Source of the DNA: an uncultured delta proteobacterium
GTDB taxonomy: Bacteria; Myxococcota_A; Polyangia; Polyangiales; Polyangiaceae
Assembly (NCBI GenBank): GCA_963782055.1
Contig: CAWAIF010000003.1
Span: 4,864,001 to 4,928,000, forward strand
Direction of reading: 5' to 3'
DNA length: 64,000 nucleotides
Shown here: positions 1 through 64,000 of the stretch, one piece after another
Position numbering within the stretch: position 1 is the stretch's first letter
Layout of the letters: the number at the start of each line of letters is the position of its first letter
The notes under the pieces: generated by a model
Told to the model about the DNA's origin: nothing
What the model saw: only the letters and a program-made list of their open reading frames with translations
Databases searched by the model: none
Made by a program: the position numbers and the translations under genes

Positions 1-2
1 GG

Positions 3-1640
3 CAGGCGTGGCTGCTCCGCCACCCGGCGGTCGCCGCGCAGGGCCTGATCCCCGACGCGTTCGGCCCGCCGGGGCAGGCGCGCGACGACGCCGCGCAGGC
101 GCTCCTCTTCCTCGCGGCGAAGGGCGCGACGGAGACGCTGCGCGAGGGGGCGCGGGCGTACGGAGCGGCGGCGCGGGCGGCGCTCGACGCGCTCCTCGCG
201 CGCGATCCGCTGGCGATCGAGGTCAAGCCGCCCAAGCTGCCGGACTTCCTGCGGCCAGACGACCTGCCGCCGGTGCTCACGCGCAGCGGCGCGCGCCTGC
301 CCGACGACGCGATGGACGCGCTGGTGGAGCTGGCGAGCGTCGCGCCGCTCGACCCTCCGTACGCCGGCGTGACCGCGGCTCGTGATGCGCTCGACGCGAC
401 GTCCCTCGCCGCCTTCGCCCGCGAGCTGCTCGAGCAGTGGCTGCTGGCCGGCGCGCACGGGCGCTTCGAGTGGATGCTCTTCGCCAGCGCACACTTCCCC
501 GGCGACGACGCCACGCGCCGCGTCGCCACCCTCGCGCGCGACTGGGCCCGGCGCGACCGCGAGAAGGCGCGCCGGGCGTGCGCGGCGCTCGCCGCCATCG
601 GCAGCGATCTGGCGCTGCTGCACCTCGGTCACGTGGCCCAGACCTCGCGCTTCGAGGACCTGCGCAAGGACGCGCGCGGCCTGCTCGACGAGGCCGCCGC
701 GGCGCGGGGCCTCTCACGCGACGCGCTGGAGGACCGCATCGTCCCCGATCTGGACCTGGACACCGGCGGCACGCTGCACCTCTCCTTTGGCCCTCGCGAC
801 TTCACCGTCGCGCTGGACGAACGGCTGCGCCCACGCGTACGCGACGCGAGCGGCGCGGTGCTCCCGTCCTTGCCGCGAGCGGTCAAGACGGACGACGCGG
901 CGAAGGCGAAGGCGGCGCGGGCACGCTTCGATCTGCTCAAGCGCGACGCCTCGCACGTGGCCGACCGGCAGCTCCGCCGCCTCGAGGCGGCGATGGTGGC
1001 GGGGCGAGACTGGAGCTGGGAGGACTTCCAGGCGCGCGTCGCCACGCACCCGCTTCTGCTGCCGCTGGTGCGACGCCTGGTGTGGGAAGCGACCACGGCC
1101 AAGGGGACGCGGCTGCTACGCGTCGCGGAGGACGGCACGCTCGCCGGACAGGACGACACGCTCGTCGCGCCACCCGCCGGGGCACGCGTCCGCATCGCCC
1201 ACCCGGCGCGCATGACCGAGCGCGCGCGCGCGGCGTGGGCGCGCATCCTCGGTGACTACGAGCTGCTGCAGCCCTTCGAGCAGCTCGGCCGGGCGGTGCT
1301 GCTCCCCACGGCCGAGGAGCGCGCGGCGAGACGCGTGGAGCGCACCGCCGGCGTGCGCGCGGCGGCGAAGAAGGTGCTCGGCACGCTGGAGGCGCGCGGC
1401 TGGCGGCGCGACGACCGCGGGCACGTGAGCGCGTACCTGCGCCCGGTCCGGACCGCCGCCTTCGAGGTGTGCCTGCCCATCACCCCGGGCATCCCGATGG
1501 ACGACGTCGGCGACGCCCCCGAGCAGACGATCGGCGCCCTGGAGCTGCGGGGCGCCGGCGCGGAGGACGCCACCTTCGGGTCGCTGGACGTGGTGGACTT
1601 CTCCGAGGCGCTCCGGGACGCCCTCACGCTGGGGGGCTGA
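3..1640 (+). CDS. DUF4132-domain protein (5' end outside window)
   Basis: Frame open from nt 3 (QAWLLRHP...). LEDRIVPDLDLD, RLEAAM..GR.W, HPLL..LVRRLVW, RIAHP and DYELLQPFEQLGR motifs are typical of DUF4132. Confidence 0.85.
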   Translation, partial: QAWLLRHPAVAAQGLIPDAFGPPGQARDDAAQALLFLAAKGATETLREGARAYGAAARAALDALLARDPLAIEVKPPKLPDFLRPDDLPPVLTRSGARLPDDAMDALVELASVAPLDPPYAGVTAARDALDATSLAAFARELLEQWLLAGAHGRFEWMLFASAHFPGDDATRRVATLARDWARRDREKARRACAALAAIGSDLALLHLGHVAQTSRFEDLRKDARGLLDEAAAARGLSRDALEDRIVPDLDLDTGGTLHLSFGPRDFTVALDERLRPRVRDASGAVLPSLPRAVKTDDAAKAKAARARFDLLKRDASHVADRQLRRLEAAMVAGRDWSWEDFQARVATHPLLLPLVRRLVWEATTAKGTRLLRVAEDGTLAGQDDTLVAPPAGARVRIAHPARMTERARAAWARILGDYELLQPFEQLGRAVLLPTAEERAARRVERTAGVRAAAKKVLGTLEARGWRRDDRGHVSAYLRPVRTAAFEVCLPITPGIPMDDVGDAPEQTIGALELRGAGAEDATFGSLDVVDFSEALRDALTLGG

Positions 1641-1679
1641 CGCTTCCCTTCCCCCCGAGCCCGAGGCACGATCCGTCGC

Positions 1680-3141
1680 ATGAGACTTCACCCTTTCTTG
1701 ATGGCCGCCGCGGTGGCGTGCGCTTCGTGCTCCTCCGAGGACCCCGGCTCGACCTCCGACGCCGGGGCCGACGCCGCCGACGCGGCCCTCCCGGCTGTCA
1801 CCGGCATCACCGTGTCCACCGGCGATTCTCGTCCCGGCCTTCGACCCGAGCATCTTCGACTACGAGGTGACGTCGCTGACCACCATGGTGCCCGTCGCGG
1901 TGACCGTCACCGGCCAGGACGTCACGGTCGACGGCAGCCAGGCGCACGACGGCGTGCCGATCGACGTGGCGGTCCCCTCGCTGGACGACGCCACCTCCAT
2001 CACGATCCGGGCGGTGGACCCGGCCGGCCAGCCGCTCACCTACCGCGTCCACTCCGTCCCGCAGGCCCGCGCGCGCTACACCGTCGGGACGCTGAGCTCG
2101 CCGGTGAAGGGACAAATCCTCCTCGCGCCCAACCAGCTCGTGGGCGTGAAGGGCGGCCCGTCCTTCGTGTACATCGTGGACGAGACGGGGCGCCTCCTCT
2201 TCTACAAGGAGACCGCGCAGCTCTCCTTCGACTTCCAGCGCTACACGCTCCCCGACGGGACGGTGCGCTACGCATACATCACGCAGGACGGGCCGACCGA
2301 TCCCGACCTCTGGCCCATCGTCCCATCGACGGTCTTCGTGCTCGACGACCACTTCCGGCAGGTGCGCGAGGTGCGGCTCGCCGCCGCCGGCGCGCACGCG
2401 GACTACGGGACCGACGTCCACGAGTTCCGGATGCTCGACGACGACCACTGGCTGCTCGAGGCGTACATGGGCGAGACGGTCACCAACGTCCCCGGCTACT
2501 CCAGCGCCGGCGTGGTCTCGGCGGTGGTCCAGGAGGTGCAGGCGGGCAAGGTCCTCTTCGACTGGGAGACGACGAGCGTCCCCACCCTGTACACGCAGAG
2601 CTCCGACGGGAACGACTTCACCAACGCCAAGACGATGTATGCAGACTACAACCACCTCAACTCGCTGGACATCGACCCGTCCAACGGCAACATCGTGGTC
2701 TCCCTGCGCCACGACGACGAGGTGCTGGAGCTGGACCGCAAGACAGGCGCCGTCCTCTGGACGCTGGGGGGCGAGGGCGACGAGTTCGGCCTGGCGGACG
2801 CCGACAAGAGCTCGCACCAGCACTACGTCCGCTTCCTCGGCCCGGGCGACCTCATGATGTTCGACAACGGCAACGCCGGGAAGCTGACGAAGATCCGCGA
2901 GTACCGGATCGACGAGGCCGCGCACACCGCGAAGGTGCTGACCGCGTTCTCCGTGGACGGCCACTTCAGCGCGGCGATGGGCTCGGTGCAGAAGCTCGAC
3001 GGCCGTTACTTCGTCGGCTGGGGCTACCGCCAGGACACCGAGTCGGACGTCACCGAGATCGACGCCACGACGATGAAGAAGACCTTCGAGCTGAGCTTCC
3101 AGGACGGGTACTGCTCGTACCGCGCGCTCAAGTACCCGTAG
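1680..3141 (+). CDS. Aryl-sulfate sulfotransferase (ASST)-like lipoprotein with cadherin-like beta-sandwich; +1 frameshift at 1826-1827
   Basis: Lipoprotein signal (ACASC) in the 1680 frame continues after one extra T into LVPAFDPSIFDYEV... of the 1867 frame. ASST motifs DVHEF, DYNHLNS, SLRH, SHQH, MFDNG, MGSVQ. Confidence 0.8.
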
Positions 3142-3144
3142 GCG

Positions 3145-4074
3145 TCAGTTCGGCGGCTGCAGCGGGGCGCACGTCGAGACGCCCGCGCCGACGATGGTCA
3201 TGCCCGTGTCCTGCACGACGACGGAGAAGGACTTGTCCGTCGCATACTTGTAGCGAGTGACGTGGCTGTTGCCGAATCCGGGCGCGGTGTAAAACCAGAA
3301 ATCGCCGCCCCAGAAGGAGAACGCGTACGAAGAGGACGTGCCGACCTGGGTGAGGTCCACCGGGGAGGGCGTCGCGCCGCTGCTCTCGTTCATCTCGGCG
3401 AGCTTCGGCGGGTCGAGGATGGCGAAGAAGCCGAAGAGGCGTGCGTCGCCGGTGCCGGTGAGCTCGCACTCGTTGCCGCCCAGGCCGCTGGTGTAGTCGC
3501 CGAGGAGGCTCAGCTTGTAGCTGGGCAAGGAGATCTTGGCGAGGCCGCCTCCGGTGAAGTTGGCGTCGTCGGCGGTGCACGTGTAGAGCGTCTCGCTGGT
3601 GCCGCCGCCGGTGTCGGTGGCGAAGCCCATGCCACGGATGCGGCGACTGAGCTGGCCGACCTGGTAGCCGGTGGCGGTGCAGTGCGCGTTGGACGTGTCC
3701 ACGGTGAAGAGGGAGCCGTCGCTCATGTTGACGTAGGCGCGCGCGTCACGGTCGACGGCCATCGAGTTGGGCGAGGAGAGCGTGGGGCAGTCCAGCGTGC
3801 CGATCTTGACGAAGGTGAGGCTCGCCGGGTTGAAGCTGTACAGATCGTTCTGCGCGCTGACGACGTAGACCAGCTTGGCCGCGTCGGAGCAGTTGTCCTG
3901 CGCGCCGCCGTCGCCCCCGCCGCCGCCGTCGGTCTTGAACCCGCCGCCATCGTCGCCGAAGGGGGAGCCGCCGTCGCCGGCGGGGCCGCCGTCACCCTCG
4001 CCGAACCCGGACCCCGACCCCGGCCCGCACGCGAGCAGCGTACAGGCGACGATGACGATCGCGCGTGTGGACAT
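3145..4074 (-). CDS. Hypothetical myxobacterial lipoprotein (beta-propeller-like)
   Basis: GGAGG RBS, lipobox LLAC, DGG linker, C-terminal FAFSFWGG-like (YAFSFWGGDFWFYT)...IVGAGVSTCAP. Confidence 0.75.
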   Translation of the reverse strand: MSTRAIVIVACTLLACGPGSGSGFGEGDGGPAGDGGSPFGDDGGGFKTDGGGGGDGGAQDNCSDAAKLVYVVSAQNDLYSFNPASLTFVKIGTLDCPTLSSPNSMAVDRDARAYVNMSDGSLFTVDTSNAHCTATGYQVGQLSRRIRGMGFATDTGGGTSETLYTCTADDANFTGGGLAKISLPSYKLSLLGDYTSGLGGNECELTGTGDARLFGFFAILDPPKLAEMNESSGATPSPVDLTQVGTSSSYAFSFWGGDFWFYTAPGFGNSHVTRYKYATDKSFSVVVQDTGMTIVGAGVSTCAPLQPPN

Positions 4075-4197
4075 CGCGTCCCTCCAGCCCGTCATGATAC
4101 GGCCGCGGCCCCCGCGGCGCACCCGTAACGGCCGCGGTGCGGGCTGATAGGCTGGGTGTCACACTTCGCGCCTCCCGCGCGAAGTACCGGCAAGCCC

Positions 4198-5094
4198 ATG
4201 CCCACTGCCCGCGATCTGCTCTCCGATCCGCGCCTGCGCGCCGACCTGACGCGCCTCGTGCGCCGGCGGGTGCCGGAGAGCGACGTGGACGACATCGTGC
4301 AGGCGGCCCTCGTCGAGGCGCTCGCCGGGAAGGCGCCGGAGGAGCCGGAGCTGCTCCGCCGGTGGATCTTCGGCGTGGTCAAGCACAAGGTCGCCGACTT
4401 CTATCGCCGCGCGCGCCGGGAGCGGCCGGGCGGCGACGTCGCCGACACCGCCGCGGACTCCAGCCCCGGACGCGCCCGCGAGCTGCTCGACTGGGCCAGC
4501 AAGGAGCTGCCGGATCAGGAGGAGGCGGGGCAGACGCTGGAGTGGATGCTGCGCGAGGGCGAGGGCGAGAAGCTGCAGACCATCGCCCTCCAGGAGAAGG
4601 TGCCCGCGCCGCGCGTGCGCCAGCGTGTCTCCCGCCTGCGGCGCCATTACCGCGCGCGGTGGGCCGCCCGCATCGCCGCGCTCGCCGCGCTGGGCGTGGT
4701 GGCGTTTTTGTTTGTGTGGCTGCTCCGCCGCAAGAAGCACGAGGACGTCATCGTCCGCGAGGCGCCGGCGCCCAGCGCCTCCACGCCCGGGCCGTTGCAG
4801 AAGAAGGCGGAGGCGGACCGCGCCCTCGCCTTCGAGGCGTGCGACCACCAGCGGTGGCACGAGTGCGTGCGCCTGCTCGACGAGGCCGCGGCGCTCGATC
4901 CCGCAGGGGACACCGCACCGGCGGTCACCCGCGCCCGCGAGCGCGCCCAGCGCGCCCTCACCCCGGCGCCCCCGCCGTCCGTCGCGCCGACGCACGCGCC
5001 GACGCCCACCCCCACGGTGCGGCCGAGCGCGATACCCACCGCGGTCCCGACGCCCGCCTCCACGCTCCCGCCCCCGAGCCCGGCCGCGTCCTGA
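4198..5094 (+). CDS. ECF-type sigma-70 factor with C-terminal transmembrane helix and Pro-rich extension
   Basis: Region 2-like DVDDIVQ...RRWIFGVVKHKVADFYRR, region 4-like IALQEKVPAPRVRQRVSRLR, then hydrophobic IAALAALGVVAFLFVWLL. Confidence 0.7.
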   Translation: MPTARDLLSDPRLRADLTRLVRRRVPESDVDDIVQAALVEALAGKAPEEPELLRRWIFGVVKHKVADFYRRARRERPGGDVADTAADSSPGRARELLDWASKELPDQEEAGQTLEWMLREGEGEKLQTIALQEKVPAPRVRQRVSRLRRHYRARWAARIAALAALGVVAFLFVWLLRRKKHEDVIVREAPAPSASTPGPLQKKAEADRALAFEACDHQRWHECVRLLDEAAALDPAGDTAPAVTRARERAQRALTPAPPPSVAPTHAPTPTPTVRPSAIPTAVPTPASTLPPPSPAAS

Positions 5095-5100
5095 GGCGGC

Positions 5101-5925
5101 TCAGCCGCGGTCGCCGTCGGAGGCGCCCGCGCCGACGACGAAGTCGATCGCCTCGGCCATCAGCGCGTCGATGTCGGCCGAGTAGTTGTGCCCCGCCTTC
5201 TTCATCACCCAGAGCTTCGCCGGGAAGCCCTGCGCGCGCAGCCGCTTCACCGTGGCGCGCTCGCCGGCGATCTGCGTCCCCCACTCGCCCGCGAGCATCG
5301 CGACGGCGCGCACCCCCGCCTTGCGAAGCGACCCGGCGCTCAGCGTGACGTCCGCCTCGATCAGCACGAGGTAAGGCCAGCGGCCTGGGTGCTTCCGCGC
5401 CAGGTACGGCGCCATGTACGCGCCGCGGGAGAAGCCGGTGAGCACGGCGCCTTCGCGATCGATCTCGCCGGGGTAGCGCGCCTCGACGGCGGCGACCGCG
5501 CGCTCCAGGTCAGCGTCGGTCGCGTCGAAGGACTCGGTCCACGTCGGCGGGCCGCCCGCGCCGCAGGTCGCGTTGCCGGCGGGGCAGACGAGGAAGCCGC
5601 GCTCGGTGGCCGCGGGCACCCAGTAGCCGCACGCGTAGCCGGGCGGATTGCACAGTCCGTGCAGGTTGGCGATGAGGCGATGCTTGCCTCCGGCCTCCGG
5701 CGGGATTGCAAAGTAGACGTTCCGGTGCGTCGCGAAGGGGGCCTCGAAGGGCCCGACGGCGCGCGGCGGCGGCGGCTTCACCTCCGGCGGAGGCGGCGCG
5801 TGGGAGGCGACCGGTGCGGGGGCGCGGACGTCGGCCGCGGGGGGCGCGACGGTGACCGGCCCGCTGGAGGAGGTGCAGGCGGCGGAGAGGAGGGCACAGA
5901 GCAGCGCGGGAAGGTGGCGGTTCAT
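5101..5925 (-). CDS. Alpha/beta-hydrolase-fold lipoprotein (esterase-like)
   Basis: Lipobox SAAC, LHG oxyanion region, GFSRG nucleophile elbow, C-terminal AGH. Confidence 0.7.
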   Translation of the reverse strand: MNRHLPALLCALLSAACTSSSGPVTVAPPAADVRAPAPVASHAPPPPEVKPPPPRAVGPFEAPFATHRNVYFAIPPEAGGKHRLIANLHGLCNPPGYACGYWVPAATERGFLVCPAGNATCGAGGPPTWTESFDATDADLERAVAAVEARYPGEIDREGAVLTGFSRGAYMAPYLARKHPGRWPYLVLIEADVTLSAGSLRKAGVRAVAMLAGEWGTQIAGERATVKRLRAQGFPAKLWVMKKAGHNYSADIDALMAEAIDFVVGAGASDGDRG

Positions 5926-6066
5926 ATCCCCTCTTCGCGCGGGCCCCCGAAAGTGTGACGCGCAGCGTCCGATCTCTTTGCTGCCTCCCGCGACGCGCGG
6001 AGTCGATCGGAGCGAGCGCGAGGACGTCATCGACTGGTGACGGGGCGCAGGGCTAAGCTTGGCCGC

Positions 6067-6699
6067 ATGACGCAGTCCGCCCCCACGCCCGAGAACGTGA
6101 CCTTCGACGACTACGTCGCGATGAGCGGCGCGGCCAAGGCCATGGGGATGGACGCGATGCTCCGCCACTACGGCCTGGACATGGCGCGCTGGGCGCAGAT
6201 CGCCGGCCGCTGGAACTCCACCATCCCGACCGACCTCCCGCGCTACGGGCAGTTCGGCATCCTGGTCGAGCAGGAGGGCGCGCGCATCGCCGCCGGCGGC
6301 GCGCCGCGGCCTCTCGGAGCGCCGGCGCCCGCCCCGCCCCCGGCCGGACCCCCGCAGGCTGGCGGGTACATCGCCACGCCCTACACCGCCACGCCCGCGG
6401 GTTATCCGCCGCCGCCGGGCCAGCCCTACCCGCAGCCGTCGCTGGACCAGCAGGCCCAGCATGCGGCGGGCGCCATCGGCAGCGCGGCGGTCGCCGGCTT
6501 CAACGTGCTCGGCTCGGCGCTGGGCGCGGTGGGCAAGGAGCTCGCCGGCATCGCCGTCGGCAGCCTGGTGCTGGTCACGTGGTCGGACGGGCAGCGCTAC
6601 CCGGGCACCGTCCAGCAGATCGGCGCGGGGCAGTACCTGGTGCGGATGACCAACGGCCAGCAGCACTGGATCCCGCAGGCGTACGTCGCGCGATCGTGA
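6067..6699 (+). CDS. Hypothetical protein, Pro-rich linker, C-terminal Tudor/Agenet-like SH3-fold domain
   Basis: C-terminal GSLVLVTWSDGQRYPGTV...YLVRMTNGQQHWIP; TAAGCT -10 element 7 nt before the ATG. Confidence 0.65.
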   Translation: MTQSAPTPENVTFDDYVAMSGAAKAMGMDAMLRHYGLDMARWAQIAGRWNSTIPTDLPRYGQFGILVEQEGARIAAGGAPRPLGAPAPAPPPAGPPQAGGYIATPYTATPAGYPPPPGQPYPQPSLDQQAQHAAGAIGSAAVAGFNVLGSALGAVGKELAGIAVGSLVLVTWSDGQRYPGTVQQIGAGQYLVRMTNGQQHWIPQAYVARS

Positions 6700-6700
6700 G

Positions 6701-6737
6701 AGGGGCGGGCGGGGCCCCGCTCCACGCGGGCCCTCGG
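6701..6737. repeat. Degenerate REP-like copy
   Basis: gggcggggccccgctccacgcgggccctc resembles gggcggggcccctccccacgcggggcctc of the 40.4-40.8 kb repeat; intergenic just after a stop codon. Confidence 0.4.
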
Positions 6738-6781
6738 CGTTGCCCGTCGCCATGCGCGGCGGTACCGTGGGCGCAGCTGCC

Positions 6782-8035
6782 GTGAGACCTCACCTTGCGT
6801 GTCCCGTCTTCTTCTTGCTCGCCGGCTGCGCGGGCGCCGCGCAGACACCGGCCGACGCGCCGGGCCCCGGCGCCGCCGGCGAGGCGACGCCGTCCACCGC
6901 CACCGCGCCCGCCGGCCCCGCGAGTCCGGCCAAGGAGCTGCTGGTCCTCATGCCGGTGCGCCTGCGCGGGGCGGCCCTCTTCCCCGAGGAGACCGAGGTG
7001 CTGCGGCGCGCCGAGCGCGACTTCTTCGCCTCGCGACCGGAGGTGGGAAAAGACAAGATGGTCCCCCTCGATCAGGTGCGCGCGGTGGAAGCCGCGGCGC
7101 GGGGCGGACGCGCGCGCATCGGCGGGCCGGTCTGCGCGGCGGCGCCTGCGCTGGACGACGCCCTGTTCGACGCGTTCCCGGGCATGCCGGAGGCACGCGC
7201 GGTCGCCTCGTGCGACGCGGCCAATACGTGTAGTTTGCACGTTTCGGTGGTGCGCCCCTCCGGCGGGGCACGCGCCGACACGCTCGCGGTCTTCGAGGCG
7301 CCGGTGTCCGCGCCCGGGGCCGCGAGCGACTGGCAAGCCGCCGTCGCGCACCTCGCCTTCTCCAGGCAGCGCGGGGGCACCCTCGCCGCGGCGCCGGCGG
7401 CAGGCGGCGACGACCGGGTCACGGTGACGGCCGTCCACGCCTTCGGGCCCTGGGCTTCCGCGCCCGCGCCCGCCGTCTTCGCTCCGGCGCGGGACGCGCT
7501 GGACGCCTGCCACGATCCCGACGCCGCGCATCTGACGACGCCGGAGGCGGTGCTCGCGGTCGGCGCGGACGGGCACGTCGGGCGCTGCCAGAGCGACGCG
7601 CGTCTGGGCGCCGACTGCTTCTGCAAGGCGCTCGCGTCGGTGGCGCTGCCGGCGGGGCCGGACGGTCGCCGCCTGGCCGTCGACCTCTGGAGCGCACCCG
7701 CGCCGCTGCTGCGCACCGCGGCCGGCCTCACCATGAGCGCACGCCTGGAGGAGGTGCGCGCGGAGGACGGCACGACCATGACCGGCGCCATCGCGCCCTG
7801 GACGTCGCGGCTCGCGGTGTGCCGCGCGCTCGACCCGCAGGCGGGGACGATGACCGCGCGCCTTCACCTCTCCGTCGACGCGCAGGGCCACGTGCAGTCC
7901 GCGCGCGCCACCGGCCTGGGCGCGGCGATGAAGGCGTGCGTGGAGGTCAACGCGAAGCGCATCGCCCTCCCCTGCCCCCGCGGCGGCCTGCCGACGAGCG
8001 TCACGGCCACCCTGCTGCTCGACGCCTCCCGCTGA
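6782..8035 (+). CDS. Hypothetical lipoprotein, C-terminal TonB-C/AgmX-like segment
   Basis: GTG start, lipobox LAGC, paired Cys, LSVDAQGHV motif; start codon uncertain. Confidence 0.55.
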   Translation: MRPHLACPVFFLLAGCAGAAQTPADAPGPGAAGEATPSTATAPAGPASPAKELLVLMPVRLRGAALFPEETEVLRRAERDFFASRPEVGKDKMVPLDQVRAVEAAARGGRARIGGPVCAAAPALDDALFDAFPGMPEARAVASCDAANTCSLHVSVVRPSGGARADTLAVFEAPVSAPGAASDWQAAVAHLAFSRQRGGTLAAAPAAGGDDRVTVTAVHAFGPWASAPAPAVFAPARDALDACHDPDAAHLTTPEAVLAVGADGHVGRCQSDARLGADCFCKALASVALPAGPDGRRLAVDLWSAPAPLLRTAAGLTMSARLEEVRAEDGTTMTGAIAPWTSRLAVCRALDPQAGTMTARLHLSVDAQGHVQSARATGLGAAMKACVEVNAKRIALPCPRGGLPTSVTATLLLDASR

Positions 8036-8063
8036 AGCGCAAAGCTTCGCTATGCTGGCCGGC

Positions 8064-9554
8064 ATGTTCGCGTCCGCGCTGCTGGAGCACTCCATCGACA
8101 AGGCCACCTACCACCGGGAGGAGCCGCGCCTGCGCGAGGCCCTCCTCAACGCGCAGTACGACCTGAAGCAGACCGCGCGCTGTCCGGTCATCGTGGTCAT
8201 CGCGGGCGTGGAGGGCGCCGGCAAGAGCGAGACGGTCAACGTCCTCAACGAGTGGATGGACCCTCGCTACCTCAAGACGGTCGCCTTCCCGGAGCCCACC
8301 GACGAGGAGCGCGAGCGGCCGCGCATGTGGCGCTACTGGCGCGCGCTCCCGCCGCGCGGGAGCATCGGCCTGCTCTTCGGCGCGTGGCACACGCAGCCCA
8401 TCCTCGACCACGTGCTGAACGGCTCGACCAGCGACAATCTCGGCCGTCACACCGCCGAGATCCTCCGCTTCGAGAAGATGCTCTGCGACGAGGGCGCGCT
8501 CGTCCTCAAGTTCTGGTTCCACCTCTCCAAGGAGCAGCAGAAGAAGCGGCTCAAGTCGCTGGCGAGGGACCCGAAGACGCGCTGGCGGGTGACCGACCTG
8601 GACTGGAAGTACTTCAAGCTCTACGACCGCTTCTTCACCACCGCAGAGCGCTTCACCCGCGAGACGTCCACCGGGGAGGCGCCGTGGATCGTGGTCGCTG
8701 GCGCCGACCCGCACTTCCGCAACCTCACCGTCGGCAAGACCATCCTCGAGGCGATGCACGAGCGCCTGCGCGAGAAGCCGGTCAAGCGGCTACCCGACCG
8801 CAACCCGCCGCTCTTGCCGCCGGTCGACAAGCTCAACGTCATCCGCGCGCTGAAGCTGGACAAGCCGATGGCCAAGGCCCGCTACGAGAAGGAGATCGAG
8901 AAGTGGCAGGGCCGGCTGAACCTGCTCTCGCGCGACCGCAAGTTCAGGAGGTCGGCGGTCATCGCCGCCTTCGAGGGCAACGACGCCGCGGGCAAGGGCG
9001 GGGCCATCCGGCGCCTCACGCGCGCGCTCGACGCGCGCGTCTACACCGGCGTGCCGGTCGCCGCGCCCACCGAGGAGGAGCGCGCGCAGCCGTACCTGTG
9101 GCGCTTCTGGCGCCACGTCCCGACGCACGGGCGCTTCGTGCTGTTCGATCGCTCCTGGTACGGCCGCGTGCTCGTCGAGCGCGTGGAGCACTTCGCCAAG
9201 GAGCCCGACTGGATGCGCGCCTACGGCGAGATCAACGACTTCGAGCACGACCTCACGCACCACGGCATCGTGCTCACCAAGTTCTGGCTGGCGATCAGCA
9301 AGGCGGAGCAGCTCAAGCGCTTCAAGGCGCGCGAGAAGACCAGCTTCAAGCGCTTCAAGATCACCCCGGAGGACTGGCGCAACCGCGACAAGTGGGACGC
9401 CTACGAGGCGGCCGTGTGCGACATGATCGACCGCACCAGCACCGAGTACGCCCCCTGGACCATCGTCGAGGCGAACAACAAGTACTACGCGCGCATCAAG
9501 GTCCTGAAGACGATGTGCCGCGCGCTCGAGCAGCGCTTCGACTCCATGAAGTGA
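8064..9554 (+). CDS. pap: Polyphosphate:AMP phosphotransferase (two-domain PPK2, class II)
   Basis: Two PPK2 domains: GVEGAGKS and FEGNDAAGKGG, FDRSWYGRVLVERV, EDWRNR; typical MF.SA.L.H N-terminus. Confidence 0.93.
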   Translation: MFASALLEHSIDKATYHREEPRLREALLNAQYDLKQTARCPVIVVIAGVEGAGKSETVNVLNEWMDPRYLKTVAFPEPTDEERERPRMWRYWRALPPRGSIGLLFGAWHTQPILDHVLNGSTSDNLGRHTAEILRFEKMLCDEGALVLKFWFHLSKEQQKKRLKSLARDPKTRWRVTDLDWKYFKLYDRFFTTAERFTRETSTGEAPWIVVAGADPHFRNLTVGKTILEAMHERLREKPVKRLPDRNPPLLPPVDKLNVIRALKLDKPMAKARYEKEIEKWQGRLNLLSRDRKFRRSAVIAAFEGNDAAGKGGAIRRLTRALDARVYTGVPVAAPTEEERAQPYLWRFWRHVPTHGRFVLFDRSWYGRVLVERVEHFAKEPDWMRAYGEINDFEHDLTHHGIVLTKFWLAISKAEQLKRFKAREKTSFKRFKITPEDWRNRDKWDAYEAAVCDMIDRTSTEYAPWTIVEANNKYYARIKVLKTMCRALEQRFDSMK

Positions 9555-9557
9555 GGG

Positions 9558-10304
9558 TCACCACACCACCGCCTCCCCATCCCGAAACACGCCGCCCGTC
9601 GGCGCGCCCTCTCCGAGCGCCGCCGCCCACACCACCCCGCTCGCCCCCTCCTCCACCGTCCGCGGCGCCCCGCTGCCGCCCATGTCCGTCCGCACCCACC
9701 CGGGGCACACCGCGTTCACGCGCACCCCGTCCGCCGCCAGCTCCCGCGCGAGCACGCGCGTCATCGCGTTGAGCAGCGCCTTGGAGACGGCGTAGGGGTC
9801 CGGCCATCCGCGCTCGCCGGCGAGGAAGCGATCGGCCAGCGCGACCAGCCCCGCGCGATCCAGGTCCGGCGCGCCGATCTCCCGGCGCAGCGCCGCCGGG
9901 AAGCCGGAGAGCTCGCCCAGCCCGCTGGTGACCATCACCACGTTGGCCCCGCGCGCGAGGCGCCTGCGCAGCGTGTCGGTCACCCGGAGGGGGCCGTGGA
10001 AGTTGACGTCCATCGTCGCCCTCGCCGCGCCCGCCCCGCGCACGCGGTAGACGCCGGCGTTGTTGACCAGCGCGTCCAGCCGCACGTCCTCCGCCTCCAG
10101 GCGCCGCGCGAGGGCGGCGACGCTGCTCGCGTCGGTCACGTCCAGCGCGACCGCGCGCGCGCCCTCGGCCAGCCCGCGCGCCGCCGCCTCGCCCTCGGCC
10201 AGCTTGCGCGCGCCGAGGAGCACCGTCCACCCGCGCGCGGCCAGCTGCCGCCCGGTCTCCAGCCCGATGCCGCGGTTCCCTCCGGTGATGAGCGCCGTCG
10301 CCAT
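9558..10304 (-). CDS. SDR family oxidoreductase (carbonyl-reductase-like)
   Basis: TGGNRGIG, NNAG, YAVSK, VCPGWVRTDMGG. Confidence 0.9.
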   Translation of the reverse strand: MATALITGGNRGIGLETGRQLAARGWTVLLGARKLAEGEAAARGLAEGARAVALDVTDASSVAALARRLEAEDVRLDALVNNAGVYRVRGAGAARATMDVNFHGPLRVTDTLRRRLARGANVVMVTSGLGELSGFPAALRREIGAPDLDRAGLVALADRFLAGERGWPDPYAVSKALLNAMTRVLARELAADGVRVNAVCPGWVRTDMGGSGAPRTVEEGASGVVWAAALGEGAPTGGVFRDGEAVVW

Positions 10305-10306
10305 GG

Positions 10307-10798
10307 TCACCCCTCGCGCCGGGCGCGGGCGAACCTCTTCCACTGCTCCGGGAGCGGGGCGCCGAGCATCTTCTCCGCGCCCGCCTCGTCCAGGATGACG
10401 AAGGAGAGCTCACCGGTGAAGACCTCGGCGCCGGACTGCACCAGACGCACCGCGACCTGCACCACCCGGGAGGTCTCGCGGGTGAGGCGGCTGCGCCCCT
10501 CCACCTCCACGCCGGTGCGCACCGGTCGCAGCAGCTTGCCGTTCACCGCCGCGGTGAAGCCGAACTTGCCGAGCAGCCCGATCACGGCCCACGCGCCGAT
10601 CTCGTCGGCGAGGGTCATCACCAGCCCGCCGTGCATGATCCCTGGTGGCCCCTCGTAGCGGTCGTGCGGAAGGAAGGAGGTGACGATCTCCTCGTCCTGA
10701 CGCGAGAAGCGCAGGTGGAAGCCGATCGGGTGGTGCGGCCCGCAGGCGAAGCAGGGGCTCTGGGGGCCGAAGTACTCGGCGGGGTCGAGCTCGGTCAT
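10307..10798 (-). CDS. PaaI-family hotdog thioesterase
   Basis: CFACG...G.PGIMHGG...LADE motif. Confidence 0.85.
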   Translation of the reverse strand: MTELDPAEYFGPQSPCFACGPHHPIGFHLRFSRQDEEIVTSFLPHDRYEGPPGIMHGGLVMTLADEIGAWAVIGLLGKFGFTAAVNGKLLRPVRTGVEVEGRSRLTRETSRVVQVAVRLVQSGAEVFTGELSFVILDEAGAEKMLGAPLPEQWKRFARARREG

Positions 10799-10881
10799 GG
10801 GCCAGGGCGGGGATAGCGTCGGCTCGGAGTGACGGCAACCCGCAGGCTGGAATGCCGGGCGCCCTCCGCCCGTTGCGGGGC

Positions 10882-11373
10882 GTGACCCGCCGCGCCTCCC
10901 GCCTGCTCGTCATCCTGCTGGCCCTGATGACCGTCGGCTGCGATCACGTCACCAAGGTCGCCGCCGCCCGGCGCCTCGCCGCCCACCCGCTCCAGCTCTT
11001 CCACGGCATGCTGGACCTGCGCTACACCGAGAACCACGACGTGGCCTTCAGCGCGCTCTCGCGCCTCGCCTTCCCGGGCAAGGACGCGATCCTGCTCGCC
11101 CTCTCGGCGGTGCTGACGCTCGGCGTGGGGGTCGCCTGGTGGCGCGCGCGGAGCGCCCCGGTCGCCCGGCAGCTTGCCCTGGCGCTGGTCGCCGCCGGCG
11201 CGCTGGGCAACGTCCTCGACCGGGCGATGCGCGGGTACGTCGTCGACTTCATCCACCTGGCGCACTGGCCGGTCTTCAACGTGGCCGACACCGCCATCGT
11301 CGCCGGAGGCCTGCTCTGGGCCCTCTCCCGGCACCCGCCGAGGACGGCGGAGGCCTCGCCACAATTCCGTTGA
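10882..11373 (+). CDS. lspA: Lipoprotein signal peptidase II
   Basis: DHVTK, N.DVAFS, GALGNVLDR, GYVVDFI, WPVFNVAD; start at 10852 or 10882. Confidence 0.9.
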   Translation: MTRRASRLLVILLALMTVGCDHVTKVAAARRLAAHPLQLFHGMLDLRYTENHDVAFSALSRLAFPGKDAILLALSAVLTLGVGVAWWRARSAPVARQLALALVAAGALGNVLDRAMRGYVVDFIHLAHWPVFNVADTAIVAGGLLWALSRHPPRTAEASPQFR

Positions 11374-11404
11374 TCGCCTGTCACCCGGGTGTCACATTCA
11401 CCGC

Positions 11405-12457
11405 TTGGCGGCGAATGCAGGCGCACTGAGCATCGAGCAGCAGAGGGCGGTCTCCCGGTGGGCCTCCATCTCGGTGTGGTTCTACGCCTTCGGCTACTTC
11501 GCCTGCTACGTGCCGTACAGCGCGCTCACCAAGGCCCTGTCCAGCGGCCTCATCCATGGCGTGCGCAACGTCCCCACCGGTCTGGAGATGCTCCCGGTCT
11601 CCATCGCCGCGTCGACGCTCTCCATGGTGGCCACCATCTCGGCGCTGGGGTGGTGGAAGTATCCCAACCGGGTGAAGGTGGGCGGCGTCGGCGTCCCCAT
11701 CCCCGGGGTGTGGACCGGCCTCTCCGGGCTCGCCACCGCCGGCATCATCGCCACCACCACCCTGGCCTACACCTTCAACGGCGTCAGCATCCCCTTCGTG
11801 ATGCTCCTGCTGCGCGGCGGCGTGCTCGCCATCGCCCCGGTGGTGGACCGCATCAGCGGGCGGAAGGTGTCCTGGTACTCGTACGTCGCGCTCAGCCTGA
11901 GCTTCCTCGCGCTGCTCGAGGCCGTCTCGGAGCGCGGCGGCTTCCGCATGCCCCTGCTCTGCGGGGTGGACATCGCCTTCTACCTGCTCGGCTACGTGGT
12001 GCGGCTGCGCTTCATGACCCGGCTCGCCAAGTCGGACGATCTGGACCAGCGCCGCCGCTACTTCGTCGAGGAGCAGATGGTGGCCACGCCCGTCTGCATG
12101 ATCGTGCTCGGCGTGGCGGCGCTCGCGGGCGTGGAGCCCATCCGCCAGGGCTTCGTCGGCGTGTGGAACGGCCCCGCGGCCATCTACCTCGTGCTCATCG
12201 GCGTCTTCTCGCAGGGCACCGGCGTCTTCGGCGGGCTCATCCTGCTGGACGCGCGGGAGAACACCTTCTGCGTGCCGCTCAACCGCGCCTCCAGCATCCT
12301 GGGCGGCGTCTGCGCGGCCTTCGCCCTCTCCATGGTCTTCCCGCGGCCCTGGCCGGCGATGTCGGAGGTGCTCGGCGCCAGCGTGCTGGTCATGGCGATC
12401 CTCGTCTTGTGGGTCGGTCCGCGCCTGGGCAAGTGGACGTCGAAGGCGCAGGCCTGA
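11405..12457 (+). CDS. Multi-pass membrane protein (DMT/EamA-like)
   Basis: About 10 hydrophobic segments; TTG start inferred from CACATT -10-like hexamer 6 nt upstream and non-overlap with lspA. Confidence 0.65.
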   Translation: MAANAGALSIEQQRAVSRWASISVWFYAFGYFACYVPYSALTKALSSGLIHGVRNVPTGLEMLPVSIAASTLSMVATISALGWWKYPNRVKVGGVGVPIPGVWTGLSGLATAGIIATTTLAYTFNGVSIPFVMLLLRGGVLAIAPVVDRISGRKVSWYSYVALSLSFLALLEAVSERGGFRMPLLCGVDIAFYLLGYVVRLRFMTRLAKSDDLDQRRRYFVEEQMVATPVCMIVLGVAALAGVEPIRQGFVGVWNGPAAIYLVLIGVFSQGTGVFGGLILLDARENTFCVPLNRASSILGGVCAAFALSMVFPRPWPAMSEVLGASVLVMAILVLWVGPRLGKWTSKAQA

Positions 12458-12473
12458 GGTCCCGCGCAGGAGC

Positions 12474-15038
12474 TCAGCCGAAGGCGCGCGCGAAGATGCG
12501 CCGCTCCACCACGCGCACGAGCGCGAGGTACGTGATCGTCGCCCCGGCGAGGAAGGCGAAGTACCCCGCCGGGAGCGGCACGAAGCCGAGCGCCCCGGCG
12601 AGCGGCGTCCACGGCAGCACGAGCGCGACGGCCACCGAGACCGCGGTACTCACGATGAGCGCCCGGCTCGGCCTGCTGCGCCGCGGGCCACCCATCGTGC
12701 GGATGACGAAGATGACGAGCGTCTGCGTGGCGAGCGACTCGACGAACCACCCGGTGTGGAAGAGCCCCTCGCCGGCGTGGAAGACGCGCAGCAGGACCCA
12801 GAAGGTGAGGAAGTCGTAGAGGGAGCTCAGCGGACCGATGATCAGCATGAAGCGGCGGACCAGGCGGATGTCCCACCGGCGCGGCTTGCGCAGGAAGTCC
12901 TCGTCGACCTCGTCGCTGGGGATGGTGAGCTGCGCGGTGTCGTAGAGGAAGTTGTTGAGCAGCACCTGCGGCGGGAGCATCGGCAGGAAGGGCAGCACCG
13001 CGGACGCGCCCGCCATGCTGAAGACGTTGCCGAAGGCGGAGCTCGTGCCCATCAGCAGGTACTTGAGAACGTTGCCGAATGCGCGCCTGCCCTCCAGCAC
13101 GCCGGCGTGCACCACGCCCAGGCCGCGCTCGAGCAGGATGATATCGGCGGCGTCCCTGGCCACGTCGACGGCGCCGTCGACCGAGATGCCGACGTCCGCG
13201 GCGCGCAGCGAGGGCGCGTCGTTGATCCCGTCGCCCACGTACCCGACGACGTGCCCGCGTGAGCGCAGCGCCCGGATGACGCGCGTCTTCTGGGTGGGGG
13301 TGACGCGGGCGAAGACGTCGGTCGTCTCGGCGCGTCGCGCGAGCGCGGCGTCCCCCAGCCGCTCGATCTCCGGGCCGAGCAGCACCGCGGGGTCAGCGAG
13401 TCCGACGCGCCCGCACACGTGCGCGGCGACGTTGCCGCTGTCGCCGGTGACGATCTTGACGCGCACGCCGTCCTGCGCGAGCACGCGCAGCAGCTCGGCG
13501 GCGTCCTCGCGCGGCGGGTCGGCGAAGGCGAGGAAGCCGGCGAGGCGCAGGTCGCGCTCGTCCGCCCGGGTGATGGCGGCGGCGTCGTGCGCACGAGACG
13601 CCACCGCGACGACGCGAAACCCCTGCGCCCCGAGGGCGTCGACGGTGGCGGCGCACCGCGCGCGGGCCTCGTCGTCCAGGGCGCGCGCGCGACCGCCCTC
13701 GTCCAGCCACGCGCAGGCCTCGAGCACGTTCTCCGGGGCGCCCTTGACCACCAGCAACCGCTCGCCGGCGCGCTCCGCGACCACGCTGACGCGCCGCCGC
13801 TCGAAGTCGAAGGGGATCTCGTCCACCTTGCGCCACCCGGAGAGGTCGGGGTGCTCGTGCGCGAGCACCGCGGAGTCGAGCGGATCGAGCTTGTGCGCGC
13901 GAAGCACCGCCTCGTCCATCGGGTTGTCGACGCCGGTCTCGAAGTAGCTGTTGATGCACGCCAGCAGCAGCGGCCGCTCGGAGGACGCGCCGAAGGCGTC
14001 GACGTGGTCCTCCAGCACCATCGCCCCGGTCGTGAGCGTGCCGGTCTTGTCGCTGCAGAGCACGTCGATGCTCCCCAGGTTCTGGATGGCGGCGAGGTTC
14101 TTGACGATCACCTTGCGCCGCGCCATCCGCACCGCGCCGCGGGCGAGCGTCACCGAGACGATCATCGGAAGGAACTCGGGGGTCATGCCCACCGCCAGCG
14201 CCACGGCGAAGAGCAGGCCCTCCAGCGCGTCGCGCCGCATCACGGCGTTGGCCACCACCACGAAGAGCACCAGGAAGAAGACCGTCTTGGTGATGAAGAC
14301 GCCGAAGTCGTGGATGCCCCGCTCGAACTCGGTCTGGGCCGGCCGCCCGGAGAGGGCGCGGGCCACGTGCCCGAGCTCGGTCGCCATGCCGGTGCGCACC
14401 ACCACCGCGGTCCCCTTCCCGCTCACCACCGAGGTGCCCATGAAGACGACGTGCGAGGTGTCCTCGGCGCCGGCGGCGTCGCGCGGATCCTTCTCCACCG
14501 GCAGCGACTCGCCGGTGAGGGCGCCCTCCTGCAGGTGCAGGTCGGCGCCCTCCAGCAGCCGCGCGTCGGCGGGGACCACGTCGCCCGCCTCCAGGCGCAC
14601 CACGTCCCCGGGCACCACCTCGCGCCGCGGCACCTCGCGGTACGCGCCGCCGCGCAGGACGGTCGCCGTGGACGCCACGCGCTCGCGCAGGGCGCGGGCG
14701 GCGGAGTCGGAGCGGCGGGTCTGCACCAGGTCGATGGCCGCGCCGAGGACCACCATCAGGGCGATGATGGCGCTGCTCGTCGCCTCGCCGAGGAACGCCG
14801 ACGCGGCCGCCGCGACGAGCAGGATGGCGACGAGCGGGTTGACGAAGCGCCGCAGTACGGTGACGAGCAGCGACACGTGGCGCACCGGGACCGGCTCGTT
14901 CGGGCCCAGCGCCTCGAGGCGGCGCGCGCCCTCCGCGTCGTCCAGCCCGGCCGGCGTGGCGGCGAGCGCCTCCAGCGTCCGCGCCCTCGTCCAGGCGAGC
15001 CAGTCGCGGCCCTCCGGCGGGCGCGGCCCGTCGCTCAC
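12474..15038 (-). CDS. mgtA: Magnesium-translocating P-type ATPase
   Basis: LTGESLP, TPEFLP, CSDKTGTLT, PFDFERRR, GDGINDAP, NNFLYD, TGWFVESL; GTG start overlaps the ADH stop (GTGA). Confidence 0.92.
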   Translation of the reverse strand: MSDGPRPPEGRDWLAWTRARTLEALAATPAGLDDAEGARRLEALGPNEPVPVRHVSLLVTVLRRFVNPLVAILLVAAAASAFLGEATSSAIIALMVVLGAAIDLVQTRRSDSAARALRERVASTATVLRGGAYREVPRREVVPGDVVRLEAGDVVPADARLLEGADLHLQEGALTGESLPVEKDPRDAAGAEDTSHVVFMGTSVVSGKGTAVVVRTGMATELGHVARALSGRPAQTEFERGIHDFGVFITKTVFFLVLFVVVANAVMRRDALEGLLFAVALAVGMTPEFLPMIVSVTLARGAVRMARRKVIVKNLAAIQNLGSIDVLCSDKTGTLTTGAMVLEDHVDAFGASSERPLLLACINSYFETGVDNPMDEAVLRAHKLDPLDSAVLAHEHPDLSGWRKVDEIPFDFERRRVSVVAERAGERLLVVKGAPENVLEACAWLDEGGRARALDDEARARCAATVDALGAQGFRVVAVASRAHDAAAITRADERDLRLAGFLAFADPPREDAAELLRVLAQDGVRVKIVTGDSGNVAAHVCGRVGLADPAVLLGPEIERLGDAALARRAETTDVFARVTPTQKTRVIRALRSRGHVVGYVGDGINDAPSLRAADVGISVDGAVDVARDAADIILLERGLGVVHAGVLEGRRAFGNVLKYLLMGTSSAFGNVFSMAGASAVLPFLPMLPPQVLLNNFLYDTAQLTIPSDEVDEDFLRKPRRWDIRLVRRFMLIIGPLSSLYDFLTFWVLLRVFHAGEGLFHTGWFVESLATQTLVIFVIRTMGGPRRSRPSRALIVSTAVSVAVALVLPWTPLAGALGFVPLPAGYFAFLAGATITYLALVRVVERRIFARAFG

Positions 15039-16039
15039 GACGTGCCGGGGACCAGCACCGCTGCTCCCCGGACGTCGCCGGCGCGCAGCCGCGCGAGCGC
15101 CGTGTTCGCATCGTCCAGGGCGAAGGTGTCGTACGCCGTGGTCACCTGGGCGCGCGCCGCGATATCCATGAACTCCACGGCGTCGGCGTGCGTGGTGTTT
15201 GCCACGCTCACCAGGTTGCGCTCCCACCAGAGCAGGTCGTACGAAAACTCCGGGATGCGATCGAGGTGGATGGCGTTGATCGCCACGGTGCCGCCCTTGT
15301 CGACCGCGCGCAGCGCCGCCACCACCACGTCGCCAACAGGGGCGAACGTCACCGCAGCGTCCAGCGGCTCGGGCACCTTCTCGTCGTAGCCGCCCGCCCA
15401 CTCCGCGCCGAGCTTGCGCGCCCGCTCCTGCTCCCCCTCCGAGCGCGTGCACACGAAGACGCGGCAGTCCCAGTAGCGTGCCACCTGGATGGCGAGCAGC
15501 GCGGAGGCGCCGAAGCCGAAGAGGCCCAGCTTCTGCCCCGGCTGGATGCCCGAGCGCCGCAGGGAGCGGTAGCCGATGACGCCGCCGCAGAGCAGCGGGG
15601 CGGCGTCGCGGTCGGTGAAGCGCTCGGGGATGGCGAAGGCGGCGTCGGCGCGGGCCACGACGCGCGTGGCGTAGCCGCCGTGGCGGTCCCAGCCGGTGAA
15701 GACGGCGTGGTCGCAGAGGTTCTCGCGGCCCGCCTTGCAGCGCGCGCAGGTGCCGTCGGCGCCGGCGAGCCAGCCGACGCCCACGCGGTCGCCCACCTTC
15801 CACTGGCGCACGCCTGCGCCGAGCGTGACGATGCGCCCGACGATCTGGTGGCCGGGGACGATGGGCAAGGCGTGCGCCTTCAGGTCCCCCTCGCAGATCT
15901 GAAGGTCGGTGCGGCACACGCCGCACGCGGCGACCTCCAGCGCCACCTCGCCCGGGCCGGGCGGAGCGTCCTCCAGCTCGGTCGCGTGCAGCGGCGCGCC
16001 GTCGATCGGGCCGGGGGAAGACAGGAGCATGGCTCGCAT
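15035..16039 (-). CDS. Zinc-dependent alcohol dehydrogenase (AdhP-like)
   Basis: CGVCRTD, PGHQ, CARC..GRENLC, APLLCGG, GFGASA. Confidence 0.9.
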   Translation of the reverse strand: MRAMLLSSPGPIDGAPLHATELEDAPPGPGEVALEVAACGVCRTDLQICEGDLKAHALPIVPGHQIVGRIVTLGAGVRQWKVGDRVGVGWLAGADGTCARCKAGRENLCDHAVFTGWDRHGGYATRVVARADAAFAIPERFTDRDAAPLLCGGVIGYRSLRRSGIQPGQKLGLFGFGASALLAIQVARYWDCRVFVCTRSEGEQERARKLGAEWAGGYDEKVPEPLDAAVTFAPVGDVVVAALRAVDKGGTVAINAIHLDRIPEFSYDLLWWERNLVSVANTTHADAVEFMDIAARAQVTTAYDTFALDDANTALARLRAGDVRGAAVLVPGTS

Positions 16040-16187
16040 GGCGTCATCATGCGGGAGCAGGTCTCGTGCCGTCACCTCGCCGATCGGACGGCGCGTCGGC
16101 CCCGGGCCGGGGCTGGCGGCCCGGGGCCGGCGCCGCCCCCGGCGCGGGGAGCGCACCGGTTGCGGTCGCCACGAAGGCGCTGCGCCC

Positions 16188-16514
16188 TCAGCGGGCGCGT
16201 GCGGCCTTGCGCTTCACGGCGGCCTTGCGAGCCTTGACCTCGGGGGTGCCCCTCGCGCGCGCGTCGCGCGCCTCCAGGTTGGTGTCGAACTTCCCGCGGT
16301 TGTTCCCCTTGCGCGTGGACCGCCGGGAAGCCTTGTTGGCGGCGGAGCGGGGCTCCAGCTTCACCCCCATCTTCTTCGCGGCGCGCTTGTTCGGGTGCAG
16401 GGGGTTGCCCTCCTGATCAGTGCGCCGGTTCGTCGTGGGCTTCTTCGCCTTCCTGGGCTTGCCGGTCGGCTTGCGTTCCTGGTCGTGCCTGTACTGCTCG
16501 GCTCTCGTGGGCAT
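16188..16514 (-). CDS. Small Lys/Arg-rich hypothetical protein
   Basis: 108-aa ORF with host-like codon usage filling the intergenic gap. Confidence 0.65.
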   Translation of the reverse strand: MPTRAEQYRHDQERKPTGKPRKAKKPTTNRRTDQEGNPLHPNKRAAKKMGVKLEPRSAANKASRRSTRKGNNRGKFDTNLEARDARARGTPEVKARKAAVKRKAARAR

Positions 16515-16574
16515 ACCCCCAGCCATGCACGCGCCACACCAGCCGGGACGATCTTGCTGCTAGAGTCGCGCCCG

Positions 16575-17702
16575 ATGGCTTTGGCAACAGGCAGGAGGGG
16601 AGCGCTCTGGGCAATCGCGGCCCTCTTGGCGGTGCCGGCATGCGCGAAGGACATCGTGCTGCCGGACGAGGTGCGCGAGGACGTCTGCGGCGACGGCGTG
16701 CTCGGGCCGACCGAGGAGTGCGACACCTCCGGCCCGGGCTGCGCGGCGTGCAAGATCACCCCCGGCTACACCTGCGACGACGACGGGTGCTACGTGCCGT
16801 GCGGCGACGGCATCGTCGGCGACGGCGCGCGGTGCGACGGCGCGCACAAGGTCGACGACTGCGACATGACCGGCTACTGGGTGTCTCGCGAGACCGACTT
16901 CAGCCGCGACACCATCCTCAACGCGGTGCAGACCTCCAGCACCTGGTACGCCTACCACTTCACCCAGACGGGCGACGTCTTCCAGGTCGATCAGATGCTC
17001 CAGTGCGGCCTGCACGTCTCGGGCAGCGCCAACGTGGACTACACGCCGGGCTCGTATCGCGGCCTCATCTACGCCAACGATCAGAGCCCGAAGGGCGCTC
17101 ACGGGCCGCGCAAGGGCACCTTCAAGGCGCAGGGCGGCGGGTGCGGCTTCACCTTCGACCGCTGGTACACCGTCTTCGGGGTCACCGCCGACTTCGTCCC
17201 CCCGGATTTCAGCCAGAAGCCCGACCTCTCCTCCCTCCCGCCGCTCCCGTACGAGGACGATCCCGTCAACCCCCACGGCGACCACCTGCAGGGCGCCGAC
17301 GATCCGGACGGCGACGGGTTCGTCGGGTACGCGGTGCACATCGGCGGGATCACGCCGGGCACGCGTGAAGCGGCGCACCGTGACTTCAAGGAGTACTTCA
17401 CCGGCGGCGACGCCCCCGTCCCCCAGCAGGCGATCCAGTTCTCGGTGAACGGCGCCTTCGACCTTCAGGAGAACGTGCTCTCGGTCCACGATTGCTCGTC
17501 CTGGTGCTCCCTCGTCAAGACGTCGGCGGTGCCTGACCACACGCTCACGCCGCGCGTCACCCTCCGCTTCCTGGGCAAGACGCTCACGAGCCCGAGCGTG
17601 CGCGCGGTGTTCGCCGGCAACCCCGGCGACGACCTCACCACCGACCTGGCCACGTGCGCCAACGCGCGGCTGGCCCTCCCCCACGATCCCTCCAAGTCAT
17701 GA
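16575..17702 (+). CDS. Lipoprotein with myxococcal Cys-rich (CGDG..EECD) repeats
   Basis: Lipobox VPAC, CGDGVLGPTEECD, CGDGIVG; ATGA overlap with next gene. Confidence 0.75.
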   Translation: MALATGRRGALWAIAALLAVPACAKDIVLPDEVREDVCGDGVLGPTEECDTSGPGCAACKITPGYTCDDDGCYVPCGDGIVGDGARCDGAHKVDDCDMTGYWVSRETDFSRDTILNAVQTSSTWYAYHFTQTGDVFQVDQMLQCGLHVSGSANVDYTPGSYRGLIYANDQSPKGAHGPRKGTFKAQGGGCGFTFDRWYTVFGVTADFVPPDFSQKPDLSSLPPLPYEDDPVNPHGDHLQGADDPDGDGFVGYAVHIGGITPGTREAAHRDFKEYFTGGDAPVPQQAIQFSVNGAFDLQENVLSVHDCSSWCSLVKTSAVPDHTLTPRVTLRFLGKTLTSPSVRAVFAGNPGDDLTTDLATCANARLALPHDPSKS

Positions 17703-19219
17703 GCGCACGATGGACGGGCGCCGCCCTCGCGGCGGCGGTGATCACGGTGGCGGGGAGCGCGCGCGCCACGCCGGTGCTGGAGCTGCTCGGCGCGCCGGGC
17801 GGCACCGGCGGGCTGCAGGCGGGCTCCAGCGGCCCCTCGGCGGCGTCCGCCTACTTCAACCCGGCGATGCTCTCCGACGCCAGCGAGGACATGCTCATCG
17901 GCTTCGGCCTGCTGAGCGAGCAGGTCAGCCTGGAGCTAAACGGCCGGCGCGCCGGCGCGGACGTGCCGCTCTCGGTGGGATCCCGCGACGTGGTCGACAA
18001 GGACGGCAACCCGGTCCCCAACGACACCCTCCCCACGCAGTGGCTGCAGCAAGGCTGCACCGAGGGGCCCGCGCAGGGCCAGTGCCCGGCGCCGGCGATC
18101 GGCCCGCGTCCCCGCCAGGGCCAGGGCACGAGCAACAACACGCGCACCTACCTGCTGCTCGGCGGCGTCAAACACCTGGTGCGCGATCGCTTCTCGGTGG
18201 GGCTGTACATCGCGCTGCCACTCGGCAACCTGACGACGGCGCAGTCCTTCTACGCCGACGAGCGCGAGCAGCTCTTCTCCAACAGCCTGCACCCCGAGCT
18301 CTACGGGGACCGCCTCACCGCGGTCTCCATCGCCCTGGGCGGGAGCTTCCGCCTCTTCAAGTCGCTGTCGCTCGGGCTGGGCACCACCTTCGCGCTCGCC
18401 AACTCGGCGGTCTCCAGCACCTACATCCGCGACTCCACCAACTACGACACCCTGCTGCTCAACAACGACGTGCAGACCACCGCCGCCCTCTCGCCTCACG
18501 TCGGCGTCTACTGGACGCCCACGAGCTGGTTGCGGGTCGGCGGGAGCGTGCACGCGCCGCAGTCCTTCGAGATCGACGAGTCCATCTCGGCGACGCTCCC
18601 CGACGGCGTGCAGTCGGGCACCACCAAGAAGCAGGTGCACGACTTCATGCCCTGGCGCGCGCGTGTCGGCGCGGAGGTCGATCTGGTGCGCTCGTCCAGC
18701 TACACCTTCGGCGTGGCGGGTTCGCTCCTCTGGGCGAACTGGTCCAGCTACCAGGACCGCCACGGCGACTCGCCCGGCAGCTACTCGGGGCCCGGCACCG
18801 ACCTCTCCTGGAGCGACACCGTCACCTACACGATCGGCGTCCGGCACCGTTACAAGCGCGTGCGCGGCTACGCGGACTTCCAGATCGCGCCGTCGCCCGT
18901 GCCGCTCCAGGTCGGGCGGAGCAACTACGTCGACTGCGATCGCTACGGCTTCGCGGTGGGGGCGGACCTGGAGATCCCGCTCGGCAACGTGCGCCTGCGA
19001 CCGGGGCTGCAGCTCGTCGGCTACCGCCTCGCGTGGCGTCACCAGACCAAGGACGACCGCCTCATCACCGACGAGGTCCCCGACGGCTCGCGCTTCGGAT
19101 CGACGGGCGAGGCGGTGGTGGGCTCGCGCGGCTTGCAGACCAACAACCCGGGCTGGCCGGGGTTCGGCGAGTCGGGGTGGGTGTACGGCGGCACGGCGAC
19201 GATGGACGTGCTCTTCTAG
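17699..19219 (+). CDS. FadL/OmpP1-like outer-membrane transporter
   Basis: Signal peptide, ASAYFNPAML motif, alternating beta strands, C-terminal Phe. Confidence 0.7.
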   Translation: MSARWTGAALAAAVITVAGSARATPVLELLGAPGGTGGLQAGSSGPSAASAYFNPAMLSDASEDMLIGFGLLSEQVSLELNGRRAGADVPLSVGSRDVVDKDGNPVPNDTLPTQWLQQGCTEGPAQGQCPAPAIGPRPRQGQGTSNNTRTYLLLGGVKHLVRDRFSVGLYIALPLGNLTTAQSFYADEREQLFSNSLHPELYGDRLTAVSIALGGSFRLFKSLSLGLGTTFALANSAVSSTYIRDSTNYDTLLLNNDVQTTAALSPHVGVYWTPTSWLRVGGSVHAPQSFEIDESISATLPDGVQSGTTKKQVHDFMPWRARVGAEVDLVRSSSYTFGVAGSLLWANWSSYQDRHGDSPGSYSGPGTDLSWSDTVTYTIGVRHRYKRVRGYADFQIAPSPVPLQVGRSNYVDCDRYGFAVGADLEIPLGNVRLRPGLQLVGYRLAWRHQTKDDRLITDEVPDGSRFGSTGEAVVGSRGLQTNNPGWPGFGESGWVYGGTATMDVLF

Positions 19220-19278
19220 CGCGCGGCGGTCGCGCGCAAGGCTGGGCAGCGGCGCTCGAGCGAGTATCCTCGCGCGTC

Positions 19279-20187
19279 ATGGACTTCGAGACCCTCCTCT
19301 ACGACGTCGACGGCCCCATCGCCTTCCTCACCCTCAACCGGCCGGAGCGACTCAACACCATCGTGCCGCCCATGCCCGACGAGGTGGAGGCGGCCATCCA
19401 CGCCGCGACGATCGACGAGCAGGTGAAGGTCATCGTGCTGCAGGGCGCCGGCCGCGCCTTCTGCGCGGGCTACGACTTCGGCGGCGGCTTCCACCACTGG
19501 GACCGCCACATGACGACCGACGGCGCGTGGGATCCGGGCAAGGACTTCGCCTTCTCCACCTACCCCGGCCTCGCCCCCACGCAGAAGCTGATGAGCCTCT
19601 GGCGCACGCCCAAGCCGGTCATCGCGCAGGTTCACGGCTGGTGCCTGGGCGGCGGGTCGGACACCGCCCTCTGCGCCGACCTGATCATCGCCAGCGAGGA
19701 CGCGCGCATCGGCACGCCCTACTCGCGCATGTGGGGCTGCTACCTCTCCGGCATGTGGCTGTATCGCCTGGGGCTGACGCGCGCGAAGGAGCACGCCCTG
19801 ACGGGCAAGCCGCTCTCCGGCAGGCAGGCCGCCGACGTCGGCCTCATCAACCGCGCGGTGCCCTTCGCCGAGCTGCAGGCGGAGGTGCGGCGGACCGCCG
19901 AGCAGCTCGCCAGCATCCCTTCCTCGCAGCTCGCCGCGATGAAGCTGATCGTCAATCAGGCCTACGAGAACATGGGGCTGGCCTCCACGCAGGTGCTCGG
20001 CCCCATCCTGGACGGGCTGATGCGCAACACGCCCGACGCGCGCCGCTTCATCGAGCGCGCGGAGAAGGAGGGTGTCGGCAAGCTGGTACCCGAGCGCGAT
20101 CGCGCCTTCGGCGACTACTCGGCCGCGCCGCCGGAGGAGCGGCCGGATCCGACGCACGTGATCCAGCCGCCCCACCGGTCCGCGTAG
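19279..20187 (+). CDS. Crotonase/enoyl-CoA hydratase family protein
   Basis: LTLNRPERLN, GAGRAFCAGYD, KPVIAQVHGWCLGGG. Confidence 0.9.
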   Translation: MDFETLLYDVDGPIAFLTLNRPERLNTIVPPMPDEVEAAIHAATIDEQVKVIVLQGAGRAFCAGYDFGGGFHHWDRHMTTDGAWDPGKDFAFSTYPGLAPTQKLMSLWRTPKPVIAQVHGWCLGGGSDTALCADLIIASEDARIGTPYSRMWGCYLSGMWLYRLGLTRAKEHALTGKPLSGRQAADVGLINRAVPFAELQAEVRRTAEQLASIPSSQLAAMKLIVNQAYENMGLASTQVLGPILDGLMRNTPDARRFIERAEKEGVGKLVPERDRAFGDYSAAPPEERPDPTHVIQPPHRSA

Positions 20188-20226
20188 GCCAGGCGGAGAG
20201 TCGGACGCGACGCCCCACGGCACGCG

Positions 20227-20255
20227 TTGACGCCCCTCCCGCCGGGGCATACCGT
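20227..20255 (+). promoter_or_regulatory. Sigma70-type promoter, probably leaderless
   Basis: TTGACG-N17-TACCGT, ending 6 nt before ATG 20262; no SD. Confidence 0.6.
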
Positions 20256-20261
20256 CACCTC

Positions 20262-21635
20262 ATGCGTAGGCTGGCGACTCTGGCAGTCATCGCGGCGGGT
20301 TCGGGGGCCCTGTTGGCAACGGCCTCCTGCGTCGGCGATTCCCCCGTCAACCCACCGCCGGGCGCGGACGGCGGGGACACGGACGCCCCGGTCACCCTGA
20401 CCGACGTCACCGGCAAGGTCGTGGACGAGGTACTGCAACCCCTCGCGGGTGCGGCGGTGCAGATTGGCGGGGCCATCGCGACGACGGACGCCAACGGCAC
20501 CTTCACCTTGCAGGCGCCGCCGAGCTACGTCGTCTCCATCGTCTACCCGTCGACCAGCACCAGCAGCGGCAAGCGAGTCGTCGTCTTCGAGGGGATCACG
20601 TCGCGGACGCCGACGCTGCAGGTCACCTACTCCAGACCCACCTTCTCCGCCAGCACGGTGCACGTCACCTTCACGACGCCCCAGGACACGCCGCTGGGGA
20701 GCGACGAGCGTTTCCTGATCAACGTCGCGGGGGACAAGAGCTCGAACACGCAGGGGTTCGTGAACGGCGGCGCCGTGCCACCGCTGGACATCCCCGGAAA
20801 CTTTCTCACCTGGTTCGGAGCCAACCCCCTGACGGGAAAGGCGTACGCCCTGCGGTTCAAGATGCCCTCGAACGCGGGCAGCAAGGGGGTCGCGTTGCCC
20901 GCCTCGCTGGAGAGCTTCTCCAGCGCGCCGTCCGTCAGCCTCACCGACGGCGCGAGCGAGACCATCGACTTCGGCGCTCCGCTCACCATCGATCCCGCGA
21001 CCATCAGCGGGACCATCGACTACGGAAGCTGGAAGCCCGGCTCGCTGCGCGTCACCTACCGCCCGCCGGGCGCCATCGCCGACGTCAACCTCCTGGGAGC
21101 GTGGTCGGACACCACCTTCAGCGTGCCCGCCATCAGCATCGCGAACCAGCCGAAGTTCACGACGGGCGTCGCCGTGCTGAGCGACTCTTCCGACCCGAAA
21201 GGGGCGAACGCGGTCGTGTGGAACGTCGGGCTCGCGGCCAACACAGCCAACGTCGCCCTCAAGCTGCCCGACCCGATCACGGCCACCGCGCCCGACGACG
21301 GCGCGACGGGCGTGGACTCGAGCAGCACGTTCTCCTGGTCACCGTCGACCCGCGGCGGCGGCTACATCCTGACGGTGAGCTGTGACACGCCGGTGAAGTA
21401 CGAGGCGATGGTGCTGACGGGCAGCACGTCCGCCACGCTGCCCGACACGTCGGCGCTGGGCTCGGCTCTTCCTCCCGGCGACGCGAACTGTCACTGGTTC
21501 GCGGCGGCGTTCGAGGGGTTGAACGCGAGCACGGTCGTGGGGCCCTCCGGGTGGCGGCGCTTCACCGGATTGCTCCAGAGCGACGCCAACGGCAGCTACG
21601 TCTCCACGCCGGTCCGCGGCTTCACCGCGAAGTAG
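20262..21635 (+). CDS. Lipoprotein with carboxypeptidase-regulatory-like Ig domain
   Basis: Lipobox TASC, VTGKVVD...PLAGAAV...TTDANGTFTL. Confidence 0.7.
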   Translation: MRRLATLAVIAAGSGALLATASCVGDSPVNPPPGADGGDTDAPVTLTDVTGKVVDEVLQPLAGAAVQIGGAIATTDANGTFTLQAPPSYVVSIVYPSTSTSSGKRVVVFEGITSRTPTLQVTYSRPTFSASTVHVTFTTPQDTPLGSDERFLINVAGDKSSNTQGFVNGGAVPPLDIPGNFLTWFGANPLTGKAYALRFKMPSNAGSKGVALPASLESFSSAPSVSLTDGASETIDFGAPLTIDPATISGTIDYGSWKPGSLRVTYRPPGAIADVNLLGAWSDTTFSVPAISIANQPKFTTGVAVLSDSSDPKGANAVVWNVGLAANTANVALKLPDPITATAPDDGATGVDSSSTFSWSPSTRGGGYILTVSCDTPVKYEAMVLTGSTSATLPDTSALGSALPPGDANCHWFAAAFEGLNASTVVGPSGWRRFTGLLQSDANGSYVSTPVRGFTAK

Positions 21636-22560
21636 CGCCCGACGCCCGCCGGCCGGCGAGCGGCTTCGCGTGGCGGCGCATCGAGGCCACGAGCTCCCGC
21701 AGCTCGGCGCTCTCCGGCAATCCGACGCGGCGCACCAGCCAGAAGGCCGAGGGCGCGAAGGCGCGCGACACGTCGCGCAGCACCACGCCCGGCGCGGTCA
21801 CGCGGTGGCGGGGCAGCAGGGAGAGGAAGGTGATGCCGAGCCCGCGGCGGACGTACTCGATCGCCGACGACTTGCCGTCCACCTCCACAGCGACCTCCGC
21901 GCCGTACGCGCCCAGCGTCGCGAGCACGCGCGCGCGCGTCTGCGAGGGGGAGGCGTAGAGGATCAGCCGCTCGCGCGCCATCCGCTCCGGCGAGGGCGCG
22001 CGTGACGCGAGGAGGGGGTGACGCCGCGGGAGGACGAGCCAGAGGCGGTCCTCGCAGAGTCGCACGGCGTCCAGACCTCTGGGCGATTCGCCGCCGCGCA
22101 TCACGCCGAGGTCGATCTCGCCCTCGTCCAGCCACCGGCGGCACAAGGCGCTGCCCGCCCGGCGCACCGAGACGATGAGCGGGGGCTGTCGGCGGTCGAG
22201 CTCGGTGAGCACGGGCGGGAGCAGCTCGGTGGTGACGGTGCCGGTGCACCCGAGCCGCAGTCGCCGCGGCCCGCCCACCGCCAGCGCGGGCAAGCCGTCC
22301 ACGTCGCGCAGCAGGCGGGTGGCCGCGTCGCGGAGGCGAAGCCCCGACGTGGTGGGCGCGAGGGAGGCTCCGCGCCCCTCCAGCAGCGGCGTGCCGACCC
22401 ACTCCTGGAGCGTCTGCATGCGCCGGCGCAGCACGCTGCGGTCGACGTGCAGCTCGGCGGCGGCGCGCTCGAAGACGCCCTTGCGGCGCACCGCCATGTG
22501 CCGGAGCAGCGCGCAGTACGACTCCAGGTGCAGGAGCAGCTCACCGGGGTACGGACGCAT
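21622..22560 (-). CDS. LysR-family transcriptional regulator
   Basis: FERAAAELHVDRSVLRRRMQTLQEWVGTPLL HTH; GEIDLGV; VRRGLGITFL. Confidence 0.85.
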   Translation of the reverse strand: MRPYPGELLLHLESYCALLRHMAVRRKGVFERAAAELHVDRSVLRRRMQTLQEWVGTPLLEGRGASLAPTTSGLRLRDAATRLLRDVDGLPALAVGGPRRLRLGCTGTVTTELLPPVLTELDRRQPPLIVSVRRAGSALCRRWLDEGEIDLGVMRGGESPRGLDAVRLCEDRLWLVLPRRHPLLASRAPSPERMARERLILYASPSQTRARVLATLGAYGAEVAVEVDGKSSAIEYVRRGLGITFLSLLPRHRVTAPGVVLRDVSRAFAPSAFWLVRRVGLPESAELRELVASMRRHAKPLAGRRASGATSR

Positions 22561-22649
22561 TGATGCACAGCATGCACCAATATGGTTCGTAATGCGCGTG
22601 GAACACACCCTTGTCGGGTCGCATGCTGGGGGACGAAAGGAGGCGCCCG

Positions 22650-23132
22650 ATGTTCGACGCCGCATGCTTCGTGCTGGGAGTGTTTCGAGACCGGGGGACG
22701 TACCTCGTCGTGCAGGAGCGCGACGGCACCTGGTATTTGCCCGCCGGGAAGGTGGAGGACGCCGAGAACCTGGTGGCCGCGCTCGTGCGAGAGACGATGG
22801 AGGAGGCCGCGCAGCTCGTCGGCGTGCAGGGCATCGTCGGCGTGGACCACGAGTGGCGCGTTCAGCCGCGCCCGCACGCGCGCCTTCGCTTCGTCTTCGC
22901 CGGCTACCGCGGGGTGATGCTCCCGCCCAAGGACCGGGCCGACGAGCACTCGCTGCGCGCGGAGTGGATGACGCGCGAGGCCATCGGCGCCCTCCCCTTG
23001 CGCCACCCGGAGGTGCTCGCCTGGATCGACAAGGTCGACGCGGGCGCCCCGCTGCTGCCCACCGGCGCCTACGACTGGATCGGCCCCCCCGGCCCCGCCC
23101 GCCGCGTGGTCGCCGTCACTGGCCGCGCCTAG
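22650..23132 (+). CDS. NUDIX hydrolase
   Basis: Nudix box PAGKVEDAENLVAALVRETMEEA; AAGGAGG RBS. Confidence 0.88.
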   Translation: MFDAACFVLGVFRDRGTYLVVQERDGTWYLPAGKVEDAENLVAALVRETMEEAAQLVGVQGIVGVDHEWRVQPRPHARLRFVFAGYRGVMLPPKDRADEHSLRAEWMTREAIGALPLRHPEVLAWIDKVDAGAPLLPTGAYDWIGPPGPARRVVAVTGRA

Positions 23133-23147
23133 CCATCGCGGCGCGCT

Positions 23148-23194
23148 GCTCCCGCGCTCGCTGGGTGGCGGACGTGGCTTCGGCGCGCGGGAGC
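23148..23194. terminator. Inverted repeat between convergent genes (possible terminator)
   Basis: gctcccgcgc...gcgcgggagc 10-bp stem; long loop and no U tract. Confidence 0.3.
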
Positions 23195-23259
23195 TCACGT
23201 TGCCGCAATACGATCGGGGTTCACCAGGGTCCGCGGAGCGAGCGGGCATCTCGGAGTGA

Positions 23260-23856
23260 TCACCCGGAGGGCTCCTCCCCGGCGTAGGCGCCGTCGATCC
23301 GCCGTTGCTGCCGTTCCCGCTGGTTCCGTGCGCGGCGCGCGCGGTCCTCCGCGCGCCAGAGCCAGAAGCCTCCCTCGCTGCGCCGGTCGAGGGTCGCTTC
23401 GTCCCCGAAACCAAGCCGGATACGCAAGCAGAGCGCCTCCAGGTGTCTGCGCGCGCGTGCGCAGGCGCGAGCCGCCGGCCACCGCCGCTCGCCCGGCGCA
23501 AGGGTGCCGTCGAGCGCGAGCCCGACGTGCCCCACGAGCACCAGCCCAAAGAACGCGCGACGGACGCGCCGGCGGCCCTCCGGCGTGAGAGCGACGGCGC
23601 ACTCGCGCCCCACGCGGCGCCGCTCGACGAGCCCCAGTCGTTCCAGCGAGCGCATCATGACGCTGATGGTAGAGCGCGCGACGCCGAGCCCGCGCCGAAG
23701 CTGGCTCTGGAAGTGAACGACACCCGTCCCCAGACGGTAAAGGGCGTCGAGCAGATCGAACCGAGCCGCAGTGAGCCCCATCGCTGCGAGCGCCCGCCGC
23801 GTGAGGCGCAGCGTCGCGTAATAGGCCCGCTTGATCGTGAAGAACACAGGATCCAT
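23260..23856 (-). CDS. MarR-family transcriptional regulator
   Basis: GLTAARFDLL...QSQLRRGLGVARSTISVMMRSLERLGLVER...VALTPEG. Confidence 0.8.
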   Translation of the reverse strand: MDPVFFTIKRAYYATLRLTRRALAAMGLTAARFDLLDALYRLGTGVVHFQSQLRRGLGVARSTISVMMRSLERLGLVERRRVGRECAVALTPEGRRRVRRAFFGLVLVGHVGLALDGTLAPGERRWPAARACARARRHLEALCLRIRLGFGDEATLDRRSEGGFWLWRAEDRARRARNQRERQQRRIDGAYAGEEPSG

Positions 23857-23868
23857 CCCACCCCCCAC

Positions 23869-23884
23869 AGCACACCTCGTGCCA
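23869..23884 (-). promoter_or_regulatory. Sigma54 (-24/-12) promoter candidate for the MarR gene
   Basis: TGGCACGAGGTGTGCT (GG-N10-GC), 12 nt upstream of the ATG. Confidence 0.55.
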
Positions 23885-23956
23885 CCCCCCCCTCCCTCCA
23901 GATTCCAGGCGAAACGTCGCCGTGAAAGCGTACTTGCGGTTCGACGCTGGGTGTCC

Positions 23957-24044
23957 GGGACGGGGAGAGGGGACAGGGGGGACAGGCGGGGAACGGGGGC
24001 CGGACAGGCGGGGAACGGCGGGGAACAGGGCCTGGACAGGCGGG
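23957..24044. repeat. G-rich imperfect tandem repeat (GGACAGG / GGGGAAC units)
   Basis: ggacaggcggggaacgg at 23980 and 24002; ggacagg x4; ggggaac x3. Confidence 0.6.
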
Positions 24045-24150
24045 TGAGGAGTGCGGGCGAGGACACCTGTTCATGGAGAGCGACGCTCGGCGGCGGGTGC
24101 CGCGCGCGCTGACTTCGACACCGGGCGGCGGGGTGTTATGAGAGGTCGCG

Positions 24151-24639
24151 ATGCCTCCGCCAAAGTGGCGCGCCAATCCGACGCGCACCGCCCTCCTCGC
24201 CCTCTACCGCCAGGCCGACGCCCTGCTCCGCCCGTTCTCCTGCCCCGGCAGCACAGACTGCTGCCGCTTCGCCGTGACCGGCCGCGAGCCCTACCCCACC
24301 TCCGCCGAGCTCGCCGAGCTCCTGGACGCGGCCGCCGCCTCCGGCGCCCTGCGCGCGCAGCGCCGCCGTCTCCCCCTGGCCGACCGCCGCTGCCCGCTGC
24401 TGGGTGCCGACGACCGCTGCCGCGTCTACGCGAGCCGCCCCTTCGGCTGCCGCACCTTCTTCTGCGACCGTGTGACCGGTCCGGGGCGCCTCCCGCGCGC
24501 CGAGCTGGCCGAGCTCGGCCGCCGCATCGCCGACCTCTCCGCCCGCGCCTTCCCGCGCGACCCGCATCCGCGGCCGCTCGGCAAGGCGCTCGCCGATGTC
24601 CCGGGTGCGGCGCGGCGCCTCGCCGCCGCCCGCGGCTGA
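24151..24639 (+). CDS. YkgJ-family cysteine-cluster (zinc/Fe-S) protein
   Basis: C...DCC, CPLL...CRVYASRPFGCRTFFC. Confidence 0.85.
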   Translation: MPPPKWRANPTRTALLALYRQADALLRPFSCPGSTDCCRFAVTGREPYPTSAELAELLDAAAASGALRAQRRRLPLADRRCPLLGADDRCRVYASRPFGCRTFFCDRVTGPGRLPRAELAELGRRIADLSARAFPRDPHPRPLGKALADVPGAARRLAAARG

Positions 24640-24660
24640 GCCCGGAAAGGCCACGCGCGT

Positions 24661-26946
24661 GTGGCCGCGCCACCGGATCCGCGCTATCGCCCAGGCGTGG
24701 CCAGACGGGCGCTCGCCGTTCGCAGAGCCGTGGGGGCAATCCTTGGGCGGCCGTCCGTCCTCGGCGCGGTGTACCTGCTCGCGCTGACGGCGTGGGCGTC
24801 CGCCGCGCCCATCGTCTCCGCCAACGATCGCGCGCTCGGCGCGCAGGCGCAGGAGGTGTCCACCTTCGTCGCGACGCGCTTCGCCGGGGAGATCCACCGC
24901 ATCGCCCTGGCCATCGCCGCGTGCGCCATCGCCGTCGGCGCCGTGCTCGGGGTGCTCGCGGGCCTGCTCGTGCAGGCGCGCCAGGCGGCGTGCGGGCGCG
25001 CTCCGCTGCGCGGTACGAGGCGCGCCGTGCGCACCGTCGCCACGCTCGCCGTGCTCCACGCGTGGCTCGTGCTCCACGCCATGGCGCGGACGCCGGAGCT
25101 GTACGCGCCCTCCTTCTACGCGCGCGGCGGCCTGCGGCGCACCGTCGAGGTCCTCGTCACCGACACGCTCGGCACCGGCGGCGTGAACGCGCTCGGCGTC
25201 GTGCTCCTCGTCGCGTTCTTCGCCGGCCCGCCCTCCGCGTGGCGCCTCTGGCCGCTCCGGTTCGCGTCCCTCTTCCGGCGCGCGCGCGGCGTGCTCTGGG
25301 GCACGTCCCGCACCGCGGCGGCCGCGGCCGCCATCCTCGTGGGCCTCGCCGCCGGCCTGCCCGCCGTTCGCCCGGCGCGCGCGGCCGCGTCACACCCGAG
25401 CCGCCCCAACGTGGTGATCCTCGCGGCCGACTCGCTGCGCGCCGACCGCCTCACCCCGGCGATCATGCCGCACCTCTCCGCCTTCGCCGCGCGCGGCACG
25501 CGCTTCGACCGCGCCTACGTCTCGCTCCCGCGCACCTTCCCCTCGTGGGTCACGATCCTCACCGGGCGCCACGCCCACCACCACGGCATCCGCACCATGT
25601 TCCCGCGCTGGGAGGACAGGGCGAAGGACTTCGACGCCGTGCCCGAGCGCCTCGCCCGCGCGGGCTACGCGACAGGCGTCGTCAGCGACTACGCGGGCGA
25701 CATCTTCTCCCGCATCAACCTGGGCTTCGGGTACGTCGACACCCCCAGCTTCGACTTCCGGCAGCTCATTCGCCAGCGCGCGCTCGAGCGGCAGACACCG
25801 CTCTTGCCCGTGCTCCACTCGCGCCTCGGGCGGGACGCCTTCCCGGTGCTGCGCGAGATGAACGTCGCCGCCGACCCGCAGATGCTCGCCGCCGACGCCG
25901 AGCGCGCGATCGACCGCCTCCAGGACCGGCCCTTCTTCCTCACCGTCTTCTTCTCCACCGCGCACTTCCCGTACGCCGCGCCCGCCCCCTACTACACCCG
26001 CTTCACCGACCCGGCGTACCGCGGTCCCTTCAAGTACGACAAGCCGGTCGGCCTGGGCGGTGACGACGAGGTCACCCCGCGCGACGTGCGGCAGGTCCGC
26101 GCCCTCTACGACGGCGCCGCCGCCGCCATCGACGACGCCGCGGCGCGCGTCCTCGCCAAGCTCGAGCGCGACGGCCTGGCGGACGACACCATCGTCCTCG
26201 TCACGGCCGACCACGGCGAGACCCTCTTCGACCACGGGCACGGCCAGGGACACGGCGACCACCTCTTCGGTGACGAGGGCACCCACGTGCCGCTCGTCAT
26301 CGTCGACCCGCGGCACCGCACGCCGGAGCGCGACGCGCGCATCGTGCGCGACGTGGACATCGCCCCCACCCTCTACGCGCTCACCGGCGTCGCCGCGCCG
26401 AAGGACCTGGACGGCGTCTCCCTCGCCCCTGCGCTGGACGGCAAGCCCACCCCGCCAAGCCTGGCCTACGCCGAGACCGAGCTCTGGATGGGCGACGTCC
26501 CCGCGCTGCCCGAGTCGCTGCGCCTCCCTTACCCCGGCGTGGCGCGGCTCACCGAGCTGGACCCGGAGCACGGCGACGAGATCGTCCTGCGCCGCGACAT
26601 GGAGCCCATCACCACCGTGGCGCGCCACCGCATGGTGCGTGACGAGCGCTACAAGCTCCTGTACGTGCCCACCCGCGCCCGCGTCGTCACCATGCTCTTC
26701 GACACCGTGGCCGACCCCGGGGAGGTGCACGACATCGCAGCGCAGCACCCCGACGTGGTGGCGCGCCTGCGCGGAGAGCTCTGGCGCTGGATGCTGCAGG
26801 ACCCCAAGATGGCCGAGCGCGACGGCTATCTCCTGCCGCGCGACGTCGCCTCCCTCGCCGAGCTGTCGGCGCCCGACGGCGCCATGCGCATCGACGCGCC
26901 GCCCCCCGCGACCGGGGCGTCGCGCGGCGGGGGAGCACGCCCGTGA
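24661..26946 (+). CDS. Membrane-anchored sulfatase-like (alkaline-phosphatase superfamily) protein
   Basis: N-terminal TM segments; PNVVILAADSLRAD, RTFPSWVTILTG, TADHGE, D+APT. Confidence 0.85.
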   Translation: MAAPPDPRYRPGVARRALAVRRAVGAILGRPSVLGAVYLLALTAWASAAPIVSANDRALGAQAQEVSTFVATRFAGEIHRIALAIAACAIAVGAVLGVLAGLLVQARQAACGRAPLRGTRRAVRTVATLAVLHAWLVLHAMARTPELYAPSFYARGGLRRTVEVLVTDTLGTGGVNALGVVLLVAFFAGPPSAWRLWPLRFASLFRRARGVLWGTSRTAAAAAAILVGLAAGLPAVRPARAAASHPSRPNVVILAADSLRADRLTPAIMPHLSAFAARGTRFDRAYVSLPRTFPSWVTILTGRHAHHHGIRTMFPRWEDRAKDFDAVPERLARAGYATGVVSDYAGDIFSRINLGFGYVDTPSFDFRQLIRQRALERQTPLLPVLHSRLGRDAFPVLREMNVAADPQMLAADAERAIDRLQDRPFFLTVFFSTAHFPYAAPAPYYTRFTDPAYRGPFKYDKPVGLGGDDEVTPRDVRQVRALYDGAAAAIDDAAARVLAKLERDGLADDTIVLVTADHGETLFDHGHGQGHGDHLFGDEGTHVPLVIVDPRHRTPERDARIVRDVDIAPTLYALTGVAAPKDLDGVSLAPALDGKPTPPSLAYAETELWMGDVPALPESLRLPYPGVARLTELDPEHGDEIVLRRDMEPITTVARHRMVRDERYKLLYVPTRARVVTMLFDTVADPGEVHDIAAQHPDVVARLRGELWRWMLQDPKMAERDGYLLPRDVASLAELSAPDGAMRIDAPPPATGASRGGGARP

Positions 26947-29606
26947 GCCTCCTCGGTCGCGCCCTGCTCGGAGGCCTCACCCTCGCCGCCGGGATGCTCG
27001 CCTACCGCCTCGGCGGCGGCGCCGACGCCCGCATCCCGCCCCCCGCGCCGAAGCCTGCGGCCATCACCGCGCCCGCCGCCCCCGGCGGCGACGGCGACGA
27101 GGTGCGCCTGCGACTGCTCGACGCGATGAAGGACGCGCGCGTCGACGCGCCCCAGCTCCGGAGCGGCCTTCTGCTGCTGCGCGCCCACTGGCGCAAGATG
27201 CAGGCGCCCTGGGCCAATCTCTCCGGCACCGCGCGCGAGCTGGGCCTCTCCATCGCCCTGCGCACCAGCCGCCACGAGGCGCAGTGGGTCGTTCCGACCG
27301 GCAGCGGCAAGGTGTGGGCGCCGAGCGCGCGGGTCTGGAACCTGAGCGAGGGAAGCTACGACCAGCGCGAGGCCATCTTCGCCCCCACGCCGGCGAGCAT
27401 CACCTTCCACCTCACCGTCCCGCCCCAGGCGCGGCTCACCTTCGCGCCGGGCACCGTCAACGCGCGCGGCGACGCCACCGTCTTCTCGGTGAGCGTCGTG
27501 GACTCCCGCGGCACCCGCACGCGCGTCTACGAGAAGCGCTTCCTCCCCGAACAGACGGCGGCGTGGGGGGAGGAGCAGAGCGCCGACCTCTCCGCCTTCG
27601 CCGACCAAGACGTGGACCTGGTCCTGGAGACGCGCGCGGACCGCCGCGCTCCGGGCGAGCACCCGCCGCGCGAATCGCGGGACGCGGGCCCCCCCGACGC
27701 CGAAGGCCGACCGGGGCTGAGCCTGGCGCTCTGGGCCGACCCCACCGTCCTGTCGCACGGGCCGACGCGCCTGCCGTACAACGTGCTCTTCATCGTCATC
27801 GACGCCCTGCGCGCCGACGTGCTCTCCACCTTCCACGACGACGCCGAGGACCGCGCGAAGCGCGCCGCGCGTTACCCGCCCGGCGAGGCCCTCTTCCCGA
27901 AGGTGCCCGGCATCGTCCCCAACCTGGACGCCCTCGCCATGCGCGGCGTGCGCTTCACCCACGCCTACTCCGGCGGCGCGTGGACGCGGCCCGGCACCCT
28001 CGCGATGCTCAGCGGCGAGCGCTCCACGCAGCTCGGGATCGACCCGCTCTCCTGGGTGCTGGCCGACCCGATGGCCGACCGCTACTACCGCTCCGACCCG
28101 CCGCAGCTCGCCCTGCTCCTGCGGCGCGCGGGCGCCGAGACGCGCGCCTTCGTCAACAACTACTTCATGGTCGGCTACGCGCCCGTCGGCATCGACATGG
28201 GCTTCGAGCGCGTCGACGACCACCGCTACCGCACGCGCGACACGGCGATCATCACCTCGCGCGCCGTCGCGTGGCTGAAGGAGCACGCCGGGACGCGCTT
28301 CTTCGCCTTCGTCAACTACAACAGCCCGCACGCGCCGCTCGACCCGCCGCAGCGCCTGCTCGATCGCATCCCGCCCCCGCCCGTGGGCCCGAGCGACCCG
28401 ATGGCGCGCCGGTACATGGCCGAGGCCTCCAAGGACGACGAGGCCGTCGGCGAGCTGATGCAGACGCTGGATGCCCTGAAGGTCCGCGACCGCACCATCG
28501 TCGTGGTGACCGCCGACCACGGCGAGACCTTCTCCGCGGCGCACTCCGGCATCCTCAAGCTGGACCACATGCCCATCCGCTACCACCACGCGGCGAGCAA
28601 CTTCGAGGAGAGCACCCACGTCCCCATCCTGATGAGCCTGCCCGGCGTGCTGCCCGCCGGGAAGGTCGTCGCCGACCGCATCCGCAACACCGACATCGCC
28701 CCCACCCTCCTCGAGCTCCTCGGGCAGGACCCCAACCCGAAGATGACGGGCCGCTCCTTGATGCCGCTGGTGCGCGGCGACAAGGAGCAGGATCCCCGCC
28801 TGGTGGTCACCGAGGGCCGCGGCACCCGCGGCGTGCTCCACGGCCGCTACCGCGCCATCTTCCGGGAGGGCGCGGCGCGCACGACGATCCACGGCGACCA
28901 CGAGGTCACCGTCGCGCAGCAGCTCTTCGACCTGGACGAGGACCCCGGCGAGCGCCACGACATCGCGAGGTCACACCCGGAGATTGTCGCCGAGCTCCGC
29001 GCGCGCCTCGCGGCCGACAAGGAGCGCGTCCCCGCCGCCGACGCGCACGCCGGCGTCGCGAAGGCCGACCCTTCGGCCACGCCGCGCGTCCGCTTTCGCT
29101 TCGCCGGGGCCGGCCAGGCGCACCGCATCTCCGGCAGCTTGACGTTCGAGAGCGGCGGGCCCGCGCCTGCCGTCGTCACCTTCGATCCGGTCGGCATCGA
29201 CCGGAGCGCGCTGCGGCTGGAGGGCGCCAGCCTGGAGGTGGCCTTCTCCACCGCGCCGGACGCCCCCGTCGGCTTCGACGTGCGCGTCGACCCGCCGGCG
29301 GCCGCGATCGACTGGCGGCTCACCCTGGACGACGCCCCGTGGCCCGATCACGACGTCTTCGCGGGCCCCTTCGGCCTCTTCGACGGCAGCGTGCAGACCG
29401 GTCTCGCCGACGACATGGCGCGCGCCGCCGCGTACTCGCCGGTGCTGCCGGAGATCGATCCCGCGCGCGACCTCGGCATGTTCGTGACGCGGGAGAAGCG
29501 CGGCGAGCGCTCCGGCCCGGTGCGCGAGCAGACCGCGCAGGGCGCCGCGGAGATGAACCGCCTGCTCGAGGACTGGGGCTACGCGCACGGCAAGGGCGGC
29601 AAGTAG
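26943..29606 (+). CDS. Sulfatase-like (alkaline-phosphatase superfamily) protein
   Basis: GTGA overlap with upstream gene; NVLFIVIDALRAD, WTRPGT, TADHGE, DIAPTLL, LFDLDEDPGE. Confidence 0.85.
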   Translation: MSLLGRALLGGLTLAAGMLAYRLGGGADARIPPPAPKPAAITAPAAPGGDGDEVRLRLLDAMKDARVDAPQLRSGLLLLRAHWRKMQAPWANLSGTARELGLSIALRTSRHEAQWVVPTGSGKVWAPSARVWNLSEGSYDQREAIFAPTPASITFHLTVPPQARLTFAPGTVNARGDATVFSVSVVDSRGTRTRVYEKRFLPEQTAAWGEEQSADLSAFADQDVDLVLETRADRRAPGEHPPRESRDAGPPDAEGRPGLSLALWADPTVLSHGPTRLPYNVLFIVIDALRADVLSTFHDDAEDRAKRAARYPPGEALFPKVPGIVPNLDALAMRGVRFTHAYSGGAWTRPGTLAMLSGERSTQLGIDPLSWVLADPMADRYYRSDPPQLALLLRRAGAETRAFVNNYFMVGYAPVGIDMGFERVDDHRYRTRDTAIITSRAVAWLKEHAGTRFFAFVNYNSPHAPLDPPQRLLDRIPPPPVGPSDPMARRYMAEASKDDEAVGELMQTLDALKVRDRTIVVVTADHGETFSAAHSGILKLDHMPIRYHHAASNFEESTHVPILMSLPGVLPAGKVVADRIRNTDIAPTLLELLGQDPNPKMTGRSLMPLVRGDKEQDPRLVVTEGRGTRGVLHGRYRAIFREGAARTTIHGDHEVTVAQQLFDLDEDPGERHDIARSHPEIVAELRARLAADKERVPAADAHAGVAKADPSATPRVRFRFAGAGQAHRISGSLTFESGGPAPAVVTFDPVGIDRSALRLEGASLEVAFSTAPDAPVGFDVRVDPPAAAIDWRLTLDDAPWPDHDVFAGPFGLFDGSVQTGLADDMARAAAYSPVLPEIDPARDLGMFVTREKRGERSGPVREQTAQGAAEMNRLLEDWGYAHGKGGK

Positions 29607-29628
29607 GCGCCCGCCGGGCCCGGCGTTC

Positions 29629-29985
29629 TCAGGAAGCGCGGCGCTCCGCGTCGTCGGTCGCCAGCGTGGTCCCACTGCGCGCGGGCAGCGGGAGGTTGAG
29701 CGCGGTGAAGATCTTCCGCCGCATCGCGTGGGCGGCGTCCTCGAACGCGTCGGCCATGCTGTCAGCGGCGCCCTTCGTCGCCAGCTCCGCGCCGGTCGTG
29801 AGCCGCACGCGCAGCTCGCACTGCTGCCGCGCGTCGTCGCGGCGCACGCCGAGCGTCGACCGGATGCGGAAGCGCACCGTCTCCAGGTGGGCGGACAGCG
29901 CGCCGAGCGCCTCGCGCACGACGACGTTGGCCAGGAGGCGACGCGCCTCCGAGACGGGACCGGTGCTCTCGATGACGACGGACAT
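29629..29985 (-). CDS. HPF/RaiA-like small protein
   Basis: QCELRVRL...ELATKGAADSMADAFEDAAHAMRRKI resembles the HPF beta-beta-alpha C-terminal half. Confidence 0.5.
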   Translation of the reverse strand: MSVVIESTGPVSEARRLLANVVVREALGALSAHLETVRFRIRSTLGVRRDDARQQCELRVRLTTGAELATKGAADSMADAFEDAAHAMRRKIFTALNLPLPARSGTTLATDDAERRAS

Positions 29986-30086
29986 GATCGACCCCTAGCC
30001 AGGGCACCGGCGGAGGGCCAAGTTTCCACCCCCGCGGGGGCCAGGAAGAAGGAAGCGGCGTCGCGCACCTCGCGTACCATCGGCCC

Positions 30087-31004
30087 ATGAGCCTCCGCGC
30101 CTTCGTCCTCGCGTCCACCTGCCTCGTCTCGACCCTCGCGATCCTCGCGTGCAGCGGCGGCGGCGACGGCGGCAACCCCGGCAGCGACGACGCCGGCGCG
30201 GGCAACGAGGGCGGCGGCGGCGACGCCGGGGGCGGGGGCGACACCGGGTCGAGCACCCCGAACAAGGGCGGCGGCGTCTACCTCACCAGCTACGACTACA
30301 CCGTGGCCAGCACGCCGGTGGTTGGCATGACCGCGTCGGCGGCCTTCTCCGGCACGTACTCGACAGCCCCTGGCCCGTGCACCGTCGCCCCGGCGGGCGA
30401 CGCGTGCACCATCACCCAGTGCACCGCCGGGAGCGGCGGCGACGCCGGCGCGCCCGTCGCGGTCAGCGCGGGCGCCATCACCATCACCGGCGGCACCACA
30501 CCGGTGAACCTGACGCCCAACGGCTCCGGGTACGACGCCGTCAACGGCAAGACGACGCTGTGGAACGGCGGGGAGGAGCTGCACGCCGTCGCCGCCGGCG
30601 CGGACGTACCCGCGTTCGACGTGAAGCTGACGGCGCCGTCCTACGTCACCATCACCGCGCCCGTCTTTCCTTCGCAGGGAGGCTCGGTCGCCATCGTGCG
30701 CTCGCAGGGCCTGAACGTGGCGTGGACCGGCGGCGCCGCCGGCGACGTGCGGGTGACGGTCTACGGCGGCTCCGCCCAGCAGACGGTCACCGTGACCTGC
30801 AACTTCCCCGCCGCAGGCGGCTCCGGCACACTGTCCGCTTCGCTGCTCGGCAACCTGCCCGCGGGCGGCACCACCAACGGCATCACCATGCAGGTGGTCA
30901 GCGAGACCAACACCGTCGTCTCCAACTGGGGCGTGCGTTTCTTCGCCGAGACGCTCGCGAAGACGAGCTCCGGCATCGCCAGCGGCAACGCGACGATCCA
31001 GTAG
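30087..31004 (+). CDS. Hypothetical Gly/Thr-rich lipoprotein
   Basis: Lipobox ILAC, DAG repeats, beta-rich domains. Confidence 0.75.
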   Translation: MSLRAFVLASTCLVSTLAILACSGGGDGGNPGSDDAGAGNEGGGGDAGGGGDTGSSTPNKGGGVYLTSYDYTVASTPVVGMTASAAFSGTYSTAPGPCTVAPAGDACTITQCTAGSGGDAGAPVAVSAGAITITGGTTPVNLTPNGSGYDAVNGKTTLWNGGEELHAVAAGADVPAFDVKLTAPSYVTITAPVFPSQGGSVAIVRSQGLNVAWTGGAAGDVRVTVYGGSAQQTVTVTCNFPAAGGSGTLSASLLGNLPAGGTTNGITMQVVSETNTVVSNWGVRFFAETLAKTSSGIASGNATIQ

Positions 31005-31007
31005 CGG

Positions 31008-31310
31008 TTAGCTCTGCGCGAGACGCAGGCGCGTGCCGCTCTCCGGCGCCGGCATGGCCGAGGTCATCTCGCTCGCCGCCTCCCAGATCCGGCAACCCAG
31101 CCGCGCCAGCTCCTCGATGATCTGCTCGCCCACGAGGGAATCGCCCGCCGCGGCGCGATCCAGCTCGTCGAGGAGTGCGCGCACCACGGCCGCCTGGGAC
31201 CGGACCTCACGCATGCGAGCGCGAGCCTCCGAAGAGGCGTTGGCGTTGGGCGTCCACTCGCCATCCAATCGTTCCTCAGGCTGGCTGGAGCTGACCATCG
31301 ACATCGACAT
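31008..31310 (-). CDS. Small helical hypothetical protein
   Basis: GGAGG RBS before ATG 31310; upstream sigma54 motif; C-terminal ESGTRLR. Confidence 0.65.
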   Translation of the reverse strand: MSMSMVSSSQPEERLDGEWTPNANASSEARARMREVRSQAAVVRALLDELDRAAAGDSLVGEQIIEELARLGCRIWEAASEMTSAMPAPESGTRLRLAQS

Positions 31311-31342
31311 GGGAGAACCTCCAAAGTGCGCCAAGCGACCAA

Positions 31343-31358
31343 AGCAATGGTTACGCCA
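31343..31358 (-). promoter_or_regulatory. Sigma54 (-24/-12) promoter
   Basis: TGGCGTAACCATTGCT, near-consensus TGGC-N8-TTGC. Confidence 0.65.
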
Positions 31359-31603
31359 GCGCGATCGGCCGGGAATCCGCGAGGAGCCCGCCCATGAATC
31401 CCGAGCGATCTGCGCCGGCCGCGCAAGGCGTTCGCGCGCGGGAGGCTCCTGGAACCTGTGGCGATCCGCCACGTGGGTCCCACTTTGGCCACACGACCTC
31501 GGCCACCTTCCCGCCGGGAGCGTAAAGCTTCCTTGCCGCGCTGAATGGTTCGTACCGAGCCATGGTCCATCAGGGGTCCGAGGGGGAAATGGAGGGTCCG
31601 CCT

Positions 31604-32347
31604 ATGCGCGTGCGCCAACTTGGCTTCGTCTTGCCTCTTGCCGTTCTTCTTCCTTCTTCCACGGCCGCCTGGGCTCAGGGCCCCGCGCCCGCGCCCACCG
31701 ACACGGCGGGCACCTCACCTCCGCCGGCCACCGGCACCGCGGGCGTCACGGTCACCTCGCCGCCACCCTCCGGCACCGCGCAGCGGGGCGCCGCGCAGCC
31801 GGGCACCGCGCAGCCGGAGCGCCGCCTGGGGGTCCCTCCGGAGCCCAAGGAGCGCGCCCGGTTCCGCTGGGGCCTCTCCTTCTTCGGCGGCCCCTACTTC
31901 TTCAACGGGTCGATGGGCGGCGTCGGCGGCGCCTCCGTCCGCGCCGGCGCGCAGATCACCAACCTCTTCGGCGTCTACGCGCAGCCGGTCGCCTTGCTGG
32001 GCGGCGGCGCGAGCGTCTCGTCGACCAACACCTCCGCCAGCGCCCTGGTGCTCGGCGGCATCGGGGTGCTCGGCGACATCACGCTGGGCAACGTCTTCTT
32101 CGTCGGCGGCGGCCCGGAGTTCCTGGGCGGCGTGGCCGGCTCCTCCAGCGCCGGCACCTCCGGTACGGCGGTCAACGCGTCGGAGGGCGTCTTCTTCGGC
32201 CTCACCGCCCGCCTGGGCTTCGCCCTCGGCCACGTCGAGCCCCACCGGCGCCGCTGCTTCACCATCGGCGGCGACTTCCACCTGGTCATCACGCCGGGCG
32301 GGCCGGTGATCGTCCCGCTCGTGGCGATGGGCTACGACTTCTTCTGA
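31604..32347 (+). CDS. Secreted/outer-membrane beta-barrel-like hypothetical protein
   Basis: GGAGG RBS, signal peptide (AWA-Q), Pro/Thr linker, amphipathic strands, C-terminal GYDFF. Confidence 0.65.
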   Translation: MRVRQLGFVLPLAVLLPSSTAAWAQGPAPAPTDTAGTSPPPATGTAGVTVTSPPPSGTAQRGAAQPGTAQPERRLGVPPEPKERARFRWGLSFFGGPYFFNGSMGGVGGASVRAGAQITNLFGVYAQPVALLGGGASVSSTNTSASALVLGGIGVLGDITLGNVFFVGGGPEFLGGVAGSSSAGTSGTAVNASEGVFFGLTARLGFALGHVEPHRRRCFTIGGDFHLVITPGGPVIVPLVAMGYDFF

Positions 32348-32952
32348 CCGCCGGCCGCGTCGCGGCGGTCGAGTTCGTTGCGCAGGATGGTGATGGCGTC
32401 GTCGGCGTGGAGGCTCACCGGCCCGACGCCCACCGGCGTCGCCCCGATGGCGTCGATCGCGGCCCGCGCCCGCGCGCCGAAGCCGAGGTGATCGCCGACG
32501 AAGAAGGCGGCGTCCGTGGTGACGGGTGCCCGCTCGCGCAGGTCCGGTCCCGCCTCGTCCAGCACGTAGGGCGTGGCCCCGCCCAGGTCGGCGATCGCCA
32601 CCTCCAGGCCGCCGTCGGCGATGGCGAGCCCCTCGCGGATGGGGGAGAACCCCGGCACCAGCCGCGGCACGCGCCGCGCGAGGGCCTTCTGCACCAGCAG
32701 CGCCAGGCTGCGCTCATCCGGACGGACGAAGCGGACGTGCGCGCCCTCGACGCGCAGTACCCGGGGCATCCGCGGCTCGCCCAGGAAGGCGAGGTAGACG
32801 ACGGTGTCGGCGCGGCAGCCGTGAGAGACGAGGAGCGCGGCGCGCAGGCAGCGCAGCAGCACGTCCAGCCGACCGCTGGTGCCCGGCATGTCGTCGAGCG
32901 AGAAGTCGGGCGAGGCGACCACCCTCTGCCCGATGACGACGAAGCGGCGCAT
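32332..32952 (-). CDS. trmY: tRNA (pseudouridine-54 N1)-methyltransferase TrmY-like SPOUT protein (DUF358)
   Basis: MRRFVVIG...FSLDD+PG.SGRLDVL.RC...AL.VSHG.R, RPDERS, F.VGDHLG, VGP.SLHADD.I..L.NELD. Confidence 0.85.
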   Translation of the reverse strand: MRRFVVIGQRVVASPDFSLDDMPGTSGRLDVLLRCLRAALLVSHGCRADTVVYLAFLGEPRMPRVLRVEGAHVRFVRPDERSLALLVQKALARRVPRLVPGFSPIREGLAIADGGLEVAIADLGGATPYVLDEAGPDLRERAPVTTDAAFFVGDHLGFGARARAAIDAIGATPVGVGPVSLHADDAITILRNELDRRDAAGGQKKS

Positions 32953-32969
32953 GACGGGTCCGAGGCGGC

Positions 32970-34304
32970 TCAGCGACGCGCACCGCTCGCCGGCGCGGAC
33001 GGGGCGGCGGCGTCCGCGCCCGAGGCCGACGGCGTCAGGGAGACCGCCTGCAGGGGGGCGGCGGCGGACGCGGGGCGCGACCAGGGCGCCATGAAGACCG
33101 TGGTGGCCGCGGCCCCCAGCAGCACCAGACCGATGCCGGCGAGCGTCAGTGTCCTCACGGAGGGGCCCTCGTCGTCGTCGGCGTCGGGCCCGGGCGCGGG
33201 CGGGCGCACCGTCGCCCCGACCGCCAGCGCACCGCTCGCAGACCCCGTGCCGGGCTCCGGCGCCGGCGGCGGGACGCTGGCGACGCCCGGGGACGCGACG
33301 CGCGGCAGCTCGTCGGGGCGGGTCGTGCGCTGCGGGCGCATCTGCTCCTCCACCAGGGCGGCGATCCGCGCGCGCTCCTCCGAGAAGGCCTGCGCGACCA
33401 TCCCGCCGAAGGCGCGGGCCGTCGGCCGCTCCCGCAGGGCGGCGAGGTACGCCTCGAGGTCCTGCTTCATGGCGAGCGCGGTGGGGTAGCGATCCTCCGG
33501 GCGCTTGGCGAGCGCGCGCTCCACCACCGCCTGCAGGTTGCCGGGCGCGGGCGGCGCGCCGCCGTCGGTCACGCGCGGCAGATCGCCGGTGCTCAGGCGG
33601 TGGATGATGGCCGCCTCCGGCATGCCCTTCCACATGCGGCGGCCGGTGAGCGCCTCCCAGAGGATGACGCCCGCGGAGAAGACGTCCGCCCGGCGGTCCA
33701 CCTTCTCGCCGAAGGCCTGCTCCGGGGCCATGTAGGCGACCTTGCCCTTGATGACGCCGGTCCGGGTCTGCGAGGAGCTGTCGGCGGTCTTGGCGATGCC
33801 GAAGTCCACCAGCTTCACCGCCCCGTTGTAGGTGACGAAGACGTTGTGCGGGCTCACGTCGCGGTGCACGACGTGGAGCGGCGTCCCGTCGTAGTCGCGG
33901 AGCTCGTGGGCGTGGTGCAGGCCCTCCAGCATGTCGACGAGGACGCGGAGCTGGTGCTCGCGAGTGAGCTGGCCGAGCCTGGAGAGGCGGGTGCGCACCG
34001 CGCTGAGCGCCTGCCCCTCCAGCCACTCCATCACGATGTAGAAGTGGCCTTCCTCCTCCACCACCTCGTTGGTCTGCACGATGTTCGGGTGGCTGAGGCG
34101 CGCGGCGAGGCGCGCCTCGTCGACGAACATGCCGCTGAACTCGGGGTCGTAGGCGAGGTCGTCCTTGAGCTCCTTGATGACCACCAGCTTGGTGAACCCG
34201 CGCGGCCCCCGCGACGCGGCGAGGTAGACCGTGGCCATGCCGCCGCGACCCAGCTCGGCGATGGGGTGGTACTTCCCCAGCGACCTCTGCGACATGGGCG
34301 CCAT
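32970..34304 (-). CDS. Hanks-type Ser/Thr protein kinase with TM helix
   Basis: LGRGGMATV, VIK, HRDVSPHN, DFGIAK, YMAPEQ, DVFSAG; TAAGCT 7 nt upstream of ATG 34304. Confidence 0.93.
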   Translation of the reverse strand: MAPMSQRSLGKYHPIAELGRGGMATVYLAASRGPRGFTKLVVIKELKDDLAYDPEFSGMFVDEARLAARLSHPNIVQTNEVVEEEGHFYIVMEWLEGQALSAVRTRLSRLGQLTREHQLRVLVDMLEGLHHAHELRDYDGTPLHVVHRDVSPHNVFVTYNGAVKLVDFGIAKTADSSSQTRTGVIKGKVAYMAPEQAFGEKVDRRADVFSAGVILWEALTGRRMWKGMPEAAIIHRLSTGDLPRVTDGGAPPAPGNLQAVVERALAKRPEDRYPTALAMKQDLEAYLAALRERPTARAFGGMVAQAFSEERARIAALVEEQMRPQRTTRPDELPRVASPGVASVPPPAPEPGTGSASGALAVGATVRPPAPGPDADDDEGPSVRTLTLAGIGLVLLGAAATTVFMAPWSRPASAAAPLQAVSLTPSASGADAAAPSAPASGARR

Positions 34305-34381
34305 CGATGCCAGCTTAGCGGATCATGCGCGACAGGAAAGCACCCGTACGCGGCTCCCGTCGTGGAAGGGCGCTTGTCGCG

Positions 34382-35923
34382 TCAGAAGACGGGCGCCCAG
34401 GCGCGGAGCTTGTCGCAGTCGAGGACGGGCTTGCTGAGGGGGTTCTTCCACTCGGAGGTGCACAGCCCCACGAGCGCGCCCAGCGCGGTGAAGGCGATGC
34501 CGTCCCCCGCCGGCTGGTAGAGGTAGCTGCCGTCGGCCGGCGGCGAGTCGAAGAGGTGGTAGACGACGTCGTTCTGCGGGTCGAGGTAGGTCTGGTGGGC
34601 GAGGTCGAGCTGCTTCTGCAGGAAGGCCACCTCCCGCCAGGTGAGGGGCACGCCCACGTTGGCGGAGAAGAGGATGAGCTCGGAGGCGTCGGTGACCGTC
34701 ACGAAGGGGGGCGGCGTGCCCGCGTCGAAGGCGTCCATCATGTCGTCCAGACGCTGGGCGAGCCCCTTCTCCAGCGCCAGGGCGATGGGGACGTTGTTGG
34801 ACAGCAGCGCGTGGGCGGCGGCGGCCTCGTGGGAGGAGCGCAGGATCTGGCCGTTGGAGTGGCCGCCCGCGCTCGCCGCGGCGTCGACCGAGCTGATGCC
34901 GTTGCCGCAGTCCAGGTCGCCCGGCGTCACGCGCCCAAAGAGGCGCAGGGCCATCTTGGCGTCGCACTCGGCGTCGACGGTGCCGAACTGGATGAAGTGG
35001 GCGAGGCCATCGGGCGGGATGATGGTCTGGTCGTTCTTGTCCAGCGTGGCGATCGCCCAGCCGTCGTCCTCCACGCGACGCGCCCACGACTGGTACAGGC
35101 GGCGCATCTGGACGAGATCGTCCTGGGCCCCCGGCTCGGTGAAGGTGCCATCGCACGCGTCGACCTGGGCGATGGCGCGGAACATGTGGCCGATGTCGTC
35201 CTTGGAGCGCTTGTTCTTCACCCACTCGTCGCCCCAGCCCGGATTATTTGCAATATGCACATAATCGGTGGCGCCGTTGTCGGTGCCGGGGTGGTTCTGC
35301 GAGTAGTCGATGAAGTAGGAGATACCGTCGTCGTCGGACTGGACGGACGCCGGGTACGACGCGCGCGTGAGGAGGGTGTCCGGGTCGTCCGCCGAGCGCT
35401 GCATGGCGAGGATCCAGGAAGAGAAGCCGCGGATCAGCTTCCGTGTCAGGTGCTCCAGGCGGGCGTCCCCGGGCCACATCAGGTGGGCGTAGCAGGCGCC
35501 CTCGAGCACGGGGGAGGTGGAGATGCCGTCGTTGTCGGAGCCCTGCGCGCCGTGGAAGTAGGTGACCTTGCCGCCCTGCACGTGCATGTCCACCCCGCTC
35601 CACCACGTGCCGTACCAGAAGCGCTTCTGCGGATCGGACTCCGGCCAGCCGTGCACGCGCTCGCGCAGCATGCCGAAGTAGCGCGACCTCGTCAGCAGGT
35701 CGATGAGCTCGTCGGTCCTGGCCTCGATGTCCGCCTGGCTGACGGGCGTCCCCTTCTCGGGGCGGGTGTACGGGAAGGGCAGCGCCTTGGGGTGCGGCGG
35801 GACGGAGCCGTCGGGCGGGAGCTCCGGCGCGGCGTCGGCGCCGGCGTCGACCGACGCGCCGTCCCCCGGCGCCACGCACGCGACGAGCGCGACCGCGCAG
35901 ACGACGCACGCCGGGCCGCGCAC
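34382..35923 (-). CDS. Uncharacterised lipoprotein
   Basis: GTG start, lipobox LVAC, 513-aa ORF with strong host codon bias. Confidence 0.75.
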   Translation of the reverse strand: MRGPACVVCAVALVACVAPGDGASVDAGADAAPELPPDGSVPPHPKALPFPYTRPEKGTPVSQADIEARTDELIDLLTRSRYFGMLRERVHGWPESDPQKRFWYGTWWSGVDMHVQGGKVTYFHGAQGSDNDGISTSPVLEGACYAHLMWPGDARLEHLTRKLIRGFSSWILAMQRSADDPDTLLTRASYPASVQSDDDGISYFIDYSQNHPGTDNGATDYVHIANNPGWGDEWVKNKRSKDDIGHMFRAIAQVDACDGTFTEPGAQDDLVQMRRLYQSWARRVEDDGWAIATLDKNDQTIIPPDGLAHFIQFGTVDAECDAKMALRLFGRVTPGDLDCGNGISSVDAAASAGGHSNGQILRSSHEAAAAHALLSNNVPIALALEKGLAQRLDDMMDAFDAGTPPPFVTVTDASELILFSANVGVPLTWREVAFLQKQLDLAHQTYLDPQNDVVYHLFDSPPADGSYLYQPAGDGIAFTALGALVGLCTSEWKNPLSKPVLDCDKLRAWAPVF

Positions 35924-35926
35924 GGC

Positions 35927-36238
35927 TCACTCCCCCCGGATGGCGGCGGCGCGCTTCCGGCGCTCCGTCTCACGCGCGGTGTCGCCGGCGACGCGGGCGA
36001 TCTCGGCCTCGCAGTCGAGCAGGCGCGCGGCCATGTCGCTCCGGGGGCCGAGCATCATGCGCGCCGAGCCGGCGTCGAGGCGCTCGAGCTGGGCGCGCGG
36101 GAAGCCCACGACCGAGGTGTAGGCCTGCTCCACCAGGCGCGAGGCCTCGTCCAGCTTTCCCTGGTCGGCGAGCTCCAGCGCGCGGGTGAGGACGCCCGCG
36201 AGCTGCTCCAGAATGCGCGTCAGGTATTCGCTGTGCAT
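35927..36238 (-). CDS. Small helical protein (DUF6483-like)
   Basis: EYLTRILEQLAGVLTRAL...GKLDEA pattern. Confidence 0.6.
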   Translation of the reverse strand: MHSEYLTRILEQLAGVLTRALELADQGKLDEASRLVEQAYTSVVGFPRAQLERLDAGSARMMLGPRSDMAARLLDCEAEIARVAGDTARETERRKRAAAIRGE

Positions 36239-36334
36239 GGCTCACGCATAGCATGGGCGGGCGTCCCCGGGGATCCACGGGGCGGCGCACGTGAAGCGCG
36301 CGCGGGCGCGCCTCGGGTGGGGTAGAGTGGAGGG

Positions 36335-36613
36335 GTGAAGCGGACGTTGCGGTGGGTGCTTGCGGTGTCGCTCGTGGTCGTCACCACGTGGATGGCCTAC
36401 GACAACGTGCTCTCCGACCTCGGGCCCATCCAGCAGCTCGCCGAGCAGACGGCGTGCACGGTGAAGAAGTGCTCGGAGCAGCACGGGATGACGAGCCTGT
36501 CCCGCACACCGATCGGGCAGACCTTCGGCTTCACGTGGCGCAGCGGCACCGTGCGTGTGTACTGCCACCGCGCGTACTGGGTGATCGGCGAGCGCAAGTG
36601 CGCGCTGGATTGA
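36335..36613 (+). CDS. Small secreted Cys-containing hypothetical protein
   Basis: N-terminal hydrophobic anchor, 4 Cys, TAGAGT 6 nt upstream of GTG. Confidence 0.65.
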   Translation: MKRTLRWVLAVSLVVVTTWMAYDNVLSDLGPIQQLAEQTACTVKKCSEQHGMTSLSRTPIGQTFGFTWRSGTVRVYCHRAYWVIGERKCALD

Positions 36614-36619
36614 GCCCGC

Positions 36620-38437
36620 TCAGGAGAGTGAGCTGGCGCGGGCGGAGGCGTCGGCCAGCGTACGCATCACCAGGTCCTCGAGCTGCGCGATGGTGAACGG
36701 CTTCTCCAGCGCGGGGAGGCCGGAGCTCTCGTAGAAGGCCTGAGCGCGCGGCGAGAAGGGGCCCCCGGTCATCAGCGCGGTGTGCCGCGCCAGCTCCGGC
36801 CACCTGCGCGCGACCGCCTCGTGCAGGTCGATGCCGGCCATCTCGGGCATCATCAGGTCCACCAGCATGACGTCGAAGGATCGGCCGCTCTCCAGCAGCG
36901 CGAGCGCCTCCGCTCCGGAGCCGACGGTCTCGACGTCGAAGTGGTCTTCCAGCGCGCGCGCCACCACGACGCGCACCCGCGGCTCGTCGTCGACGACGAG
37001 CACGTGCGGCCTTCGCCCCAATCCCTGCACCGGCCGCACGCTCGAGGTCGGCGCCAGCGCCGGCTCCGCGACGGGGAGGCGCACGCGGAAGGTCGTGCCG
37101 TGCTCGGAGCTCTCGACGTCGATGGTGCCACCGAGCGAGGTGACGATGCCGTGTGCGATGGAGAGCCCCAGGCCGGTGCCCCCACCCTCCGACTTGGACG
37201 TGACGAAGGGCTCGAAGACGTGCGGCAACAGCGCCCTGGGGATGCCCGTGCCGGTGTCCGACACCTTCACCTCCACCACGTCCCCCTGACGCCGCGCCGC
37301 CACGTCGATGCGGTGGTGCGTCGCGTCGCCGACGCGGATGGCCTCCGCCGCGTTGACGAGGAGGTTGAGGAACACCTGCCCCACGCGCGTCTCGTTGGCG
37401 AGCACCGGCGGCACGCCCTTGACGTCCAGGTGGAGCTGCGCGCGGTGGCGGATCGCGTTGCGCGCGATGGCACATGCGAAGCCGATCGCGCGCTCCAGGT
37501 CCACCGGACGCAGCTCGTCCCCCGAGCCGCGGGCGAAGTCGCGCAGGTCGGCGACGATGCCCTTGACGCGCAGGGCGCCCTCGAGCGCCGAGTCGATCGC
37601 CGCGAGCGCGTTCGGCCGCGCGCGCTCCCAGGCGACCGGGTCGCCGGCGATCGCCCCGCGCACCAGCTCGATGTTGAGCAGGACGTACGCCAGCGGGTTG
37701 TTGATCTCGTGCGCCACGCCCGCCGCCAGCGTGCCGATGGAGGCGAGCCTGTCGGCGAGGGCGAGGCGCGACTCCAGCCGCTTGCGCTCGGTGAGGTCGT
37801 GGACGGCGACCATCCGCACCGCCTCGCCGCGGTACACGATGGAGCGCGCGCGCACCTCCGCCGGGAAGGTGGTGCCGTCCGCCCGCCGGGCGAAGGCTTC
37901 GTACGGGCTGGGGTCATGCGTGTCGGCGTGGGCGCGCACCACCTCGCTCGACTGCGCGTCGATGAACTCGTACATGTCGTGGCCGACCATCCCGCCTGGC
38001 GAGACGCGGTACAGGCGATCGGTGGCGTCGTTGGTGAGGAGGATCTTGCCGGCCTTGTGGATGAAGACCGCCTCGAAGGTGGCCTCCGAGAGCGCGCGGA
38101 ACTTCTCCTCGCTCTCGCGCAGCACGTCCAGCGCGCTGAGGTCGCGCATCGTGGTCCAGACCACCAGATCGCCGGTGGCGGGCTGCACGAGCAGCATCGA
38201 CAACCACACCCGGAGCTTCTCCCCGCTCTTCCGCACGAGGGTGCGCTCTCCGAGGAAGGTCTCGTCGGGCGCCTCACCGGGGGCGAAGAGGTCGTCCCGC
38301 CCCTTGCCCACGAGCTCGTCGGCGGAGTAGCCGAGCATGCGGCACGCGGCGTCGTTCGCCGCGGCGACGGTGCCCCCGCGATCGGAGAGCAGCATCGCTT
38401 CTCGGCTCATGCGGAGTATGTCGAGCAGCCGCTGCAT
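36620..38437 (-). CDS. PAS-PAS hybrid sensor histidine kinase/response regulator
   Basis: Two PAS, GVAHEINNPL, QVFLNLLVNA, DTGTG, GTGLGL, receiver VVDDE...DLMMP...KPF. Confidence 0.93.
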   Translation of the reverse strand: MQRLLDILRMSREAMLLSDRGGTVAAANDAACRMLGYSADELVGKGRDDLFAPGEAPDETFLGERTLVRKSGEKLRVWLSMLLVQPATGDLVVWTTMRDLSALDVLRESEEKFRALSEATFEAVFIHKAGKILLTNDATDRLYRVSPGGMVGHDMYEFIDAQSSEVVRAHADTHDPSPYEAFARRADGTTFPAEVRARSIVYRGEAVRMVAVHDLTERKRLESRLALADRLASIGTLAAGVAHEINNPLAYVLLNIELVRGAIAGDPVAWERARPNALAAIDSALEGALRVKGIVADLRDFARGSGDELRPVDLERAIGFACAIARNAIRHRAQLHLDVKGVPPVLANETRVGQVFLNLLVNAAEAIRVGDATHHRIDVAARRQGDVVEVKVSDTGTGIPRALLPHVFEPFVTSKSEGGGTGLGLSIAHGIVTSLGGTIDVESSEHGTTFRVRLPVAEPALAPTSSVRPVQGLGRRPHVLVVDDEPRVRVVVARALEDHFDVETVGSGAEALALLESGRSFDVMLVDLMMPEMAGIDLHEAVARRWPELARHTALMTGGPFSPRAQAFYESSGLPALEKPFTIAQLEDLVMRTLADASARASSLS

Positions 38438-38583
38438 CGAAGGCCATCGTACGTTGAGCCGCGGGGAGCGCAACGCTCGGGAGGCGCGCCCGCGCCCTTC
38501 CGGGCGGGGGGCCGCGGGAATGGCGCCCGGGCCTTCTACCAGTGGTCAAGGGCGCCCAAAGGGGCTAAGGAGGAGCCGGAAGG

Positions 38584-40425
38584 ATGGCGGCAGTCGATCC
38601 AGAATCGCAGGGCGCAGCCGAGGTGACCCCCAAGGACCTGTACTCCAAGCTGCGGCGCGTGCTGCGCGTCTGGCGTGCGGTGGCCCTCCGCGCCGAGCTG
38701 CGCATCGCCCCGACGGAGTCGCAGCGGCTCTTCATCCTCACCATCGTGCTCGGCCTGGTGTGCGGCTTCGCCGCCGTGGCCTTCCACCTCGCCATCTTCT
38801 TCGCCGACGATCACCTCATCAGCCGCGCGATGCGCGCCTCCGGCAAGTCGTGGATGGTCTGGACCATCATCACGCCCACGGTCGGCGGCCTCGTCTCCGG
38901 CGCGCTCCTCCAGTACGTCTTCCCCAAGTCGCGCGGCAGCGGCGTCCCCCAGGTGAAGGTGGCCTTCGCCTCGCGCGAGGGCGTCGTCACCGTGCGCGAG
39001 GCGATCGGGAAGTTCTTCGTCGGCGTGCTGCAGATCGGCACCGGGTCGTCGCTCGGCCTGGAGGGCCCCACGGTGCAGATCTGCGCGGGCGTCTCCAGCC
39101 TGCTCGGCAAGCTGATGCAGGTCTCCCCGCAGAGCCGGCGGCGGCTGATCCCGGTGGGCGCGGCGGCCGGCATCGCGGCGGCGTTCAACGCCCCCATCGC
39201 GGCGGTCACCTTCACCATCGAGGAGGTGGTCGGGCAGCTCGACCAGACCGTCCTCTCCGGCGTCATCATCGCCGCGGCGCTCTCCGCCGTGATCGAGCGC
39301 AGCGTCCTCGGCTCAAACCCGGTCCTGGGCGTGCCGGAGCACTTCAGCCTGAGCGACCCGCGGTCTCTGCTGCTGTACGCCGCGCTGGGCGTCGCGGCCG
39401 CGGGCGTCTCGGTCACCTTCACCGACGGCCTGCTCAAGCTGCGCCTCGCCTTCCGCAAGCTGAAGTTCGTCCCGGCCTGGGCGCACCCGGCGGTCGGCGC
39501 CGGCGCCACCGGCCTGCTCGCGGTGGTGGTCCTCGCGGTCTTCCACAAGGGCGGCGTGACGGGCGGCGGCTACGCGGTGCTGGAGGAGTCGCTCCGCGGC
39601 TCCCTCGGCTGGCGCGTGCTCTGCGTGCTCTGCGTCGCCAAGATCGCCTCCACCGTCTTCTCCTACTCCAGCGGCGGCGCCGGCGGCATCTTCGCCCCCG
39701 CGCTCTTCATGGGCGGCACGCTGGGCGGCGCCTTCGGCTACCTGGACAGCGCCATCTTCCACCACTCCGACGTCGGCGCCTTCGCCCTGGTGGGGATGGG
39801 CGCCGTCTTCAGCGCCACCATCCGCGCGCCGATGACGAGCGTCCTCATCATCGTGGAGATGACGTCCGGCTACGGGCTGATCCTGCCGCTGATGATCGCC
39901 AACATGAGCGCGTACATCCTGGCCCGCCAGTTCCGGCCGGAGCCGGTGTACGAGGCGCTCCTCGCGCAGGACGGCATCCACCTCGGCGGTCGGGCCATGC
40001 TGGACGCCCTGGAGTACCTGAAGCTGGACAAGCTCATCGCCCACGAGGGCACCTTCGTCACCTTCCGGCGAACGGCCCTGCCGAGCGAGCTGCTGCGCAA
40101 GATCGGCCAGAGCCCCCAGCAGGGCGTCTTCCCGGTGGTCAACGAGGACGGCAAGCTCCTCGGCCTCATCACGCCGGAGGACGTGGGCGTGCTGGAGGCG
40201 GAGCCGGAGCTGGAGCTGGTGGTCAACGCCTCCGACCTCATGCGCACGCCCCCCATCAGCGTGCGGCGCGAGGACGACCTGCGCACCGTCTACGAGCTGA
40301 TGCAGGCCGAGAGCCTGAGGCAGGTCCCGGTGCTCGACGAGACCGATCACATCATCGGCCTGGTCGACGAGACGGAGATCGCCCAGGCGTACCTGCACGC
40401 CACCGGGGGCCCGGGCCATCATTAA
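38584..40425 (+). CDS. ClC-family chloride transporter with CBS domains
   Basis: GSGVP, GLEGP, FTIEE, GGIFAP, PVY; C-terminal CBS pair. Confidence 0.92.
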   Translation: MAAVDPESQGAAEVTPKDLYSKLRRVLRVWRAVALRAELRIAPTESQRLFILTIVLGLVCGFAAVAFHLAIFFADDHLISRAMRASGKSWMVWTIITPTVGGLVSGALLQYVFPKSRGSGVPQVKVAFASREGVVTVREAIGKFFVGVLQIGTGSSLGLEGPTVQICAGVSSLLGKLMQVSPQSRRRLIPVGAAAGIAAAFNAPIAAVTFTIEEVVGQLDQTVLSGVIIAAALSAVIERSVLGSNPVLGVPEHFSLSDPRSLLLYAALGVAAAGVSVTFTDGLLKLRLAFRKLKFVPAWAHPAVGAGATGLLAVVVLAVFHKGGVTGGGYAVLEESLRGSLGWRVLCVLCVAKIASTVFSYSSGGAGGIFAPALFMGGTLGGAFGYLDSAIFHHSDVGAFALVGMGAVFSATIRAPMTSVLIIVEMTSGYGLILPLMIANMSAYILARQFRPEPVYEALLAQDGIHLGGRAMLDALEYLKLDKLIAHEGTFVTFRRTALPSELLRKIGQSPQQGVFPVVNEDGKLLGLITPEDVGVLEAEPELELVVNASDLMRTPPISVRREDDLRTVYELMQAESLRQVPVLDETDHIIGLVDETEIAQAYLHATGGPGHH

Positions 40426-40426
40426 T

Positions 40427-40772
40427 GGGAGGGGCGGCACGCGCCGCCCCTCCCCGCCCAACGTGAAGTTGGGCGGGGCCCCTCCCCACGCGGGGCCTCC
40501 GCTACGCGTCGGCCTTTGCGCGCGCCGACCCCATGCGAGACTGCTGCCGCTCGCGCCGCCCCTCCACGCGGGGCCTCCGCTACGCGTCGGCCTTTGCGCG
40601 CGCCGACCCCATGCGAGACTGCTGCCGCTCGCGCCGCCCCTCCCCGCCCAACGTGAAGTTGGGCGGGGCCCCTCCCCACGCGGGGCCTCCGCTACGCGTC
40701 GGGGCGGGGCCGCTGCTACCACAACGCGTGGCCTGCTGCCGCTCGCGCCGCCCCTCCCCGCGCCGCCCCTCC
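40427..40772. repeat. REP/BIME-like mosaic of palindromic repeats
   Basis: 78-bp unit at 40486 and 40564; 72-bp unit at 40441 and 40631 with hairpin ccccgcccaac-gtgaa-gttgggcgggg; ctccgctacgcgtcgg x3. Confidence 0.8.
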
Positions 40773-40848
40773 GCACTCGCCGTTCGACGGGCGAATGCGC
40801 TCCCCACGGCGCACATGAAGGTCTAACCTCCGGCGGCTCGAGTCCGCC

Positions 40849-42234
40849 ATGCGCCTGTCCAAACTGCTCGTCCCGGATCTGAAGGAGCTCCTCAAGGAGG
40901 ATCCCGACCAGGTGCGCGAGCTGCTCGACGAGATCCACCCCGAGGATCTCGCCGACGTGGTGAGCGAGCTCGACCCGGACGAGGCCGGCGAGATCCTCTC
41001 CCGCCTCCCGGCCGAGGAGGCCGCGCCCATCTTCGAGCGCCTCGACGAGTTCGAGCAGGAGGAGCTCATCGAGACGATGCCGCCGGAGAGCGTGGCGCGC
41101 ATCGCCAGCGAGATGGAGCCGGACGATCGCGCCGACCTCTTCTCCGCGCTCCCGGAGGACGTGGGCGATCGCCTGCTCGCCACCCTCGAGAAGGTGGACC
41201 CGGAGGCCGCGGAGGACGTCCGCGAGATCGAGAAGTACGCCGACACCGCCGCCGGCCACCTGATGACGACGAAGTACGTCTCGGTGCCGCCCACCGCGAC
41301 GGTGGCCCAGGCGCTGGACGCGGTGCGCGCCTTCGTCAAGGAGAACGAGGACTCGCCGGTCTACAACGTCTACGTCATGGACGAGCGCGAGCAGCTGCTC
41401 GGCCTCATGTCGCTGCGCGAGCTCGTCGCCGCCGACCCCAACGACAAGCTGGAGGAGCTGGCGCGCACCAACATCATCACCGTGCCCCCCGACATGGACC
41501 AGGAGGAGGTCGCCCGCAGCATGGCGAAGTACGACCTCGCCGCCGTGCCCGTCGTCGGTCCGCACAACGTGCTCCTCGGCATGATCACCATCGACGACAT
41601 CATCGACGTCCTCACGCAGGAGCAGACGGAGGACGTGCAGCGGATCGGCGGTGTCGAGCCGCTGGACGTGCCCTACTTCCAGACGAGCTTCTTCGAGTTC
41701 ATCAAGAAGCGCGGCGTGTGGCTGCTCATCCTCTTCGTCGAGGAGTTCTTCACGCAGACCGCCCTGCGCTACTACGACCCCGTCTTCGAGGCGATCAAGG
41801 GCGCCAGCTACTACGTGCCGCTGCTCATCTCCACCGGCGGCAACTCCGGATCGCAGTCCTCCACCCTCATCATCCGTGGCCTGGCGGTCGGGGAGATCCG
41901 CCCGCGCGACTGGTGGCGCATCGTCTTCCGCGAGGCGGCGATGGGGCTGGTGCTCGGCGCGATGCTCGGCGCGATCGGCTTCGCGCGCGTGCTGATGTAC
42001 CCCGACCAGCACGTCAACTTCGCCCTCACGGTGGCGATCACGCTGGTGGGCATCGTGATGACCGGGTGCACCATCGGGTCGATGCTGCCGCTCGGGCTCA
42101 AGCGCCTGGGCTTCGACCCGGCGACGAGCTCGACGCCCTTCATCGCGAGCGTGGTGGACGTGGTCGGGATCATCATCTTCGTGCACGTCGCGCAGATCGT
42201 GATGGCCGCGGTGATCGCCCGCGGAGGTCATTGA
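40849..42234 (+). CDS. mgtE: Magnesium transporter MgtE
   Basis: HPEDLAD N-domain, CBS pair, STGGNSGSQSSTLIIR, DPATSSTPFI..VVD. Confidence 0.95.
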   Translation: MRLSKLLVPDLKELLKEDPDQVRELLDEIHPEDLADVVSELDPDEAGEILSRLPAEEAAPIFERLDEFEQEELIETMPPESVARIASEMEPDDRADLFSALPEDVGDRLLATLEKVDPEAAEDVREIEKYADTAAGHLMTTKYVSVPPTATVAQALDAVRAFVKENEDSPVYNVYVMDEREQLLGLMSLRELVAADPNDKLEELARTNIITVPPDMDQEEVARSMAKYDLAAVPVVGPHNVLLGMITIDDIIDVLTQEQTEDVQRIGGVEPLDVPYFQTSFFEFIKKRGVWLLILFVEEFFTQTALRYYDPVFEAIKGASYYVPLLISTGGNSGSQSSTLIIRGLAVGEIRPRDWWRIVFREAAMGLVLGAMLGAIGFARVLMYPDQHVNFALTVAITLVGIVMTGCTIGSMLPLGLKRLGFDPATSSTPFIASVVDVVGIIIFVHVAQIVMAAVIARGGH

Positions 42235-42312
42235 CCTCACGTCCCGGCGCCATCCCCGTTGCCCGTTGGTTGAGGTTCACGACCACCGATCGGCGCGCAG
42301 AAAGGAGCGAGG

Positions 42313-43092
42313 TCACTTCTTCGGCTTCTTCGCCAGGCTGGCGGGGCACTCGACGGCGGCGACGGTGTAGTCGTCGGAGGTCGCGGGGATGATGTGGGTG
42401 GGGTGGGGGCCGGCGGTCTTCGGGCAGTAGGTGAAGTCCACCTCCGCCGAGGCGGGCGGCGTCGCCAGCTTGTCGCCGAAGGGGGTCTTCATCTCCAGCG
42501 TGAGGGTGTTGCCCGCGCCGGCGCTGATCGCCAGCACCCGCACGCAGCGGCCGTTGAGGACGAACTTGGTGTCCAGGGTCTGCTCGCCGGAGGTGGTCTG
42601 CGGCGGCATGAGCACGTCCTTGCATCCCTTCACGTAGAGCTCCTTGAGACGCGCCGTCATGCGCGCCTCGCCCAGCGCGCCGACCTCGCTCGCCCTGGCG
42701 GCCTTCGCCTCCTCGACGGCCTTCGACGTGGCCGCGGGGCCGCCTCCCCGCGTCTTCGGCGCGGCGGCGGCGGCGGCGGTGGTGGGGGCCGGCGCGGCGA
42801 GGTAGACGACCGCCAGCACCGCGCCGGTGATGAGCAGCGGCACCGCGATGACCAGCACCACCAGGATGCCCATCGCCCGGCTCGCGGATCGCCGCGTGGT
42901 CTCGGCGGTCTCCAGGGCGAGCTCGCGGGACTCGCGCTCCAGGCGCTCCCGGCGCTGCTCGGCGCGCGCCTCCAGGATCTCCGGCGGCAGCGTGGTCTCC
43001 TCGCCGCAGAACTCGCACCGCGCGACCACCGCGTCGACGTCGTCGGGCACCGCGAGCGCCGCACCGCAGCTATGGCAAACGAAGCCGTCCAT
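42313..43092 (-). CDS. Zinc-ribbon + TM hypothetical protein
   Basis: CHSCGA...CEFCG, coiled segment, TM helix, extracytoplasmic Cys-containing domain. Confidence 0.7.
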   Translation of the reverse strand: MDGFVCHSCGAALAVPDDVDAVVARCEFCGEETTLPPEILEARAEQRRERLERESRELALETAETTRRSASRAMGILVVLVIAVPLLITGAVLAVVYLAAPAPTTAAAAAAPKTRGGGPAATSKAVEEAKAARASEVGALGEARMTARLKELYVKGCKDVLMPPQTTSGEQTLDTKFVLNGRCVRVLAISAGAGNTLTLEMKTPFGDKLATPPASAEVDFTYCPKTAGPHPTHIIPATSDDYTVAAVECPASLAKKPKK

Positions 43093-43214
43093 GCGTCCGG
43101 AGCATAACCCGTCGCGGACACGAGGGCCCCCCGGCTCCTTCCTTCCTCGAGCCACGCCCGCCGCGACGCAACGCCCGACGTGTGAGGCTTGGCTAGCGAT
43201 GCCGAAAAGACCAG

Positions 43215-43744
43215 CTACTTCTGGCAGATCGCCTCGCATCCCGCGGTGCCGTTGCGCTCGACGCAGAAGCAATCGTACGCCCCCGCGGGCTGGCCGCAGG
43301 ACCACCGCAGGGCGCAGAAGCCAGTGTCCTTTCCCTTCGGCACGCCACAGAAGGAGAGGCCGCGACCGTCGCCGACCACGTACTGCGTGGCCCACGCGTC
43401 GCAGAAGGCGTCGCCGGAGGGGCCGGCGTTGCACGCCGGCGGACCGAGCACGTCCCCCACGCAGAAGTACGGCGGCGGCTGGAACTTGATGCCGCACGCC
43501 GCGGTCGCCATGCCGGCGGGCTCAGTGGTCCGTATCCACTGATCGCACACCGGATCCTCGGTCCCGGCCTCGGCCGTGCAGCTCGGTCCAGGGTACCGAG
43601 CGTCCACGCTCGCGTCGTAGTCGACGCACCCCCACCCGGCGTCATGGATCGCGGCCAGATCACCGCCCTGGGCAGGGTCGATCACCTTGCCGTTGCTGCA
43701 CGCCGTGAGCGCCAGCGGGACGAGGACCACGGGGCTCGCGTCAC
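43215..43744 (-). CDS. Small 14-Cys lipoprotein, copy 2 (probable 1-nt deletion near start)
   Basis: Lipobox LTAC; paralog of 44400-44948. Coupled GTG at 43744 is one base short of frame; in-frame GTG at 43730. Confidence 0.65.
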
Positions 43745-44380
43745 GGATTGGTGATGGTAGCAGCCTGGCCGGTGCCGAGCTGGTTGTGGCTCTTGTCATA
43801 GGCCGTGTACACGGGGAACACGTCGAGGGTCGTGTTCTGCGACGCGCACACCGTGAGCGGAGCGGCGGCCATCTCGTTGTAGTTGCCCAGCCGGTAGTAC
43901 GACCCGCCTGTCGAGAGCTGGAACACCGGCTGGAGGCGCAGGGACTGCCCCCCGGTGCCAGGCTCCCACGTGTTCGCCGTGACGCTGCGCGGATCGCGCG
44001 AGTCGTTCATGGTGACCTCGACTCGCTGGTCGTGCGCATCGGACTCATAGCGGACACGCCGTCTGCCCGGGCGCCATCGCCACGCCGCCGCACGGGCCCG
44101 CGCCGGCCGCGTCGCAGAGCGTCCACGGGATCGTCGTCGTCGGGGAGGGGTTGTCGATGAAGCCCCAGCCCATCGGCGAACCGTTGCTGTTGTTGAAGGC
44201 CGCCAGCAGGCGCCCGTTCTGGAACACCGTCGAGAAGGTGTTCTGGCTGGGGCTCATGGGATCCAGCCTGCCCACGTGGCCGCTCGCGGACGCGACCGAG
44301 CCGACCGGCTCGTGACGGGAGCAGCCCAGCCACGCCGCGAAGAGGAGCAGCGAGAACGCGACATTTCCCCGAAAAACCAT
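43741..44380 (-). pseudogene. Internally deleted/frameshifted BNR-like secreted lipoprotein, copy 2
   Basis: AAGGAGG + ATG 44380, lipobox WLGC; frame stops at 44045; another frame from about 44055 (VRYESD...RLGNYNEM...DVFPVYT) aligns with the C-terminus of 44959-45892. Confidence 0.6.
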
Positions 44381-44399
44381 GAGCACACCCTCCTTCATT

Positions 44400-44948
44400 T
44401 CACTGACACGGAGACTCGCAGGTCCAGCCGGCGTCGCGAGCCACACACAGCTGCCAGTCAGCGCAGTTCGAGAACTGACCATTGCACTCCCCTTGCGCCA
44501 CGAGCCGGCACTCCGAAAAAACGTTAGCCTCGCATCGGGCAACAAAGGAAGCGCTACCACGAATGAACTGTCTGAAGAACTCATGGCAGTAGGCATCGCC
44601 CTGCGGACCTGGGATGCAGGCTGAGGGCGGAAGAAATGCCACGCAGTTGCTAGCATTGGGATCGTCCGAGGGGGCGCACGCAACAAACAGCGGCTCTGGG
44701 GCGGAGAGCGTCTTCCGACACTCCTGGTCTATCGCCGGCACGCCCGCGTCGCCGCATGCTGCGGGCGTGATCGGCGCGTGGAAATCGCCACAGGCCACCC
44801 CGTTGGGGGCGGTCAACGGTGCCAGAGCGTCCACGTCGCCGCCCGCGGTCAGGCCGTGCCAGCCGTCATCGACGGTGCCACCGCAAAACGCCGCCGTGGC
44901 GCCACAGGTTAGCGACAGCACGCCGAGGAGGAAGCGCCGGAGATGCAT
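44400..44948 (-). CDS. Small 14-Cys lipoprotein, copy 1
   Basis: Signal peptide with AAFC; C..GP.GDA.C and CV.R....CE.PCQ shared with copy 2. Confidence 0.7.
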   Translation of the reverse strand: MHLRRFLLGVLSLTCGATAAFCGGTVDDGWHGLTAGGDVDALAPLTAPNGVACGDFHAPITPAACGDAGVPAIDQECRKTLSAPEPLFVACAPSDDPNASNCVAFLPPSACIPGPQGDAYCHEFFRQFIRGSASFVARCEANVFSECRLVAQGECNGQFSNCADWQLCVARDAGWTCESPCQ

Positions 44949-44958
44949 CGTGGGCCCC

Positions 44959-45892
44959 TCAGTTTGGGTCCACCCGGAGGTTCTGCGACTTCACCTGCGA
45001 GAGCGGCCCGCCGGTGATCGTCACCTGTCCCGTCCACATCGGCCGGAAATCGGCCGTGGCCGGGCAGGTCGAGCTGTCGCCCGACTGGCTGGCGATCATC
45101 GACTGATAGTCGCCCAGGCCACGCTGTCCCTGGCAAGTCGGCCCACCGCCGGTGGGGACGGAATCGAAGAAGCCCAGCGCCGGCTCTATCTGGTCGGGGC
45201 CCTGCCATGGCAATTCCACCGTTCCGAGGATCGAGCGGGCACGGAAGCGGACGGTATACTGGACATCGTTTTGGTCGGTCTCGTAGTAGAGAACACCGAC
45301 AGCGCTCTTGGTTGCCGCGACCGTCGGGAAGAAGAGTGCGGCACCCCCAGAGTCAGGGAGGAAGGCGGCCACGCTACAGACGCCGGTCGTGTATTGCTGC
45401 GTGTCGCCGCAGAACTCGCTCCAGTGACTGCCGAGGTCCACGCTGCGAAAGAAACGGATGGACGAGAGCGTGTCGGCGATCGCAGCGTAGTACGTACCAT
45501 TGGGCGCGCGAGCAAAGCCGAAGTTCCTGAAGGACGTGTCCAGCTGCGACATCGCGCACCAGGAGAAGTTGTTGCTGTGGTAGATGTAGGCGTTGGGTGT
45601 CCAGCTATCACCGCCGTCGAAGGACGTCACGGTGCCCCAACCCGCCGAGACCGTGCTCGTCGGGCAGCAGGGGTCGTCGGAGCGGTTGAGGTACACGACG
45701 GACACGGCGCCGCCACCGGCCTGCGCCAGGAACCCTCCCTGACCTCCCACGAACCCCGGACCTTCGTCATCGCTGCACGCCGCAAGGCCGCCGAGCCCCA
45801 CGGCTAGCGCCGCGAGAGCCGCCCGGGCGCGGAAACGACCGCGAAGCTCACCCCTGCCTGCCTGCCTGCCTGCCTGCCTGCGCGAAGATCAT
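44959..45892 (-). CDS. Asp-box (BNR)/sialidase-like secreted lipoprotein, copy 1; out of frame at (CAGG)7 tract
   Basis: Asp boxes SFDGGDSW and SVDLGSHW; lipobox LAAC; AGGAGG 8 nt before ATG 45892, which is in frame only with 6 or 9 repeat units. Confidence 0.65.
45853..45880. repeat. Tetranucleotide simple sequence repeat (CCTG)7 / (CAGG)7
   Basis: Seven perfect CCTG units read directly. Confidence 0.95.
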
Positions 45893-46067
45893 GCCGGCGC
45901 CCTCCTGAAGTTCACGCTATCTCGTGAGACTGCGCATACAAGCACGAACGCGACATTATCCACGCGCCGAATCTGGAAGCATCTGCACCGGGCGTTCGGA
46001 CTGACCGATTGGTCGCGTCGATCGACTCCCTAGGGTGTAGTTTCGTCCCGAGCCAGGCGGGATCAGC

Positions 46068-47183
46068 TCAGTACTGCACGGGCGTCGGGACGTTGCGCAG
46101 GTCCGTCGTGCGGTCGGCGATCTGCCCGTGATCGTTGGCGCCGAAGCAGCGCAGCCAGCCGTCCTCCATGCGCACGCAGGAGAAGCCGTCGCCGACGGCG
46201 ACGTTCGCCGCCTCGTAGAGACCGGTGACGAAGGTGGGGACCGTGACCGCGTCGTTCGCCGACATGCTCGCCTGGTGGGCGTCGTTGCGGCCCCAGCAGT
46301 GGACCGTGCTGTCGCCCATGCGCGCGCACGTGTGGTGCCCGCCCGCCGCGATGTCCTTCACGATGTTCTCGCCGGAGACGGGCCGCGGCACCGCGCGGTC
46401 GTGCGTCGTGCCGTCGCCCAGCTCGCCGTCCGCTCCCCTGCCCCAGCACTGCGCCGTCTCGTTCTGCATCACCGCGCAGGCGTGGGTGGCGCCCACGGCG
46501 ACGGAGCGGATGCCCACGGCTTCCACTCGCACCGGGACGGGCGAGCCGTCCGTCTTGCCGTCGCCGAGCTGGCCGACATCGCCGGCGCCCCAGCACTTCG
46601 CCATGCCGTCGAGCATCACCGCGCAGGTGGTGTCGCCGCCCGCCGCCACGTGCGTGGCCGCCGCCGTGCCGGCCACCAGCACCGGCGACGCGTGGTCGGC
46701 CTTCGCGCCGTCGCCGAGCTGCCCGGTCGCCCCGGCGCCCCAGCAGAAGACGCCCTGCCCGGTGACGACCGCGCAGGTGTGCGCGGCCCCGCACGCGACC
46801 TGGGTGGCGTGCGCGACCGCCGGCACCGTCACCGGCGCGGAGCTGGCCGCCACCTTGCCGTCGCCGAGCTGCCCGTGGTCGTCCTTGCCCCAGCACGTCA
46901 CCGCGCCCGACTTGCCGATCGCGCACGCGTGCCCGCCCCCCACGCACACCGACGCGGCGCCGGAGACGCCGGGCACCACCGTGGGCGTGAGCAGGCGCGC
47001 GGCGGCGCCTGGTACCAGCCCCCCGCGGTTGTCTCCCCAGCAGCGCACCGAGCCGTCGTGCATGACCCCGCACACGCTGGTGCCCTGCGCGGCGACGGCG
47101 TCCAGCTTGTACGCGTCGCCGTGCTTGCGGTGGCACCCCGCGAGGGTCAGGAGCGCGAACGGGACGACGACGGCGCGATGCAC
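46068..47183 (-). CDS. RCC1/BLIP-II repeat lipoprotein
   Basis: Repeated H.CA...G...CWG....GQLGDG; lipobox LAGC; start 47183 or 47228. Confidence 0.88.
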   Translation of the reverse strand: MHRAVVVPFALLTLAGCHRKHGDAYKLDAVAAQGTSVCGVMHDGSVRCWGDNRGGLVPGAAARLLTPTVVPGVSGAASVCVGGGHACAIGKSGAVTCWGKDDHGQLGDGKVAASSAPVTVPAVAHATQVACGAAHTCAVVTGQGVFCWGAGATGQLGDGAKADHASPVLVAGTAAATHVAAGGDTTCAVMLDGMAKCWGAGDVGQLGDGKTDGSPVPVRVEAVGIRSVAVGATHACAVMQNETAQCWGRGADGELGDGTTHDRAVPRPVSGENIVKDIAAGGHHTCARMGDSTVHCWGRNDAHQASMSANDAVTVPTFVTGLYEAANVAVGDGFSCVRMEDGWLRCFGANDHGQIADRTTDLRNVPTPVQY

Positions 47184-47247
47184 GCGGCAACGTCTAGCAC
47201 GCGCGGCGCCCGCGGGGGGCTCTGCCATGCGTGGCAGACACTCCGCC

Positions 47248-49086
47248 TCACTTCGGGACGGGCGGGACGACCACCGTGTTGATCGGCTGCACGCTCGCGC
47301 CGGCCGGGTACCCGTAGCTCACCGCCTGCGAGTAGAAGCCGCCGCAGTTGTTGCACCGGTACTGCCCGCCCGTCTCCGCGGAGCCCCAGCCCCATACGGT
47401 GAGACCGAAGGGCGCCTTGCTGGAGATCTCGTGGCGGCCGTTGTCGCAGTTGCCCTGCTTCTGGAAGTTGTGACGCACCAGATCGGTGCGCGTGTACTCG
47501 TAGTTGCCGCTCGACCCGACCGGCTGCCAGCCCGTCAGCGTGCCCGCGCAGTCCAGGTTGACGTCCTCGAATCCGTTCTGTCCCTTCTCCCGCACGACGA
47601 CCAGGTTCGTCTCGGGGTAGGTGGGATCGGTGAAGAACACGTACGAGGGCAGGTACTGCTGCGGCGGGATCATGTTCACGAACTCGGGATCACCGCGGCA
47701 GTCGCCGCCCGTCCAGTACAGGGTGCAGCCCGTCATGTACTGCGCCATGTAGAAGGGGTGCTTGGCGTCCTGGCTGCTGACGACGAAGGGCCCCGGCGCC
47801 TGGAACTCCGCCGTCTGCCCCGCCGCGAGCGTCGTCGGCGCGCCCGCCGGGGTGGAGGGCTCCCACTTGAGGGTCGTGCCGTCCACCGCGCCGACGAGGC
47901 GCCACGGCGGGCTCTCCGCGGTGCCGTAGCGGTCGCGGTACTTCACGCCGACGTACTCGTGGCCAAGCGCCTTCACCGGCGGGAGCTGCTGGTGCGCGGC
48001 ATCGCACGCGCCGGCGTTGCTGGGTACGTCCATGCAGGTGGCCCCGCCGAAGACGGCGACGGGCTTGGTCGCCTGGATGGGGCTGCCGATGAGCTCCGCC
48101 GACTGGACGAACTGCAGGTACTGCCCGGCCTTCAGGTTGTAGGTGATGGGCGTGCCCTGCGGGTCCGCCGAGACCCCGCCGCCCCCGACGATGGCCGCCG
48201 TCGGGCTGATGGTGACCGCCGTGTCCTCCGCCGCGACGACGCTCACCCACGGGCTGCCCGCGGTGTTCTTGTAGGCGTCCACCGCGACGTAGTTGTCGTC
48301 CCAGGCGGGCGTGGGCAAGAGGAGGGTGGCGCTGGTGATGGCGCTGTTGCCGCCGCCGTAGGGGTAGATCTGGTAGCCCACGACAGGCGCCGAGGTGATG
48401 ATGTGGAACGCGTCGCCGATGCCGGTGCCGTGCAGGGCGGGGTCGGTCGTCAGCGCCGGGGTGATGCCCGCCGGACACCCGACGGGCGCGTTCGCCGTGG
48501 CGGCGAGGAAGAGGATCGCCACCTGGTTGGCGGGGATCTTTCCGCTCGGAAGCGGGCTGTAGGTGATCGACTGCCCGCTGCCCGAGGGGATGCGCTCGGC
48601 GCTGGCGATGTTGGGCAGCGCGACGCCGTTGCGCTCCACGCTCACCGAGACGGGCGAGCCCCAGGTGTTGGCGATGTAGACCGCCCAGCAGTCGCCGTAG
48701 TCGCCGGGGTACATGTCCGGGTAGAAGGTCCAGTAGTCGCAGCCGATGGTCGTCTTGCCGGCCTTCGCCGCCTCGCAGGCGTCCACGCACGCGCCGCCCG
48801 CGCAGCCCTGGTTGTCCGGGCACGTGCTGACGATGTTGTTGTTGCAGTCGAGGACCTGGTGCAGGTCGCTCGAGCAGTGCACCGCGCAGGCCGCGCCGTC
48901 CTTGCCGCCGCCGTCGCCGAAGGGGTTGCCGCCGTCGTCGAGGGGCGTGGTGGAGTCTCCCCCCAGCCCGCCGTCGGGGTTCTGGAAGGTAACGGGCGGC
49001 GTGCTGCCACACGCCGACAGCCAGAGGGACGCAGCCGCGACCGTCGCCGCGACCGCCACGCACCACGAGCGCGCGGTCTTCGTCAT
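47248..49086 (-). CDS. IgGFc-binding-domain lipoprotein
   Basis: SATLLLPT.AW, GS.I.A.KPVAVFGG, GDPEF..M.PPQQYL..YVF, SYGYPAG. Confidence 0.85.
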   Translation of the reverse strand: MTKTARSWCVAVAATVAAASLWLSACGSTPPVTFQNPDGGLGGDSTTPLDDGGNPFGDGGGKDGAACAVHCSSDLHQVLDCNNNIVSTCPDNQGCAGGACVDACEAAKAGKTTIGCDYWTFYPDMYPGDYGDCWAVYIANTWGSPVSVSVERNGVALPNIASAERIPSGSGQSITYSPLPSGKIPANQVAILFLAATANAPVGCPAGITPALTTDPALHGTGIGDAFHIITSAPVVGYQIYPYGGGNSAITSATLLLPTPAWDDNYVAVDAYKNTAGSPWVSVVAAEDTAVTISPTAAIVGGGGVSADPQGTPITYNLKAGQYLQFVQSAELIGSPIQATKPVAVFGGATCMDVPSNAGACDAAHQQLPPVKALGHEYVGVKYRDRYGTAESPPWRLVGAVDGTTLKWEPSTPAGAPTTLAAGQTAEFQAPGPFVVSSQDAKHPFYMAQYMTGCTLYWTGGDCRGDPEFVNMIPPQQYLPSYVFFTDPTYPETNLVVVREKGQNGFEDVNLDCAGTLTGWQPVGSSGNYEYTRTDLVRHNFQKQGNCDNGRHEISSKAPFGLTVWGWGSAETGGQYRCNNCGGFYSQAVSYGYPAGASVQPINTVVVPPVPK

Positions 49087-49260
49087 GGGGTCTCCAGCGC
49101 CGCGGGGTTGCACCGGGCGCGTGGCCCCCATTGTGCCACGGAAGAGCCAGCACCGCACGGCACGCCGCCGCGGAAAGCAGCGCCCTCGACGCGCGCGTGG
49201 TGCCGTATCCCCGTCGGAACAGAGCTTGCGTGAGGCGGCCGGTTGGCGGATTCTGACCTC

Positions 49261-50295
49261 ATGCATTCCCGGCTTCGTCTGGCCCTCGCCGCCGGTGCCC
49301 TGAGCGCCAGCGCGCTGCTCTGGGCTGCGTGCGGACTGGACGCGTCGGGGCTACTCGGGGTCGACGCCGGGCAGCCCGACGGCACGGTGGAAGCGGGACC
49401 GGATGGCCCGGATCTGGACGCCGAGCTGGACGTCGCCGTGGACACCTACGTCCCGCCGCCCTGCTCGACGCTGGATGCCTCGTGCCTGCCGCCCTACGAC
49501 CAGGACGCGTGGGTGCCCATCGCCCTGGCGGCGAAACCGAACAACCCCTGCCCCGACCCGCCCGACGGCAGCGACGCGGGCTTCAACACGCTCGATTACA
49601 TCGCCAACCCGAAGGCGCAGGCCGGCGCGTGCTTGTGCGGCTGCACCAACGCGGGCTCGCCCAACTGCGGCGGAAACGTGACCGTGGCGACCTCCGACGC
49701 CGGCAACTGCTCCAACGCGGCCACGACGACGATGGCGGCCAACGCCGGCTGCGTCGCCTTCGGCATCCCGGCCGACCCCGACGCCGGGCTGGACGGGGGA
49801 GGCAGCGTGAAGGTCACCGCGCCGCCCATGGATGGCGTCACCTGCAACACCAGCCGCACCGGCGACGCGGGCTGGACTGCCACGCGTGTGCGCGCGTGCG
49901 AGCCGGCCTCCTGCGACACCGATTTCTGCGGGTTGAAGGGCTACACGCTCTGCATCGCCCACCTGGACCCGACCGACGGCGGCTGCCCGAGCGGCTTCAA
50001 GCCGCACGCGGCGTACGGCGCGGGAGCCGGCGTGAATTGCCCCAACTGCGCTGGCTGCACCCTGACCAACGCCAAGTGCAGCGGCGCGCTCGTCGGCTCC
50101 GACATGAGCGACTGCTCGGGCAACCCCGACTTCACCGCCCCCGGCAACGGGGTCACGTGCACCCCCTTCTCCGGGGCGACGCAGGCGGTGTACTGGGACG
50201 CTGGCCCCTTGCCGAGCGTCGGGTGCGACATGAACGCCCAGTCCCTCGGCCTGGCGAAGCTCGCGGGCACCTTTACAGTGTGCTGTCAGCCTTGA
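49261..50295 (+). CDS. Cys-rich lipoprotein (paralog A)
   Basis: Lipobox WAAC-GLD, DAG repeats, C-terminal FTVCCQP. Confidence 0.75.
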   Translation: MHSRLRLALAAGALSASALLWAACGLDASGLLGVDAGQPDGTVEAGPDGPDLDAELDVAVDTYVPPPCSTLDASCLPPYDQDAWVPIALAAKPNNPCPDPPDGSDAGFNTLDYIANPKAQAGACLCGCTNAGSPNCGGNVTVATSDAGNCSNAATTTMAANAGCVAFGIPADPDAGLDGGGSVKVTAPPMDGVTCNTSRTGDAGWTATRVRACEPASCDTDFCGLKGYTLCIAHLDPTDGGCPSGFKPHAAYGAGAGVNCPNCAGCTLTNAKCSGALVGSDMSDCSGNPDFTAPGNGVTCTPFSGATQAVYWDAGPLPSVGCDMNAQSLGLAKLAGTFTVCCQP

Positions 50296-50355
50296 CCTGC
50301 GGCCCTGGTCGCGAGATGCCTTGACCCTGAAGATGATTTCTCACGGAGGCCGGTG

Positions 50356-51357
50356 ATGCACAGGTGGCGATTGGCGGTGGCGGTGGGGGTCCTGTCCGTG
50401 GGGGCAGCGGCCATCGTGGCGTGCGGGCTGGACCAGAACGGCCTGCTGAGTGACGCGGGCGGCATCGACGGCGGCCAGGACGTCGTCACCCAGGACGTCG
50501 TGCTCGACGTGGTCGTGGACGTGCCCACGCCGCCCCCGTGCGGGGATGGCGGGCCGTCTTGCAAGACCACGGCCGTCGGCCGCGACCCGGGGCTCTTCGC
50601 GCTGGACCAGAAGACCGCCTGCCCCCCCGGCTTCAACACGCAGGATCTCGTCATGAACCCCACGGCGCACGACAAGTGCACCTGCCAGTGCGACGATGGC
50701 GGCGCGCCCTCGTGCGATCCGAGCACCGTCGCGATGCACGTCAGCGACGCGGGCGGGTGCACCGGAACCTTCGACCTCACCGCCGACGCGGGGGATGGCG
50801 GCGCGTGCGGGGCCACGAGCGTCAACCTCCCGGACAACGGCTCGGTCAGCTTCGACAAGCCCGCGATGGTGGGCGGCTGCAGCGGCGGCAAGGGCGTCCC
50901 CTCCTCGACGAAGGTCGACGGGACCCCCGCCCGCCTCTGCATTCCGGCCGACTGCACCGAGGCCGTATGCCAGCAGCAGGCCGGCTTCAAGAACTGCCAG
51001 TACCTGCAGGGCAACGTCCTCACCTGCCCGGACGGCTACGACGGCGGCTTCTACCAGGCGATCGTCCCCTCCGGCACGCAGGTGACATGCGAGGGCTGCT
51101 CGTGCAGCGCGAGCGGCGACTGCAACGGCGCCCAGGTCAGCCTCTACAACGACGGCACCTGCCAGGCCGGCGCGGTCAACTTCGGCGCCGACGGCAAGTG
51201 CCACGACATCGACACCGCCCACTCCGGCGCGTTCGGCAGCGTGTCCACCTCGGTCAAGGCGCCGACCAATGTGGCGTGCACGCCGTCCAACGCCACGCCC
51301 GAGGCGGGCGTCGCCTACCCGCAGAACGCCGTCTTCACCGTCTGCTGCAAGCCCTGA
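50356..51357 (+). CDS. Cys-rich lipoprotein (paralog B)
   Basis: GGAGG RBS, lipobox IVAC-GLD, C-terminal FTVCCKP. Confidence 0.75.
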   Translation: MHRWRLAVAVGVLSVGAAAIVACGLDQNGLLSDAGGIDGGQDVVTQDVVLDVVVDVPTPPPCGDGGPSCKTTAVGRDPGLFALDQKTACPPGFNTQDLVMNPTAHDKCTCQCDDGGAPSCDPSTVAMHVSDAGGCTGTFDLTADAGDGGACGATSVNLPDNGSVSFDKPAMVGGCSGGKGVPSSTKVDGTPARLCIPADCTEAVCQQQAGFKNCQYLQGNVLTCPDGYDGGFYQAIVPSGTQVTCEGCSCSASGDCNGAQVSLYNDGTCQAGAVNFGADGKCHDIDTAHSGAFGSVSTSVKAPTNVACTPSNATPEAGVAYPQNAVFTVCCKP

Positions 51358-51361
51358 GAGG

Positions 51362-52066
51362 ATGCTCGTCGTCATCACCGGCGCCGCGGGCGCCCTGGGC
51401 TCGGCCGTCGTCCGCCGCCTGACGGGGGACGGCCACAAGGTCGCCGGCGTCGACCGGCCGCACGGCAAGGCGCGGCTCGAGGCCCTCGCCGCCGAGATCG
51501 GCCCCGCGCTCCTGCCCCGCGTCGTGGACGAATCGCAGGTCGAGGCGATGAAGGCGGCGATCGCCGAGGTGGAGCGCGCCGCGGGCGAGCCGGTGGCGGG
51601 CGCCGCGCTGGTGGCCGGCGGCTGGCAAGGCGGCCACCCCCTCCACGAGAGCGAGGACAACGTCCTCGACGCGATGATCGACGCCAACCTGGCGACGGTC
51701 TACCGCGCCCTGCGCGCGCTCCTGCCGGGCATGGTGGCGCGCAAGGCGGGGAGCGTCGTGGTCATCGGGTCGCGCAACGCCGAGCGCCCGTGGACGGGCT
51801 CGCGCGCCGCGGCCTACACCGCGAGCAAGGCGGGCGCGGTGGCGCTCGCGCAGGCGGCCGCGGCGGAGGTGCTGGAGCACGGGGTGCGCATCAACGCCAT
51901 CCTGCCGAGCACCATGGACACCCCGTCCAACCGCGCGGCGATGCCCAAGGCGGACCCGGCGCGCTGGGTGGCGACGAGCTCCGCCGCCGCCCTCGTCGCC
52001 TTCCTGCTCTCCGACGAGGCGCGCGACGTCTCGGGCGCGGCCATCCCGATCTACGGCCGGGCCTGA
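51362..52066 (+). CDS. SDR family oxidoreductase
   Basis: TGAAGALG, YTASK, RINAILPSTMDTP.NR.AMP. Confidence 0.9.
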   Translation: MLVVITGAAGALGSAVVRRLTGDGHKVAGVDRPHGKARLEALAAEIGPALLPRVVDESQVEAMKAAIAEVERAAGEPVAGAALVAGGWQGGHPLHESEDNVLDAMIDANLATVYRALRALLPGMVARKAGSVVVIGSRNAERPWTGSRAAAYTASKAGAVALAQAAAAEVLEHGVRINAILPSTMDTPSNRAAMPKADPARWVATSSAAALVAFLLSDEARDVSGAAIPIYGRA

Positions 52067-52128
52067 GCGAGAGCACCAGGCCGCGCTCGCCGGTGGACGG
52101 GCGGCGCGCGAGGGCGTAATCGGACGGG

Positions 52129-54366
52129 ATGCGCATCGTCAGCGTGGGCGGCGGGCCCGCCGCACTTTACTTCGCCATCCTCCGCAAGAAGGCCCACCCG
52201 GAGGACGACATCGTCCTCTACGAGCGCAACCTCCCCTACCAGACCTTCGGCTGGGGCGTCGTCTTCTCCGACGAGACCCTCTCCAACTTCGAGGAGGCGG
52301 ACGAGCCGACCTTCGCCGACATCACCCGGCGCTTCGCGCACTGGACGGACATCGACGTCTTCGTCAAGGGCGAGCGCATCCGCTCGGTGGGCCACGGCTT
52401 CGCCGGCCTGTCGCGCAAGGAGCTGCTGAACATCCTGCAGCACCGCTGCGAGGAGCTCGGCGTACGCCTGGTGTTCGAGAGGGAGATCGACGACGTCGAG
52501 GCCCTGCGCAAGGACGCCGACCTGCTCCTGGGCGCCGACGGGGTGAACAGCAAGGTCCGTGCACTCTACAAAGATCACTTCCGCCCCTCGGTGGACGTCC
52601 GCGAGTGCAAGTACATCTGGCTGGGGACCGATCTGCACTTCGACGCCTTCACCTTCGTCTTCGAGAAGAACGAGCACGGCATCTTCCAGGTCCACGGCTA
52701 CCCCTTCGACGACGCGCGCTCCACCTTCATCGTGGAGTGCGACGAGGCCTCGTGGCGCGCCGCGGGCCTGGACCGCGCCAGCACCGAGGAGAGCGTCGCC
52801 TACCTGCAGAAGCTCTACGCCCCCTACCTGAAGGGGCACGCGCTGCTCACCAACAAGTCGACGTGGATCAACTTCCCCACGGTCAAGAACGAGCGGTGGC
52901 ACCACCAGAACGTGGTGCTCATGGGCGACGCGGTGCGCACCGCGCACTTCTCCATCGGCTCGGGCACCAAGCTGGCGATGGAGGACGCCATCGCGCTGGC
53001 GCAGGCGATGGAGGAGCACCCGGAGCTCCCGGACGCCCTCGAGGCCTACGAGGCGGTGCGCAAGGACATCTCGGCGCGCACGCAGAAGGCGGCGCAGGAC
53101 AGCCTGCTCTTCTTCGAGAACGTGAAGCGCTACCACGACGTGCAGACCCCGCTGGAGTTCTCCTTCAACCTGCTCACCCGGAGCAAGCGCATCACCTGGG
53201 ACAACCTGAAGGAGCGCGATCCGGAGCTGGTGGCGCGCGTCGCGGCCGAGTGGAACGCGAAGCAGGGCGTGGCCGACCCGACGAGGCCCCCCATGTTCGC
53301 GCCGTACCGCCTGCGGGAGCTGGAGCTGCCCAACCGCGTCGTCGTCTCCCCCATGTGCATGTATTCTGCAAAGGACGGCCTCCCCGACGACTTCCACCTG
53401 GTGCACCTGGGGTCGCGCGCGCTGGGCGGCGCGGGCCTGGTCTTCACCGAGATGACCGACGTCTCCGCCGACGCGCGCATCACCCCCGGCTGCGCGGGCA
53501 TGTACACCGAGGAGCACCAGCGCGCGTGGGAGCGCATCGTGCGCTTCGTCCACGAGCGCAGCCCGGCCAGGATCGGGATGCAGCTCGGGCACGCCGGGCG
53601 CAAGGGGGCCACCAGGCTGATGTGGGACGGCATGGACCAGCCGCTGGAGTCGGGTGGGTGGCCTCTGCTCTCGGCGTCGGCCATTCCCTACTACCCCCAC
53701 TCGCAGGTGCCGAAGGCGATGGACCGGGCGGACATGGACCGCGTGACGGCCGACTACGTCGCCGCCGCGAGGCGCGCGATCGCCGCCGGGTTCGACATGC
53801 TGGAGATCCACATGGCGCACGGCTACCTGCTGGCGAGCTTCCTCTCGCCGCTCACCAACCTGCGCACCGACGAGTACGGCGGCGACCTGACCAGGCGCGC
53901 GCGCTGGCCGCTGGAGGTCTTCGACGCGGTGCGCGCGGTGTGGCCGGCGGAGCGGCCTATGAGCGTGCGCCTCTCGGCGGTGGACTGGCAGGACGGCGGC
54001 ATGAGCGAACAGGACTCGGTGGAGGTGGCGCGGCTGCTGAAGGCGCGCGGCTGCGACGTCATCAACGTGTCGTCCGGGCAGACGACGCCGATGGCGCAGC
54101 CCATCTTCGGGCGCATGTGGCAGACGCGCTTCGCCGACCGGATCCGGCACGAGGCGGAGATGCCGGTGATCGCGGTGGGCAACATCGTGGGGGCGGACCA
54201 CTGCAACACCATCCTCGCCGCGGGCCGGGCGGACCTCTGCGCGCTGGCGCGGCCGCACCTGTTCGACCCGGCGTTCACGCTGCACGCGGCGGCGGCGCAG
54301 GAAGTGGACGTGTGGTGGCCCACGCCGTACGCGCCGGGCAAGCCGATCTTGAAGCCGAAGACCTGA
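52129..54366 (+). CDS. abmA: Bifunctional salicylyl-CoA 5-hydroxylase / 2-aminobenzoyl-CoA monooxygenase-reductase
   Basis: GGGPA, TFGWGVVFSDETL, GDA..TAHFSIGSGTKLAMED, LLTRS.RI; C-terminal OYE domain NRVVVSPMCMYSA, HMAHGYLL. Confidence 0.88.
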   Translation: MRIVSVGGGPAALYFAILRKKAHPEDDIVLYERNLPYQTFGWGVVFSDETLSNFEEADEPTFADITRRFAHWTDIDVFVKGERIRSVGHGFAGLSRKELLNILQHRCEELGVRLVFEREIDDVEALRKDADLLLGADGVNSKVRALYKDHFRPSVDVRECKYIWLGTDLHFDAFTFVFEKNEHGIFQVHGYPFDDARSTFIVECDEASWRAAGLDRASTEESVAYLQKLYAPYLKGHALLTNKSTWINFPTVKNERWHHQNVVLMGDAVRTAHFSIGSGTKLAMEDAIALAQAMEEHPELPDALEAYEAVRKDISARTQKAAQDSLLFFENVKRYHDVQTPLEFSFNLLTRSKRITWDNLKERDPELVARVAAEWNAKQGVADPTRPPMFAPYRLRELELPNRVVVSPMCMYSAKDGLPDDFHLVHLGSRALGGAGLVFTEMTDVSADARITPGCAGMYTEEHQRAWERIVRFVHERSPARIGMQLGHAGRKGATRLMWDGMDQPLESGGWPLLSASAIPYYPHSQVPKAMDRADMDRVTADYVAAARRAIAAGFDMLEIHMAHGYLLASFLSPLTNLRTDEYGGDLTRRARWPLEVFDAVRAVWPAERPMSVRLSAVDWQDGGMSEQDSVEVARLLKARGCDVINVSSGQTTPMAQPIFGRMWQTRFADRIRHEAEMPVIAVGNIVGADHCNTILAAGRADLCALARPHLFDPAFTLHAAAAQEVDVWWPTPYAPGKPILKPKT

Positions 54367-54411
54367 ATCCAGACGCGGGAAGGCCATCCGGCCGGGCGCC
54401 GTACGAGGGGT

Positions 54412-54795
54412 GTGCCCTGCCGGTTCCCCGCCGAAGACGCGTGCGCACGCCTCGGTCTCCTCCTCGCCCTGGCGCTGGTGTCATGTCGGCCCGGGCAGGG
54501 CGGCGCTCTGCACTCGGGCCCGGAGCCTGACCCCGCGGCGAGCGGGAGCGCTCACGCACCGGTGGCGGCATCGGGGCCTGTCGACGCCTCCGCGGCCGAG
54601 GGGTCGGACGCCGCGCGCGCCATCAATCCGTGCTCGAGGGACTCCGGCGTGACAGGCGAGAAGGTCTTCGTGGGTGTGCTCCTCGGGACAAGGGACCAGC
54701 GTCACGAGCGGACGTACCGTTTTCGGCCGATCGTCGGTCTGCGCGGGGTCACCTCGGGCGACGAGGTCCGCGTCGTCGCCCACATCGGGGCCCCT
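54412..54795 (+). pseudogene. Probable 5' fragment of a lipoprotein gene
   Basis: LGLLLALALVSC signal, Pro/Ala linker, KVFVGV..., then sequence turns shadow-like after about 54790. Confidence 0.3.
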
Positions 54796-54995
54796 CGAGA
54801 CCTCGCGCGACATCGCGTGGTACGGAGCGCCGTGCTGGCGCGACGCGGACGCCTCGAGCGCCTTGCTCGCGAGGCGCGTCTCCTCCGTCAACGAGCGGCC
54901 GTCTTCCATGGTCACCACGAACACACGGTCCCCCACGCCGAAGTCGAGTAGCGCAGGTCCGAACCGTACCGCCCGAAGACGACGCGCCGCGGCCT

Positions 54996-55586
54996 TCACC
55001 GCGTCCCGGCGGCGCTCTCCTCGGTCGAGAGCATCATGGCCAGCAGCGTCTCGTCGCACGCGGGCGCCCCTTCGATGTGGAGCACCCGCCACCCGACGCC
55101 GGGATCGTTGCGGTACCCGCGGAAGCTGCACCCCCTGTCACGCATGCCGTGCGGCCCGGGCCACCACGACACGATGTAGCCGTCGTAGCCGGCGATGGAG
55201 ACGCGCGCCACCGGGTCCTGCGTCCAGAGCTCGGAGACGCCCTCCTCCTGGTCGCTCGGGTTGCACGTGTCGGTGCGCGGGGTGCGCGCCCACATCGCTC
55301 CTGGCCCGGCCACCCTGCAGACGCTCCAGGTGATGCGGTGGACGTCGTCCGAGCACGCGGTGCCGAAGCCATCGCGACACGAGAGGCTCGCAGGGACGCG
55401 CGCGGTGAGGCCGGCGGGGCCCAGCGCCGCCACCTTCGGCAGCGATCGGGCGGCGCTCCGGGCGCGCCACAGCGTGGGGCTAGGCTGCAGTCCGTACCGG
55501 AGCAGCACCCCGGACCACCAGGCCGCCCCCAGCCCGACCAGGGCCGCGGCGACGCCGGCGACGACGACGACGCGCCTCCACCTCAC
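54996..55586 (-). CDS. Hypothetical membrane-anchored protein
   Basis: GTG overlapping the S10 stop (GTGA); N-terminal TM; several Cys. Confidence 0.5.
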   Translation of the reverse strand: MRWRRVVVVAGVAAALVGLGAAWWSGVLLRYGLQPSPTLWRARSAARSLPKVAALGPAGLTARVPASLSCRDGFGTACSDDVHRITWSVCRVAGPGAMWARTPRTDTCNPSDQEEGVSELWTQDPVARVSIAGYDGYIVSWWPGPHGMRDRGCSFRGYRNDPGVGWRVLHIEGAPACDETLLAMMLSTEESAAGTR

Positions 55587-57085
55587 CCCGCCTCGAAGCA
55601 AAACCCCCGCGCCTCGCCGGTGAAGGCGCGCCGTGACGCGGCGTGCGTGTAGAACATGTGGCCGCCGGCGAAGTGGCGCGTGCGGATCTGCCCGGCCTGC
55701 GACGGCGCCAGCTTCATCAGCCGGACCAGGCGCTCCGCCGACGAGTACGGCGTGACCAGATCGTAGAAGCCGTGGCTGATGAGCACCCGCATGGCAGGGT
55801 TGAGCGCCATGCCGTAGCGCAGGTCGTCCAGCGATCCCGGCGCCTGGCTGAGCATGTGCTCGAGGCCGTCGTCCCGCCACGCCTGGTTGGCCTCCATGTT
55901 GAGCAGGACGTACTCGAGGTCCGTCTTCACGCCGAGGTGCTCGCGCAGGTGGGCGTTGATGCCGGCGGTGAAGAGACGTGTCGAGCCCTGCAGCGTCGGG
56001 TCGGGCCCGGCGTACGCCTGCCGGTCGGGGAAGGGGTCGACCGCGGTGATGGACGCGTCGTACATGCCGACGTAGCGGCGGCTGGATCGCAGCAGCGCGC
56101 GGCAGAACTGCTCGCGCGTGATGCGGCCGAGGGCGGCGTGGATCATGGCGTCGGGCAGGCCGATGAGCGCGGCGGCGCGCTCGCAGACCTGGTGGCGGCG
56201 CGCCTCCGGCATGCGGTCGCCCTGGGCGAGCATGCTGACCCACTCCCCGACGGCGAACGCCTCGGCGGCGGCCAGGTGATCGGCGAGGGCGGTGCCGCCC
56301 CCGGCGAGCCCGTGGACGTGGGCGGCCGCCGCGAAGGCGGGCAGCATCTCCACCCAGTGCTCCATGTCGTAGTCGGTGCCGTCCAGGGCCGCGAGCTCGA
56401 TGCCCGGGGAGATGAGGATCGCCGCGTTGAGCCCCACGCCGAAGTCCTCCTGCAGCGCGCGGGCGAGGCGGCCGACGCGGAAGCCGCCGTAGCTCTCCCC
56501 GGCGATCGCGACGGGGGAGCGCCACCGCCCGTGCGTGGTGAGGACGCGGCAGATGAACTGCCCGACCGACTCGATGTCGCGCTTGACCCGCCAGAACTCG
56601 CTCGGCTTCGGCTTCTCCTCCCCCTTGCCCTTCTTGTCGGCGCGCTCGTCGTCGTGCTCGTGCGAGCGCGAGAAGCCGGTGCCGACGGGATCGACGCAGA
56701 CGATGTCGGTGAAGGCGAGCCAGCTCTCCGGGTTGTCGGCCAGGCGCACTGGCGGCGCGGGCGTCGCGCCGTCGTCGCCGACGACCACGCGCGTCGGGCC
56801 GATGGCGCCCATGTGCAGGTACGCCGACGCGGCCCCGGGGCCGCCGTTGAAGACGAAGGTGAGCGGCCGCCGCGCGGGGTCGGCGTCGGCGGCGAAGTAG
56901 CCGGTGTAGAACATGCTCGCGATCGGCTCGTCGTGCTTCTGCAGGACGATCCAGTCGGCGACCGCGCGGTAGCGGAGCGTGCCGCCGGCGAGCGCGAGCT
57001 CCCGCTCGACCTGGGCGCCGGTCCCCAGGGAGCGGACGGACTTGGTGTCGGGGGTCTTGGTGGGCTCCGGGGTGGGCTCGCTCAT
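55583..57085 (-). CDS. Peptidase S10 (serine carboxypeptidase)
   Basis: FNGGPGAAS, DPVGTGFS, GESYGG, GFYDLVTPY, GGHMFY. Confidence 0.92.
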   Translation of the reverse strand: MSEPTPEPTKTPDTKSVRSLGTGAQVERELALAGGTLRYRAVADWIVLQKHDEPIASMFYTGYFAADADPARRPLTFVFNGGPGAASAYLHMGAIGPTRVVVGDDGATPAPPVRLADNPESWLAFTDIVCVDPVGTGFSRSHEHDDERADKKGKGEEKPKPSEFWRVKRDIESVGQFICRVLTTHGRWRSPVAIAGESYGGFRVGRLARALQEDFGVGLNAAILISPGIELAALDGTDYDMEHWVEMLPAFAAAAHVHGLAGGGTALADHLAAAEAFAVGEWVSMLAQGDRMPEARRHQVCERAAALIGLPDAMIHAALGRITREQFCRALLRSSRRYVGMYDASITAVDPFPDRQAYAGPDPTLQGSTRLFTAGINAHLREHLGVKTDLEYVLLNMEANQAWRDDGLEHMLSQAPGSLDDLRYGMALNPAMRVLISHGFYDLVTPYSSAERLVRLMKLAPSQAGQIRTRHFAGGHMFYTHAASRRAFTGEARGFCFEAG

Positions 57086-57178
57086 CGCCGAAGGCATACC
57101 ACGCGACGGCGGCGCGGCCGCCGTCATCGGCGGGCAGACCGCGCACCGCGCCCCGCGGCCGGCGCGTACGCGCTCACC

Positions 57179-57457
57179 TCATTGCGAGCCGCGCGTCGTA
57201 TCCGACGCCTCGCACACGGCGATGATGAGACTCACGAGCGCGTAGATGATGGTGACGCCTACCACGAGGTTGCAGACAGCGAGCACGACGTACCCGATGA
57301 CGCCGTTCAACCGCCCGCTCAGCACAATCGGCAGCACGATCATCGCCAGGAGCGTCAGGATGTCCCCGACGCCGTGGCCGAACGCTCCCCGAACCGTACG
57401 GTGCGGCAGAGCCCCCTCCTCCTTCGCGCGCGGGGCGGGCTGACGGTAGGGACTCAT
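57179..57457 (-). CDS. Small two-TM membrane protein
   Basis: ATGA overlap with upstream gene; two hydrophobic segments; N-terminal SPYR. Confidence 0.55.
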   Translation of the reverse strand: MSPYRQPAPRAKEEGALPHRTVRGAFGHGVGDILTLLAMIVLPIVLSGRLNGVIGYVVLAVCNLVVGVTIIYALVSLIIAVCEASDTTRGSQ

Positions 57458-58365
57458 CGCGCCACCCCCGAGTCATCCGCGGCCTTCGAAGTCAGAGGTG
57501 GTGCGGCAGGGGCGTTCGCCGCGGGCGCCGCGCACCCGCCGAACTCGAACGGCCCGAGGCCGAAACGATCGCAGAACTGGCCATCCGGCGTGATCCCCAG
57601 CGAGACGTCCACGCCCGCTCCGACGCCGACCCCTCCGGTGACGCTCCCGTTCCCCTCCTCCCGCTTGGTCGCCTCGCCGGACGCGGCGGTGACCTGGACC
57701 GCGAGGTGCACCCCCCTGCTGCCATCGTCGTTGACGTACCCCAGCGATGCCTTGGCGCCCCCCACCTCCAGGGAGCTCCCACCCGACGGATCGGAGGACT
57801 TCATGCGAAACGCGCGGATGGCGATCTCGTTGTTGCCGCCGGCGCTCGCGCTCACCGCGCCAATCTCCAGCGAGCCGTCCTTCGCGCCCAGCGCGACCGC
57901 CTTCGCGTGTGCGGAGCCGTTCTCCACGCCGGCGGATGCCCGCGGCGCGAGCGTGTCCGGCTTGGGTGCGGGCGGCGCCGGCGGTCGCTGCGGCGCCATG
58001 TCCTTGCGCCGCTGGTACTCGGCCTCCAGCTTGCCGAGCATCGCCTGGTCGACGTCCTTGCCCGAGTAGTCGCCGGAGTGAAGCAGCTTCTTCTGCAGGG
58101 TGTCCACCCGCCTCCCGAGCTCCCTCCAGCTCAGGGCGTCGAGCGCCGGGCCATCCCCCCCGCTGCGGGCTCCCATGTTCTTGGCGAGCTCGCGGTAGGA
58201 GAGGTCGGGGATGATGCACGGCGCGTGGGACGGATCCCGCTCGCAGTCACCCTCCTTCTCGGTCGAGACGAGAGGTTGCGCGCCGCACACGCCGGTCTTC
58301 TCGTCGCACGTGGGATCTTCGTAGGTGGTCTGGGCGGTGCGGGCGCCGCGGATGGGGTCGGGCAT
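57454..58365 (-). CDS. Hypothetical protein with Gly/Ala/Val-rich beta-strand C-terminus
   Basis: 303-aa ORF, no signal peptide; GSVTGGVGVGAGVDVSLG...FC..FGLGPFEFGGC. Confidence 0.6.
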   Translation of the reverse strand: MPDPIRGARTAQTTYEDPTCDEKTGVCGAQPLVSTEKEGDCERDPSHAPCIIPDLSYRELAKNMGARSGGDGPALDALSWRELGRRVDTLQKKLLHSGDYSGKDVDQAMLGKLEAEYQRRKDMAPQRPPAPPAPKPDTLAPRASAGVENGSAHAKAVALGAKDGSLEIGAVSASAGGNNEIAIRAFRMKSSDPSGGSSLEVGGAKASLGYVNDDGSRGVHLAVQVTAASGEATKREEGNGSVTGGVGVGAGVDVSLGITPDGQFCDRFGLGPFEFGGCAAPAANAPAAPPLTSKAADDSGVAR

Positions 58366-58499
58366 GCGCGCCCATCGGCTCGGGCGCCCGGCGGGTTGCG
58401 ACCTGACGAATCGGCACGATGCGCTGGATCACGCTGCCACCGTGTCGCTCACCCGCCGCGCGCACCACCCATCGCGCGCGATCTCGCCAGCCTCTGCCC

Positions 58500-58515
58500 G
58501 GGCACGCCCCTTGCG
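58500..58515 (+). promoter_or_regulatory. Sigma54 (-24/-12) promoter candidate
   Basis: GGGCACGCCCCTTGCG (GG-N10-GC with TTGC), upstream of AAAGGAGG and ATG 58554. Confidence 0.55.
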
Positions 58516-58553
58516 ATGAGCCGCGCCCACACCATTCAAAGGAGGCACTTGCC

Positions 58554-59012
58554 ATGATCTCGACTCGCATCGTCCCCCTCGCCGCGCTCGGTTTCTTCCT
58601 GCTCGGTCCGAGCTGCGCGCCATCGGTGAGGAGCGCCCTCGCCGCCGCGCCGCACCCGGCGCAGTCACCTCGGGTCCCCGCCGTGGCGCGGAGCGTGGAG
58701 GTGGAGATCACCGACACGCCGCACGGCGGCGCCGCGAGGACCTCCCACTACGCCATGGCGATGGTGGACGACACCGGCTGGTCGCGCATCAGCGCGCGCC
58801 TCGGGACGGAGCGCCTCCTTCTTCAGGCGCGCTCCGACCGCGGGACCAGGTCCGGCGCCGTCGTCCGCGTGGAGGTGCATCGCTCCGACATGAACGGCTC
58901 CGACCTGGACCTGGAGGAGTCCACCGTCTTCTTCGCCGGGCGCCGCTCCGTCCTGGGGCACCTGGACCGCCCCGACGGCAGCGCGACGGAGGTCGCCATC
59001 GTGACGCGCTAG
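58554..59012 (+). CDS. Hypothetical secreted/lipoprotein
   Basis: AAAGGAGG RBS; hydrophobic N-terminus with GPSC. Confidence 0.65.
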   Translation: MISTRIVPLAALGFFLLGPSCAPSVRSALAAAPHPAQSPRVPAVARSVEVEITDTPHGGAARTSHYAMAMVDDTGWSRISARLGTERLLLQARSDRGTRSGAVVRVEVHRSDMNGSDLDLEESTVFFAGRRSVLGHLDRPDGSATEVAIVTR

Positions 59013-59071
59013 GACGTGGTTGACGAAGCGCCCGCCGTCCCTCAACGTGGAAGTCAGCCACGGAGGGTTCG

Positions 59072-60925
59072 ATGGGCAGGTCTTCGCTTTTCACGGTGGG
59101 CGCCGCTGGCGCCGCGCTCCTCTCGGCCGCCGCGCTCGGCCTCACGCTCGCCGGGTGCGGCTCCTCGCCGGAGTGCGACAGCTTCAACTGCGGCAACCCC
59201 GACGGGGGTGACGGCGGTCTCCCTCCGGACGACGGCTCCCCCGGCTTCGACGTGGACAACTTCCCCGACGCCGCGCAGCACACCTACGGCTGTAGCCCCG
59301 ACCTGCAGAGCGTCATCGACGAGAAGGGCAACGTGGTCTCCACCTGCCCGCCCGATGAGGGCTGCAACGGCGGCAAGTGCGTCGCCGCCTGCGACGCGGC
59401 CGCCGCCGCCCACGGCAGCGTGGGGTGCGATTTCGTCATCGCCACGCCGTCCTTCGAGCAGGGCCACAAGTCCCCCTGCTTCGTCGTCTTCCTCGCCAAC
59501 AACTGGTCGAAGGACGTGGGCATCACCGTCTCGCGCGGCGGCACGACCTACGACGTCACCAAGTTCGGCAAGATCCCCAGCGTCGGCACCGCGACGACCT
59601 CCTGGCCGGCAGTCCCCTCCACCGGCCTGCCGCCGGGCCAGGTGGCGGTCCTCTTCATGTCGAGCGACCCCAACGCCACCAACCTGAACTCCATCGCCTG
59701 CCCGGTGCCCGACGCCATCAACGCATCCACCGCGGTGTGGAACAACACCGCCATCACCGGCCGCGGCGAGGCCTTCCACGTCACCACCGACGTGCCCGTC
59801 AACGGCTACGACGTCATCCCCTACGGTGGCGCGCGGTCGTACCTGCCCAGCGCCGAGCTCCTGCTCCCGACCACCGCCTGGGGGACCAACTACATCACCG
59901 CGACGCCGCCCGCCTCCACCGGCCAGCACTGGGGGCAGATCGTCGCCGCGAAGGACAACACGCAGGTGACCATCCTGCCGACGATCGACCTGCCCGCGGG
60001 CACCAACGTGATCGCCGCCCCGAAGAACACCGCCACCAAGTACACGCTCAACGCGGGCGAGTACATCCAGTGGCAGACCAACGCCGACATCTCCGGCAGC
60101 ATCATCTCCAGCACCAACCCGGTGATGTTCTCTGGCGGCCACGGCATCTTCTGCCTCACCTCCGCCACCAGCACCGGCGGCGGCTGCGACTCCGACCACG
60201 ACATCGTCCCGCCCGTCTCCGCGCTGGGCGACGAGTACGTCGGCGCGCCGTACGTGACGCGCCGCAAGGACCTGAAGGAGGAGTCCATCCGCTACCGCCT
60301 CGTCGGCGCGGTGGATGGCACCACCCTCACCTACGACCCGGCCGTGAGCGGCGCGCCCACCTCGGCGAGCAGCGGGCAGGTGCTGGACTTCGAGGCTGTC
60401 GGCGGCTTCACCGTCAAGAGCCAGGACGACAAGCACCCCTTCTTCCTCGCGCAGATGCAGCCTGGCTGCAACGTGACCGGCGGCAGCCGCCCCGGCGTGG
60501 ACCCGCAGGCCCCCTTCGCCTCCAACAACTGCCTCGGCGACGAGGAGTGGAACATGATGGTGCCGCCCGCGCAGTTCCTCTCCAAGTACGTCTTCTTCAC
60601 CGACCCGACCTACCCCACCACCACGCTCGCCATCACCCGCAAGAAGACCTCGCAGGGCTTCGCCGACGTGACCGTGGACTGCCTGGGCACCGTCACCGGG
60701 TGGAAGCCCGTCGGCTCAGGCGGCGACTACGAGGTCGCCGGCGTGGATCTCATCCGCGCCTTCCAGCCGAACGGCAAGTGCAACAACGGCCCGCACGTCG
60801 CGTCGAGCACGGGCCCCTTCGGCCTGGTCGTGTGGGGCAACGACTCCTACTCGTCGTACGGCTACGCGGCCGGTGGCAACTTCTCCACCATCAACACCGT
60901 CGTCGTGCCGCCCGTGCCGAAGTGA
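59072..60925 (+). CDS. IgGFc-binding-domain lipoprotein
   Basis: Lipobox LAGC; SAELLLPT.AWG, PPAQFL..YVFFTDPTYP, SYGYAAG; paralog of 47248-49086. Confidence 0.85.
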   Translation: MGRSSLFTVGAAGAALLSAAALGLTLAGCGSSPECDSFNCGNPDGGDGGLPPDDGSPGFDVDNFPDAAQHTYGCSPDLQSVIDEKGNVVSTCPPDEGCNGGKCVAACDAAAAAHGSVGCDFVIATPSFEQGHKSPCFVVFLANNWSKDVGITVSRGGTTYDVTKFGKIPSVGTATTSWPAVPSTGLPPGQVAVLFMSSDPNATNLNSIACPVPDAINASTAVWNNTAITGRGEAFHVTTDVPVNGYDVIPYGGARSYLPSAELLLPTTAWGTNYITATPPASTGQHWGQIVAAKDNTQVTILPTIDLPAGTNVIAAPKNTATKYTLNAGEYIQWQTNADISGSIISSTNPVMFSGGHGIFCLTSATSTGGGCDSDHDIVPPVSALGDEYVGAPYVTRRKDLKEESIRYRLVGAVDGTTLTYDPAVSGAPTSASSGQVLDFEAVGGFTVKSQDDKHPFFLAQMQPGCNVTGGSRPGVDPQAPFASNNCLGDEEWNMMVPPAQFLSKYVFFTDPTYPTTTLAITRKKTSQGFADVTVDCLGTVTGWKPVGSGGDYEVAGVDLIRAFQPNGKCNNGPHVASSTGPFGLVVWGNDSYSSYGYAAGGNFSTINTVVVPPVPK

Positions 60926-60932
60926 GCCGAGG

Positions 60933-62973
60933 TCAAGGGCACAGCGCGTCCGAGTCCTGCGGGGCGGGCACGCGCGGTGCGCCCTTGGCGTACGTGGAGA
61001 GGAAGCACCGGTACTGGTACTTCGGCCCGCGGGTCTGGAAGACGACCTCGTGGCCGTCCTCCACGCCGTCGCCGGGCGCCTGCGTCACCACCGCGGTGAC
61101 CTTCCCCCCGCCGTCCACCGTGACGTTGCCCTGCGCCGGGTAGTCGATCGCCGAGCGCCCGGAGAAGGGCAGCACGCTCTTCACCGACGCGAACGGCGCC
61201 AGCTCCGGCGTCTGGTCGTCCAGCGTGGGGCCGAGCACGTCCAGGCCGAAGGAGAGCGAGGAGGAGTTGGCCATCGGCGGCATGATGTAGTGGTCGACAA
61301 TCCCCTGCACCATCAGCACCGAGTGCGGCGCCCCGCTCCCCCCGAGGATGCGCGAGCCGTACACCACCGGGTCGGCCGCCTCCGCCGCCCACTGCACCAG
61401 CGAGAGCGCGGGGTCGGCCTCGGTGAGATCGCGGTGCAGCGGCGCGTAGCCGATGAGCACCTCCGCCAGCGGCGCCGTCGGCACCGGGAGCTGCTTGTAG
61501 ACGACGTTGTCGATGAAGCTGCCGCCGCACCCGCTGAGGATCACCGCGCCGAAGCGCGGCTCGAACGCCGCGGCGAGCGGGGAGATGGTGGCGCCCATGG
61601 AGTGACCCATCAGCGCCAGCTTGCTGGTGTCGAAGCGCACCGTGGGCTCGGCGAGGCCTGTACACGCCGTGGCGTCGACGGTGAGGTCGTCCAGCACGTG
61701 CGCCGCCAGCACCAGCTCCAGCGCCGACTGCCGGATGTTGTCGCGGATGGCGCCGGGGTTGGAGATGTTGAAGATGAGGAAGTCCTCGTCGCCGTGGGTG
61801 GTGTTGCGCAGGCCCTCCAGCGGCCCGTCGATGGTGATCGCCGCGAACCCGGCGCGCGCGAACTCCTGCGCCGGCCCGGTCCCCGGCGTGATGGCGGGGC
61901 CGCCCGTCTGCGCCTGCACGCCGCGGTCGACCAGCGGCCAATCCCCGCCGGCGCCGGTGCTGGAGAACACCACCGTGGGGAAGCCGGCCGGCGGCATCGG
62001 CGCGCGCGGCAGGGTGACGACGACGTTCGCCGTCTCCATCCGCTGCACCACAGGGTTGCCCTGCCCGTCGAACGCCCACTGCCCGCCGGTGGTGGTGAAG
62101 GGAGGATCGCCCGCCTGGTAGTCGGGCATCTTGATCGTTGAAGAATACACGCAGTAGTCGGGGTACACGTCGGCGGGAGCGAGCGGCGTGTCCGGCTGCG
62201 GCGCGGGGCGGGAGAGCACGTCCTTGGTGAGCGTCTCCATCCCGGCGAGCGGGGTGTCGGTGCGGAAGACCGCCATCGCCGCGACGGCGGAGAGGTCGGT
62301 CAGCGGGCGGAGCACGTCGAGCGCCCCGCGCATCTCGGCGAGGGCGGCGTCCCCCACGCCCGCGGGGGCGCGACCGGCGGCCAGGTCGGCCATCGCCGGG
62401 GCGATGCCGATGGACGCGCCGCTCGCGTCGCGCACCGCGGTGGTGACCACCGCCGCGTAGCGCGTGCCCGGCCGGAGCGGCCTCCCCTGGTAGGGGAGCA
62501 CCGTGAGCAGGTGCGGGGCGCCGTACGGCCCACCGTCGTCGTCGAAGCTCACCTTCACCGGCGTGCGCTTGCCGGCGTCGGGCGACGCCGGGTCGGCGTC
62601 CACCAGGAACACCGGGGAGGACGCCGCGAGGCTGGCGAAGGCGTCGGACGGCAGCGACGTCGGGTCCAGGGCCGCCGTCGCCGTCATGAAGATGCCCGCC
62701 GTCGTGGAGAAGCCGCGCGCGTCCTTGGCCAGCAGCTCGCGCGCCGCGTCCATCACCGGCGCCGCGCCCTGGTTGGGGAAGAGCGAGAGATCGACGTGAC
62801 CGTCGGCGGTGCGTAGAATCCTCCGAGGGAGCCGGCGCGGAGTAGAAGCCGCCCGCGCGGGTGAAGTCCATCTGGATGGTCGTCGCCGACGCAGTCTGGT
62901 CGGAGCTGCAACCCGGGGCAGCGAGGCAGAGGGTGGCGAGGGCGACGAGCAGTACTTGACTCGCCCCGCGCAT
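60933..62973 (-). CDS. Alpha/beta-hydrolase lipoprotein with N-terminal Ig-like region; +1 frameshift at 62817-62818
   Basis: Lipobox APGC and F...PAPSED in the 62973 frame continue after one extra T as LRTADGHVDLSLFPN into the 60933 frame; GHSMG, DGH. Confidence 0.75.
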
Positions 62974-62975
62974 GC

Positions 62976-63998
62976 CTACGGCCCAATCTCCTTGGAGATG
63001 CCGTCCTTGCCGGCGGACGTCGCCCCGGAGCTCGTGCCGCCGAAGCCGGAGGGCCCGAGGGTGTAGGCGGCCTGCTTGACCTCCGGGGAGAGACCCTCCA
63101 CCCACACGCCGACGCTCGGACCGCCGCCGCCGCCGCCGCCCGCGCCGCCGCGGCCGCCCTTGCGACCGTCCCCGCCAGGGCCGCCGACGCCAATCTCGCT
63201 GCTGCCGCCGCTGCCGCCGGCCGCGCCGTTGCCGGGGAGGCCGCCGTCGCCGCCGGTGCCGCCGGAGCCGCCCGCGCCGCCGCCGAGGGTGACGAGCTGC
63301 GCGCCGTCCAGCGTCAGGGTGCTGCGGATGGAGACCAGCGCGATGGAGCCGCCGCCGCCGCTGCCGGCCACGCCCTTGGTGCCGCCGCACCCGCCTGCGC
63401 CGCCGCCGCCGCCGCCGTTGCCCGAACCGTCGATGCACGAGAAGCTCGTCTGGCCCGAGGACCCGCCGCCACCGCCGCCGCCGGGGCCGAAGGTGCCATC
63501 GGTCCCGTCGGTGCCGTTCGCCGGCACGTACAGGTAGCTCTGCGGGTCGAAGGCGCCGAAGGCCGCGCCGCCCTTGCCGTCGACGCCGGGATCGCCATCG
63601 TTGGCGCCCACGTCGCCCTTGGTGCCGTTCTGCGGGGTGCAGCTCCCCGTGGCACCGCCTGCGCCGCCCAGCACGCCGGCGGCGCTGGGACCTCCGGCGG
63701 AGCCCTTGAAGTCCGGGTCCTGGCCGCCCTTGCCCCCCACGCCGCCGTTGGCGTCGGTGCAGTCGGCGTTCTGCCCGGCGTCGCCGCCGGTGCCGGGCTG
63801 GCTCTGGTTGTCGACGTTGCCGCCACCGCCGGTCGTGCCGCCGGAGCCGTCGCTGCCCTTGGCTCCCGCCGTCCCCGCCGCGCCCGCCGCGCCGTGGCCT
63901 GCGGCCAGGACGGTCTGGTCCTCGATGGACAGGGCGGTGGAGTCGGCGGCGAGCAGGGCGATGGATGCTCCGCCGGGCGCCACGCCGTCCGCGGCGTT
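62976..63998 (-). CDS. Glycine-rich PGRS-like protein (5' end outside window)
   Basis: GGASIAL, GGGGGGAGGCGG, GGGSIAL, GGGGGGPS repeats; frame open to window edge. Confidence 0.8.
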   Translation of the reverse strand, partial: NAADGVAPGGASIALLAADSTALSIEDQTVLAAGHGAAGAAGTAGAKGSDGSGGTTGGGGNVDNQSQPGTGGDAGQNADCTDANGGVGGKGGQDPDFKGSAGGPSAAGVLGGAGGATGSCTPQNGTKGDVGANDGDPGVDGKGGAAFGAFDPQSYLYVPANGTDGTDGTFGPGGGGGGGSSGQTSFSCIDGSGNGGGGGGAGGCGGTKGVAGSGGGGSIALVSIRSTLTLDGAQLVTLGGGAGGSGGTGGDGGLPGNGAAGGSGGSSEIGVGGPGGDGRKGGRGGAGGGGGGGPSVGVWVEGLSPEVKQAAYTLGPSGFGGTSSGATSAGKDGISKEIGP

Positions 63999-64000
63999 GA

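Follow-up and report, generated by a model that had tools for sequence, protein, structure and literature searches.

Introduction

Sialidases of family GH33 are six-bladed propellers that carry an RIP/FRIP motif and an Arg triad with a Tyr/Glu pair. Tle effectors, which are T6SS phospholipases, lack a signal peptide, and the immunity partner neutralises their toxicity by binding them directly. The enzymes of PL42, GH145, PL24 and PL25 act on glycans that contain uronate or rhamnose, by means of a catalytic His and a neutralising Arg. Seven-bladed BNR propellers with Asp boxes are found in the PL42 enzyme FoRham1 and in GH145, PL24 and PL25, and an Arg/His/Tyr centre has been described for FoRham1 (excerpt of PMC8377490). 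Tle/Tli pairs are arranged in tandem with a downstream lipoprotein partner (excerpt of PMC9860674). SitAI loci are polymorphic, multi-copy and mobile-looking and encode a lipoprotein with a downstream operon partner; SitA joins an escort domain to a C-terminal nuclease that acts in the cytoplasm (excerpt of PMC8546572). The tetranucleotide contingency loci of Haemophilus have non-triplet repeats in the 5' coding part of surface-related genes, with lengths that change the frame (excerpts of PMC2651432 and PMC11868660). A review of 2025 names soil bacteria as a gap in the knowledge of phase variation (excerpt of PMC11868660), and a term search of the available text of a paper on phase variation in M. 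xanthus (PMC3986340) found no mention of repeats or slippage. In the literature surveyed, in which coverage of subscription journals is thin, neither of the two protein families treated below nor repeat switches in myxobacteria are described.

The locus described here is a module of two kinds of lipoprotein gene, A, predicted to encode an Asp-box propeller, and B, encoding a small Cys-rich protein. It has the tandem layout of the Tle/Tli pairs, but A brings a signal peptide and a lipobox of its own and lacks a phospholipase domain, B is unrelated to the Tli partners and disulfide-rich, and the module appears to be repeat-controlled; membership in Tle was rejected because A is a lipoprotein with a predicted propeller, not a T6SS phospholipase. 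The module shares with SitAI its polymorphism, its copy number, its downstream partner and its mobile-looking setting, whereas A is predicted to be a single propeller (model residues 28-500), no nuclease family was found in it with Pfam or NCBIfam, and B is itself a lipoprotein; membership in SitA was rejected on these grounds. Transfer in SitAI systems depends on TraAB; a search of the genome with TIGR04566 (TraA) gave no match, and the control likewise gave none. Our preferred reading, to which we assign a probability of about 45%, is that A is a phase-variable exported enzyme and B its cognate inhibitor or immunity lipoprotein. The two unnamed families have a firm genetic partnership, and they form part of a genome-wide set of apparently repeat-switched exported enzymes with partner genes in a free-living bacterium.

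Organization of the locus

The window is the whole stretch of 64,000 nucleotides that was analysed (G000:C3:4864001-4928000). It belongs to a genome (G000) of 7.58 Mb in three contigs, which is 97% complete. Judged by its GC content and its genes, the bacterium is probably a Polyangiales-like myxobacterium of soil. The module lies between a gene that we take to be MgtE-like on one side and RCC1-repeat and IgGFc-binding genes on the other, and its GC content is about 66% vs. about 72% for the genome. Among the matches listed, the same flanks adjoin each other in two other genomes (about 50 bases apart in G006, less than 1 kb in G002), which argues that the 2.7-kb module is an insertion in G000. 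The features of the module are the following.

45853..45881, minus strand: (GCAG)7 repeat, 11 bases past the A1 ATG (45892), which has a Shine-Dalgarno-like site
44959..45892, minus strand: A1 pseudogene, in which the signal peptide with the lipobox Cys (45775-45777) runs directly into the C-terminal half, blades 4-7
44400..44948, minus strand: B1, intact lipoprotein of 182 aa, long type, 14 Cys after the lipobox Cys, own Shine-Dalgarno-like site
44045..44380, minus strand: A2 pseudogene, 5' piece with signal peptide, lipobox and first blade (profile positions 6-96)
43741..44053, minus strand: 3' piece of the A2 pseudogene, in a different frame (profile positions about 380-466)
43215..43744, minus strand: B2, long-type lipoprotein with 14 Cys after the lipobox Cys; its GTG start overlaps the stop codon of A2

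The co-oriented gene order A1-B1-A2-B2 and all motifs quoted in a preliminary description of this DNA were recovered in place on the minus strand. Its count of 14 Cys past the lipobox Cys in both B proteins agrees with ours (total Cys: 16 in B1, 15 in B2), and the homology of B1 and B2 that it had claimed was recovered by whole-genome tblastn (30% over 155 aa, E 0.002). Kinship of A1 and A2, also claimed, holds at the level of the A-family profile, which among 94 local frames matched A1 with an E value of 8e-74 and the two A2 pieces with 6e-7 and 7e-9, but the pairwise alignment of A1 with the 3' piece of A2 is without significance (E 0.41).

Both A genes are disabled, as had been proposed, A2 by an internal deletion and A1 by its frame: seven GCAG units leave A1 out of frame, and a multiple of three units would place it in frame. 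The repeat had been taken for the sole lesion of A1, but the N-terminal half of the gene is deleted as well. About 200 codons are gone at about 45772, directly after the lipobox Cys, and the remainder, about half a propeller, covers positions 220-477 of the 478 positions of the A-family profile in a profile search. In A2, about 280 profile positions are deleted between the 5' and 3' pieces. The B genes had been called nearly intact, which is correct for B1 but not for B2, in which one base is missing at about 43725, within the signal peptide, relative to a near-identical paralog at G000:C3:1549k that is in frame and encodes 172 aa; the GTG start of B2 is thus out of frame. This 1-bp deletion may be a real lesion or an assembly error.

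A second copy of the module in the same genome (L001, at C3:1548k) has four GCAG units vs. seven in the window, an A1 gene reduced to 31 codons, a larger deletion in A2 and both B genes in frame. Metagenomic evidence came from eight soil runs with small shares, whose contigs are scattered pieces that skip the repeat. One such contig (depth about 2) is identical to A1 over 128 bases and parts from it at 45772, continuing as A-family sequence; the 30 bases that follow, translated by hand, are in frame and resemble the A-family segment upstream of a GQGG motif. A close A1 allele without the deletion therefore exists. Some soil contigs have an additional base at 43725, but they are similar to the L001 copy and therefore do not show that an intact form of the window's B2 occurs elsewhere. 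The window module is a decayed, spent copy of a multi-copy module, with both A genes destroyed and B1 alone intact.

The module might be drifting mobile cargo without any partnership, its lesions and repeat lengths being largely artefacts of assembly. Its insertion at an otherwise conserved site, the broken state of most A copies and the single-base lesions, which are known from assembly alone, would all fit such an account. The main lesions, however, are deletions of hundreds of bases, and the survey of A-B linkage, the selection on B and the placement of the repeats (all given below) already largely refute it, so that we regard it as very improbable.

Start-codon repeats

Of the repeats of at least 4 units in G000, 10 of the 11 with tetranucleotide units and all 7 with pentanucleotide units follow an ATG at a distance of up to about 21 bases (17 of 18 in total), as compared with 29% of random positions (binomial p 1e-8). 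Dinucleotide repeats show no such enrichment (46 of 209 vs. the 29% background) and were set aside. A-family loci stand behind 3 of the 17 start-codon repeats; at locus L008, it does so by way of a short leader frame whose end coincides with the start of A. Other units occur in A genes elsewhere, namely (GAACA)6 and (GAACA)5 in L078/L079, (GAGCA)15 in genome G428 and (AGCA)6 in genome G449. Most A genes have no repeat: of 32 5' regions of A genes examined, 6 have at least four units of 4-5 bases behind the ATG, and of 35 B genes none does. The pattern ATG+(GCAG)4 was found in 2 of 40 relatives, and a stricter pattern in one GTDB genome. A single mobile leader carrying the repeat is unsupported, as this pattern is rare and the units differ between loci.

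Across 2,795 aligned bases, the loci L078 and L079 are identical except for a single mismatch and a single repeat unit, and their 6 and 5 units correspond to an OFF and an ON frame, respectively; both share a later frameshift, so that the ON allele is also broken. The poly-C tracts of L005 and L006 (C8 vs. C10) could be long-read errors, the genome having 277 homopolymers of at least 8 bases. MutS- and MutL-like motifs are present as well.

As in SSR contingency loci, the repeat is non-triplet and 5', the protein is exported, and lengths differ between near-identical copies with a change of frame. Unlike the Haemophilus loci, those found here belong to a free-living bacterium, use at least six different repeat units and concern putative exported enzymes with a cognate partner gene. 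It is likely, judged from the sequences, that slippage of the repeat behind the start codon switches the A gene on and off and that this switching is reversible.

Protein A

Members of the A family are lipoproteins of mostly 500-570 aa and form 79 clusters at 50% identity. The AlphaFold2 model of a full-length member (69 sequences; pLDDT 89, pTM 0.90) predicts a seven-bladed Asp-box propeller with four-stranded blades and velcro closure. At least one Asp box is present in 45 of the 54 sequences of 430 aa or more. Conserved residues include D172 (59/75), R192 (62/79), H193 (48/79), R314 (73/82) and Y455 (65/81); D261, D333 and D454 are further conserved polar positions. Candidate positions for the Arg triad and the Tyr/Glu pair of GH33 are R192, R314, R450 (40/81), Y455 and E46 (28/69). 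According to the strand list, the conserved polar residues lie at blade starts and B-C loops, all on the same side of the propeller, where an active site that binds anions may lie. Catalysis would take place at this top face (Asp, Arg-His, Arg, Asp-Tyr), and A is likely to be an enzyme that acts on a charged cell-envelope glycan.

In a Foldseek search, PL42 and GH145 enzymes and sialidases ranked first (8-13% identity), the top matches being FoRham1 (7esn), GH145 (5mum, 5mul) and PL24/PL25 with E values of 4e-9 to 7e-8 and TM scores of 0.43-0.47. The conserved Arg, His and Tyr of A recall the FoRham1 centre in the excerpt of PMC8377490 and are candidate equivalents of its residues. A shares with these enzymes the predicted seven-bladed BNR propeller with Asp boxes, but identity to them is 10-13%, their entries are absent from 16 profile matches of A, and A is a lipoprotein with conserved Cys whose gene is always near a B gene. 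CylK and WD40 proteins have Z scores that are equally good or better: a wider structure search returned CylK (Z 28.9, rmsd 3.3, 339 aligned residues), WD40 proteins and lectins, among them the seven-bladed BP39L (Z 24.8) and CV39L (Z 23.0). With top matches so varied, the fold alone gives A no function.

The nearest clusters in a language-model comparison are uncharacterised sialidase-family BNR proteins (0.92), in line with the weak Pfam matches to BNR (24) and BNR_2 (15) among 69 sequences and with the weak sialidase matches of the A profile to solved structures (best E 0.005). Assignment to the six-bladed GH33 sialidases was rejected, because seven blades are predicted, the best structural matches are seven-bladed and the RIP motif occurs in 1 of 82 sequences. 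NCBIfam gave no match for A. The Tli3 immunity profile matched 10 of 69 sequences weakly (best E 1.4e-5).

A is present in 2 of 6 other genomes of the genus and in 8 of 32 in family f22. Searches of larger samples found it in at least 2 of 300 genomes in the family, at least 13 of 300 in the order and at least 1 of 300 in the class, with the best five candidates scored per genome and misses possible.

Protein B

B is an unnamed family of small, disulfide-rich lipoproteins, as judged from its Cys scaffold, on which 35 members align. A short type has about 12 Cys, and a long type, to which B1 and B2 belong, has a duplicated helix-hairpin unit. The preliminary description recognized no named family, and Pfam, NCBIfam and PADLOC likewise yielded none. 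A search with a single sequence returned B1 and its paralog only, and one with a 15-row alignment returned four proteins. The B1 model has two helix and hairpin repeats followed by a terminal hairpin (pLDDT 75 in the best of five models, 53-61 in the others). Foldseek gave no match at E 0.001, which does not show that the fold is new; the best Atlas match (0.77) serves as a lead only. In 10 diverged pairs, dN/dS was 0.11-0.48, indicating purifying selection (0.35 for B1 vs. its paralog), and positive selection was not found in any of these pairs.

The best structural match of the B repeat is the defensin-like ligand SP11 (6kyw_D; rmsd 3.3, 46 aligned residues), a member of the cysteine-stabilised alpha-beta proteins (SP11/SCR), in which disulfides with a family Cys spacing tie a helix to a hairpin; the predicted helix and hairpin repeats of B may be distantly comparable. 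This weak likeness raises the question of whether it is B that acts, as an effector or ligand of the defensin kind, rich in disulfides, with A as its folding, display or immunity partner. B is the multiplied and more variable gene, and the Tli3 matches of A would suit an immunity role. The Z score of 3.8 to SP11, however, is below the level that the tool calls meaningful, B has no Pfam match, the repeat sits on A and never on B, and losing A while keeping B would be self-harming if B were toxic and A protective. We consider such a reversal of roles improbable.

Linkage of A and B

A B gene directly follows 25 of 30 A genes (the count takes in A genes whose 3' end can be read and that have DNA downstream, but none truncated by a contig end; L078 and L079 are near duplicates), and this linkage holds across several families of the order. 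Four of the five A genes without a following B are the second A of an A-B-A triplet, and the fifth has its upstream side cut. Two full-length A genes of G000, L003 and L008, are without a downstream B. Long-type B genes occur in A-B-A(-B) clusters and short-type ones in A-B-B arrays, in which one A precedes two to four diverged B genes. All 22 A-B junctions lie within 31 bases, and 14 of them are 4-base stop-start overlaps.

The pairing had been described as conserved, polymorphic and variable in copy number, and all three attributes were recovered. Solo B genes occur as well: six genomes (G003, G004 and four of genus g127) have B matches and no A match. Of 18 further loci that match B, two also contain a remnant of A; contig ends truncate several of the others, and one proved not to be a genuine B.

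The similarities among A genes and among B genes vary together in a set of 22 pairs (Mantel r 0.35, p 0.0005; the pairs are not independent), and the reciprocal nearest pairs match in L008-L034, L007-L036 and L085-L086. Within G000, covariation is not significant for all 8 pairs (r 0.15, p 0.21) or for the short type only (r 0.09, p 0.31). In G000, 4 of the 14 A loci have an open frame from their start, 2 lose the frame at poly-C and 8 are broken by a deletion, a frameshift or a 1.5-kb insertion, whereas 15 of the 18 B genes are apparently intact. A gene of the A kind offers about three times the target length of a B gene, which accounts for some of this surplus of damage in A.

Co-inheritance of the pairs, the many divergent alleles per genome and the patchy distribution of A in the genus could also point to a linked receptor-ligand pair for kin recognition. 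Such a role seems remote to us, given that most copies are OFF or broken, that B shows no positive selection and that the same layout recurs with proteases (see below), which does not suit a recognition pair.

Repeat-fronted genes elsewhere in the genome

Start-codon repeats in G000 also front 13 other large exported ORFs, 2 of them ON and 11 OFF; this count leaves aside the L008 leader and two tetranucleotide sites of the A family, as well as a gene resembling response regulators and one site whose target is unclear. Pfam or visible homology identifies five of the 13 as proteases. A scan of seven repeat-fronted ORFs revealed one FGE-sulfatase-like protein, one trypsin, one S8 and one S53 protease and three proteins without a family. 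A small downstream lipoprotein with at least 6 Cys, defined by a fixed rule on crude gene calls, follows 9 of the 13. The background is 2-3%, with 59 cases among 3,105 large ORFs and 20 among 601 lipoprotein-like ORFs; by eye, a downstream lipoprotein follows 12 of the 13. Scans of four partner lipoproteins gave no significant Pfam family. Where a protease has a small disulfide-rich protein of its own next to it, the simplest reading is an enzyme and its inhibitor, and the A-B layout is the same.

The preferred reading of A as enzyme and B as its inhibitor or immunity protein draws on this pattern, on the A-B linkage, on the covariation and on the loss of A where B is kept. A would be exported by the lipoprotein route, and slippage of the repeat behind its start codon would turn it on or off, so that ON cells would display an aggressive or costly propeller enzyme. 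B would bind its own A, hold it in check and thereby shield the envelope of the producer; after decay of A, B could persist as an orphan, as B1 may do in the window. The enzyme-inhibitor or immunity option had been raised in the preliminary description and gains from the repeat-fronted proteases with small Cys-rich partners, but a strict toxin-immunity pair is disfavoured by the translational coupling, by A genes without a downstream B and by the lack of positive selection. The same observations count against the preferred reading: with a stop-start overlap, B would be poorly made when A is OFF, leaving OFF cells unprotected from ON siblings; selection on the B pairs is purifying and not positive; and L003 and L008 have no B downstream.

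The main rival, which we judge rather unlikely, makes A and B co-subunits of one surface structure, with A as a glycan-binding or receptor propeller and B as an accessory, specificity or stabilising subunit; turning the operon OFF would hide the cell from phages, grazers or competitors. Tight translational coupling would switch B together with A, A-B-A triplets and A-B-B arrays fit stoichiometric complexes, and A genes without a downstream B, purifying selection on B and the seven-bladed lectins among the fold matches are all compatible with it; phase-variable loci, moreover, mostly encode surface structures (excerpt of PMC11868660). On the other hand, B is retained where A is deleted or absent, unrelated repeat-fronted proteases have a small Cys-rich lipoprotein of their own, for which an inhibitor role is simpler, and the conserved polar set of A looks catalytic.

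Extended to the whole set, the enzyme-inhibitor reading leads to a proposal that we put forward tentatively. Uncultured Polyangiales-like myxobacteria may hold a bet-hedged arsenal of a dozen or more exported hydrolases (proteases, the A propellers and several unnamed families), each switched stochastically by its repeat and each with a dedicated, family-specific disulfide-rich lipoprotein inhibitor. Orphan inhibitors would accumulate and serve as armour; B would represent a fold family new among inhibitors of propeller enzymes, and the whole set would form a new class of phase-variable effector-immunity systems outside T6SS, CDI and SitAI. The idea of an inhibitor can be tested at low cost on the pairs of protease and partner, and small proteins rich in disulfides that bind propellers or proteases, if they prove to be such, would be useful scaffolds. 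The lipoprotein partners are family-specific in length and Cys count.

Repeat-fronted exported ORFs

On contig C3 of the source genome (G000), 13 large ORFs for exported proteins carry a repeat of 4-, 5- or 7-base units close to the start codon:

C3 1186716, 1310367, 2208778, 2265853, 2268530, 2523240, 3023336, 4430969, 5965595, 6819429, 6829683, 6855786, 6865747

The repeat leaves two of these ORFs in frame (ON) and 11 out of frame (OFF), and in nearly all cases the next gene downstream encodes a small, family-specific lipoprotein. The ORFs include proteases of the trypsin, S8 and S53 types as well as an unnamed family, the partner of which is approximately 260 aa long with 23 Cys.

Repeats were also seen at other loci. 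An (GCAC)8 tract behind the ATG at C3:2530399 (locus L007) places the downstream gene, presumably response-regulator-like, out of frame; this gene lies close downstream of an island with S53/partner genes and A-B-B (one propeller lipoprotein gene A, two small disulfide-rich lipoprotein genes B). At L008:6949 (C2:528948), (GCAGG)4 lies inside a short leader frame which, when in frame, would terminate on the start codon (ATG) of an A gene that is itself intact; translational coupling could thereby act as a switch for A. Within the same genus, (GCAG)11 at G006:C4:386k (L053/L041) is out of frame ahead of a propeller-rich exported protein of >800 aa. In G446:C123 (L145), (GAGCA)4 is in frame ahead of an unrelated lipoprotein.

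Gene neighborhoods

The window itself contains a further ORF and an ORF pair:

window 42313-43092, minus strand: zinc-ribbon and membrane-helix ORF, adjoining B2 downstream
window 49243-51357, plus strand: tandem pair of lipoprotein-like, Cys-rich ORFs of 350 aa and 334 aa

The former has only weak Pfam matches, and the syntenic site in G006 offers too little space for it. The Cys-rich pair, which yielded no match in a Pfam scan, is divergent from an IgGFc-binding gene.

Two A-B-B copies in G000 are 99% identical:

C3:3737230 and 6183557; 6178011: A-B-B copies and adjoining ORFs

Each is followed by an 85-aa ORF, which we take to be four-helix-bundle-like, and one is preceded by an ORF assumed to be transposase-like. 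More distant A-like propeller lipoproteins are encoded at C3:84k, 1440k and 6170k (L030-L032), with downstream lipoproteins of different kinds.
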